Source: Eledone cirrhosa
Lineage: Eukaryota
Assembly: GCA_964016885.1 (NCBI GenBank)
Contig: OZ024744.1
Location: forward strand, 36,766,001-36,830,000
Direction: 5' to 3'
DNA: 64,000 bases
Part shown: positions 1 through 64,000 of the stretch, piece after piece
Position numbering within the stretch: position 1 is the stretch's first letter
Layout of the letters: each line of letters opens with the position of its first letter
Program-made: the position numbers and the translations under genes
Notes under the pieces: generated by a model
The model's input: the letters and a program-made list of their open reading frames with translations, nothing else
What the model was told of the DNA's origin: nothing
Databases searched by the model: none

Positions 1-49
<49 letters not shown>

Positions 50-87
50 TTATATATATATATACATACATACATATATATATAAGT
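1..87. repeat. (TA)n microsatellite
   Basis: Direct TA dinucleotide run with a few substitutions. Confidence 0.95.
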
Positions 88-519
88 ATGTGCGTGCGTG
101 TGTATTTGTCTATTTCTATATTTTTACTTCCTTGTCTCTCGAGTGTCTTTCATTTACTTTCCTTCACACCCTGGCGTCTCTACTTTCTTTTCCTATTTCT
201 TACTCAATCTTTCCCCCACGATCTCACTATAATAAATTGCCTCATATGTCAAAACCTTTTTCTTCTTCTTCTTTCTCCGCCTCCCCCTCTTCGTCATCAT
301 CATCATCATCGTCATCTCTAAAACAACACGATCACTATCTTCATTCTTTTCCAGTTCAACTCTTCAATGTACATTTTATTTCTTTTCTCTAGTTGTACAT
401 ATTTTTTTCTCCTCTCTGTCTTCGAAAATAATCACATTGCCAATGCAAAATTAGGTTTGAAGACAAGCAAACAGTACGGTAGAAGAGGGTAATTTCTATT
501 CTATGCTATGTGTGTTTTT

Positions 520-639
<120 letters not shown>

Positions 640-1189
640 CTCTCTTCCCCTCCCTCTCTCTCTCTCTTTCTCCCTCTCTTGTCTAAGTCAGGAGATAAGA
701 ATTTACCTCTTTGTAATTTTGAGAGAACTCCAATAAGTTGAAACCAAAATGGCGCAAACACTTTGTCTTTCATTTTTATTCATTTTATTTTATTCGATAA
801 ATGAACTGTTGTTTTTTTTTTTTCATTTTTTTTTTCATACTAAAGAGAGATCTATGTTAAGAAAACATGGCAGCAACTACTGAAGCAATAAGCATAGAAA
901 TGTTGTAAAGATGTGAAAGTAAATACTGAATTAAAAAAGAAAACATAGATTAAGCATCAATGAAAATTATGAGGAGGAAATAAAAAAAACAACCCAACTA
1001 TCTTTATTCTTATTCATAGAAGAAGACTCATTACTAAAAACAGTTGTAAGCATTCATAGACACGATTCATAGAGAGTAATCTACTATCAGCATTCCGTAT
1101 TCTAAACATCAGCGGAGGATATTCGCTTCAGTTTTGCAAACCACAAAATAGATTCACAAACAAGAGGAAGCCTATACGAGGACGCCTGT

Positions 1190-1410
1190 AGCCATGGGAC
1201 ATTCATGCAAGTTTCTTTTCTCCTCGCCATCAATATTGTCTTCATGAAAAGTAAGGGCAGATACAGTTTGGTACCAACTCATTTTCCACAGTCGAATGAA
1301 CTCCGGCAATATCAAATAGAGTCACTTGCTCAAGAACAGAACGGAAACGGGCCGAGGATAGAAATCATGACTTTCAGATTGTGAGTTAAACACCCTGATG
1401 CACATGACTT
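1190..1410 (-). mobile_element. Degenerate tRNA-derived SINE, family B
   Basis: Similar to 40045-40296 (cttgctcaagaacagaac..., gtgagttaaacaccct); reverse strand resembles a tRNA-like head plus a conserved SINE core. Confidence 0.45.
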
Positions 1411-1483
1411 TTACAAACTACTAAAAGATGGGCTAGGCCCATTTTGATGATAGTTCTAGTAAATTAGGATGACCTGTGCTAAA

Positions 1484-1626
1484 CAAACAAAAACAAAAAC
1501 AAAAACAAAAACAAAAACAAAAAAAAACATCAACAACAACAGTACAGAAACAACAAGAAAAAGAACAACACCAGCAGCAACAACAACAACCACGGTAACA
1601 ACAACAGCAGCAGCAACAACAACACC

Positions 1627-1658
<32 letters not shown>

Positions 1659-1740
1659 CAATAACAACAACAACAACAACAACAACAGCAACACATCAAC
1701 ACAACAATAGCAACAACTACAACATCAGCAACACATCATC

Positions 1741-1781
<41 letters not shown>

Positions 1782-1945
1782 CGCAACAAGAATAACCACA
1801 ACAACAACAAAAACACTGCTACAGTCAACATATCCATGACGACAAAAATAACCGCAACATAATAACAACAACTACAATAGCAATATCAATACAACAAGAA
1901 CCTAACAACAGCGGCAACACAAAAACAACAACGAAACAACAACAT
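1484..1945. repeat. (CAA)n/(ACAAAA)n low-complexity tract
   Basis: Degenerate CAA trinucleotide repeats. Confidence 0.9.
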
Positions 1946-3566
1946 CGAATTAATTTTTTCTTCTTTCTTTTGATAGGATGTCGATCACTGATTGTGTAAC
2001 TGAGTCACGAAGTAAAGGTTTCTAGTATTAAAAATTAGTGTGGGTGCTCTGAAATAACGATGTATATATATGAAGGTACGTATTGTATATTATATACATT
2101 TTTAAATAAACAGGACGGAGAGAGTATAGCTAACAAACGAAATATTCAGAATTCAGAAACGAAATATCGTAAGCCTTAGCCAGGCTAACAAGATACTGAA
2201 AACCACCATGTTCTGTTGTCTACGAAAAACCATAACATCTCGACAACTACACTTCATAAAAGAATGTGCCTCGTTCTGAGTTTACACCAACACCATCAAC
2301 ACCGACGTAAGAAGATTACAACTCACCAAAAAGCAAACAGATAGGCTAAAACGAACACTAATTCTAAACATAAAAAAGAAGATCTATAGAGAATTAAGTC
2401 ATCAAGAAAAACATAAGCGTAACCTAATGCAAGAAATAACTAGGATAACAACACCAAGAGAGAAACTAATATTTATAAGCCTTATACGTCCTGAAGAACA
2501 GTACATTGCTCAAGAATGTGATAAGCACTTTAACAAAAAACTAAAGTGGTTTAAGCAGATAAAACTAAATCAGGATACTGTAGAGAATACCAATAGATAT
2601 CCCGACAAAATTGACGGTATAAATATGGCCGACACCTCATTAACCGATGAGTTCAACAACAACAACAACACAAATATATACGGCAATACGGCAATAGACC
2701 CTGGTGAATTATCTGTATTACTTCTACCACCGAAATTTGCGACATTCAAGAAGGTAAATATGATTAGTTGTCTGTCAGAAATAGAAAAATCATTTACACA
2801 ATTACGTTGGAGCCTCAAAAACAAAAACAAAAACAAAAGTAACAACATACGCACACACATATACAACACACATTCCAACAACAACAGACACACAGACACA
2901 AACAACAATAACAACAACACACACACCAACAATACTCAGAAACAACAACAACAGACACGCAGACACAAACAACAATAACAACACACACAATAATAATAAT
3001 ACACACGGAGACAACAACAACAACACACACCAACAACAGCACACATCAACAACAAGAACACACACACATTCAATGACTCTCACCACCACCACAATCTTAA
3101 CAAACACACAGACACAGAAAACAAGTAATGACAGTAGCACAGAAATCACAGAAATAAGGGAAAGTAATAGGATTAAAAGGAGAAGGAAGACTATGGACAA
3201 AGAAAATAACCAAGACGAACACACAGACACACAAAATAGAGTAGATAATAACAATGAGCCAGTGGAAAGAGACAGGAGTAATTATGAGAGACATAGAAAC
3301 AACCATGAGGCTGTTGGTGGAAATAGAAATAGAAACAACACAACTAACAATAACAATAGCACTAGTACACATAAAGCAGTAGCCTGGAACTCTACTTTTT
3401 ATAATCCCTCCGATAAGTCGTTCGAACTGCGACGAGTCCACGCCACGACTTTACCATTTAACAAACGCACGCAATTGCCGTCGCAGGTCGATGAACAAAC
3501 AGAAGCACAATTTAGTATAGCTAGATCCGAACTTAGAAAGGACAGTATAGCAAGAAGCATAATAGA

Positions 3567-5384
3567 ATGGAGGTCCAGCAACTAGGAGAAAAATCTGCAA
3601 ATGGCTTGCGTAAGCTCATGCAGCGCTCGCGTAATGGAGAGATAGCATGCTTTCCAACAGACAAGTCTGGCAGAATGTCGGTTAACAGCCTGCCAAACTA
3701 CATCCAGGCAATGCAACCCCACATCACTAACACAAGAGAGGTAACACCACAGGAGCATGAGGATAGAGAAAAAGCCCTCAATGCCCATATGGTGATGTGG
3801 ACGAATATAATGCAGCCCAACAAAAGGACTGCCAACAACTTCCAGGCCTGGAACAATGACGTGCCGGCGTTGTATGGGCTTCGAAAAGACCATAAAACGG
3901 GCAGTGACGCTGTCACGGGACCACCAACACGGCCAGTCTGTGGAGCTAACATTGCTAGTAACTACAGACTGTCCTACTTCCTCTCCCTGATCATACGCCC
4001 CATCATTGAAATGTCCCCAGATGTATGTGACAGCACGGAGGACCTCCTCAGCAGAATCGGCGAGAGTAACCGATCTAGGGACAAAACAAACTGCATAATA
4101 GGTAGTATGGATGATGTGTCCCTGTATCCATCTATTGACGTGGATTTTGCTGTGGAGAAATGCGTAGAAATGATCAGCGATAGCAATGTTGAGTTCTGTG
4201 GGATTGATACCAGTGAGCTGGGACTCCTACTTAAACTTACCTATAGTAATAATTACCTAGACACATATGACCTTAGCAACCTGTGCCCTACAAGACCAGC
4301 AAGAGGCAGACCACCTACCATTACCTCAATGGCCAAGAAAACCCACACAGATAGATGAAACGGGTGGACCAGAGCCATACGGACACCCGAAAACCACGAT
4401 GAACTGAAGAAAATGATTGCACATGCGGTAGGGGCCAGCATAAAACTAAACCTTAAGGAACATATGTTCAAATTTAATGGAAAAACATATGCCCAAGAGG
4501 AAGGAGCAGCTATTGGTGTTAGCATTGTAGGAGACATAGCTAACTTATTCATGGTATGGTGGGACAGTAGACTTAAACTTAAACTTAAAGAACAATTAGA
4601 AGACCCCTTAACCCTAATAATGTACTGCCGCTACGTTGATGATATAAACATCGTAGTTAAGACATCCCCACTAGAGAACAGTCAGGAACTAGAGAAAAAC
4701 ACAATGGAAAGCATCCAGCAAATAGCTAACTCCATCCACCAGAGTATTAAAGTTACTATAGACTACCCAAGTAAACACCCCAACCATCGATTACCCGTAC
4801 TAGACACAGAGCTCTGGTTAGATACCATTAATAACAAAAAACAAATCCTCCATTCCCATTATGCCAAACCCATGACTTCCAAACATCTGATCCACCGAAA
4901 CTCGGCTGTTTCGGACCATACCAAAATCAACATACTGATTGCGGATTTGGTACGGATGATGAGAAACGTGTCCCGCATGTGCAACCCCGAAGAACTAGAG
5001 AGACACATACAACACTTCATCCACCATATGCAGTTCTCTGGTTACAATCAGAGAGATAAAATCAGAGTGTATAGAGGAGCCAGAACCAAATGGGAAAAAA
5101 TGGTAAATAATGACACAAATGGGACCTGCCCCTTGTATAGGAGCAAATTTTGGAATAGAATAGAAAGAACTAGGAATAAGGCTAATAGAATAAACTCATG
5201 GTATGATAGCAATAAATACCAGAGTGTAATGTTCATCGATACAACCCCTAGAGGTGAATTAGCTTACACATTTAGAAGGGCCCTAGATAAACATAAACTC
5301 AATATTAAGATAGTAGAAAGACCAGGTACCTCCGTAAAAAGACTTATTAGCAAGACATACCCTTTTCAAAGACCCCCTGTATAG
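3567..5384 (+). pseudogene. PLE-1 reverse transcriptase (one in-frame TGA at 4356-4358)
   Basis: TDKSGR, LYGLRKDHK...TRPVC, SMDDVSLYPSID (motif A), YAQEEGAAIG..IANLFM (motif B), RYVDD (motif C), LPVLDTEL, YAKP..S..IH..S thumb. Confidence 0.9.
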
Positions 5385-5760
5385 ATAAGAAATGTATAAC
5401 CTGTAAAATAAGCCCCATATTAACTGTAAAACTAGAAATGTAGTGTATAGCAAAAGATGTACTGAAGGACAATGTAGAGACAAAAATATAGTGTACATAG
5501 GTAAGACAGCTCATAGTGTAGGGGAACGGATAAATGAACACTGTCGAGACCTTCAAGATAGTAAAGAATCATATGTACTCTACCAACATGCTAAAATAGA
5601 ACATAAGGGTAAATTAGAGAACATAGAAATAAAAATAGAATCTACACACAGAAAAGACGCAATGTTTAGACAAATCACAGAGGCAATAAACATAAAAGAA
5701 TTACAACCAAAATTAAATAGAAAATATGAGTGGAACAGCAACATCACAACTTACAAATAA
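5375..5760 (+). pseudogene. PLE-1 Cys linker plus GIY-YIG endonuclease
   Basis: Frameshifted C-x4-C-x2-C linker, then NVVY..C...C....VYIGKT....ERINEH...H....H...RQITEA..I....PKLN. Confidence 0.85.
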
Positions 5761-5961
5761 GGACAAAATGAAAACACACACACATATAGAACAAACAACC
5801 AACCGGTAACTTGTAAATAAACAAATAAATAAACGAATATAAACACACACAGACACCCGGATGTGGCGCATGCGCAGACTGAGCACACAACACACACAGA
5901 GAAACAAAATGGCGTAGGACAGAACAAAGGAGAGGCACAAAAACAAAGAAAAAAATCCCCG

Positions 5962-6004
5962 GTCACTGAAGAGGTCACAGAATGTGTGACGAAAGAACTT
6001 TGAC
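5962..6004 (+). ncRNA. Minimal type I hammerhead ribozyme at the PLE-1 3' end
   Basis: Stem I GUCA/UGAC, core CUGAAGA, stem II GUCACA/UGUGAC (one extra G), GAAA, very short stem III, CUU triplet. Confidence 0.7.
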
Positions 6005-6187
6005 AATATATAAACAACCATCTGGTTGTGGAACGAACCAACCAACCAGAAATTTATAAATTTATAAATTCCTAAATTTATAAATTTATTATAATAAATT
6101 GAAGTGAAAGCAACTGGTGCGTGTGTTTCTTATTGGCAACAAGACCCTCCCAAAGTATAACAACAACACAGTATATTATTAAATATC

Positions 6188-6360
6188 AGTAGAGGCTTGG
6201 ACACTATGCTTTGCAGCATAGAGTCACGGCCCTTTACGGTCTGAGTTCAAATCTCGCCGAGGTTAACTTTGCCTTTCATACTTACGCGGTCGATAAAATA
6301 AAATACCAATAATTCACTGGGGTAATTACAGGCCTTGTGCCAAAAGTTGAAACAATTATT
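6188..6360 (+). mobile_element. tRNA-derived SINE, family A
   Basis: B box GAGTTCAAAT, core gttaactttgcctttcat...gtcgataaaataaa, tail ggccttgtgccaaaag.gaaacaattatt; more than ten copies in the window. Confidence 0.85.
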
Positions 6361-7070
6361 TAAATAATACATTAGAAAATCTAATGACTCGAAAGTGCCA
6401 ACTTATGGACTGGACTTGATCTTTGCTCTTTGAACTCTACTGAAGTGATCGAACTTTATGGAAAGAGATATTAGATTGTAATGTGCAGTCTGCAACTGGC
6501 AGAGTTTAGCGTCTCAAGAAAGAGAAAATCTAAACACTGCATACTATTTCATATTCAGTTGTATATACTTACAATCATGAAGAGAGAAAGAGAAAAAAAA
6601 TTGTTGGGTGGAGTAGATAAAAAGAATTTTAAGGGAGAGAAACCGGAGGAAGGGAGAGGGTGAAAATTTACACCCTTGGATGGACGGTACTTCCCGGCTG
6701 CTGTACGTGGTGAAGAGTACAGGCTCAACGATGACCGACAGAAACATAATTTTAGGGGAATGAAATGGGGAGGAGGTGAAACTCTACACTCATTGATGGC
6801 CGGTACTTCTCGGTTACATGGAAGATATCTTTGCGGTCGTGAGTGCGGCCACGATGAGCACTGGTACAAAAAGCAAATGGTCATTAAGTATAAACTAATG
6901 ATCGCTCTTTACAAAGACGGGAGACCTATCTGTAAAATTATAATTACATGTTTCTTAAAACGTCAGAGTGAGAAAGAGTAGGTGGCGTGTGCGCATGCGC
7001 GAGGGAGAAATTGGGTAACGCACTTTCACTCCATCTGAAATGGTATGTAGGACCGCGATAAATAGACCAA

Positions 7071-8651
7071 TCTATATATATAAAACTGTGGTTGTCTGTC
7101 TGTCTATCGATTTTTGGCACACATCTCTTAGAATATCTCACGGAATTGCACCGAAATTGCTATACTTGTACATTGAGCCATAGCGAAGACATCGGAAAAA
7201 AAAATTTCAAATTGACCCACCCTATGTGACGAAATCGAATATAATGTATCGATTTTTGAGCGTAAGTTATCAGTTATTTCCCTTTGTTCTGTTTACATTG
7301 AGCGTCTTACGTAAAAAATTACGCTGGCTTTCTCAGCGTTTAAAATGACATTAACACAATACACGAACAGACAGTTGTCGAGCCAGCAAAATATTGACCT
7401 GCAAAATTCATCAGTTCGAACACTAAGCTTACGTTTTGCTTCATTTCCATTTAAAAGCATTTTAAAACAATATTTTTACTTGAAAACAAGTCTATTTAAA
7501 GACTACGTAAAACAAGCAAATATTTCGTCGTTAGGCGTGCAGACAGACAGTCGTGCAGACAGACAGTCGTGCAGAGAGGTAATATACGCGTGCAGACAGA
7601 CAGTCGTGCAGAGAGGTGATATAGGCGTGCAGACAGACAGTCGTGCAGAGAGGTGATATAGGCGTGCAGACAGACAGTCGTGCAGAGAGGTGATATAGGC
7701 GTGCAGACTGACAGTCGTGCAGAGAGGTGATATAGGCGTGCAGACAGACATAACTGATAATTTGGTTACGCTAATGTTTTTTCTCTGCGTTGCAGTGTTT
7801 ACATTTTCGATCTTTGTTAATAAATAACCAGTGCAGTTTCTATCCCCAGCATCCTCTTTTGTTATAACATTCGGGTTATCGTTATGTTTTCTTAACTTCA
7901 TACGGCATATTGTTGGTTGAGGGAATATTAATCAAAAACACCACATGCAAGTCTGCACAGTAGACACTACAGTTTTTAAGCCAAGAAAGAAACTTAACAT
8001 TGTAACTTTAACACAGCTACTGAGCGACCCCGAGCAACGCCGGGCTTTTTGCTTCATTTCCATTTAAAAGCCTTTTAAAACAATATTTTTACTTGAAAAC
8101 AAGTCTATTTAAAGACTACGTAAAACAAGCAAATATTTCGTTAAAAAAAGCAAAAATTATATGTTTATTTAAAATATATGTATCTGTAAATTTCGTTAGG
8201 CGTGCAGAGAGGTGATATACGCGTGCAGACAGATAGTCGTGCAGAGAGGTGATATACGCGTGCAGACAGATAGTCGTGCAGAGAGGTGATATAGGCGTGC
8301 AGACAGACAGTCGTGCAGAGAGGTGATATAGGCGTGCAGACAGACATAACTGATAATTTGGTTACGCTAATGTTTTTCTCTGCGTTGCAGTGTTTACATT
8401 TTCGATCTTTGTTAATAAATAACCAGTGCAGTTTCTATCCCCAGCATCCTCTTTTGTTATAACATTCGGGTTATCGTTATGTTTTCTTAACTTCATAAGG
8501 CATATTGTTGGTTGAGGGAATATTAATCAAAAACACCACATGCAAGTCTGCACAGTAGACACTACAGTTTTTAAGCCAAAAAAGAAACTTAACATTGTAA
8601 CTTTAACACAGCTACTGAGCGACCCCGAGCAACGCCGGGCTTTACTGCTAG
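7071..8651 (+). mobile_element. Non-autonomous Helitron with a duplicated 3' half
   Basis: A|TCTATATATATAAAA 5' end; CCCG-agcaacgc-CGGG hairpin, then CTAG|T at 8648-8652; 5' region similar to the 5' end of the Helitron at 19392. Confidence 0.85.
7533..7750. repeat. 37-bp minisatellite inside the Helitron (second block at 8199-8347)
   Basis: Unit ggcgtgcagacagacagtcgtgcagagaggtgatata, about 5-6 tandem copies with no spacers. Confidence 0.9.
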
Positions 8652-8713
8652 TATATTAAAAAACTGAATGTACCTTCAACATTCTTATGTTATTGTAGCC
8701 TTCTGAAAAATAA

Positions 8714-10068
8714 GTGGTGGTGATGGTGGTGGTGGTGGTGGTGATAATGGTGGTGGTAATGGTGGTGGTGTTGGTGGTGTAGCGGTAATGGTGTTGGTGT
8801 TGGTGGTGGTGGTGTTGTTGGTGGCGGTAATGGTGTTGGTGGTGGTGGTGGTGGTGATAGTGTGGTGGTAGTGTTGGTGGTAGTGGTAATGGCGTTGGTG
8901 GTTGTGGTGGTGGTAGTGGTGATGGTGGTGGTGGTGGTAGTGATGGTAGTGGAGGTGCTAATGGTGGTGGCGTTGGTGGTGGTGGTGTTGTTATTGGTGG
9001 CGGTAATGGTGTTGGTGGTGGTGGTGGTAGTGGTGGTGGTTGTGTTGGTGGTAGTGGTAATGGTGTTGGTGGTTGTGGTGGTGGTAGTGGTGGTGGTAGT
9101 GGCGGTGGTGGTAGTGTTGGTGGTGGTGGTAATGGCGTTGGTGGTTGTGGTGGTGGTAGTGGTGGTAGTGTTGGTGGTGGTGGTGGTAGTGTTGGTGGTG
9201 GTGGTAATGGCGTTGGTGGTTGTGGTGGTGGTAGTGGTGGTGGTGGTGTTGATGGTGTGGTGGTGGTAATGGTGATGGTGGTGGTGGTGGTAATGGTGAT
9301 GGTGGTGGTGGTGGTGGTGGTGGTGGTGACGGCGTTGGTGGTTGTGGTGGTGGTGGTGGTAGTGGTGGTAGTGGTGGTGGTGGTGGGAGGAATAATATAT
9401 ATATATGTTTATATAATGGATGCTAAGAAATGCTAAAGGAGATTGGAAGTGGAGTAAGAAGTAAGCTGAAGCTGAAAGGAACAGAGGATGATAATTATGT
9501 TGATGATGATGATGATGGGGATGATGGTGGTGATGATAGTGGTGATGGTGGTGGTGATGGTGGTGATGGTGATGATGATGGTGATGATGGTGATGATGGT
9601 GATGGGGATGATGATGGGGATGATGGTGGTGATGATGGTGGTGGTGATGGTGGTGATGGTGATGGTGATGGGGATGATGATGGAGATGATGGTGGTGATG
9701 ATGATGGTGGTGGTGATGATGGTGATGATGATGATGATGGTGATGATGGTGATGATGATAGTGGTGATGGTGATGATGGTGCTGATGGTGATGATGGGGT
9801 TGATGATAGTGGTGATGGTGATGATGGTGATGGTGATGATGATAGTGATGGTGATGATAGTGATGGTGATAATGATGGTGATGATGATGGTGATAGTGAT
9901 GATGATGATGATGGTGATGATGATAGTGGTGATGGTGATGATGGTGGTGATGATGATGATGGTGATGATAATGATAATGACGATGTTACGGAGGATGAGG
10001 GGAAGCAAGGGAATGAGTAGTAGTAGTCGCAGTAGTAGTAGTAGTAGTAGTAGTAGTAGCAGGTGTAA

Positions 10069-10122
<54 letters not shown>

Positions 10123-10173
10123 CAGTAATAGTAGTCGCAGTAGTAGTAGTAGTAGTAGTAGTAGCAGGTGTAA

Positions 10174-10218
<45 letters not shown>

Positions 10219-10254
10219 CAGTAATAGTAGTAGCAGTAGTAGTAACAACAATAA

Positions 10255-10350
<96 letters not shown>

Positions 10351-10437
10351 AAGTAGTAGTAGTAGGAGGAGGAGGAGGATGAGGAGGAGGAGGAGGAGGG
10401 GTAGGAGGAGGAGGAAGAAGAGGAGGAAGAGGAGGTA
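8714..10437. repeat. Compound trinucleotide microsatellite (GGT)n-(GAT/GGT)n-(TAG)n-(GGA)n
   Basis: Consecutive degenerate triplet arrays separated by short unique spacers. Confidence 0.95.
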
Positions 10438-10641
10438 GAAAAAGAAGATGGTTGCGGAGGTGTGGGTGGGAAAGACGACGATGAAGTCAAAACGGATAGA
10501 TGAGTGGTGTGGGTGGGGAAGTTGCCAGTGGAATGTGGGTCGGGAGATAATTTGAAATTGAATTAGAATAAAATAGGAAGAAATACAGAAACAAAACAAA
10601 AACAATTGCTAGTTTATTGCTTCATGTTCACTAAATAATAA

Positions 10642-10836
10642 TTGTTTCTAATTCTACTTTAAGCACAAGGCCAGCAAATAGCGAGTACATTACTGGTACT
10701 TTATTTTATCGACCCCGTAAGGATGAAAGGCAAAGTTAACCTCGGCGGGATTTGAACTTAGACCATAAAGGACCGTAACTCTTTGCTGCAAAACATGGCG
10801 CCCCACTCTCTACCGATACTGCCAATCCACCACCAT
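10642..10836 (-). mobile_element. Full-length SINE family A with a 17-bp TSD
   Basis: A box (TGGCAGTATCGG) and B box on the minus strand; TSD tgttcactaaataataa at 10625-10641 and 10837-10853. Confidence 0.92.
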
Positions 10837-10879
10837 TGTTCACTAAATAATAAAGAGGGTCTTCTTGTTTGTTTTGTCT

Positions 10880-11348
10880 TTATTTATATTTATTTATTTA
10901 TATATACATATACTTATTTATTTATATATGTATTTATATATATTTACTTATTTATTTATATATGTATTTATATATATTTACTTATTTATTTATTTATATA
11001 TATATATATTTATGTATATATATATATATATAGTTACTTATTTATTTATATATTTATATATATATATTTATTTACTTATTTATTTATTTATATATTTATT
11101 TATATTTATTTATTTATTTATATATTTATTTATATAATTATATATATATATATTTATTTATATATATTTATTTACCTATTTATTTATATATGTATTTATA
11201 TATATATTTTTATATATTTATTTATTTATTTATATATATCCATTTATATATATATTTATTTATTTATATACATTCATTTGTTTATTTCTATATTTATTTA
11301 TTTATTTATATATTTATATATATATATTTATTTATATTTATTTATATA
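10880..11348. repeat. (TATT/TA)n low-complexity tract
   Basis: Degenerate TATT/TA repeats. Confidence 0.92.
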
Positions 11349-11877
11349 AAGAAACGAAGAGGTTTCCTTCTAAAATTTCCGAAGAAAAATAAAATAATCA
11401 TTGTATATGTATTCAGAATAATCATTTTTTTTATTTAGGTATCGTTATATTAGAAGATATACTTATTTTGTTTGTCTTTTCTTTATATGTTAACTTATCC
11501 ATTTACTCATTTGCCTATTTCAGGATCGAATATAAACTCCTTTTCAAGATTGAAATAATAGGATGTCTTTTTTTTCTTCTTAAATGATTTTTTTTTTTTA
11601 TTAAAGTTATATTTTATAATTTTTTATTGTCATTTTGCCATGTTTCTTTTTTCTTTTTTCTTTTCTCTCTCTCTCTCTCTTCATTTTATTCGCACATCCT
11701 CTTCTTCCCTCTGCCAATCTATTTCTTGAAGTAAATTAACAGTTTCAGCAAGCATCTCAACTTAAACAACACTCTGCAAAATAAAATTGGTCTTTGAACA
11801 TTTAAAAAAAGAAAACAACTTAATTAAGCAGGTTATTAGAGGTATAAGGAATCATACGCACCATTGTATTTGGGGTG

Positions 11878-11878
11878 T

Positions 11879-11912
<34 letters not shown>

Positions 11913-12169
11913 AGAGAGAGAGAATGAGTAAAGGAGAGGGAGAGGGAGAGGGAGAGGAAGAGAGAGAGATTGAGTGAAAGAGAGGAAGAGGGAGAAATAG
12001 AATGAGGAAACATAGAGAAAATGAGTGAAAGAGAGAGAGAGAGAGGGAGAGTGAGAGAATGAGGTAGAAATACAGAGAATGAGTAAAAAAGAGAGAGAGA
12101 GAATTAATGAAACAGAGAGAAAGGGAGAGAGAGGGAATAAGGTAGAAATAGAGAGAATGAGTGAAAGAG

Positions 12170-12210
<41 letters not shown>

Positions 12211-12261
12211 TAGAGAGAGAATGAGTTAGAAATAGAGAAAATTGATGAAAGAGAGAGAGAT

Positions 12262-12336
<75 letters not shown>
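11878..12336. repeat. (GA)n-rich tract with a (GT)n insert
   Basis: Degenerate GA repeats. Confidence 0.92.
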
Positions 12337-12340
<4 letters not shown>

Positions 12341-12418
12341 GTGGGAGGTTGGGGAAGAAAAGTAAGAGACATTGAAAAAAATTGTGCGGAATACATTGAG
12401 CTATAGAGGAAAGTAAAT

Positions 12419-12548
12419 ATATTTGTTTCTACTTTAGGCACAAGGGCAGCAATTATCCCAGTGTATTACTGGTACTTTGTTTTATCGACCCCGTAAGGAT
12501 GAAAGGCAAAGTTAACCTCGGCGGGATTTCAACTCATACCCTAAAGGG
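12419..12548 (-). mobile_element. SINE family A, partial
   Basis: ttttatcgaccccgtaaggatgaaaggcaaagttaacctcggcgggattt matches the reverse complement of the family core. Confidence 0.85.
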
Positions 12549-12554
12549 AGAGAA

Positions 12555-13053
12555 ACAAGCGAGAAACAGACTGTCTGTCGGCCGCTCTCTGTTGTTTTTA
12601 CCGAGAATAAGTAAGTGACATATCACAACTTTAAAACTCATAGCGTACGGTCTTCTAAATGTTTTTAATCAAACATACAATATATTGCCAAATATACTAT
12701 ACATACATTCATGTATATATCTCTATTTCAGAGCACCAATACTAATACCTAATTTAAGCTGGACCGGCAATCGCTCTGTTTAATCAGCTCCTGATTATTA
12801 CTGGAATTCTATAAGAATCTACCCTTGATAATTCTTGGCAAATGTAGTGAAGTGTGTGGTCTTGATAAACACAGACAAGCGAGAAACAGACTGTCTGTTG
12901 TTTTTGCCGAGAATAAATGATATAGTCACTACTTTAAAACTCATAGCGAACAGTCTTCTAAATGTGTTTAATTAACCATACTGTATATTGCCAAATATAC
13001 TATACATACAGTCATGTATACATCTCTATTTCAGAGCACCTATACTAAAACCC
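12555..13053. repeat. Imperfect direct duplication, period about 320 bp
   Basis: acaagcgagaaacagactgtctgt...ctctatttcagagcacc occurs at about 12555-12750 and 12876-13053. Confidence 0.85.
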
Positions 13054-13156
13054 AATATATATATATATATAACAAAGAAAATGAGGTAAGAGACAAGGTG
13101 GACCATAACCTATCAGAGCAAATTATACTTAGGGTAGTAGAGTGGGTAATAGGGAA

Positions 13157-13265
13157 AGAGTCAGGACCCCGAAGGCTGAGCTCCGGCCGTTTTGACAGCC
13201 AGATCCGAACTGTTCGGATCTAGCTGTCGAAACGGCCGGAGCTCAGGCGTCGTGGTCCTGACTCT
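13157..13265. repeat. 109-bp GC-rich palindrome containing an HHR 3' half (GAAA-CGGCCG)
   Basis: Arms symmetric about 13211 with a 1-nt loop and five mismatches; related motif at about 33060-33097. Confidence 0.85.
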
Positions 13266-13268
13266 ATC

Positions 13269-13371
<103 letters not shown>

Positions 13372-13459
13372 TAAGTATTTCCGTAGAAAAGTTAAAGGAA
13401 AGAAGAGTGCTCTATGTATAGTACAGAGCTATATAATTACATAATAAAAAACTCAATAA

Positions 13460-13582
13460 AACGGTGCATTCTAGAAGCGGACTATCCTTAGGGGAAGACA
13501 TGGTCTGACATGGAATAAAAAGAATTGAAATAAAGGTATATTATTGTGATTATAGCCCGGCAACGGCGGGCTACTCAGCTAG
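13460..13582 (+). mobile_element. Helitron 3' terminus fragment
   Basis: GCCCG-gcaacgg-CGGGC hairpin, then CTAG|T at 13579-13583. Confidence 0.7.
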
Positions 13583-13588
13583 TATACA

Positions 13589-14184
<596 letters not shown>

Positions 14185-14451
14185 ATAATAATAAATGTGA
14201 AGACTAAAATCCAAAGAGGGCTCGATAAGGATAAATAAAGATCAAATATCAAAGAATCTTATTAAAATAACAGATTAAAGTTTAAGCAAAGAATCGCTGC
14301 TTTCACCCTTAACGGGATCTTCTGAAACTAAACAAATCAATCCGTGAATGCAGAAGTAAATATTTCGAGAAACTTTGCAACCAAGGAAAACAGGAAGACG
14401 ATACTTTTGTTCGTGAAGACGTTCCCTGGCAATGAACGAAAAAAAACGAAG

Positions 14452-14571
14452 GTAATTATTTCTACTTTTGGCACTAGGCCAGTAATTACCGCAGTACATT
14501 ACTGGTACTTTATTTTATCGACCCCCGTAAGGATGAAAGGCAAAGTTAGCCTCGGTGGGATTTGAACTCAG
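14452..14571 (-). mobile_element. SINE family A, partial
   Basis: Family core and B box on the minus strand. Confidence 0.85.
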
Positions 14572-15206
14572 AAAAAAGCGAAGATAATACGTAGTTATAT
14601 GGAACGTTGAGAACAATTACACGAAAGACAAAACCACGTTTATGGTATAAATGAAGTCGTAGACTAATATTATATTTAGGAAAGCGAATGATTGTCGGCT
14701 TCAGACTTAAGAATAATGTAAATAAATTAGTTGAACGAAAATGACAGAGGTTATGAATCAATAATAATTAAATTTATACTTACACGCATCCATATACGTA
14801 CATACACGTGCAAACGCGAAAATACCCGCCATGCATGCATAAACATGCACGTACACATAAACGCCCGCACATTGATCAGATCAACGGAACAGCCTGCTCG
14901 TAAAACCTGCAAGTGGCTGAGCACTCCACAGGCTCGCGTACCGTTTGCATAGTTCTCAAGGAGTTTCAGTGTGACACACACACACAGACACACAATTCTA
15001 ACAGAGGCATCAGAATACGTTCATCAGATAGAAATCTTTAATTTGAAGATGCAAATTAAAGAAGCGGACGCTGCTGTTAGAAACGTCTGAGTTCGTGAAA
15101 CTATGGGTAATGGAATAATTATATTGAGTTGTTTATTACATAATTAAATAGCTCTGTACAATACATAGAGCACTCTTGTTTACTTTACCTTTTCCACTGA
15201 AATACT

Positions 15207-15262
<56 letters not shown>

Positions 15263-15438
15263 CTATATATATATATTTTTTTTTTAAATAACAGATTAAA
15301 GTTTAAGCAACGAATCGCTGCTTTCACCCTTCACGGGATTTTCTGAGATATTTGCTCTAGGGTTCTTATATATTTGATATATATATATCTCCTTATCGAG
15401 TCCTCTTTGGATTTTAGTCTTCAAATTTATTATTATTA

Positions 15439-15493
<55 letters not shown>

Positions 15494-15693
15494 CATATAT
15501 ATGTATATATATATATATATCTACTAACGGGACCCGTGGAAATTGCACGGAGTAAAATATTAAGAGGAGCTAGAGACGTTTGCCTGTATATTATCTCTTC
15601 TGTTGTCTTAGTCTAGCTTAGTCTACAACGATATGTCTCTCTTCTTCAGTCATTTCCTCACGTCTCTATTCTCATCATCTTCTTTTCTTTCTA

Positions 15694-15915
15694 GGGCGGT
15701 TGATTGGCAGTATCGCTAGAGAGTCAGGCACCAGGCTTTGCAGCATAGAGTTACGGCCATTTATGTTCTTAGGTCAAATCCCGCCGAGGTTAATTTTGCC
15801 ATTCATCCTTACGGTGTCGATAAAATAAAGTACCAGTAATGTACAGCGGTCGATTGAATCGACTTTCCCTTCCTCATAAATTGTTGGCCTTGTCCCTATA
15901 TAAGAAACAATTATT
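15694..15915 (+). mobile_element. SINE family A, full length (longer variant)
   Basis: gattggcagtatcg A box, B box, core and tail. Confidence 0.88.
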
Positions 15916-16294
15916 TTTACTGACTGTCCGGATCTGGGGTCTGTAACTGCGCATCCTTTCTAGATCACCTTGCAACCGTCTTTCTTGGCGAAGAAAGAAT
16001 AAATATAATTTATTAAGGTTCTTCTTTGTGCAAATAATAAATGTATGTAATAAATTATTTAATATAGATATATTAGGCACATGTATAAACTGCCGAGTTA
16101 AGGGTAAATCTGTATTTGTATATATACCTTGCAACTGCGGTCGTTACATATACACACATTCACTCTCATATACTCACATACTCACATATATATATACTAA
16201 CACAAACACACACATACATGCATTCACACAAACACACACATAGCGTTTCACCATCCTCTTCCTTCTTCAGTTATCACATTCATACTCATCGTTC

Positions 16295-16398
16295 CGAGCT
16301 TAACTTTGCCTTTCAATCTGACGGGGTCGATAAAATAAAGTACCAGTAATGTACTGGTGTGATTGCTGGCCTTGTGCCAACAGTAGAAACAATTATTG
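16295..16398 (+). mobile_element. SINE family A, 3' half
   Basis: Core plus tail. Confidence 0.85.
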
Positions 16399-16673
16399 TG
16401 TGTGTGTATACATATGTATACATTTATATGTATGATATGTATATGAGTATAGAAATATAAACGCACGAACACGTAGATATATTTACACAGACATACACTC
16501 TCACATACACTCACACACATACATTCACACAAACACACACATAGCGTTTCACGACCACCTTCCTTCCTCAGTTGTTTACATGGATGTAATTATTATTTAT
16601 GTATATGTAGGTATGTGTGTGTGTATGTGTGCATGCGCGTGTGTGTATGTGTGTGTGTGTAGGTGCATTTCTG

Positions 16674-16963
<290 letters not shown>

Positions 16964-17494
16964 CAATAATTGTTTCTACTTTTGGCACAAGGCCAGCAAT
17001 CACTCCAGTGATTTACCCGGTGTTGCCCGGGGTTTGAAATTATGCTAAGAATATACAGATAGGCAGTAAAAGAAGAAAATTATTTGTCCCCAACCTGTGA
17101 AAATAAGCAGAAGTCTTCAATAAATAATGCAAACGAATATTTAGTGTAATCTTTGTACACATAAAACTATGCTGATAATGAAGGAAAACACTGAACAGGA
17201 TGTAGTTATACAAATAATTAAAGACAATACACGTTGCAAATCTGTAAAGAAACAGGCAGTTTTGCTAAAGTGCAAAAAGTTGTAATGAAAGCAGAGTTGT
17301 ATACAAACAAAAAAACAATGAGAGTAGAATAAGAGAAAATCTATTCTTTGAGAGCATCCTTTGCTGTATATGGTTAACTTTTGAACTTATAATCCAAAAT
17401 ATCTTGCATGACATATTCATTGGTATGTTTTGTAATGAGTAAGGTGAAGTCAAGGCAGAGCTGTAATAAGTGTTTTTGTTAACACTAAAGCACT

Positions 17495-17755
17495 TCAGGA
17501 TAGACGATATTCTTTGTTTTTCTTTTCGGAACAAACGCAGAGATTATCTCGACTGCCAACTCGGGAGCAGGCAACGTAGAATTGTCCGTGCGAAAAGCAA
17601 GGTTCATCCAAGTGAATTTCAGTGACGGACAGAGTTTGACCTTGCGACTTGTTTATGGACATCGCAAAGGCAACACGAAGGGGAAATTGGGTTCGGCGAA
17701 AGGAGATGGGAGTATCCACGCCTGATGTAGTCAGGCTAATTTTTGTTATTATCAC
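17495..17755 (-). pseudogene. Helitron PIF1-like helicase C-terminus
   Basis: FRRTQFPLRVAFAMSINKSQGQTLS...FSHGQFYVACSRV (SF1B motifs V/VI). Confidence 0.9.
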
Positions 17756-18441
17756 ATCCTCGCCTTTTCTACATCCGGATTGGGTAAATTAACCTTACCA
17801 TTGGAGCAGCACATTCCAGCCGATTCTCCCGCCCACTTTTTAGCTTTACAATGTTGGCAAATATTTGACATGGCATATATTTCAATATCAGGATGGATTT
17901 GATAGTTTATATTAGAGTCATAATTAACTGCCTTAAGGTACCATCGCGAGCGTGATGCCTTTGAAATACCCCGCGAGAAAGCTCTACGTTGAGCGTTACC
18001 CTCCAGCCGAATAGCTCGACTTGTTACAGTCTCTACAGCTCGTGCTGTAGCAGTAGCTGAAGCATTTCTCAGTTGGCGCCTTTGACGTTCTTGCTCAGTC
18101 TCAATTGCTCTTGCTGCAACATTAGCTGAAGCATTACGCGCACAGCGTGTTTCATATTTTTGTACTGTCTCTGCAGATCTTGCTGCAACAGTATCAGTAG
18201 AATCCACAGCACGGCGTGTTTCACGTTGCTCTGTAGTCTCTGCAGCTCGTGTTGCAGCAGTTGCATTAGCATTATTGGTTCGCCGCACTAACCGACACTC
18301 AGCGGCGGACAAAGATGTTGCAATAACTGTACTCACCGCATTTTGTGATTGTCTATTTTCGGTTATCGGCGGAGCGTCATTTACACGCATTGTTTTCTTC
18401 GACCGTGAGGTCAAAGTCCGAGAGCCAATATGAGCATACAT
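17752..18441 (-). pseudogene. Helitron RepHel N-terminal region
   Basis: ET.EQRE.R repeats and a CQHC.AKKW.GES.GMCCSNGKVNLP zinc motif; homologous to 62166-62800. Confidence 0.85.
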
Positions 18442-18827
18442 TCTTTAGTGAAAAATTGTAAAGTCAAAATGTATGAATTGAAGCGTTACAGTAAAATTAA
18501 AAATATACTGGCAAAACTTAAAAAATCCTTTGAATAACTACATCCTGTTCAGTATGTTCCTTCATTGTCAAAAAAATTTGATGTGTCAAAAAAATTTGAT
18601 GTACATGTGTACAAGCATAGATAATGACTGCCTCAAATATGGACGAAATTACTTTAAAAATGTAAAAGTTGTAGGTCCCAATGGTTTGAATGGAAAGTCC
18701 CATAAGGATTGTTCTTAAAATAAACAAACCATCATCAAAATCTCGTCAATGCAAGACTGCTGCGAGATTAGGACCTTACCGCGAAAATTAACACTTAATA
18801 TAGTGAAACAAGTTTTAACTTATAACC

Positions 18828-19005
18828 TGTAAAACCTTCAAAGTCGGTATCGCTACTTTCATAAGACATGTTGATACAAACAAAAAATTTGTTGCACTTT
18901 CAAAGTTAAAAAACACTTGTTTTTTAACTTTGAAAGTGCAACAAATTTTTTGTTTGTATCAACATGACTTATGAAAGTAGCGATACCGACTTTGAAGGTT
19001 TTACA
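18828..19005. repeat. 178-bp near-perfect palindrome inside the Helitron
   Basis: 88-bp arms, 2-nt loop at 18916-18917, one mismatch. Confidence 0.95.
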
Positions 19006-19378
19006 CACGACGACATTTAGAATAAACAAGAAACAAACGATAATATTAGTGATTTATATTCAAATGCATCTGATGTTTATATAACTGAAATTTCGTCCGA
19101 CGATGATTGTTGTTTTAAAATTGAAAACGAAGGTCTCCATATCTCACTCTCTTTATAAGGATTGTCAATAAAGTTGGTTATCTCCCATACATCAATTTTG
19201 CTACCGATAATTTTAATATCAATTTTTAATTGCTGGACGTGGGTCGAATTGAAAAATGTTTGTGATGTGACCATCTTAGCGAGCTGTGCAACGTGCACAG
19301 AAGATTTGGTCAAATTCGGTTGGTAATTGTAAAAGCCTTAGGAATCCAAAATTGTACACAGACACACACACATCCTAG

Positions 19379-19413
<35 letters not shown>

Positions 19414-19422
19414 GCACGCTTT

Positions 19423-19453
<31 letters not shown>

Positions 19454-19469
19454 CGCTATGAGTATTGCA

Positions 19470-19660
19470 ATCGGTTGTGAGATTCAGACGTGTGACGCTC
19501 GGATATGGCTTTTCAAGCCTGCTATAGACTTTCACTCCTTCGCACATCGGGGTGCCCCTGAGAACCTTTCACAATACCGTGGAGATCATAGTTCACTGGT
19601 TCTCTCTGAACATATCTGCACCTGTGGCCCCTAAGACCGGAGCCACAGTTTCAGCTATGT
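19470..19660 (-). mobile_element. Possible RTE LINE 3' end fragment (C2H2 finger)
   Basis: Minus frame reads CAKE*KSIAGLKSHIR, resembling the terminal zinc finger at about 57200-57270. Confidence 0.35.
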
Positions 19661-19721
19661 TCACATACATACACACATACATACATACATACATTATATA
19701 CATACATATGTATATATGTAT

Positions 19722-19877
<156 letters not shown>

Positions 19878-19919
19878 GATATTAAACAAATGGAAACTAT
19901 ATTTATAAAACCATATTTA

Positions 19920-19982
19920 TTTCCTTATACATATTTTAGGGATACCATATTAGAAATATGGCATGCCTTCTTCAGATAAAAT
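19920..19982 (-). ncRNA. Type I HHR of PLE-2, element-sense copy (G12 mutated)
   Basis: Reverse complement of 24373-24436, but GAAA reads AAAA. Confidence 0.55.
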
Positions 19983-21339
19983 ACAATATATAAGCAGTTT
20001 TATAAATAAATTTGACGTACCATGAATATTGTTCAACTTCCATTTAAAAAAGTTGGTTTGGTAGTGAAATGTTTGTAAATATTTAGTGTTAAGCACAGTT
20101 AAAAAAGAAAGACGGAGAGAAGGAATAAATGTCTGTAAAGAAAAACAGAGAGAGATAGAGAGAGATATGGGAGAGAGATATAGTGAGGGGGTGAAAAATG
20201 AGAGGCAGCTGGGGCAACAGATGAATAACAATAATAATAATAATAATTCATCATACAAATTGAGAGATTAAGGAGGGAGGGAGTACTGTAATTATTTATT
20301 TATTCATTTATTTAGTTATAGTGTTAAGGAGACGGAGAGAAACAAAAAATAAATAAAGAGAAAACAGCGATAGTCAAATTTTCTTTATAGAGGGTGGAGA
20401 AGAAAGAGTTATATCAAGAGAGAAGGATGACAGATTTATAACTTTACGTTATGTCCTATCAGTTTGAATTATCAATTCATATGAATTGGGTATTATAATG
20501 TAAATATCAATATTCATGAATGAGATATATAATGTGTGAAAAATAATGACCATATGTTTAGTTTAAAAATTCTTAGGTCGATATATCAAAACCTGAGATA
20601 AAACTTCAAAAATACATAAGTATATATGTACTTTCCGGAAAAAAAAGAAAGATAGAGAAAAAGAAAAAGAGAAGGTCATCTCAAGTTCTAGTTGACACTA
20701 TAGATATACACGTGAACTTACGTGATCAGCTCTGTAATTTCTTATTTCACATGAACAAATTTTCCCTTGCGTTATAAAAGATATTACTATATATATATAT
20801 ATATATACATACATATACATACATAAAAATATATATTAATATAATTTATTAATATTCCTGCACTCACATACTTGATTATCGTTCATGTATAGAATAGACA
20901 ACAGACATTAATATGTCAAAACGCTAAGAATACTTTCATCACTCCCTAGATTATCAAGGGCCTTAAAAAAACACAGTATGCGCCCCATATCGACCACAGA
21001 AATCAACCCTTCCAATTTATCTGACAATATATTGCCAAGTTCATTAGAAGCAATCAGAATAAAAAAAAAAAAAAAAAACCAAAATTATTCAACAAGACTT
21101 AATTAGCAGAAATCATTTAAAAGATTTAGGAGACCCTGTTGTTCTACAAATGCTCTTATATTTAGTATAGAAGTTTATCTAGCGTAAAATTTATTTAATA
21201 GATTGGGAGCATCAACATTTTAGGGTAGTTTAATTACATCATTAGTATATATTTATGAAGGTTTAAAAAGAAAAAGTTGAAGGAATCGAAAGATTTATCG
21301 TCAGGATACATAATTAATTAAATATTTTAACTAAATATA

Positions 21340-21780
21340 CTACATTTTAAATTTATATTTATATTTAAACGTTGAGTTCAATCTATGTCTGCAGCAACTG
21401 AATAAATTGCTCCTTAGATTAAGGGAATTTTTAGATTTTAATATAAAGAATATCTCCTCCACGCAGAGGTCACATGTCTCAGATGAAGAATTAAAAGGAA
21501 TCCCTCTTGAGACTATATTCCAATACAACGAATATCCAACGTTATCATGTTTAAGTTGCCAGAGTAAGCCCTATAGTGAAGTTGAAGATTTTTTGCCTGG
21601 ATCTGTGAAAGAATTCTTATGATTATTATAGCGAAGTTTAAATTCTGTCGAGGTGGAACCAACATAGTTAAAAGAATTTAAGCCAGTTTTATTATTACAA
21701 TTGTATATTATATTTTTAACTAAGAAATTGTTATTTAACGGACATTTAGATTTATTTCTACAGTTACAGTTGTTTAATTG
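21340..21780 (-). pseudogene. PLE-2 Cys linker plus GIY-YIG endonuclease
   Basis: CNCR....CPL, NIIY...YVGSTSTEFKLRYNNHKNSF, C-x2-C..EE, LN.RS....CRH. Confidence 0.85.
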
Positions 21781-21894
21781 AATATTGTTTAGGCTATTAT
21801 CGGTATTTTGGCTAGGTTTTAGATTCCTATTATTTATTCTATTAATATTTTGTGCTAAATTTTTGGTGAACGAGTAAGTTAATTTTATAGTATG

Positions 21895-23029
21895 TCAATT
21901 AAAAATTGAGTGACATTTATGTGTTCTAGGGAAGCGTTTGTCAAGAGCATTAAAAAATAGTTTAGCAATGTGGGTTTTAATATTTAGTGAGAAAGGGGGG
22001 GCAAACCATATTATATTTCTAGTTCTATTTCTTTTCTGGCTTTTAGAATTATTGTAATGCTTTCTATTATAGTTGTTAAAGTTGTTACCGTAATTAAAAT
22101 TGTTGTTATTTTGGTTAGTTTGCCTATTATTATCGATGTACATAATTTTATCACTATATCCTGCTCTAGCTAACGCTTCATTGTAATACTGCGCTTTTTC
22201 GTCGAAAATATTTTTATTAGATGAAATTCTTGAGATACATTCTTGAACAGAGTTCACTATAGTATTTTTAACAGATCTGGGGTGATTAGAGTTAAAACAG
22301 ACATAATTCAAGTTTTCATTTAGTTTGTGAAATGGATGTGTTGAGATTTAGTGTTACATCTAGGAAATTGACTATTCTATGGTTATTCTCTATTTCTATT
22401 TTTAGATTAAGGTAATTAAAAAATTGTATAATTTGTTTTCTTTTTCTATTTAGTTCAGAGTTATTATTTTCAATAAGTAAAAGCATGTCATCACGATATA
22501 ATCCTCCGGTTACACCAGGTATTTTTCTATTCAGCGAATTAATTATAAATAGGCCCACAAGGTCCGTTACCTGAGCTGAGTCAGATGATCCCATAGTAAT
22601 GTCGAAATGATTATCTCTATCTGCCCTAGTCCATAGTTGGTTATTAAATTCTATCAATGTTTTCCTTGCCGATAATATAATGTGCATTTCATTGCTAGTT
22701 AGGTCTGTATGTTTGAATGCGTAATTTAGTGCCTTATTTAGTAGATTAGGGGTAATAGATGAATAGTCGTTAGCAATATCTAGTTGAATAAATTTATTAT
22801 TATTGTTATATTTAATTTCTTTAAACCACTCAATGACCTCACCAGTTCCCTTCCACAAGTTTAAGTTAGGTAAACCATGTAAGTTTTTAACCTGCTGTAT
22901 CACCCTGTCTAGAATGTTTTTGCTAAGTTTACCCAGGTCAGATTTTGATGGTGCAATCAATCTGACAGGCAAATCATTTTCAAAATTTCTTTTGTGATCT
23001 TTCATATTGATCTTGGGTTTCCTAGGCAA
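21895..23029 (-). pseudogene. PLE-2 reverse transcriptase
   Basis: KDHK..F....PVRLI.PSKS.LGK.SK, LDI..YSSI, ITMGS.DSAQV.DLVGL, GLYRDD, NFLDVTLNL, YV..NSNHP, IIWFAPPFS. Confidence 0.92.
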
Positions 23030-24372
23030 GAAGGGTTGTAATTATGTAACCTGACGATAAATCTTTCGATTCCTTCAACTTTTTCTTTTTAAACCTTCAT
23101 AAATATATACTAATGATGTAATTAAACTACCCTAAAATGTTGATGCCCCCAATCTATTAAATAAATTTTACGCTAGATAAACTTCTATACTAAATATAAG
23201 AGCATTTGTAGAACAACAGGGTTTCCTAAATCTTTTAAATGATTTCTGCTAATTAAGTCTTGTTGAATAATTTTGGTTTTTTGTTTGTTTTTTTTATTCT
23301 GATTGCTTCTAATGAACTTGGCAATATATTGTCAGATAAATTGGAAGGGTTGATTTCTGTGGTCGATATGGGGCGCATACTGTGTTTTTTTAAGGCCCTT
23401 GATAATCTAGGGAGTGATGAAAGTATTCTTAGCGTTTTGATATATTAATGTCTGCTGTCTATTCTATACATGAACGATAATCATGTATGTGAGTGCAGGA
23501 ATATTAATAAATTATATTAATATATATTTTTATGTATGTATATGTATGTATATATATATATATATAGTAATATCTTTTATAACTCAAGGGAAAGTTTTTT
23601 CATGTGAAATAAGAAATTACAGAGCTGATCACGTAAGTTCACGTGTATATCTATAGTGTCAACTAGAACTTGAGATGACCTTCTCTTTTTCTTTTTCTCT
23701 ATCTTTCTTTTTTTTTCCGGAAAGTACATATATACTTATGTATTTTTGAAGTTTTATCTCAGGTTTTGATATATCGACCTAAGAATTTTTAAACTAAACA
23801 TATGGTCATTATTTTTCACACATTATATATCTCATTCATGAATATTGATATTTACATTATAATACCCAATTCATATGAATTGATAATTCAAACTGATAGG
23901 ACATAACGTAAAGTTATAAATCTGTCATCCTTCTCTCTTGATATAACTCTTTCTTCTCCACCCTCTATAAAGAAAATTTAACTATCGCTGTTTTCTCTTT
24001 ATTTATTTTTTGTTTCTCTCCGTCTCCTTAACACTATAACTAAATAAATGAATAAATAAATAATTACAGTACTCCCTCCCTCCTTAATCTCTCAATTTGT
24101 ATGATGAATTATTATTATTATTATTGTTATTCATCTGTTGCCCCAGCTGCTTCTCATTTTTCACCCCCTCACTATTTCTCTCTCCCATATCTCTCTCTAT
24201 CTCTCTCTGTTTTTCTTTACAGACATTTATTCCTTCTCTCCGTCTTTCTTTTTTAACTGTGCTTAACACTAAATATTTACAAACATTTCACTACCAAACC
24301 AACTTTTTTAAATGGAAGTTGAACAATATTCATGGTACGTCAAATTTATTTATAAAACTGCTTATATATTGT

Positions 24373-24436
24373 ATTTTATCTGAAGAAGGCATGCCATATT
24401 TCTAATATGGTATCCCTGAAATATGTATAAGGAAAT
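24373..24436 (+). ncRNA. Type I HHR of PLE-2, inverted-arm copy with intact core
   Basis: CUGAAGA at 24380, stem II AGG..CCAUAUU/AAUAUGG..CCU, GAAA at 24418, short near-palindromic stem III, AUA triplet, imperfect stem I. Confidence 0.7.
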
Positions 24437-24564
24437 AAATATGGATTTATAAATATAGTTTCCATTTGTTTAATATCGTATATCTACTCCAAAACATGTT
24501 GAGTGCTTTATATCAGTTATAAAATATGTATTCGTTGTAACCCAACAATTTTAAATAAAACTTT

Positions 24565-24615
<51 letters not shown>

Positions 24616-24635
24616 TGTATATATATATATATATT

Positions 24636-25070
24636 CTAGCTGAACTATCCAGCTTCGGCCGGTTTATCAGATGATAAGAGAAAACAGGTAGAAGAGAAAA
24701 TGACTGTATTGGATCCACTGTCTGGTTTACTGTATGAGGCGAAACCGTGGTATTGTGTGTAAATAAGCAGTAAAAAATCTTCCAGATACACCAGATTCTA
24801 CGTTTTACCGTTTGTGCATAATATATGAAGATTTCTAGGTGTTCCCACTCAGGAACAACCTACATATAACTGTCCATGGGCAAAAAGCGATTCTCTCATA
24901 TTCAATTCTACAACTTTGACGCTCTAAGCCTGAACTTTATTTTTGGTCATAGCAAAACTGGCTCTAACAGGAAACTAAAGTCTTGAGAATTTGAAAGGCA
25001 CTTATATACAAAATGTGACGTCGTCGTCATGTTAGAAAATATCTGTTTATTTATAGTTGTCTATAGTAGA
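24636..25070 (-). mobile_element. Short non-autonomous Helitron
   Basis: Minus strand A|TCTACTATAG start; CCGGC-cgaa-GCTGG hairpin, then CTAG end (flanking base A rather than T). Confidence 0.55.
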
Positions 25071-25146
25071 TTATTTTAGATAAAGCTTTATCATAAAGAA
25101 AAGACAGTGAGACAAAAATTTCCGATACATATATATATATACTTAC

Positions 25147-25256
<110 letters not shown>

Positions 25257-25323
25257 GTGTGTGTGCGTGTGTGTGTGCGTGTGTGTGCGTGTGTGTGTGC
25301 GTGTGTGTGTGTATGTATGTATG

Positions 25324-25367
25324 TTCTTCTGGTTTTATAATTTTTATTTTTTTACAAATACAGAGAG

Positions 25368-25443
<76 letters not shown>

Positions 25444-25620
25444 GAGGGAGAGAGTCAGTTTCTAACATAGACACAAGACTCTCTCATTGGAATTTACACA
25501 ACATCAACTAGGTAGATATGTATGTATGTCTGCAGACGGGCAGGTGTGTGAAGGTGTGGATGTTATTGTATATGTGGATGTGGATGTTTTCAGTTATATA
25601 TATCATGTGCATATGCTTTG
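25324..25620 (-). mobile_element. 5'-truncated 3' UTR copy of the R4/Dong-like LINE, with a (GA)n expansion
   Basis: Matches about 33930-34160; flanked on both sides by (TATG)n. Confidence 0.8.
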
Positions 25621-26049
25621 TATGTATGTATGTATGTATGTATGTATGTATGTATGTATGTATGTATGTATGTATGTATGTATTCTTTAACGAAGAAAAA
25701 GCACTGGATATCTTGAAATGGAGTCTGTATATTTTAACAGAAGTTGAATATTTTCTGATTGCAAAACTACTTACTATTTACTCTGCCGATTATTCAAACG
25801 ACTGATGTAATGTAGCGACGTGATAATATATATTAAGTGTGTTTATAAGTGTGGTAGTATCATTAATCTTAGACATTTAATTTGTTTACATGAATCAATA
25901 TAACGTGTCTTTAGTATCATATGTGTAAAATACATAAAACCAAGTATGTGTGGTTATTGTTACTAACATTTTATGGTTGCTGAATTTTTAATTATATCTG
26001 ACCATCTTCTTCTTGTGACGCTAAACTCCCTTTGTGGTATTAACATGTG

Positions 26050-26400
26050 ATATCACTCTCTCCACAAAGTTCGATCACCGGCAGCCGAGTTTAAAGAGCA
26101 AAGATCAAGTCCAGTCCATTATCAAGCCATCGTTTTGGTTACCGGCCTCCGCTTCTCTTACTAGCATAACCTACTCACACCACGAGTTGATCTTTTTATA
26201 TGGCCGTATAGTTTGAGTATTCTTGCCTTGACAATTGATGTAATTGGTCTAAATTTGGTAACGTTGAGCAGATCACTGATACTGATACGGTGGCTGAGCC
26301 GCTTGCCAGTCATAAGTCTCATGATGTGGTTCTGTAATATAGAGAGCTTCTGACCATCTTCAGTGCAGGTTAAATCGGTTATATGGGAAATTGAATATTT
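26050..26400 (-). mobile_element. RTE-clade LINE 3' fragment
   Basis: KL..LQNHIMRLMTG...RISI..L...ILKLYGHIKR...GR*PKRWLD. Confidence 0.6.
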
Positions 26401-27044
26401 TAGACACTTAATAACTGGAGATATCTCAGCACTTATCAAAGAAAACATCTCCAAGAGTATAATCTTTGGTTCATACTTACATCTATCTGTGATAGAGTGT
26501 TATACTTCTTTGAAAGGCAAAGATCACACTTTACGTAGGGGACGTGTTTTCTAATCGCCTAATCAATTTTATGATTATCATAGTTTAAACTCCGGATATG
26601 TTTAGATAGCGAAATAATGTAGCATCTTTCTGAGTGTTTCAATGTAAACATGTTGCAAGATACTTTCACATTAACCCGTATATGGCTTTTTCATTGTTTC
26701 TAAGCAAGATATAGCTTAGCGCTGTACACTAATAGTTTAATATGACATATCACGTTGAAGGGACAATTAGTAAGAGTGTTATTATTAAATAGATGATGAG
26801 AATTATGTTTTGTATACATTGGAAACCTTTTCTGCTATTTGCATTGCCTGAAGCGAGACAATGTACATTGACAGAAAATCCAAGTGTGCACTGGCACACA
26901 CACACGCACATACATACACACACATGCACACGCACACGCAGACACAAACACACGCAATAAAATACATACACATACATATGTACACACACACACATATATA
27001 TATACGTACATACCTATATATATGTATGTATGTATATATATATA

Positions 27045-27083
<39 letters not shown>

Positions 27084-27126
27084 GAAAGTATAGAAATTAT
27101 TGTGAGCGTGAAGCCAACAGTATTTC

Positions 27127-27198
<72 letters not shown>

Positions 27199-27276
27199 TA
27201 TATATATATATTTATATATAAATTAATAAAAACAATGAAATAAAAACAAAGAACAGATTCCTTATATTTAAAAAAT

Positions 27277-27412
27277 CATCATTTTACGATCGTTTCTGGG
27301 ATATTTGTGTTGGTATGTATATCATATTAAAGATCTATGTAAAAAAAATATTACAAATTATCAGAGGAGATATACATACCTTCACTTATATATGCCATCT
27401 TCAGAAATGATG
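27277..27412 (-). ncRNA. Type I HHR with a large stem II insertion (PLE-3 sense copy)
   Basis: Reverse complement of 29281-29422; core and stems I/III intact. Confidence 0.8.
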
Positions 27413-28190
27413 AAGTATGTTTATTGAAAGAAAGTATTAATACAAAAATCTGTTTGGGAACAGGTTTTGAATTTACCAATAGAAAAGTTAGAGGTCAAGT
27501 TGATAGAATAACTGTAGTAGAAATGTTATGCTAGGAGTGGAGGAATGTAAATTTATGCTTTGAATGAAAAGAATGAGGAAGAGAAAGGTAGGAGTTAAAA
27601 TGAGATCAAGTTAATGAGATAGTGAAGGATCAGCCCCCCCCCCCCCCCCCCCAAAAAAAAAAACCAAAAAAAATTTGATGTTATTAAAGAATGTTGGTAA
27701 AAGCATAGGGAAAATAATTTTATGTGGGATGAGTGTGTTAGTGAGAAATACTAATCTTGTTTAAATGTTAACGAACCTAGATACATAAAAGGAAATTAAA
27801 TTAATTGATAGGTATACTTACAGAGTTAAAATTATATTAATTCTTATGGATGTGATAAATATAAAAGTAAAAGTAATTTAAGAAAAAAAGAAAAAATATA
27901 TATAGAAAGATTGAAATAGATAACATTTTATAAAAAGTAGTGTATCTATCTAAACAACCGTAATATTAAAGATATTAATTATATTTACTATCCTAGGTAT
28001 TGAATGTTATCGATAGGGGATGCGGTTAAAAGATGTAGTGAGGTTAAAGATAACTTAAGGTAAAGTGAGCTGCAAGAGGGAAATAAAATTATGAAATTCT
28101 TTGTAGTAAATATTTAATTATAGGTTAACTAACTTTAAAAAAATTATAATAATTTGTAGAATATAAGAGTGAGGTACATATTAATTAAGT

Positions 28191-28965
28191 TTATATTATT
28201 TGAAGGTTTTTTCTAATCCTATGATTGCATGATATAATTAATAGGATATCATTAGATTTCAGGATTTCAAATAGTTCTTGGGAGCATAACCTACACTCAT
28301 ATCTACTATTTTGATAAGGAGTGGCCCTTTTGCGCACGCTCCAGGTCAGGTTATAATCAATATTCTTCTTTCTATAATTATTAATTGCTTCAGCCAAGAA
28401 GGTTGTATTAGCTAATGCGGCATTTTTAAAACTATATTTGTGGGTATTAAATCTTACTTTAAATTGGTTAGACGTAGCCCCTATATAGGATTGAGTGGAG
28501 TCCTTAGTTAAAATACACATGTATAGACTATATTATTAGTAAGACAATTTCCCTTTAATGGGAAATTTCTTTTGATTCTACAGTTACAGCCATTCGTAAA
28601 TATTGTGTCAGGAGAGTTAATTGTGTTATCTATAGTGGTATTAGTGTTACTATATTCATTAATGTATGGTTTATAATGGTTTGTAATTAGATTAGTATGG
28701 TTAGACAGGTTGTTGGTGGGTGACAGTTTAGGGGATGTGGAGCTAGTAGAACTCTGTTTGTTTTGGAGATTATTAGTCAAAGTTGGTGTGGAGTTTACGG
28801 GACCTATTATAGGTGAAGAAGAAGGTGGTTTATTTAGGTTTACTTTAGTATTATTATGGTTGGTTTGATGTATTGGTGGTATATTTATGGGTTTTTTACA
28901 CTTATATGTGTTGTACGAACTTATATTTTTGGTAGTAGAGTAGGAAAATTTGACAGTAGATCTAT
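28191..28965 (-). pseudogene. PLE-3 linker plus GIY-YIG endonuclease
   Basis: TVKFSYS..KNI, CNCR....PL.GNCL.NNIVY, SYIGATSNQFKVRFNTHK.SF, W.V...A.PY, CRLC.QE. Confidence 0.85.
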
Positions 28966-29280
28966 TTCTCACTAACACTCTGATCCCACATAAAATTCTT
29001 TTCCCTATGCTTTTAACAACATGTTTTAATAACATCAATTTTTTTTTTTGGGGGGGGGGGAATCCTTCACTATCTCATTGACTTGTCCTCATTTTAACCC
29101 CTACCTTTCTCTTCCCCATTCTTTTCATTTAAAGCATGCATTTATATTCCTCCACTCCTAGCATAACATTTCTACTACGGTTATTCTATCAACTTGACCT
29201 CTAACTTTTCTATTGGTAAATTCAAAACCTGTTCCCAAACAGACATTTTGTATTAATACTTTCTTTCAATAAACATACTT

Positions 29281-29422
29281 CATCATTTCTGAAGATGGCA
29301 TATATAAGTGAAGGTATGTATATCTCCTCTGATAATTTGTAATATTTTTTTTACATAGATCTTTAATATGATATACATACCAACATACACATATATATCC
29401 CAGAAACGATCGTAAAATGATG
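29281..29422 (+). ncRNA. Type I HHR with a large stem II insertion (PLE-3 inverted copy)
   Basis: Stem I CAUCAUUU/AAAUGAUG, CUGAAGA, stem II UGG.AUAUAUA/UAUAUAU.CCA, GAAA, palindromic stem III CGAUCG, GUA triplet. Confidence 0.82.
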
Positions 29423-29618
29423 ACTTTTTACTATAAGGAACCTGTTCTTTGTTTTTATTTCATTGTTTTTATTAATTTATTTTGACTCTGTTTTCCTATG
29501 ATTTTTATCGTTAAATTTTGAATACATTTTCTCTTTTCATGATATCTTCTATATTTGGATTACATTGAGTTCTTCACACGGATTGGACACTACCGTTTAT
29601 TTTGGTAGATTTATCTAC

Positions 29619-29695
<77 letters not shown>

Positions 29696-30070
29696 GAGAG
29701 AGTTACATACACACGCAAGCGCAAACAACAAACCCACAACAAACACACTTATAACTGTCACCTTTTTACAGCATTTGTACATAGTTGCATTTCCTTTGTA
29801 CGCTTTATTCATTAATGAATGGAATACACATATATAAACATATATATTCCCTTTACCAAATCCATTTGATTTGATTTTTCATCGCAAATGGTGTTTTATT
29901 TAATATTATATTAATAGTTTGAGCGTGAGCATGGATAATATCATGAGTCGTTTAATAAAAGACAGATGTAGTAAATTTATTTACTTTTATTAATATATTT
30001 ACCTGCTGTTACAGTTACAAACATATACTCCCAAATGTACCTCTCATACAGCAGATAAACACTTTAATGG

Positions 30071-30502
30071 TAATAATGGGTTCTGATTTAGGGACAAGGC
30101 CAACAATTTGAAGGGTAGGGAAAGTCGATTAAATCGACCTCAGTGCATTACTGGTTCTTTATTTTATCGAACCAGTAAGAATAAAAGGCAAAGCTAACCT
30201 CGACGGGATTTGAATTCAGAACTTAATGGGCTGCAACTCTATACCTCAAAGCATATTGTCCAACGCTCTACCGATTCTGGCAATCCACTACTCTAGTAGT
30301 AATAATGATTTTTACTACAGACACAAGGCCAGCAATTTTGGGGGAGAGGAAAGTCCATTTAATCGACCTCTGGTGCTTTATTCTGCCAACCCGTAAGGAA
30401 GAAAGGCAAAGTTAACCTCAGCGGGATTTGAACTCAGACCGTAAAGTGGTGTAACTCTATGCTACAAATCATGGCGTCCGACCCTCTACCTACACTGCCA
30501 AT
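30071..30502 (-). mobile_element. Two tandem SINE family A copies (30071-30290, 30301-30502)
   Basis: Each has a tail, core, B box and A box on the minus strand. Confidence 0.85.
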
Positions 30503-32276
30503 GATAACAACCAGCCGTATGTTTCGATACGTTTAGGAAAATGTTTGCTTATGTGTTTGCAAGCTTCATCCAAACTTCGATCGTTTGGACATTTAAAAAG
30601 TGAAAGTAAAACATTGCGCATTGCCGTCTTTGCTAATGGGAGAGTGTTAAGTGAAGGAAAACACAAGATCAAGAAAAGGAAACATCAAAAATATGATGAG
30701 AAACAATAAAAAATAAATAACAAATCACACGTTCTGTTATAAGAGAAAGCCAAAGAACGGGATATATAAGTGCTGAGAAAGTATAAGCTCTGAGGAAGTA
30801 CAGTTAATTAGTTGATTAAACAACTAACTGATGGTTTATTTACCTGATTAATAGTAGATCTGAAGTGAAACTAAACCAATGCGTATGTTCTGATTGAAAA
30901 TATGACACATTCAAATTACAACAATATCACTTGCAACATACGATTTTACATTCATAATATTGCAAAAAATAAAAATAAAAAAGAAGATATACGATTGAAG
31001 TAAAGATATATATATTTTCTAGAATTTTCTTTAACAACTGTTGAAATTGTTTTCTCACATGACTGTGAAACATGGATATTCACACATAATCTTGAAAATC
31101 GTTTTGCAATATACTTCCGTCTGCTACGGCTGATTTTCGTCTTCAGTTCGAAGAGCCACACTGTCATCACATAACTTTATGGTGTTCTGGCAAAGTTAAC
31201 TGAACGAAATAGCTCAGATTTCAGTTGATACGTCACTCTGTTAGAAATCCCGAAGAAATAAGCTCAAATGTTGGTATATAGCGGACAGTGCAGAGACGGA
31301 TTAATCTTGTGAGATAAACAACTAGCTTCATTGACATATTTTAAAAAATACACCATACTGAAGACTGTCCTTCAATATAAACGGTGATAGTGATGCATGA
31401 TATCTGGCATAACATCTGATTCGATCGGAAGATATGCTGAAAAAAGGATGACATACAAATGACGAGATAGTAAATGCTCGAAAACTTTTATTATAGAGCT
31501 GCTTATTAAGGGTTGGTCTAGAACAATTGAACCAACACGGAGGCTATATTTTGTTGTTTGCTAAAAATAACAGGCGAAACTTTCCTAGAATAATCCTCTG
31601 GTGTCGTAAAAAAAGGAACAACAACAACAACAACAACACTAACAACAACGGCACATTAGATAATTAACTATTATGTATTCCATGTTTGAAGCAAAAAGAT
31701 ATGATCAGAGTAGTGGGTGCCTTTGATTATAAATCATTTCAACCAGGGCTCATCAGATAGCTAAATAGAAACACAAATAAATACTGAAATAAAACGTAGT
31801 GATGGTAGTGGTTGCTGATGGTGATGTTGTTGATGATGAGAAGGTGATAGAGGATAATTATGACGTTTATTGCGACCATAATGATACGGATCAGAGGTGG
31901 GAGAAAAAGCAGACGAGGAAAAGGACAACGATGAAATTTGTATACCACCAGCTCATACGGAATGAGTGGACATGAAAGAAAGCATTATAGGGATGACTCT
32001 TCTGTATTTTATATATTTAGTTCAATCATTACTTTCTTTTTTGTATGGCTGTAAGTTGTAGGATGTTACCAACGATTTCTAACGTGGGATGATCTCGGAT
32101 ATCATTCGATAAGTTTTTGATCTTGTTAATGAGCTGAGTAAAAGAGGCGGACGATAGCCAGGCAGAAACTAGCAGATGATGAAGGCGACATTGTTCATAA
32201 TGATCGCAGGGATTAGGATGATAATCGCCATTATATTCATGAAGAATATGATGGTGATCACGATGTTGGCGATGAC

Positions 32277-32441
32277 GTCGGACGCCATACTTTGACGCAT
32301 ATAGTTACGGCCCTTTCCATTCTGAGTTCAAATCCCACCCAGGTTAACTTTGCTTTTTATCCTTACGGGTTCGATAAAATAATGTACCAGTAATGTACTG
32401 GGTAACTCCTGGCCTTGTGCCAAATGTAGAAATAATTATTA
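32277..32441 (+). mobile_element. SINE family A
   Basis: cggacgccat...gagttcaaatccc, core and tail. Confidence 0.85.
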
Positions 32442-32740
32442 TTAATATATATTTTTTTTTTTTGTTAGGAAGAATTAGAGCAGGTGATATTTTCCAAAAG
32501 CCTTGAGTTAATCTATGTCCTGTAAATGGAAATTGCTAGACGGTAATTGAATGGAAGCTCGTCGTACATGCACACAAGCACACAAGCACACTCATACCTA
32601 CACATAAACACAAGGGCCGTGCATATACGCACATACACATACACGCATGCATATATATATTTATGTATTTACATATATGTGTGTGTGTGTATGAATATAT
32701 ATATAGAGAGATAGATATAAATGAGCATGCATGTATTTGA

Positions 32741-32825
<85 letters not shown>

Positions 32826-33120
32826 TATATATAAATATATATACTTATATGTACGTCAATACTCATCTTTTTCCATTTCTCCGAGGGTTCTTAACCCCAC
32901 TATCAGGCTAAATAATTTCTTTAATTTCTTTAGTATAAATACGGCGATAGCTTACATTTCTAATAATTTCAAACCAACTCGCTGTTTCGAAAATTTTCTT
33001 ACATACATATATACATCTACACACAAACACACACACATATATATATATATATCCAGAAATCGCCGTCGAAACGGCTTGAGGTCTGCCGTCAGGGTCATAC
33101 TTGTTCGTATATATATATAT

Positions 33121-33748
33121 ATAATTGAATAAACAAGAGAGATGAAAACTAATATGAACATACATGTGTTCGAATCGTAAGGACCAAATTTGCTAGGGTG
33201 AAAAAATACTAACTACAGCAATATGGTTTGTTATCCTCAACTTTAAATATTAAATTAAGAAAAATTAAGAAAAATAACAGAGCTATATTGGGCAAAACAC
33301 CTGGTAACAACTAGACAGTATTGGAGATTGTTTCGCAACGACTTATTAAGTGAAGTTTTCACGTTTCTCTGCTCCTCAGTAGTTGTTGAGAAATTAGTGA
33401 TCCTTTCACTTCTAAAAATATTAGAGAATGAATTGTGTACGATATGAATTATCTCACGTGTGATTCGGAACCCAACCTGTCTTGAAATTCCCTGCCGCTA
33501 AAAATACCAGCCTGGCTGACAGGACATTAAAAATTAGCTCTACATGATGGAGCCGACAAATATATATTGAGTTAAGAACTCTTACAATTAAATAGCTCTA
33601 AGAAAAAAGCTTTTGCGAGCCGGACAATATAATTGAATAAACAAGACTAATATAATTGAATAAACAAGACTAATATAAAGATGCATGTGTTCGAATCGTA
33701 AGGACCAAATTTATTTATTCAATTATATTGTTTATTCAATTATATTGT
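33121..33748 (-). mobile_element. Terminally redundant non-coding unit of about 520 bp with one HHR (retrozyme-like or solo PLE pLTR)
   Basis: Direct repeat ataattgaataaacaaga...gttcgaatcgtaaggaccaaattt at 33121-33191 and 33652-33712; short inverted copies at 33715-33748; left end abuts (TA)n. Confidence 0.6.
33306..33387 (-). ncRNA. Canonical type I hammerhead ribozyme
   Basis: Stem I AACAACUA/UAGUUGUU, CUGAGGA, stem II GCA/UGC, GAAA, stem III ACA/UGU with an 11-nt loop, GUC triplet. Confidence 0.88.
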
Positions 33749-33929
33749 ATGCATGCATGTGTAGATATGGATGTTATTGCATGTGTGGATGTGAATGTTT
33801 TGAGTTGTATCTCTACATGTGTATATGCAGTTATTAGATGCCGAATTTTTGTAATGCTTTACATATTTTTACTGATCCATTAATGGATTGAACTTGTAAT
33901 TTCCGAACTAATATGTATGTATATGTATG

Positions 33930-36900
33930 TTCTTTTGGTTTTATAATTCCACAAAGTTTGACCAATAGAGAGAGAGAGTCGGTTTCTAACATAGACACAA
34001 GACTTTCTCATTGGAATTTACACAACATCAACTAGGTAGATATGTATGTATGAATGCATGTGTAGATATGGATGTTATTGTATGTGTGGATGTGGATGTT
34101 ATTGTATGTGTGGATGTGGATGTTTTGAGTTGTATGTGTGCATGTGTATATGCTTTGTATCTGTACATGTGTATATGCAGTTATTAGATGCAACATTTTT
34201 GGAATGTTTTACATATTTTTACTGTTCCATTAATGGATTGTAGTTGTAATTTCCTAACTAGTTGTGTTCTTTCTGTTCCTGTGAAACCTAGCTTCTCAAG
34301 ATTTGTATTGAGGCAGTTACTAACATAACCCAGTGCCCCAACAATCACAGGCATATATCTGAAGGTGTAATCAGGGTGGAGTATCTGCAGATTTCTCATC
34401 AGTTCTGCATAAATATTCTCCTTTTCACTAATCTTTGATATTATATTGGCATCTGCTGGGCAGCTAATTTCCACGACTGTGCATGTTTTCTTCTCCCTGT
34501 CCCATATCATATCTGGTCTGTTATGCCTGCATTTTATTGGGGTTTTTACTGGAACATTCCACCAGTACTCTTTCATATTATGTACATGGATGTCTTCCAC
34601 ATTGTTGTAGCTTTTAATGTGTTTATTATCGGGGCTATCTTTTTTACGAACTGCATTGTACAGTGTTTTGGCCACTACATCATTCCTCATAGGTTGATAG
34701 TACCGCGATGACATCTTTGGGCAGCTGCTGATGACATGGGTGATATCCTCGTTGTTAGTTCTGCAGAGTCTGCACTTGTTATCATATCTAGGTGTTTTGC
34801 CTGCATCCCTATCTCTTTTGTGAATCAGGTATTTCGTGCTAATCTCCTGTTCTTGGATTGCAAAAGCGTATCCTTCAAAGTGGGAGCCAATATAGCGGTT
34901 GTTGGTCCAAGATAGACTACTTTCCTTATCTATATTACTCTCACTCTGGAGCTTCCTGGCAACATATCCATGCATGATTTTTTTTGCTGATAGGCATGCA
35001 GTTTTTCATCCATGGATTCACTGCGATACTGCTGAGCGACTTCCCTGGGTGTGAGTTTTTGATTATCACACAGGGAATATCTCTTGAGGAGTTCCTTCCC
35101 AACTCTCATTATCTTATCTGTTTCATGCAGATAGACTTGCTCGAGAAGCGGGCTTCTACGCTTCGAGGTTCGTAGATGTTGTCGGAGAGATATGATGCGA
35201 CATTCAAATGTTGTCTGGACTGATGTTAGGCCTCTGCCTCCCTGCTTACGTTTCAAGTAAATGCGGTCTATGTCACTGTTGATGTGGAAGTTTCCGGTGT
35301 TGTTCAGTATTTTTCGAGTTCCAACATCAACTGCTCGGATTTCGTCTATCGTCCAATTGAGTATTCCAAGCGTTGGTGTTAGGACAGGCACAGCAAACAC
35401 ATTGTGAGCCACTGTTTTGTTTTGTGCAGAGAGTTCCGATGACCAGATCTTTCTTAATCGGGTGTCGTATTCCCTGGTTACGCGTTCTTTATTACAGATA
35501 CCATTATAGGATATGTTCTCATCTATCCCCAGGTATCTGTAGCAGTCCTCATCAGATATCGGTGAAACAGTTAGACCATTGATGACAATGTTGCTAGATT
35601 GGGTTGTTGTTTTTCCCCGCTTTACAGTCATGTATGAGCATTTATCTTGGCCAAACTCCATTCCTATAACCTTTGAGAACGTTGTAACCAGGTCAAGATT
35701 TTGCTTCATCCCATCTATGTTCTTGGCATAGAGTTTCAGATCGTCCACAAAGAATGGTTATGGGTTAGGTTCGTATTTCTGTCGTCCTGTGAGCCAATGA
35801 TGTATCCTTTACATTTCTTGAGCAGAAAGGACAAGGTGTTTAATGACAAGATGAACAATATCACAGAGAGACTGTCCCTCTGAAATATACCCCTGCAATA
35901 TTTTAATTTATCAGTGAAAATAGAGTCCCCCCCCTCTCTGTCTTTAACCTTAGGATAGTAGCCCAAGAAGAAGACAGCCTCTCTATGGCTCGGACAATAA
36001 TGTCTTGGACTTTAGCAAGTTGGAGGGCCTCTATCATCCAAAAGTGGGGAACAGAATCGAAAGCTTTCTTGTAGTCCAGCCAGACTGTATTCATATTCCT
36101 CCTAAGTTGTCTCACCTCCGACATCGCAGTTTTGTTGATTAGAAGTTGTTCAGCACATCCCCAAACCCTTTTCTTTACAGCTGCTTGTTCATCTGTGATG
36201 ATGTTATCATTTTCACAGTGATCTTGGAGGAATAGGTTCAGGCAGGCTGTATACATCTTATACATTAGATTCTGGCATGCAATGGGTCGGTAGTTTTTTG
36301 CCTAGTGGGTGTCTTTGTTCTTGGGGACCAGTAACGTTTGTACTAATGTCAACCATTCTGGTATAAGTGTATCTCCCTTAAGAACTTGTTGGTAGAGGTC
36401 AGTAAGATACCTCCGATAGAATATTAGTTTTTTGTACCAGTAACCGACAATCATGTCTCTTCCTGGTGTTTTCTTATCTTGGAATTTTCCTACCACAGTC
36501 TCAAGGGTACCCTCACTTATTTCGTATGTTTTTGTTGTAGTGTAAGAGTAATAGTTCTTTCGGATTTCTCTTAGCCACACTGAATCTTGATTGAAATTCT
36601 TCTTTTCACCCCATATTTTTCTCCAAAAGCAATCTATGTCTTTCTGGGATGGGGCCTCAGTGATACTTATTATTTTGTTCTTCAAATCTCTATAGACTGA
36701 TGTTTGGTTTCGTCTGAATCTTTTATTAAGCACTTTTCTCTCATCTACCTCCTTCAAGTATCGGCGTTTTTCGCTAACAGCTCTCAATTCTTGTTTGAGG
36801 GTGATCAGCTTATATTGGACAGTTTTGATTCTACTGTTACCAAACATCGTCTCTATTTTATTTTTCACTCTTTGTTTGTGAGGAGTGAGGTTTTTTTGTG

Positions 36901-38085
36901 TTTGTTTGCATGTAAGGAGCATTGTCACATGTCCTATGTTTTTTCGTAGGTCAGCACTCTTTTTTTCTAATTTAGTTATATATGATGGTATTTTTGGTGG
37001 TGTTTTGTTCTTGTTAATATCTCTGCTATCACCAGGATAATGCTTGACTGTCATTGCTAAGGCATACAAACAGGCATTGATTTGCCAAAATGTTGGGGTT
37101 TTTATGCGTCCTAAATATTCATCCCCTATTTCATCAATAACACGTAGTATTTCATTATTTGGTTTTTTATTCACCATTGTCATTTTAAAACGTTCAGCCA
37201 GAGAGATATTTATACATGAATTAATTTCTCTCTGGAAGATTTCGTTGTAGGAAATTTTCAATTGTTTATACTTTTGATTATAATTATCGATAGTATTTTC
37301 CACAACAGTCGAGGTAGACTCGGATGGTATACGTGGTGTCACATTTATTCGATTATTATTATTATTTCCTCGATTATTATTATTATCGATAGTGTTTTCC
37401 CCAGCATTCGAGGTAGACTTAGATTGTACAGGTGGTGTCAAGTTTCTTACAGGCATAGTTGTTTCAAGGCGCTGTTCGACTTGGCTGCTAGGAAGTTTAG
37501 TAGCATGGCGATCTGTAGCACGTGTTGTTGATTCCATGTTTGTTGTGGGGGACTTACAATTAATAATATTTATCTTATTTTTACGTTCAACAAACGTCGC
37601 TTGTTGGCGTAATTGTTTCGCTGTGAAATAATTTAGCTCTGGGTGCATTTCGTCCCAGTGTAGCTTCATTCTATTCATATAGCCAATGGAGAGATTGTTT
37701 TTTGCCATTTTATAACAATTAAATAAATCATTATTAAGTTCGCAACTCCAAGAGAAATGCGATTTATAATTTCGGTTTCTTCTGTAGCTACAACTGAATA
37801 AAGTTTGATTACCTTCTTTGTTATTTGTCTTCGATAATTCCTTAATTTTTTTGTTGATGTTGTGTTCAGCCATGCTGTTTGTAGCAAATCCTTGTAAAAT
37901 GAATTATGTATTTAGTCGGATATCTCTACGAATTCGAATAAAAGATGTCTTCAGAAGGGATAGTTAGAAGAATAACCAGTTATTCAACCTGGCTGTAGTT
38001 TTGGCATTACTGTCGGAGATAGTATTCATCTTAAATTTAATAAATAGTCTCCCACGCCAAAATATGCGACTGATCGCGTTGACTG
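33930..38085 (-). mobile_element. R4/Dong-clade non-LTR retrotransposon (restriction-like endonuclease), near full length
   Basis: Single fragmented ORF with RT, a CCHC knuckle and a PD-(D/E)xK nuclease; both ends abut (TATG)n. Confidence 0.88.
34184..37873 (-). pseudogene. RT plus CCHC plus restriction-like endonuclease polyprotein (frameshifted)
   Basis: WLDYKKAFDSVPH, GIFQRDSLS, MDDLKLY, GMEFGQDKC, YRYLGI, R.YLKRKQGGRGL, CRLC....EDITHVISSC, RNDVVA, HNRPD...VEISCP...K..EK..Y. Confidence 0.92.
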
Positions 38086-38221
38086 ATGTATGTATGTATG
38101 TAAGTATGTATGTATATGCATGTATGTATATATATATATGTATGTATGTATATATATATATATGTATGTTTGTATAAATATATGTATGCATGTATATATG
38201 TATGTATGTATATATGTATGT

Positions 38222-38792
38222 ATAATTTCACAAATTTCTAACATAGATACAAGACTCTCTCATTGGAATTTACACAACATCAACTAGGTAGATATGTATG
38301 CATGTTTGCATGCATGCATGTGTGTGCAGGTATAGAAGTTATTGTATGTGTGCATAAATATTCTCCTTTTCGCTAATTTTTTATATTGTATTGGTATTTG
38401 CTGGGCAGCTAACCTCCACTACTATGCATGCCTTCTTCTCCCTGTCCCATATCATAATATCTGGTCTCTTATGCCTGCACATTATTGGGGTTTTTACTGG
38501 AACATTCCACCAGTTCTCCTTCATATTATGTATATGTATAGCTTCCACATTGTTGTAGCTTTTAATGTGTTTATTATCGGGGCTATCTTTTCTACGGATT
38601 GCATTGTACTGTGTTTTGGCTCTACATCATGCCTCATAGGTAGATAGTACCGCGATGGCATCTTTGGACAGCTGCTGATGACATGGGTGACATCTTCGAT
38701 GCTAATTCTGCAGAGTCTGCACTTGTTATCACATTTAGGTGTTTTACATATCTATCTCTTTTGTGAATCAGGTATTTCGTGTTGATTTCCTG
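38222..38792 (-). mobile_element. Rearranged second fragment of the R4/Dong-like element (nuclease region plus 3' UTR piece)
   Basis: 38347-38792 matches about 34405-34850; 38235-38340 matches the 3' UTR; flanked by TATG-rich repeats. Confidence 0.82.
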
Positions 38793-39323
38793 TGGTGTAT
38801 GTATGCATTTATGTCTATGTATGTATGTATATATGTATGTATATATGTATATTTTCATGTATATATGTATATATATATGTATGCTTGTATATATGTATTG
38901 TGTATATGTGTATGAAAGTATACACGCACGCATGCACTTGTAAACGTTTGGTTGTTGTTTCTAGTAAATTGACTCATCACATAGATACGATATATCTGAT
39001 GGTCATTTCATTTATTCATTTTATTTTCATTTGAAATGAATCAATTACATGATTAAAGCAACAGTCAGAAGTAGTAGGTAACTCACATTCTACGTCTTAA
39101 TAAAAATGGAATAGTTTAATGCTGCATATACACTTAAACAGACAGGGTGCTTATGGCCGAAATGGTTCTGATAAATGACACTCCCTCGAAACATGGTATT
39201 TCCACACAAAATTCAACGATCATCATATACAGGCTCACCTTCGTTTGTATGTATGTATGTATGTATGTATGTATGTATGTATGTATGTATGTATGTATGT
39301 GTGTATGTATATATATATACATG

Positions 39324-39397
<74 letters not shown>

Positions 39398-39627
39398 TAA
39401 GTATGTATACGTACATACATATATGTATACCGACGTACAGTAGTATGTATATATATACATACATGAAAGAGTGAGAAATGAAATTTCATTTCATTCTTTT
39501 CCATTTATCGTTTTCGGTACACCCAGCCGTCTAACTCACTCGATATGCAAATTAGGCTGCTCAGCCGTTAATATGCATAAGGAAAGTATATACTGTCAAA
39601 CGTTCAGTCATCTGACAGGAAGGTATA

Positions 39628-39668
39628 CGATGCTGACGATAGCTAATAAGCTTGAAACTAGTTCATGG
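39628..39668 (+). ncRNA. Minimal type I HHR-like motif
   Basis: Stem I AUG/CAU, CUGACGA, stem II AGC/GCU (U-U closing mismatch), GAAA, palindromic stem III CUAG, GUU triplet. Confidence 0.5.
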
Positions 39669-40044
39669 TTCATTTGTCAGTGTTGAACAAAAGGGCAACG
39701 ATGGTTGCCGAACACTGTACGGCTTAACTCGGGCTGTTTGTTTACAAACAAACCGAGCATAATAATAAATGTTCGGTAAACGCATACGAACATATATATA
39801 TGTGTGCATGTATGTATATATATATAGATACTACTGTACGTTTGTATACATATATGTATGTACGTATACATATATTTAAGTATCAGCCGTACTTTTCCAT
39901 TTATATATATAACACATTATTATATATATATATATTTATATATATATAATTCATAATTTAAACAGACATGATGTTGTGGAGGGACAAGGGAAAATTACGG
40001 TCAATTCTTTTTCTTAAAAGAAAAAATGTCTCAAGTCAGTCTCG

Positions 40045-40296
40045 AGCCCAGAGTCTCACCCGACTGATGCTTATCTCGGTTTTCGTGGCGTTAAGCGACT
40101 GAAAGTACAGGATGCCAGTGCATCGCAAGGTCAAACCGACAGCTATTGCTACTACTCAATTCCAGCTGAGTATAGTGGAGCAATGTGAAACGAAGTGTTC
40201 TGCTCAAGAGTACAACAAACAACCTTGTCCAGTAATCGAACCGATGTCATTATGATCGATAGTTCAACACCCTTATCAATAGGCAATGTGCTTTCA
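40045..40296 (-). mobile_element. tRNA-derived SINE, family B
   Basis: cagctgagtatagtggagcaatgtgaaacgaagtgttctgctcaagag core; B-box-like GGTTCGATTAC on the minus strand. Confidence 0.55.
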
Positions 40297-40649
40297 CTTT
40301 CTCGATAGAGATCAATATGATTTTAACTAATTAAAGTTATTATCATTCTTTCCAGTGCACACAAGTAGAAACACAGACACACAGACACACACCGACACAC
40401 AGCCACCAACACACACACACACACGCACACACACACACACACATAAACACACACACCACACACAAGAAAAACAAAATATGATAGAGCGATATTTTTTTAC
40501 CAAATTCACAGATAAAAGCGAAGAGGTGTACATAAAACGCGGGAAGCTTCTAACTGAAAAACACACACATAATCACGTACACACTTAGATACACACATAT
40601 ATATGTGTGTGTGTGTGTATTTATCTGTCCCTTTTAATGCATGTGTGTG

Positions 40650-40656
40650 TTCATGC

Positions 40657-40689
<33 letters not shown>

Positions 40690-40896
40690 TACATATATAT
40701 ATGTATATATATACATATATATATGTATATATATATATATATATACATATATGTATATATATATATACATATATATATGTATACATGTATATATATACAT
40801 ATAAGTATACATGTATATATATACATACATATTTATGTCTACATACATATATATATATATATGTGTGTATATATATATATATATACGTATGTATAC

Positions 40897-40963
<67 letters not shown>

Positions 40964-41023
40964 GACATAAATATGTATGTATATATATATATATATATAT
41001 ACATACATACATACATATCTATA

Positions 41024-41100
<77 letters not shown>
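40650..41100. repeat. (TA)n/(TACA)n degenerate microsatellite
   Basis: Direct observation. Confidence 0.95.
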
Positions 41101-41102
<2 letters not shown>

Positions 41103-41524
41103 GTGTGTGTGTATGTGTGTGTGTTATGCAAATGTATAGTTGAGCAAGCGACCAATACTTGGAAAGTGGTAATTACAAAGCAATTAGGTGTCTATATCTA
41201 ATGTGAAATCTAGCGAATATCATTGATAGTATATTATTACTTGTCAGTATGTTTTAATTGCTCTCCGAAACAGTGAGAGTGAACGCCTTCTGTTGTGGCA
41301 TGGAATAGAGTAGAGTAGAGCGAGAGAGACACAGAGTGGTAGGTGTTGGAGTCGGACGGAAGATAGACTGAAGTGGTGTTAAGTAGAGAAATCAATACAC
41401 TTTTACCATTACACATGCCTGTCAATATACAGAGGGTTTCTTTTGTGATTATTACTTTTCAGAAACGGACTATAGCAGTGTCTAGTATAGCCGCTAGTGA
41501 TGGAAAATATAACTATATAGAACT

Positions 41525-41535
41525 ATATATATAGG

Positions 41536-41633
<98 letters not shown>

Positions 41634-41681
41634 CACACACATACACACACATATATATATGTATATATCTAAATATGTATG

Positions 41682-41726
<45 letters not shown>

Positions 41727-41730
41727 ATAC

Positions 41731-41810
<80 letters not shown>

Positions 41811-41850
41811 GTATATATGTATACATATATGTATAAGTATATATATATAT
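41525..41850. repeat. (TA)n degenerate microsatellite
   Basis: Direct observation. Confidence 0.95.
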
Positions 41851-42064
41851 ACACAATACAAGGAAATAAACAAGCAAATATACCCACATATATCCCTGAA
41901 TTTGAGTAGTGCCAACCTTAACCGTTGTTGCTCTAGGAAAAATAGGGACAAAATAATCTGAAAGGATTAGATGGATTCAATATCAGAGCTATATAATATA
42001 TTATAAAGAAAGAAGAAACATTAGATATAAATAAAAAGATATAATATACCTAAATTCCTTCATT

Positions 42065-42158
42065 GTCCTCGACTACGTAGTTTCGTGGCTATTATGCAAA
42101 AACATTACATCATAGATATGCAGTATTTTTGTGAGGTTTGTCGACTTATCAAGAGGAT
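42065..42158 (-). ncRNA. Type I HHR, U3-A8 variant (left arm, stem II mismatch)
   Basis: Reverse complement reads AUCCUC UUGAUAA GUCG...CCAC GAAA CUACGUAG UC GAGGAC. Confidence 0.65.
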
Positions 42159-42499
42159 ACCTCATTTAGAGTTTCAAAACACGTCCGTAGGACGCGATAT
42201 GGAATCCCGAAGGGCGGTGGGGGAACTTATCACGTGATACAGCGGTCAAGAAACAGAGCTAAACCACTGAAGTATAGTGACTGCTGTTAAGCTTACCATA
42301 CTCACACTTCTCGCTCTCCTAGTCAACTCTTCTACGGCCTTGACATAAATACCCCCTCCACCTTTTGTGGTATTTTTCTCTTGGTTGTAAGAGGTTTAGC
42401 TCTGTTTCTTGAAGGCTGTATCACGTGATAAGTTCCCCCACCGCCTTTCGGGATTCTATCGCGCGTCCTACGGACGTGTTTTGCAACTCTAAATGAGGT

Positions 42500-42594
42500 A
42501 TCCTCTTGATAAGTCGGCAAACCTCACAAAAATACTGCATCTCTATGATGTAATGTTTTTTGCATAATAGCGACGAAACTACGTAGTCGAGGAT
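42500..42594 (+). ncRNA. Type I HHR, U3-A8 variant (right arm, all stems intact)
   Basis: Stem I AUCCUC/GAGGAU, core UUGAUAA, stem II GUCG/CGAC, GAAA, palindromic stem III CUACGUAG, GUC triplet. Confidence 0.82.
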
Positions 42595-42671
42595 TATGAA
42601 TGAATTTAGGTATATTATATATTTTTATTTATATCTAATGTTTCTTCTTTCTTTATAATCTATATATATAT

Positions 42672-45600
42672 AATGTCACCTACTCTCAATGATGTCAATT
42701 ACTATCAATGAAAAACCACTGCTTTCTTCCCTCACATCACCACCACAGTCATGCTGTAGTCAAAAGAGCTTTAAAAATATCTATGGAGCTGTATGCACCC
42801 CCACTTCACAAACTAGAAACCCCAGAATATACCGCTACTCACTACGTCAGAGGCTACGCACACGTAGTGATTGCATATTTACCCATTTACTAGACGCTCT
42901 AACACTGCCAGCCAACACCAAAGCATGCTGCTCACACACATAAGTCGGAGTCCCAAAATCTGCCGATATTCACAACATGAGAGACTATGTCTGCTGACTG
43001 ACTGTCCCTTCACTCATCTACCTGGGCACAACGCACGAACAGAAAAGGGGCTCCATGCCAACACACAAACCACAATACAGCCACCCCCTGCTGCAGTAAT
43101 TCTGCTCCAGTCTTCTCACAAAGACACGATTACAATAAAAACAACAACAAAAGTAATGCTGCTCCAGTGTTTTCACAAAGACACAAATACAACAACAACA
43201 ACAACAACAACAACAAAAGAGGGAACTGCAACCCTATCCAATGGTGTAACCACAAATCCAATCAAAATCTTCTCCCTGAACAAGAACATTTTTCTTTTTT
43301 AAACCATGAACCTGGCAAAAGAGATATAGAAAAATATTTTAGCCATCACCCAACATCATCTTGCTGTCACTAATACACAATCTCAAAACAAGCCCCTTGC
43401 TACAGTCACAACCAGCCACCACACTAGCCTCCAGATATTTACTCAATACACAAGGTATCAGCCCATCCATCAATGTACAGAAATGAAAGATTCAATTCAT
43501 TGAGGATTGGGTTGGTAACCATCCATTTCACATCTTCTTAATTCTTACTGAGACCCACCTTGACAACTCTCACTTGGAGGTCGAAGTAAGAGTGAGGAAT
43601 TTCACAACCATCCGCACGGATCGTGCTGGCAGAAGGAAGGGTGAAACTCCCATTTTCCTGCATGATTCCTTTACAGCAGATGGTAAGACAACATTCTCCA
43701 ATGGCTACTGTGAATCAGTCACTGTGCACAACAAAGCCAATGATCTGATGTTAGTTGGACTCTATAGGCCACCTCAAACACCCATAATCTGCTTCAAAGA
43801 ATGCTTTAAATGCATTAAATGCTTTATTCAACAGTGCCATTCTAGTAACATACTTTTGATGGGAGACTTTAATCTACCCTGTGTCGATTGGTCTACAAGC
43901 AGTTTGAAACCAGACACTCCAACCTCAGCCACTGACAAAGAAGCAGTCGAGTCACTTCTTGACTTCATGAATGAGTTTTTCTTGTCTCAACTTGTCCTTG
44001 CACCAACAAGGCATAAGAAGAACATTCTGGATCTAGTGTTTAGTAACCACACTAACACTAAACATAATAATACAGTGGAAAAAACCCTTCTCTCAGACCA
44101 TGACATGGTTCTTTGTAACCTGAGATTCTACCAGCCGAAAGCTAATCCTAGGGACCTCTTTCCAGCCCTCCCATTCGATACTACAATGCCAACTGGGATG
44201 CAATTATGAACGAACTATCACATGTTGACAGGTCTTTTACACACGCACACATTTCCACCAACATCAAAACATCTTGGCAGATCTTTGTAGACACTGTGAC
44301 AAATATATGTACAAAACACACCCCACCAAAACATGTGAACCAAACTAAGTGCAGTATCCCCCAAAACAGAAAAAAAATTATCAGAAAAATAAAAAGAATA
44401 AACAAAAAAATTAACACACTAAAATACTGCCAACAGCAACACAAACATTCGACGGCTATCACCCTGCTTGAATCAAAAAGATATAAACTCCAACAATGCA
44501 TGAAGACCATCATCAATAACCAGAGAACAAGTGAAGAAATGTGGGCCATTGAGAAAGCAAACTCAACCCCAAAAGTGTTCTTCTCATTCGCTAAAAAACA
44601 CAAGGTCACTGTCTCCACTGTTGGCCCTCTAGTTGATGAAAATACCACACACCAAGATAATGCCAAAACCATGGGCGAGATACTGCAGAAACAATACTCT
44701 GTTTTCAGCAATCCTGATATGGCCGATCTGGGCTGTATAAGTGATGTTAATCCCCAGCACACTATATCAGACATAACGTTTGGCGCCCTTGATGTCTTAA
44801 CGGCAATAAACGAAATTAAACACAATTCAGCAATAGGCCCCAACAGGTTCCCTGCTTGTGTCCTGAAGGTGTGTCGACACCAACTTGCATCTCCTCTTGC
44901 TAATCTGTGGAGGAACTCACTGGACACTGGCTATATTCCTGAAAACTTTCTGTCCAAATCCGTTTTCCCAGTCTTCAAAAAGGCAAATAAGTCCTTTGCA
45001 GTGAACTACCGTCCGATCTCACTCACCTCTCATATTATCAAGGTATTTGAGAGGGTGTTGAGATCACCAATAACTCACTTTCTTGAAAGCAACGGCCTGC
45101 TGAACTCCAACCAACATGGGTTCTGTAATAGAAGGGACTTCCTAACGCAGCTCCTGCATCATTTTGACGATGTTTCAGAGCCTTGGGAGAGGGCTCTAAC
45201 ACTGATGTCATCTACCCTGATTTCAGCAAGGCCTTCGACAGGGTTGATCATAAGATTCTACTGAAAAAACTATCCAATATTGGTGTCTCTGGAAAGTTAC
45301 TACAGTGGATCAAATATTTCCTGACAGACAGATCCCAACATGTTGTAGTCGAAGGAGTAAAATCAAGCCCTGCCAAAGTCAGTAGTGGCGTCCTGCAAGG
45401 CACTGTGTTGGGCCCACTTCTTTTCATCATCTACATTAATGACATTACTGACATCACCAACGCAGCAATATAAGAATTTTCGCAGATGATTCCAAGCTCC
45501 AAAGGGTCATCAATGAGGTGGGTGACCGGACTTGTCTTCAGTCAGACCTACTGGCTGTTATCCAATGGGCAGAAAAGAATAATAAGCTGCTGAATGAGAA

Positions 45601-46440
45601 TAAGTTTGAATTAATTCACTTTGGAAAAAAGGATGCCCTGAAACTACCATACTCTCTTCCTTCGGGTGAAAAACTTATGGCATCCAACAACAGCAGAGAC
45701 CTGGGGGTAATTGTGGACAACAACATAAGCTGGGCCACTCATATAAACTGAAAAGGTGACGTGGCCCGCAGAGTGTGTTCCTGGATTCTCAGAACCTTCC
45801 AGTCGAGAGATACACACACTGTTATCCTTCTCTTCTCCCCTTTTGCCTGACCCTACCTTGAATACTGTTGCCCACTATAGTCTCCCCATACGAAACAAAG
45901 TATCATGAAAGTTGAAGCACCCCAAATATCGATTACAAAAAGGATAGACGGCGTGACTATTAGGGTCGATTAGAAAAGCTCAAACTTTATTCTCTCCAAC
46001 GTCGCCGTGAGCGCTACATTATCTGTATGATGTGGAAATATTCCATCAGCTTTGCCCAAATAATGTTGTCATCACCTTTACTGTACACCCAAGGCTTGGG
46101 CCCCGTGCTATCCGCCCACGATAAAAATTTCAATCGCATCACATAACAACAATACGGCATAATTAGTTCACCTGAATTGGCCCTGCACTCTTTAACATTA
46201 CACCAAAACACATCAAAGCAGAGACAGACCCCATCAAGTTCAAGAAGTCTTTGGAAAGATTCCTTCAAGAAATCCCGGATAAGCCTCCTACACCCGGATA
46301 TGCATCCGTAAACAATAACTCTCTGCTCGAGTGGGCCATTGTGCCCAAACGCTTATTTGTAAGAATTTGCAAGGTGGTGCTATTAAGTTAGACATGGCCT
46401 GGGGTTATACTGGCCGAAACCTATCAATGTTATCAAAGTC
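42672..46440 (+). mobile_element. CR1-group LINE, near full length, degenerate
   Basis: ORF1 remnant with a Cys/His finger (KICRYS...C....C.F.H), APE plus RT ORF2, 3' stem-loop GGCC...GGCC followed by tatcaa repeats. Confidence 0.85.
43430..46290 (+). pseudogene. LINE ORF2: apurinic-like endonuclease plus reverse transcriptase
   Basis: LTETHL, RTDR..RKG, LYRPP, MGDFNLP, PTR..NILDLVF, SDH; NYRPISLTS..KVFER, QHGF, DFSKAFDRVDH, SGV.QGTVLGPLLF, FADD. Confidence 0.92.
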
Positions 46441-46586
46441 AAATTTATATATAAAACTAACCTCTTCTGGGCAGAATCCATCCAGTTCATAACTATACTC
46501 GAGTTGATAATCCTATTTAGATGAAGCGTGTATTCAAAGTATGCTTTGGTAGTTGTGAAAATTAACTATCTCTATCACACTCCCCC

Positions 46587-46620
<34 letters not shown>

Positions 46621-47166
46621 GGTGGCTGCCAACTCGTTTTCGAGTATGGCCACTACTTTATATCCATGTAGGAGAACCCCTACCGATGCGCTGAACGAGT
46701 GTGACTTTTTAGTCCAGCCAGCGACTTGAAAACTCTGGTACAAACACTACACTTGTGACAATTATTGACACTTAGTGCTGGGCCCATGGTATCATGTGAC
46801 GACAAATGCAGGGAGATCTCCAGATATAAAGCAATGCCTGTGCCGTGAAGCTTTTATAGTGAGCAAAGGCACTGCACAAAGCCAGTCCCACTCTCTTAAC
46901 CAAGATGATATTTACCAAAAAGAAGAACACGTCAACATCATTGGATACCATCAGAGTTGCAGGTGTTATATCAGAGTTTTCCTTCTCCTAGAATTCTGCC
47001 TTGACAAAGGCTAAGGGGTCATCTCTCCCATATACATACATATATACATACATACATACATATATGCATACATATATGCATACATACATACATACATACA
47101 CATATACATACATATATACATACATATATACATACATATACATATACATACATACATATATATACA

Positions 47167-47211
<45 letters not shown>

Positions 47212-47260
47212 AGTCATTCTTTTCCTTTTTCAAATATATATGATATGTTTATATATATAT

Positions 47261-47506
47261 ATAATATGGAAAACGAAGAATCAGTAATGCATCGGAACAA
47301 AATTTATTGCGTATTACAATTGCTTCTCCGGCGAACAGCTGGAGGTGCGATCTGTTTGTGGATCGTAGGTATCTGAGGAACTTGCGAATCCAGAGTCAGG
47401 TTCGCACCCCGAGCTGTTTGCCGGAGAAACAATTGTAATACGTAATAAATTGTGTTCCGATAAATTGTGTTCCGATGCATCACTGATTCTTCGTTTTCCA
47501 TATTAT
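47261..47506. mobile_element. MITE-like foldback with TIRs of about 90 bp
   Basis: ataatatggaaaacgaagaatcagt...cagct versus agctg...actgattcttcgttttccatattat; small tandem duplication in the right arm; left end abuts (TA)n. Confidence 0.8.
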
Positions 47507-47779
47507 CATACTCTGTTCCGAAGGAGCATAGAGTGCTCAACCGGCATACCGCCTATGGACGCATCCAAGCAACCTTACTACAAATATGTATATATACAGA
47601 GAGACAGAGAGAGGGAGTGAGAGAGAGGGTGTGTGTATTTGTGTGAAAGAGAGAAAGAAATGTCATTTAATTTTTTTAATACATAAGTTATTACATTCAT
47701 ATATTTGTTTATAAGTGGTATCGTGACTGACAGGTTTACAATCAGTCGGCCGTGATGTGTAGATGACATGATGTTATTC

Positions 47780-48583
47780 AACTCGACAGAAGGTAATCTT
47801 TAACTTGTACTTGATAGGTTTGATGCCTAGTGTTGCATGACTGGAATGAAAATCAGTGCTGTGAAAATTGAGACACTCGTCATCTCAAGAAAGCCTACAT
47901 GAGAATCGAGTTTTACTGAAGCAGGTAGAGAAGTTCAAGTATCTCGGGGCCGTGTTCACGATTGATGGAAAACAAGAGGCTGAATTAAGTACAAGAATTG
48001 CAAAAGCTGGTGCAATAATGTGCCAGCTTCAGTATTCAGTAATCAGAAGAAGGGAGTAGGAGTAAAAACCAAACGCGCTGTCTTCAATTCGGCTTTCGTG
48101 CCAGCCTTTACCTATGGTCATTAAACTGGGAAATAACCGAAAGAATACGACCGCGGACACAATCGGTGGAAATGGGATACCTCCGAGGGTCTTTGGAGTA
48201 CGTCACTCAATAAAGTGCGTAACTTGGTGACCAGAGAGTCACTCCAGGTGGAGCCGCTACTTCTCCGAATTGAGAGATCACAGCTCTGATATTATGGATA
48301 TGTGACTAGAATGTATCAGGAAAGAATCGCTGAACAGATTTTACGGGCAACACGAACCGGCAGGAGACCCAGGGGTAGACCCAGAGCAAGATGGTTGGAT
48401 AACATCCATGAGGTAGTGGTGATCCAACCGTATCATTTGGAGACGGTAGCTTCTGACCGGACCCGCTGGGGGGTGTTTTTGAGGACTCTGCCCCCACGAT
48501 CCTTCCAGGTCAGGATTAAGTGGGCGAAGAAGAAGAAGAAGAAGAAGAAGAAGAAGAAGAAGAAGAAGAAGAAGAAGAAGAAG

Positions 48584-48612
<29 letters not shown>
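47780..48612 (+). mobile_element. RTE-clade LINE 3' portion with a (GAA)n tail
   Basis: QVEKFKYLG, RIAKA, LTYG, YYGYVTRM..ER, GRRPRGRPRARWLD, DR.RW; (GAA)n at 48526-48612. Confidence 0.85.
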
Positions 48613-48614
<2 letters not shown>

Positions 48615-48829
48615 TTATTTTGTTCTAAAAGGAATGCTGAGAGACAGAGAAAAGGCAAAACTATCTACTGTAACGTTGAATTTAAACAAAACATTTCTTG
48701 TTTAGGCTATAGAAAAATTTCCTTCTGGAAGCGTTTTTATCCCCCCCCCCCTCCCTGATACTAACGTTCTTTGAATATCTGAGCTTCCTTTCGAGGATCA
48801 TGTTGTAGTTTTTATACCAGGCCTGACGT

Positions 48830-49110
48830 CATGACTAGCCGATATCCAGAAGATCCTTTCAGTCGACTAGTACGATATGATTTACGCACACTGACATTTT
48901 CTGTCGAAACAAAACCATGCTATACAGGCATCAACTAGAAAGATTCGGACATTTTTTACTCCTGTTTCCTCCGCAGAGCTATCTACTATCAACTACACTA
49001 TGCTCATAATCTGGCTGACTGAAAGACAAAAGAAGCACTGCAAAAACCACTTTGAAGTGGAATAACAGATGTTTCAAGATGGATTACCTCTTCCCCAACC
49101 ATTCATTTTG
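48830..49110 (+). pseudogene. Probable Ty3/Gypsy integrase zinc-binding region fragment
   Basis: Frameshifted ...STRKIR.F / LRRAIYYQLH.AH...T...L....SGI.DVSRW resembles the H-x-H...WPG...DV..W..C region. Confidence 0.4.
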
Positions 49111-49507
49111 GCGGTTTCCCTACTGGAAGTAGATTGAAGGCATGGAAAAGAAACATACAAAACATTACCAAGAGAAACGAGAAAGAGGCATGCATACATA
49201 TTACTATTTGGCCTCTCTAATCAAACATGTACATGTCCTCTCTCTAATTGACCTTGTACATCAATGATTGTGATATTCAATGATCAAAGTATTCACAACT
49301 GACTTGATTATATATAAGCAATTAGATATAAACGTGAGTCTATCTGTGCAACTTTGCCTTTGTGTGTATCTACATGTGTGGCTTTTTTGTTTTTCTGTAT
49401 TTACTCTACTACATATAGTGAAATAAGTGTAATTAGAAGATATTGCTGAGTAAGTTTCCAACCTTTAATTATCGATTTCGTATTTCGTATCTCGTAATAT
49501 TTGACGA

Positions 49508-49716
49508 TTGGCAGAATTGGGAAAGCACCAGATAAATGTTAGTCTGTTATTTGTTCTGGTTATTTACATTCTGAGTTCAAATTCTGCCGGGGTCAAACTT
49601 TCCTTTCATCCTTACGGAGTTTATAAAATAAATACCAGTCAAGTCATGAAATAATTTGGACACTTTTACCATTCTGCCAAATTTCTTGGCCTTGTGTTTA
49701 AATTAGAAATCAATAT
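49508..49716 (+). mobile_element. Older, diverged SINE family A relative
   Basis: gattggcagaattgg A box, gagttcaaattc B box, cctttcatcc core, ggccttgtg tail. Confidence 0.7.
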
Positions 49717-50062
49717 TTCACTTAAATTCTCGGTTTGTTTGGACAAATCGAAATTAACACTGAGCTTTTAATCAGAACATTTACATTATACATTAAAATA
49801 GCACCTTTCCAAAATACAGAGGTTGCAGATACCACTAACGTTCTTATAAGATGTTGCATTATCTAAAATTTCACATGTGATATCAAATTTGTATGTTTAT
49901 ATTATGCAATCTCATATAATTACATGGTATGGAGATGGATCGCCAAGTCGAAGGTATAAATATATGTCGCTACATCTCTTATGTGAAAGGATTTCCTCTT
50001 GCTAATTGTATACATTATCAGTTAGGACGTTAATGAATTAAAACTTTTCAGGTATTAATTAT

Positions 50063-50400
50063 GCCAATTCTCCTATATGCCTCAGAAACCTGGACACTCA
50101 CCACACGCTTAATTGGCACATACGCCAACTCACTTAAAATAGTGAAGAATCTGAGCTGGTGATGGCATCCAACCACAGAAATAATCTACGGAAGTCTGTG
50201 TCAAATATTACTTAGACTGAAACAGAAACGTCTTCAATGTGCAGATGATTGTTTAAGGGCGGGCAGAGTAATTTCATCAATTTCTATATGGATGCCACTT
50301 AGACGCCTCCATTGTCGGGAAAATGACTTATCTCACGGGGTTAAGCAATCCGCCTTGAAAAACGGAGACAGCACTGCTGGATCGTATGGTGTTGAAAGGA
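50063..50400 (+). mobile_element. Degenerate RTE fragment
   Basis: PILLYASETWTLT...L.W..HPT...IYG.L...RL. Confidence 0.55.
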
Positions 50401-50577
50401 ATTGTCAAGAGTGTTTCGATCAATTATGATAATGACAAAATTACGCAGTATACGAAAGACCTTAGGAGATATTTATGATCAAAATGACACAGTGTACTAT
50501 TAGACATTTGAGGACGATCTAAACTAGCTGAAGACATAAGTGATTTTTTCTGTTAATATTTACCCAAAAATATGTTT

Positions 50578-50860
50578 TGGATTAGAGAACTAGTAGAGCG
50601 TCGGATAAAATGTTATTGCAGTGTTTGCTGTAGCTCTTTACATTCTGGGTTATAATCCCGTCACGGTCAACTTCGACTTTTATCGTTCCAGAATCGATGA
50701 AAAAAGAAATATTTGGTGCTTGTGCCTTAAATAAAAATCAATTTTTAACAAAGATAAATTGTTATTGTGGTATTTAGTCTGGCTCTTTATATTCTGTGTT
50801 CAAATCCAGTCAAGGTCACCTTTGCCTTTCATTCTTCCGGGGTTGAATAAATAAAATAAT
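50578..50860 (+). mobile_element. Two diverged SINE family A relatives
   Basis: B-box-like plus core motifs at about 50645-50700 and 50795-50850. Confidence 0.6.
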
Positions 50861-50864
50861 ATTC

Positions 50865-51248
50865 AGCCTTGCCTTTCTACTGAAATTTCAACCAACTTTA
50901 CTATATGGAAGTGAAACATGGACGCTTTTATCCAAACAACAAAAGCGCCTTGATGGCTCCTACACTCGCCTATTTCGATGCATTCAGAACATAGGTTGGC
51001 GACATCTGACTTTGAGAGAGATATATACCGGCCTCTCACGCATATCATCGTGCCACCTATGAAACTGTGTCCCCACTAGTGCTTTGGGAACCATAAGCAG
51101 TTACTAATAACAGGGTGCGCAAGTTCTCCTATACCAATATCATCTCCAGAGATCCTGGATTTGGCAACGGCAATGAACAACAGACCAACGTGGAGATCAA
51201 TTGTTGAGTCAATTTTGGCTGAATCCACCGGATGATGATGATGATGAC
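50865..51248 (+). mobile_element. RTE LINE 3' fragment with a (GAT)n tail
   Basis: PTLLYGSETWTL...KRLDGSYTRL.R, LVLWEP, L..AM..R..WR.IV, then gatgatgatgatga. Confidence 0.7.
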
Positions 51249-51594
51249 TAACATTTCTGGTCTTGGTCTTCAATTGTAAATCGATATTTAACAAAGCTTA
51301 TGAAATACTGAGTGTAATGGAATAATATGATTGATAAAATTACGATGTTAGGATATTTGTGAATTTGTTGAAAATATATAGATGAAAGGCTTACGAAAGT
51401 TTTGGCAATACAAGTACAAACAATTAATACAAAAATATGGTGATGCTTTTACAATAGTCTTTGCTGTACTCTTTACAATACTCTTACATTTTTTGCTTGG
51501 TAATATATTATTTGTTATATAATAAATACATTCCTTATACACAGCCATACACACACTCACGCACGCACACAATCACGCTTCTATATATATATGT

Positions 51595-51645
<51 letters not shown>

Positions 51646-53130
51646 CAATGAGCTGCAAACCATCTAACTACATGTTCTTACAACAGGTATTCTGAAATTG
51701 TAAATAAAACATCAGTAATACTTTTGAAATATTAATACACACTTAGAAATAATGAAATATGAGAAAATCATAAATACCCAGTGTTTCTATTTTTTTTTTA
51801 AATTCAATTTTTAAAAACACTTTATCTCCTTCGATACCAAACCACTCTTCTGGTTGTATGAAACATAATCAACCATTCTAAAGGATTCCTATTTAAATTT
51901 AAATATTTAAAAATCATTTTATATAAAAATGATTTATTAAGTTATGTTATAAAGGTAATTTTAATAATGAAATATTTAATAGTTTTAATTAATCACTCGA
52001 AATCTTTCATAAAAATCATACAAATACAGTCTATTTCATTAGAAATGTCGAAACGAAAGGGTTACAATAACAAGAGCAACAACCAGAAAACTATTTTTAT
52101 TGCATTAAATATTCTCCTAATATCTTTTAAGGTTTTCTTCGCAAACATCAGCATTGCTATCTATAGTCTAATAGCCGAGAGAACGAAATTTCTGGCTATT
52201 CTGGCCACTCTGGTCTTCGGAACTTGTTAGCGTTGTTTTTATATATTACACACGCGGCGGTACGGAATAGTTAAAATCCGGATTTTGCCTGTTCAACCGT
52301 ATGTGACTATCGTGCACTTTTCATAGAAAAGAAGAAATGATTATCTCCTCAAAGATCCTCTTATCTATATTACATTATACCTGCTATAGTGAATTGATTA
52401 GGTATCAATCATGATTTGATATATCGAAAAGTTTTCCGGAAGCTTAATGGCCTCTCGAACAAATTTATAATCATAAGGCATTACATGTGTTTAGTCATTA
52501 AACTAGTTCCTTTTCATCACTACAAATAATATTCATCAACACAAAGCTCTTTCTGATTCTACAGAATTTATTACAATTGTGTCCATAATCTAATTTACTT
52601 TTTCTACTGTGACTACTACTAGAAATTCTTTCAGTTGAATAAAATCACGAAAATCCTTGGAATCAATATCTAATTTTAGTATTTCATTTAATTCATTTAA
52701 CTTTTATAATTCATCTTTTCAACGGACTCTGATTCCTTAAAAGTTCCATGAAGCGTGGGCCAAAACTATTCAACAATTGTAGGTTTATTATTTACCAGAG
52801 CCTAAATTATCCCTTTTAAAAGTAATGTGTTGCTCACGAAATACTAGCATCCATAATTTCATCAATTTGCACTCGATTACCCTTTCACACGTGCCAGGCA
52901 TTTCAGTTTGTTTTCTTCCAGCTTTTTACGGTTGTAAGAGATAATGCATCTTTTCAGTAATTTTATTTCCATGCATAGTAAATGTATATATGTAAAGTAG
53001 AAACAGCAAAAGCGTTCAACGTTAAGACATGGGAGGACTTTGCGGTTAAAGTAGAATCCGATCAGCAAATAAAGTGTTCTGGCAGACAATCTGGTGACTT
53101 CGTAATGAGAAGCCCTCCCTCACACCTGCT

Positions 53131-53359
53131 AGAAGAAGAAGAAGAAGAAGAAGAAGAAGAAGAAGAAGAAGAAGAAGAAGAAGAAGAAGAAGAAGAAGAA
53201 GAAGAAGAAGAAGAAGAAGAAGAAGAAGAAGAAGAAGAAGAAGAAGAAGAAGAAGAAGAAGAAGAAGAAGAAGAAGAAGAAGAAGAAGAAGAAGAAGAAG
53301 AAGAAGAAGAAGAAGAAGAAGAAGAAGAAGAAGAAGAAGAAGAAGAAGAAGAAGAAGAA
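53131..53359. repeat. Pure (GAA)n microsatellite
   Basis: Uninterrupted triplet run. Confidence 0.98.
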
Positions 53360-53873
53360 ACCTTTGATACCAAACCACCTAAAACCACTCCTGGTTCTAT
53401 GTAATACTGTTTTATTTTATTGTGTTTATCTAAAAATATTCCATGATAATTTTGAATAAAAACCTTCCCAAAGACGAGCATGAAAGTGGGAAAGTTAGCT
53501 ATATGCGATAAATTATAGATTATTTTCAAAATCATGGTCAACGTGTTTCATTAGAATTATTGTAATGAATAGGTTATTTAAACGATTGACTTATATATCT
53601 TGATCGTTTTCATTGTACATTTGATGATAATGAAAGTTAATCCAAAATGAGTTTTAATGATTTTGTTAACTTTTCTTTGCTACAACATTTTTAGCTTTGA
53701 GTTTGAAGAAAAATAAAAAGAATCGGAGCGAAATTAGAATGAATACAACAGAACACGTTGGTAAGTTTCAGAGTACAAGAGGTCTATACATAGGAAACAA
53801 ACAATCTCTTTCTACAAATTCAACCTTCGAATAACCAGCATGTTTTAAAGACGCTGATAAAGGAAAGTATAGT

Positions 53874-53921
<48 letters not shown>

Positions 53922-54334
53922 TTTAGAATATTGTATATCGTCGATTTCTTTCTCGGCATCATCTAAATTTTGTTGTTATCAAACAATTCAGTTCGAACAA
54001 TTTCCAAATTATAATTGTTTGGAAATTATTTAATTAATTTCATAGCATCTAAATATTTCTTCCAGGCAAAATACTTCCTCCGCCAGAATTAAATATCATC
54101 GAGTCTTTCTATCAATCTCTGCATATTTTAACGTTCATGTTATCGCATTGTAAATATTTTCTGCTGTCATTGTTTCTAATTCTACTAAATTAAGAAACAT
54201 TCTTGGCGAACAACCGCCAAATTCATATTTAAAAAATAAATTACAGGTGCAAATTTGTTATTTCTGTATTAATAGCAATAAGCCCTTTTTACAAATAGAG
54301 ATGCAGAAATTCACGAATACAAACAGTACTCTGA

Positions 54335-54532
54335 ATTGATAGGGTCGGACGCCATGCTTTGCAGCAAAGAGTTACGGCCCTTTATAGTCTGAGTTCAAAT
54401 CCCGCCGAGGTTAACTTTGCTTTTCATCCTTACGGGGTCGATTAAATAAAGTACCAGTCACGTACTGGGTCGATATAATCGAGACCCCCAAAAAAGATTA
54501 CTGGCGTTTTGCCTATACTAGAAATCAATATT
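54335..54532 (+). mobile_element. SINE family A
   Basis: B box, core and tail. Confidence 0.85.
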
Positions 54533-54917
54533 AGTTTGGAGTTCTAGTTCGACCTACTTTATCAAAATGACCGTTCCTTTTTGCTACGCTGTAAATATGA
54601 TAATATTTTAATGGCTAGTTTTAAATTTGTGTTAATATTGCTAAAATATTTAATTTTGTTTTCTTAATTTTCTAGATTTATAACATTTGTGCGAGGTTTA
54701 AAAAAAAATATTTCCATTATTATTTTTTTTTTTTTACTATATGTGAAGCTTGCTGAATATTTTCTCGAGTTTATACACGGTAACTTTATATGATTGCTAT
54801 TCCGAAGAAATATGGAAATATTTCATTTTAAAGATTCCTAGATATAAATTATTCGCACAATAATAATAGCCAAGTGTTCTGGGTTTTTAAACCAATCCAT
54901 CATATATATATATATAT

Positions 54918-55593
54918 ATTCACATGAATCATCGAGCGCTTGCCACACATATCGGATGTTGATTTTCGTTAATTCCTGAGCTGAAATACGATTCTCGCTA
55001 ATTTATATTTGTATTAATCTCCAGAGTTATTGAGCAGTTAATTTTATTGATTTTTTTAGTTGCTTCTATTGACTGTTGAATAGCTCAGTTATTTTTAACC
55101 ACTCTGTCGAGAGCTTTATTCGATTTGTGATATTTTGCAGTCTCGCAATATTATACACAACTGAATCATTCGTATAATAGAGGTGTTGCCTCCCTTGCTG
55201 AACTCCACGTGGGGTCAGTAATAGACACTCTTATCTATAGCATCCTAGAACAAAACCCGTTGATAACACGACTTCATCGTTCATCATCTTACCTGAAGCC
55301 AGACATTCTTTATGGAGGCGGACAGTACCTGATTTTGGAGTCGCAGAAACCAATACTGGATTTTACCATCAGTCCAGAGTCCGGGAAAGTATCAACACAT
55401 ATATTTTTATTGTTTGACCCGAATTACTTGGTCGTTTGTTTTGGCTGTGCGGATGATATGTTTAACCATCATCTCAGTGTGTTTGGTCCTTAACGTATGT
55501 TGTAGCTCTGATTCACATGAATCATTGAGCGCTTGCCACACATATCGGATGTTGATTTTCGTTAATTCCTGTGCTGAAATACGATTCTCGCTA

Positions 55594-55601
<8 letters not shown>
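54918..55601. repeat. 91-bp direct repeats bounding a 593-bp-period unit between two (TA)n tracts
   Basis: 54918-55008 is nearly identical to 55511-55601. Confidence 0.88.
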
Positions 55602-55642
<41 letters not shown>

Positions 55643-57189
55643 GAAAAAGTGCTTGATCATATTTCCAGCAATCTGGCAATAAATTCAAATTTTCAGAATT
55701 ATGATAAACACCCTCCATTGTAAACGAAGAAACATTTTCATATGACTCACCATTCACAATATTAATATTATTGACTAGTAACTTGGTCGTTGTATTGTAT
55801 AACCAATCATTCATATGTTTATGACATTTTATTGTGAAGGTCTAATTACACAATATCAAAATAGGGTAAATTACAGTAGCTTATGAAACTGCTGATAGTA
55901 TGTCGTGTAAATTACAAACAATATGAAGTTCAGAATATTGTTAAAGTTTATCCACCATGAGTTGTGTGCAATATATTATCCTCTCTTTCTTCCCCGCCCC
56001 CCTATCTCTCTCTCCTGTCACCTGACTATGAAAAATGAAACCAAAAGTTCAAGTTACGGAATGGTTTGATATGAGGAGGGGTATGTGGAGGGATATAGCC
56101 AAGTAAATGTTTTTGTGTAAGAGAGAGATAATCTAAGGTGAAGAGAAAGAAGAAAATGAGTCAGAAATGTTAGACACAGTACAGAAGTTAGATATATCCG
56201 CAAATAAAAATAACCCGCATGCACTCGAATATAGTGCGATTTTTGGACGATCAAATGTTTACGCAAAATAAAGGGAGTCGCAACATGCACAAGTATGTAT
56301 TGCCTGGTGTGGTATTCAAACACTGTACTGTAATAAAACAACTATACTAAATTAGAATAACTGATCTGAACCATAGCGTCGCATGGACAGTATTTCATTG
56401 ATGTAAAATATCTGCGAATAAAGAAGACGCAGATTTAGATTTAATTAAGTACACAACATAACTTCGGTTAATTCTTCATTCGTGAGCATGGCAAATACTG
56501 ACGGTATTTACAAAATAAGACTAGAATACTGACAAAAGAAAAACTATATTAAGTGTATCAGAAATATAGATTTTCTGCAAGCAGAAACCTATTATAAAAT
56601 ATATACATAATAAGTCTATGAAAAATATTTGTGTTAGATAAATGAAAATATTCACAACTTTGTTTCTCATGCAGAAAATTGACCACCTAACATGTATTTT
56701 ACAAATACAGTAGCTGAGTAAAGCAGTAAAATTACATTTAGAAATGTGTTCCTTTCTTTGAAAGCAGCTTGGTGCCTTACAAGAATAAATTAAAACAATT
56801 AGAAAAAGTAGAAAAACTTACGTACGTACATACAGGTACACATACATGCAATAATACATACATTTATACATTCACATGGACATACATGCATATACACACA
56901 GACACACATATATACATACACATATATATGCATTCATACACACCTACATTTCAAGAATTGCCAGGACCTAATCCCCTCTCACACATGGAATATTCGAACA
57001 TGACATGTTAGCCCTCCAAGCAATTACATTCCTTTCTGTATATGCTGCAGTGATGAACATTATACTACCTCTGGCGCACTGCTTCGTTTTGGTGAGCTTT
57101 GAAATGACGCCAGAATCCATCGACCAAGGCACATTTTCTCCCACACTTCCAATAGGAAGAAATGTAGAAAAAAAACATAACCGACGTTA

Positions 57190-59870
57190 TGTATGTGGCT
57201 TCACTGACGATTTCTAAGACAAGCTTCACTGAGGCAAACCCAGCCACACCCAATGCACGCAAAGTCTGAAAATTCAGGTGTATAATAACGTGCAGTCCCT
57301 TACGCAGACCTCTCTTCAATTGTTCATGCTCCACACGAGATTTTTCAAATTTCTGTTTTCCATTAAACATTGTTTTCCTCTAGGATGTTCGATCTAAAGC
57401 AATGTCTTTCGAATTATATTCTCTGTTTTTTTTTTTACTTTATCAAAGCTCTTTGTGGCTTAGGTTCATACCCTGGCCTTGGTCGATTGTGTTTGACAAA
57501 CTCCCCGCATGGAAACTGCTTAAGAGTACGATGATCGGGCCTTCTTACAACATGGCCGCTCCAACGCAATCTATATTGAATTATGAGAGATTCAATATAT
57601 CAACAAGAACTTTGTCCCAGCACCTCAATGGTATTCATATGCGATTGCAAATGGATACCGATCATTTAGCAAAGACAATGATGATGAAAAGGATCAATCA
57701 TTTTTATAGTTCGATTGTATATGACCGATGTGGGATATGTATATAACAATGAAGACAATACACATTTTCTGTAGACCTTTAACATTTTATCAATGGAGGT
57801 CCCACGTCGATACGAGAGACGCCCATCTAATTTACCAAGAGAATCACTTGGTTTCTATAGTCCTAAAGATATTCCATCGTCAAGGGAGTTTGTCGTGTTA
57901 ACTGTGCTGCATAAATATACAGATTTAACCACAACATTCAATGTTTTGCCATACACATAAATGCTAGTCTCAGTGAAACCCTTGCCTTGAGCAGGTTGAT
58001 ATATGACAACTTCCTTGGACAGACTGATTGTCAGACCCAATGCGCTGCATGCCTCCGAAAGAGAGCTTTATATTACTCCCAAGGCGAGCAATAAGATCAC
58101 AATCATTTACGTACAAAAATTTGCTTATTAAAAAAGTCTAACGATACTTTATACAGATTCCATGTGAAAAGTCCTCAAATGCTATAAGGAAAACCTTAGA
58201 GAAATACAGTGCAAATACAGTAGGTGCTGACATATCCAATTGTTTTACCCCATTTTCAACAAAATGGGTATGTGGCAACTGTCTACCTATATTGATACAA
58301 GCTTACATACCATTAGGAAAACCACACAGAACTGATACGAACTTTTCAGGACAATCGAGTCTAGTCAGAATCTTGTATAAGACAGTTCTATTCACAGTAT
58401 CAAAGGCCTTTGTCAAAGACAGCACAAATCAATTCCCTGTTCAATAGAGAAGATCATGTCTGCTCTCCTTCTGCCACTTCTAAAGCCAAATTGCGACTCA
58501 GGAAGAACATTGCCAGTGATGTTATCAAGCAATCTGTCCAGCATGGCTTTCCCACAAGTAACAGGAGTGCTATCTCGCGATAATTACCACAATAATATTT
58601 TGCAACGTTTCCATTATAGAGCTGCACCTTACGTATCAGGTTTGTAAGACGTCGAAGAACGTTTCGACTTCTATATTCCAGTATCTCAGCACAAATAACA
58701 CGCCTCATTGGCAATTTTCCATTTTTGAGTTGTTTTTAAGCATTTGGATTGGCAGTATCGGTAGAGGGTCGGACGCCATGCATTGACGCATAGAGTTACG
58801 GCCCTTGCCATTCTGAGTTCAAATCCCGCTGAGGTTAACTTTGCCTTTCATCCTAACATGGTCGATAAAATAAAGTACCAGTAATGTACTGGGTTATTGC
58901 TGGCCTTGTGCCAAAAGTAGAAACAATTATTGAGTTGTTTTTCAGCCACTTCCACCTCCTCCAAAGTAGGACTTTCTGCTAGTATATCATTTGTAGGCCA
59001 ACTAGAAATTGAGAAAATGAGCTCCTCATTTACCTGAGAAGGACTATTAAAAAGTTCATGTTCCCTTCATCTGAAAATGTTGTTATTTAGGTCTCTAAAC
59101 TATTCGTTGCCTTTTGGATATTTCAGAGATGCAATTGGAGAAGAATAAGGACCACAGACTTCTCGTAATAAGTTGTAATGTAGCTTTGTTTTGTTGGCAT
59201 CAGCTGCACTCTGAATCTCTTTCGATTTACTTCTCCACCATGCATCTTGCATGCTACAGAGTTTGTGCAGTAATTAGCCTTCACCACCTTCTATAACGTT
59301 TCACTCTATCCAGCTCCTTGCCCTCTCATCATAACTATCTTCTTTTCATAAACTAGCACTTGAGTCTCTTCCTTATTTCCCTTAAACCAAACCTGAGGTT
59401 TCCAATCCATAAAACAAAGAAAAGAGACCGAACTATCATAAATCAAAGTTTTGAAATCTTTCCCATGTGTCATCACATTGAATCTTGTCTCGTCTTCTCA
59501 CCAGCTCATCTTTTATTGAAGCATTTTAATTAGAAGGACAATATTGGATTTCATTGAAACAACAATACCACTTACTCGTATTTTCGGCTTCAATAAAAAT
59601 GCTACCTTAGTACAAACAAGAGGATTGTTTTGTCCACCACTCAGCTCCTCGCAACACACAGGACCTCAGATGTCTCGAAATGCCTACGCACAAGAACAAA
59701 ATCTGTCATGTGCCACTGCTTTGAACCTGGATGGATCCAGGCTGTCTTGTGCTTCTGCTTGTGCTGGGAGAAAGTATTAGTTATACAAAGACGTGGCTCC
59801 TGGCATATTTGCGATCCCATGTTTACCAATCACATCTCAGGTTCTATGGTCCTTTCTAACCCTAACATAA
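57190..59870 (-). mobile_element. Degenerate RTE (BovB-like) LINE
   Basis: LCITNTF.QHK..HKT.WIHPGSKQWH..DFVLVR (APE end), NYR.IALL..VGK, KAFD, LTIS..K..VIYQP, terminal C-x2-C finger remnant. Confidence 0.8.
58746..58931 (+). mobile_element. Full-length SINE family A nested in the RTE, with a TSD of about 17 bp
   Basis: A box and B box; TSD ttgagttgttttt(a/c)agc at 58725-58741 and 58930-58946. Confidence 0.9.
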
Positions 59871-59914
59871 AAAATCCCCAAGTATCAGAATGTTTTCATA
59901 TATTTGCTCTACCG

Positions 59915-60009
<95 letters not shown>

Positions 60010-60163
60010 ACCGGACTACCTTGACTATAACTAGACGGTCACTAGTCACTAGTTTCGAATTGTATGACTTTCGTAACGTTTTTCCACAAAAAGTGTATGG
60101 ATTGATTTGGGCCAGTAAAAAGTAATGAAGTGCTTATGTGATCTTCCCCACACATGCACCATA

Positions 60164-60375
60164 CTTTTGTTACAGCAGTAGCTGAGAGATAACAATCGAC
60201 AATTGTTATCAACTCACCAACTGATGAGAATACATAGTATTCTCAAATGAATACATCGGCTAATTAGCCTCATTTGCATACCGAGCAAATTAGGGCCGGC
60301 TGTGACAAGGAGCAAGACCCTTGAAACATTTGACAATTGTCGATTGTTTTCTCTCAGTTATCGGTCGAACAAAAG
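60164..60375. mobile_element. MITE-like foldback
   Basis: 60182-60206 is inverted relative to 60333-60357 (24 of 25 match), with weaker outer arms. Confidence 0.6.
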
Positions 60376-60439
60376 GATGACGTCATCATTTACCACGTGG
60401 TGGTTTATAATGCCGTTTACTTGTAAACAAACCGAATGA

Positions 60440-60540
60440 TAATAATTGTTTCTACTTTTGGCACAAGGCCAGAAATTACCCTAGTGCATTACTGGTACTT
60501 TATTTTATCGACCCTGTAAGAATGAAAGGCAAAGTTATCA
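60440..60540 (-). mobile_element. SINE family A, 3' half
   Basis: Tail plus core on the minus strand. Confidence 0.8.
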
Positions 60541-60887
60541 TGGTATAATAATAATATTATTATAATTCACTCACGAATACATTTAGGTATCCGCCATGTT
60601 AAGAGCGAAAACAAATTTTGTTTTTTTAAACTCCGACAAAGCTGGCGGTAAAATCGCTTGATATACAAATTAAGCTAATCAGCCGATGTATACATTAGAG
60701 CATACTATGTATTGTCAGCAGTTCCAGTGGGTAGCAATGACGAGAATACACAATCTTGATAAGGAGCAAACACTTCATATAATTATTATTCACGAATATA
60801 TATATTCACGAATATATATAAGAGAGAGACACAAAAAAAAGGAAAAAAAAATATTTTTCTTCCCCATAATCGTCTCTTTCTCCCTGT

Positions 60888-60937
<50 letters not shown>

Positions 60938-62088
60938 ATTTACATATAGACAAACTAAACAAAGTCACATATATATATGTTTTGGCAACCATTCAGAATG
61001 TGGCTCAATGAAGAATTCATAAATTAAATAATTGTTTCTAGAGAGCAATGTATCTCTATATATATAAACGGTAGATATCTCTGTGTGTGTGTGTATGATT
61101 TTTATGCATTTCCACATTTCTCTACCGATTTTGATGATTCTTTTCCAATGTGCTCCAAATTTACCAGGGCAGGTCAACACGTAATTAATTTTGCCAAACA
61201 TTTCCTGCTTCTATGAAAGAAAATTGATAAAACTAAATACATGCTGTAACCCTCTCTCTTACAAGCTTCATACCTCTCACTACCCTCAATCTCCTCCGCA
61301 ACTCTCTTTAAAAGGTTACTGCCTCCGTCTCTGAAGGAACGCGACACAAACTTTGATAACCCTCTCTCTTACACGCTTTATTTCTCTCACTACTCTCAAT
61401 CTCCTCTGCAACTCTCTTTAAAAGGTTACTGCCTCCGTCTCCATTACAGTTTATAACAACGACAAATCTTCTCTCTCTATAATAGATTATTCACCCTCTT
61501 CGTTCGTCATACATCAAATATCAAAATTTAAAAAGCCGATAACACTAAATACATACTGCTCTCTCAACTTTACATTTTACATCAAATAAAAAATATTCAA
61601 AAGCAACAGATGAATTTATAAAACAACAAACGTAACAATAACGACGCTTAAGCGTTCATTTACTTGAATCTCAACAAATACATTATATTTTATTGTTGTC
61701 CTTTTTGTAATTTTTCTTTCTTTGTTTTTCTCAATATGAGACAAAAAATTAATGAGAAAACTTTTTTAACGAATATCCGATTTCGAAGATTTATTTTCCA
61801 GTGTGCTCCAAAATAACGCCCCTGATTACACTCTTTTGTGCTATAACTCAGACAGGCTTGGCTTACAAGTTTGACCTATTATTTGACGTGCATTCTTCAT
61901 AGATCTTACTTAGTACTCACTTTCCACTTACTCACCGTTCATTTGAAAGTTTTGGCTACTCCCCCTTTCATGCTCCATTACCTGCATAAATATTTATGTG
62001 TTCAGTCCTGCTAGAATATAGTACTCACTTTAAACTAATTCAAAGTTCATTTGAAAAGTTTCGCTAACAAACACATGAATCTACGGTC

Positions 62089-63167
62089 ATGCTACCCCAA
62101 AAAGACCACGACTTAATCGCCAAACTAAAGCAGCTTCTGCTGCCAAACGAAGAAGAGCTACAGAGTTGTCCGTAGAAAAATTGACTCGGTTGTCACAAAA
62201 TGCAACTCGAAATGCAATTACTCGGGCAACCGAGAATGAAAAAAAGAGGAGCATCCGCCTTTCCGGAAATGCATTTGTAACTGCAGGTGCACATGCAGCG
62301 CAAACTGATGAACAACATTTTCGACGACGAAGCAAAAGTGCGGCCTCCACTGCTGCGGCACATGACGGTGAGGACGAAGAACACCGTTACAGTCGACGAC
62401 GAAGAGATGCCGCCTCAACTGCTGCGTCACGTGCTGCTGAAGACGAAGGGCAGCGTTCCAGACGCCAACGTACGGACGCCGCCTCAACACCTTCCGTTCG
62501 CACATCAGAGACTGCGCAAATTCAATTACAAAGGCTAAACGCCAACGCACTCCGCAGGAATGTTAAACAAGGTACACAGAGGATCAGTTGCACTCAGTGG
62601 TCTCATAAGGCTTTCCACTATGACCCAACAGTAAACTATGTACTGATGCCATAAGTTCAGATTGGATCCATGTCTGTCATTTGCCAATATTTTCGGGCAA
62701 AATAATGGCCTGGGGAGACTTCAGGGATGTGCTGCTCTGACGGCAAAGTGAAACTGCCTCCTCTACAGGAACCACCACAACCTTTGAAGTCTCTACTGAC
62801 CGGTGCCACAGCGGAGTCGGAACACTTCCTTCGATGTTTCAGGAGATACAACGCTGCCTTCCAAATGACCTCTTTCGGAGCTAACATCAAACGCGAGGAC
62901 GGCTTCATGCCTACCTTAAAATTTCAAGGACAAATTTACCACAGAATCGGTTCGCTACTGCCCACGACAGACGGACAGCCCCAGTTCCTACAGCTATACT
63001 TTGTCACTGACTATTTGGACCAAGCGGAACGACGCGCTTCAATTTCGCCTGGCACAGACATGAAACTTCTGTTGCAATTCCAGAGAATGCTGCACGAAAA
63101 CAACAACTACATTCGCAGTTTTAAATGCGCATTGGAGGTTGCTCCGCTGCCAAATTTTGCTGTTTAG
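62089..63167 (+). pseudogene. Helitron RepHel N-terminal region
   Basis: MCCSDGKVKLPPL, YNAAFQMTSFGA, QGQIYHRIGSLLP, PQFLQLYF, LQ.MLHE.N.YI..FK. Confidence 0.9.
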
Positions 63168-64000
63168 ACGATGCAAGCTTATCGTTTGGGACGAATGCAC
63201 GATGGCCCACAGAGGTGCTCTTGAGGCGCTCGATAGAACTCTGAGAGACATCAAAGACTCTACGGCTCCCATGGGAGGCATACCACTTCTTCTTTCAGGG
63301 GACTTCAGGCAAACGCTTCCCGTTATTCCTAAGGGGCCTAGAGCTGATGCAGTACGTGCGTGTCTTAAGTCATCCGCGTTGTGGCCCCTGGCGAAGACTC
63401 TGAAACTTCACACTAACATGCGTGCTCATATGCGAGGTGATATCGCATCAGCAGCATTTTCTCACACCCGCCTTGCACTTGGCAAAGGCAAAACGCCCGG
63501 GGATGAAAAGGGTAATATTGCCATCGACTCACTTTGTACCGTTGTTAGTACGCCTTCTGATCTCAGGGATGCAGTGTTCCCAGATCTCCAAGAAAATTAT
63601 CAGAATATGGATTGGCTTGCACAAAGGGCTGTTAACCATATTAATGATCAAATGCTAAAACTCATTCCTGGGGATGGCTACGTATATAAGTCTATCGATA
63701 GAACTCCTGATCCAGAGGACGTTATCAACTATCCAATAGAGGTACTAAATTCCTTTGAGCACCCCGGATTACCCCCACACATTTTGAAACTTAAAGTTGG
63801 TGCCCCTATAATGCTTATTCGAAATTTGAATCCGCCGAAACGATGCAATGACACACGTTTGGTCGTTAAGTCCTTAGCTCCCAATCTGATTGAGGCCACG
63901 ATAATCACAGGGTGCGGCCGGGGCAAGGTTGTGCTCATACCAATGATGCATCTTTTCCCATCAGGAGCAGACCTACCTTTCACATTTCGGAGGTCCCAGT
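63166..64000 (+). pseudogene. Helitron PIF1-like helicase (motif II onward)
   Basis: LIVWDECTM, GG..LLLSGDFRQTLPV, L.TNMR, YP.E.LNS...PGLPPH.LKLKVG.PIMLIRNLNP, LPFTFRRSQ. Confidence 0.9.

Follow-up and report, generated by a model that had tools for sequence, protein, structure and literature searches.

A large retrozyme family with a predicted U3-A8 hammerhead, probably mobilized by Penelope-type retrotransposons, behind a decayed foldback in Eledone cirrhosa

What kind of element leaves an inverted repeat that carries a hammerhead-like motif in each arm? The question is raised by a foldback in the window, the 64,000-nt stretch of Eledone cirrhosa DNA analyzed here, which an earlier note had described as ORF-less and placed at 42000..42659. 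The answer that we consider probable is a non-LTR retrozyme with a predicted U3-A8 hammerhead, mobilized in trans by Penelope-like elements (PLEs), the window holding one decayed head-to-head insertion of it. Direct support for the retrozyme reading comes from a tandem unit with no ORF, a fixed core, a covarying fold, the 3′ ends, (TA)n sequence, and inversions.

At the window locus, a protein-free repeat of ~590 nt has inserted once, head-to-head, and has since decayed. The foldback is real, its inverted arms (41990-42268 and 42390-42670) being identical at 263 of 279 aligned bases, but the insertion is larger than first drawn, ~41856-42672, and asymmetric (Table 1). The longest stop-free frame across 41856-42672 is 68 codons, which agrees with the ORF-less description. 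The minus-strand piece includes the ribozyme and extends to the distal of the family's fixed 3′ ends, where (TA)n takes over; the plus-strand piece has the proximal one, some 70-84 nt beyond C17, and stops in a short TA run. Both pieces belong to subfamily A of the three described below and are ~93% identical to another copy; unlike the array copies of the unit, the locus itself is not tandem. Two runs from one sample contain the family, and in them both private bases of the window copy are minority letters; these runs are silent on expression.

Table 1. Features of the foldback locus, in window coordinates
Feature	Position	Strand	Remarks
(TA)n-rich microsatellite at left end; likely target site	41507..41855	.	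99/111 fixed 3′ ends abut (TA)n
Unit piece, inverted, 5′-truncated	41856..42268	-	93.8% identical to natural dimer over 42268-41866; left end approximate
Type I hammerhead, left arm	42066..42158	-	Core 42152-42146; C17 at 42071; stem II broken by G-to-A at 42141
Head-to-head junction, ~4-nt microhomology AACC	42262..42265	.	Junction sequence and arm alignment
Unit piece, direct, 5′-truncated	42262..42672	+	92.7% identical to natural dimer over 42262-42671
UGAGGU, 5′ strand in a predicted 6-bp pseudoknot with loop II	42494..42499	+	95.1% of cells paired
Type I hammerhead, right arm	42500..42594	+	Stem I, U3-A8 core, stem II, GAAA, palindromic stem III, predicted cut after 42588
ACCUCA, predicted 3′ strand of pseudoknot, stem II internal loop	42521..42526	+	
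Hairpin extending stem II, 13 pairs, G-U tolerant	42527..42563	+	95.8% of cells paired

The core UUGAUAA is read in both arms, as had been claimed, on the plus strand at 42506-42512 (right) and on the minus strand at 42152-42146 (left); since one sequence gave rise to both arms, the U3-A8 variant has been observed here once and not twice. The right arm has the perfect 6-bp stem I (ATCCTC at 42500-42505 with GAGGAT at 42589-42594), the palindromic stem III, and the GUC that the earlier note had listed. GAAA occupies 42575-42578 and is followed by CUACGUAG, with cleavage predicted after C 42588 (C17). Stem II, GUCG...CGAC around a 54-nt insert, is present as well, but its "perfect" pairing reflects a private C-to-G at 42572 and not the family form: GCCAC stands at the CGAC site in 35 of the 36 closest copies, and GCGAC in 2 of 199 copies. 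In the left arm, stem II fails to form in a constrained fold (G-to-A at 42141). A hammerhead descriptor accepting C3-G8 or U3-A8 matches the right arm, with 0 matches in 150 shuffles of the 64-kb window, and misses the left arm because its stem II is damaged. Rfam searches of the locus gave no hammerhead match at E values up to 10 in one run and up to 5 in another, which the long stem II insert and the variant core may explain. With UUGAUAA, GAAA, and GUC, the right arm fits the core pattern YUGANRA/GAAA/UH with a Watson-Crick 3-8 pair; the earlier reading of the motif as a hammerhead carrying the U3-A8 variant holds at sequence level, and the predicted ribozyme is of type I. The descriptor has a second match in the window at 33386-33307 (minus strand), with a canonical CUGAGGA core, a 7-bp stem I, and a longer stem III; it sits in a different repeat, common to several loci.

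We consider the window copy probably dead. Stem II is altered in both arms, and the ribozymes lie on opposite strands, facing away from each other. Activity at this locus is also made unlikely by the plus-strand fold of the whole foldback, which puts the ribozyme in one long duplex, and by the inability of its two motifs to dimerize within one RNA.

With the right arm as query, a genome search returned 1,659 candidates; among the 40 scored, full-length matches were 93-96% identical. When the loci were mapped on a natural 1.5-mer, every piece fell on a closed unit of ~590 nt, and six-frame translation of this 1.5-mer gave no ORF. The tandem period is 581-607 nt, with one hammerhead per unit (49 distinct natural cut-to-cut monomers), and arrays of up to 5 units were seen, again ORF-less. 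The 15-mer covering stem III and GUC has 8,071 exact matches in the genome, while the reversed control has 0. There are three subfamilies, A, B, and C, which are 75-83% identical to each other. Subfamily B, ~75% identical to A, has a period of 593 nt, copies that are 98-99% identical, and arrays of five; C is intermediate between A and B. Many units are 98-100% identical. On these sequence features, we classify the unit as a new, large non-LTR retrozyme family with a predicted ribozyme. A search of the literature outside subscription journals found no paper on a ~590-nt family of this kind or on a U3-A8 retrozyme. Some family copies have deletions inside stem II (L138/L139, L145/L146, L147, and L061/L062); since such deletions are found in at least two units of the same insertion, these variants were copied at least once. 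Relatives with a short stem II and the same stem III were considered as a possible parent and rejected, their 2 and 11 matches reading as deletion derivatives of the family or as chance.

The core is nearly invariant within the family. UUGAUAA was found in 196 of 199 copies, a count that includes overlapping and related copies, and C3-G8 in none; the three exceptions are one U3-G8, one C3-A8, and one A3. Of 83 copies chosen by their 3′ half only, 75 had a readable core, which was UUGAUAA in 73 cases; the other 8 were cut short or could not be read. All 24 aligned copies have U3-A8, and the canonical core in family context had 0 matches in the genome. Given these counts, the consensus is not a CUGAUGA core that has decayed at random. 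The same invariance removes any covariation signal from the 3-8 pair in the family, so the selection argument that had been built on covariation at this pair is lost. Across families the pair does vary, with four U3-A8 and two C3-G8 motif types found beside GIY-YIG genes (45 loci). In a PLE family represented by L101, L103, L109, L116, L124, L130, and L135, a U3-A8 hammerhead-like motif reads GCAA for GAAA (A13C) in 7/7 loci, which would be unusual if the motif is active.

Nor is the variant rare among Penelope hammerheads, although the earlier note had called it rare. The U3-A8 core is described in PLE hammerheads, with ~1,300 matches in S. mansoni (PMC4209133, Cervera and de la Pena 2014), where opposite-strand pairs in Penelope hammerheads were already published as well, and the natural variant, earlier in vitro activity, and pseudoknots are treated in PMC3088659 (Perreault et al. 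2011). The warning that CUGANGA pattern searches miss it was justified: such screens would pass over hammerheads by the thousand in the E. cirrhosa genome, the four U3-A8 motif types beside GIY-YIG genes among them. The core variant being known, the added value lies in the family and a testable mechanism and not in the window locus.

Selection on the hammerhead fold is nevertheless real, as judged from stem I, the predicted pseudoknot, and subfamily conservation, and not from the 3-8 pair. In the family form of stem II, GU(C)GGC pairs with GCCAC and leaves a single base bulged (166 of 199 copies, with 11 more differing only at the bulged base), and stems I, II, and III are paired in 97.5%, 96.7%, and 100% of cells, respectively, in 24 aligned copies. 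Pair 2 of stem I is U-A in 174 copies, U-G in 10, C-G in 12, and C-A in 0 (n = 199). The predicted pseudoknot pairs UGAGGU, just 5′ of stem I, with ACCUCA/G in loop II, and its outer pair is U-A in 72 copies, U-G in 120, C-G in 4 (three loci), C-A in 0, and other in 3 (n = 199). In the hairpin extending stem II, 8 of the 13 pairs show one-sided variation, and no pair varies on both sides. The covariation score of the 24 aligned copies exceeded all 500 shuffles and all slid controls; the signal is carried by two lineage events, one in stem I and one at the pseudoknot outer pair, and the number of pairs with double changes (two) was not above shuffles (204/500).

Between subfamilies A and B, 3 of 41 ribozyme columns changed, compared with 134 of 536 other columns (P = 0.005), although 14 of the 41 are fixed by how the monomers were cut out and the three differences are an end-gap artifact according to a second comparison. 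Ribozyme columns were also less changed than the rest between A and C (P = 0.04) and between B and C (P = 0.008). Catalytic positions are all kept across lineages differing by 25%. Folded as circles, the sense strands of 7 of 8 monomers gave z scores of -3.6 to -8.7 (15-25 shuffles each), and the remaining one folded no better than shuffles (z = -0.8); antisense strands gave +0.8 to -2.9.

How the unit moves is suggested by its insertion ends, at loci taken from family searches and not at random. Of 125 3′ ends, 111 lie in two zones, one ~80 nt and the other ~245 nt beyond the cut, and (TA)n adjoins 99 of these 111; target-site duplications are unreadable inside (TA)n. An inverted unit is joined at 124 of 190 5′ ends, and opposite-strand pairs are head-to-head in 43/43 cases, as in the window. 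The foldback is a routine insertion shape of the family, and one that would bury the ribozyme in a duplex. Insertions of EN+ PLEs are described with a tail, an inverted 5′ copy, and a microsatellite bias (PMC8557442, PMC3846280), and the tail has been tied to two internal reverse transcription (RT) starts (PMC11167929). The gap between the family's 3′ ends is 165 nt, versus the 30-40-nt tails described for PLEs. From the two 3′ ends, the inverted 5′ copies, and the (TA)n targets we infer mobilization in trans, the unit likely being copied by Penelope-type retrotransposons; the earlier linking of the foldback to PLEs gains support from these footprints. PLE mobilization of animal retrozymes has so far been argued from co-occurrence and pLTR similarity (PMC7229834; bioRxiv 10.64898/2026.07.22.740005). 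This family displays PLE-type footprints directly and is large and young enough to be tested with purified PLE protein.

The template is less clear. Units within an insertion differ by a mean of 3.0 per 300 nt, versus 9.0 between insertions (76 units), which fits a circular template but equally a homogeneous multimer. A divergent unit, 7-20 nt from its neighbors, occurs in 6 of 23 multi-unit insertions, and a private variant is common to the units in only 6 of 23, so a single circular template is not proven; we regard the evidence for circles as suggestive only.

A BLAST search with the arm, which had been proposed as a route to the parent PLE, led to the closed tandem unit and to no ORF-bearing parent. 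Neither six-frame translation nor tblastn detected an RT or GIY-YIG ORF in the unit, and 25 + 20 GIY-YIG loci (45 of 10,597 candidates) had only simple-repeat sequence in common with it. Autonomous elements with RT, GIY-YIG, and long ORFs are present in the genome, and U3-A8 is used by such elements too. A candidate partner, L118:2809-5622 (minus strand), is an open frame of 938 aa that encodes RT and GIY-YIG; the repeats flanking it carry a U3-A8 hammerhead and show two apparent 3′ ends that run into (TA)n. On C1, an inverted pair of 9 kb was rejected as the parent, being a nest of other PLE pieces that contains a retrozyme copy. At L214-L215 (G000:C1:403746500-403758500), a 3.5-kb inverted duplication with 96% identity surrounds nested PLE pieces, and each arm contains a retrozyme foldback and another U3-A8 motif.

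Other retroelement pieces lie in the window itself. The segments 3870-4934 (plus strand) and 5212-6163 are likely PLE remnants; here a PLE protein matched weakly in tblastn, and the GIY-YIG locus L102 matched at 91%. A broken LINE at 43487-45473 (plus strand) has an apurinic endonuclease domain followed by RT-like frames, and a broken non-LTR retrotransposon with an RT match lies at 37903-34180 (minus strand) and resembles R4/Dong. The repeats flanking the insertion are reminiscent of octopus genomes; in passages of an octopus repeat annotation, recently active PLEs are listed and ribozymes go unmentioned.

Traces of cleavage in vivo were sought at the 5′ ends. About 5 of 190 ends, a biased sample, lie within 3 nt of the cut, and a gap search placed 3 of 37 TA-flanked events at +1, counted by eye among the first 100 of 377 matches; no sharp peak at the cut was found in these 190 ends and 37 events. 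An apparent excess at +1 (19 matches, ~16 events, versus 5 at a control offset) was rejected because the control was unfair, being blind to TA-flanked ends and using a stricter prefix than the +1 search. The 37 TA-flanked events fall 31 just after the cut and 6 just before it (P = 2e-4, by eye), a hint that is confounded because RT stalling at a structure could also give such a step.

Three other explanations deserve weighing. The unit could be the pseudo-LTR of an unsampled autonomous PLE, and the foldback a 5′-truncated PLE insertion that stops short of the ORF. Every insertion feature of the unit is a PLE feature, opposite-strand hammerhead pairs 100-700 bp apart are described as truncated PLEs in PMC4209133, and the GIY-YIG candidates examined are a small part of the total. 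We nonetheless consider it unlikely, given that the sequence upstream of the unit in mapped loci is another unit, an inverted unit, or flank, that the ORF-less arrays run to five units, and that tblastn with one PLE protein matched only 3 family loci, in two of which the match falls outside the unit as judged from coordinates alone. A MITE or foldback DNA transposon whose terminal inverted repeats happen to hold a hammerhead would resemble the window locus in its 280-bp inverted arms around a short ORF-less spacer. In the family, however, inversion points are spread across the whole unit, the arms end at different positions within it, many copies lack an inversion, and tandem arrays are frequent; neither fixed terminal inverted repeats nor a fixed length was found among the mapped copies, and such an origin is very improbable.

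The ribozyme might also be one in form only, the unit being a structured, PLE-dependent SINE-like element that keeps its hammerhead fold as a signal for protein binding or for the start of RT, with cleavage in vivo rare or absent. Poor in vitro cleavage is described for PLE hammerheads (PMC4209133), cleavage mutants left PLE insertion in vitro unaffected (PMC11167929), 8 of 9 Xenopus retrozyme dimers stayed uncleaved (bioRxiv 10.64898/2026.07.22.740005), and the insertions in E. cirrhosa run through the cut site with no sharp 5′-end peak there. Set against this are the retention of every catalytic position in such diverged lineages, the U3-A8 core, which retains the 3-8 pair and is reported active (PMC3088659), and the confounded step in 5′ ends after the cut. 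We judge it quite improbable.

Under the preferred reading, a non-LTR retrozyme moved by PLEs, tandem source copies would be transcribed and unit-length RNA would be released by the hammerheads, which probably act as dimers joined by the palindromic stem III, with help from the loop II pseudoknot. Circular or multimeric RNA would then be reverse transcribed by a PLE protein nicking (TA)n, with RT beginning at either of the two internal sites past the cut, and the inverted 5′ piece may arise from priming at the other end of the break. More tentatively, we speculate that the family is very young and perhaps still mobile, that its U3-A8 hammerhead is activated by the loop II pseudoknot, and that it is copied by PLE-type internal RT on circular RNA while having no sequence in common with a PLE. 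If true, both the identity of the enzyme that moves animal retrozymes and ribozyme cutting in vivo could be tested directly in this family.

Among known systems, the metazoan non-LTR retrozymes, defined with PLEs proposed as their drivers (PMC7229834, Cervera and de la Pena 2020), are close relatives in kind. As described there and in Li et al. 2026 (bioRxiv 10.64898/2026.07.22.740005), which supports the PLE role by co-occurrence and pLTR trees, they are likewise non-coding tandem repeats with one type I hammerhead per unit, a GC content under 45%, and thousands of copies, co-occurring with PLEs. The ~590-nt unit exceeds the 170-400 nt of the former report and falls within the 51-972 nt of the latter. 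Our family, described from DNA, differs in that its core is U3-A8, its stem II is bulged and carries an extension of 50 nt, and a predicted pseudoknot stands where loop-loop contacts are usual. It also has no pLTR homologue in the 45 GIY-YIG loci; a transposable element homologue is reported for 24 of 57 Xenopus retrozyme families (bioRxiv 10.64898/2026.07.22.740005). Cleavage of hammerheads as dimers is reviewed in PMC6765202. Pseudoknotted hammerheads are known (PMC3088659), but the pseudoknot here is a prediction in a eukaryotic repeat, and its strands, 5′ of stem I and in the stem II internal loop, are placed unlike those described.

The PLE hammerheads of PMC4209133, of low activity, share with the family the U3-A8 core, a short palindromic stem III, opposite-strand pairs 100-700 bp apart, and the stem II bulge, as in D. 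virilis Penelope. The family hammerhead differs in lying in a closed tandem unit and not in an ORF-flanking pLTR, and in its 5-6-bp stem I, 3-bp stem III, and long stem II insert. Putatively non-autonomous PLEs of Chlamydomonas are described with head-to-tail copies, but they have 3′ sequence in common with their partner. The unit has no RT or GIY-YIG, unlike EN+ PLEs, and its tail is ~165 nt and not 30-40; with these elements (PMC8557442, PMC3846280, PMC11167929) it shares partial tandems, a head-to-head inverted 5′-truncated copy, an optional tail from two 3′ ends, and microsatellite targets.
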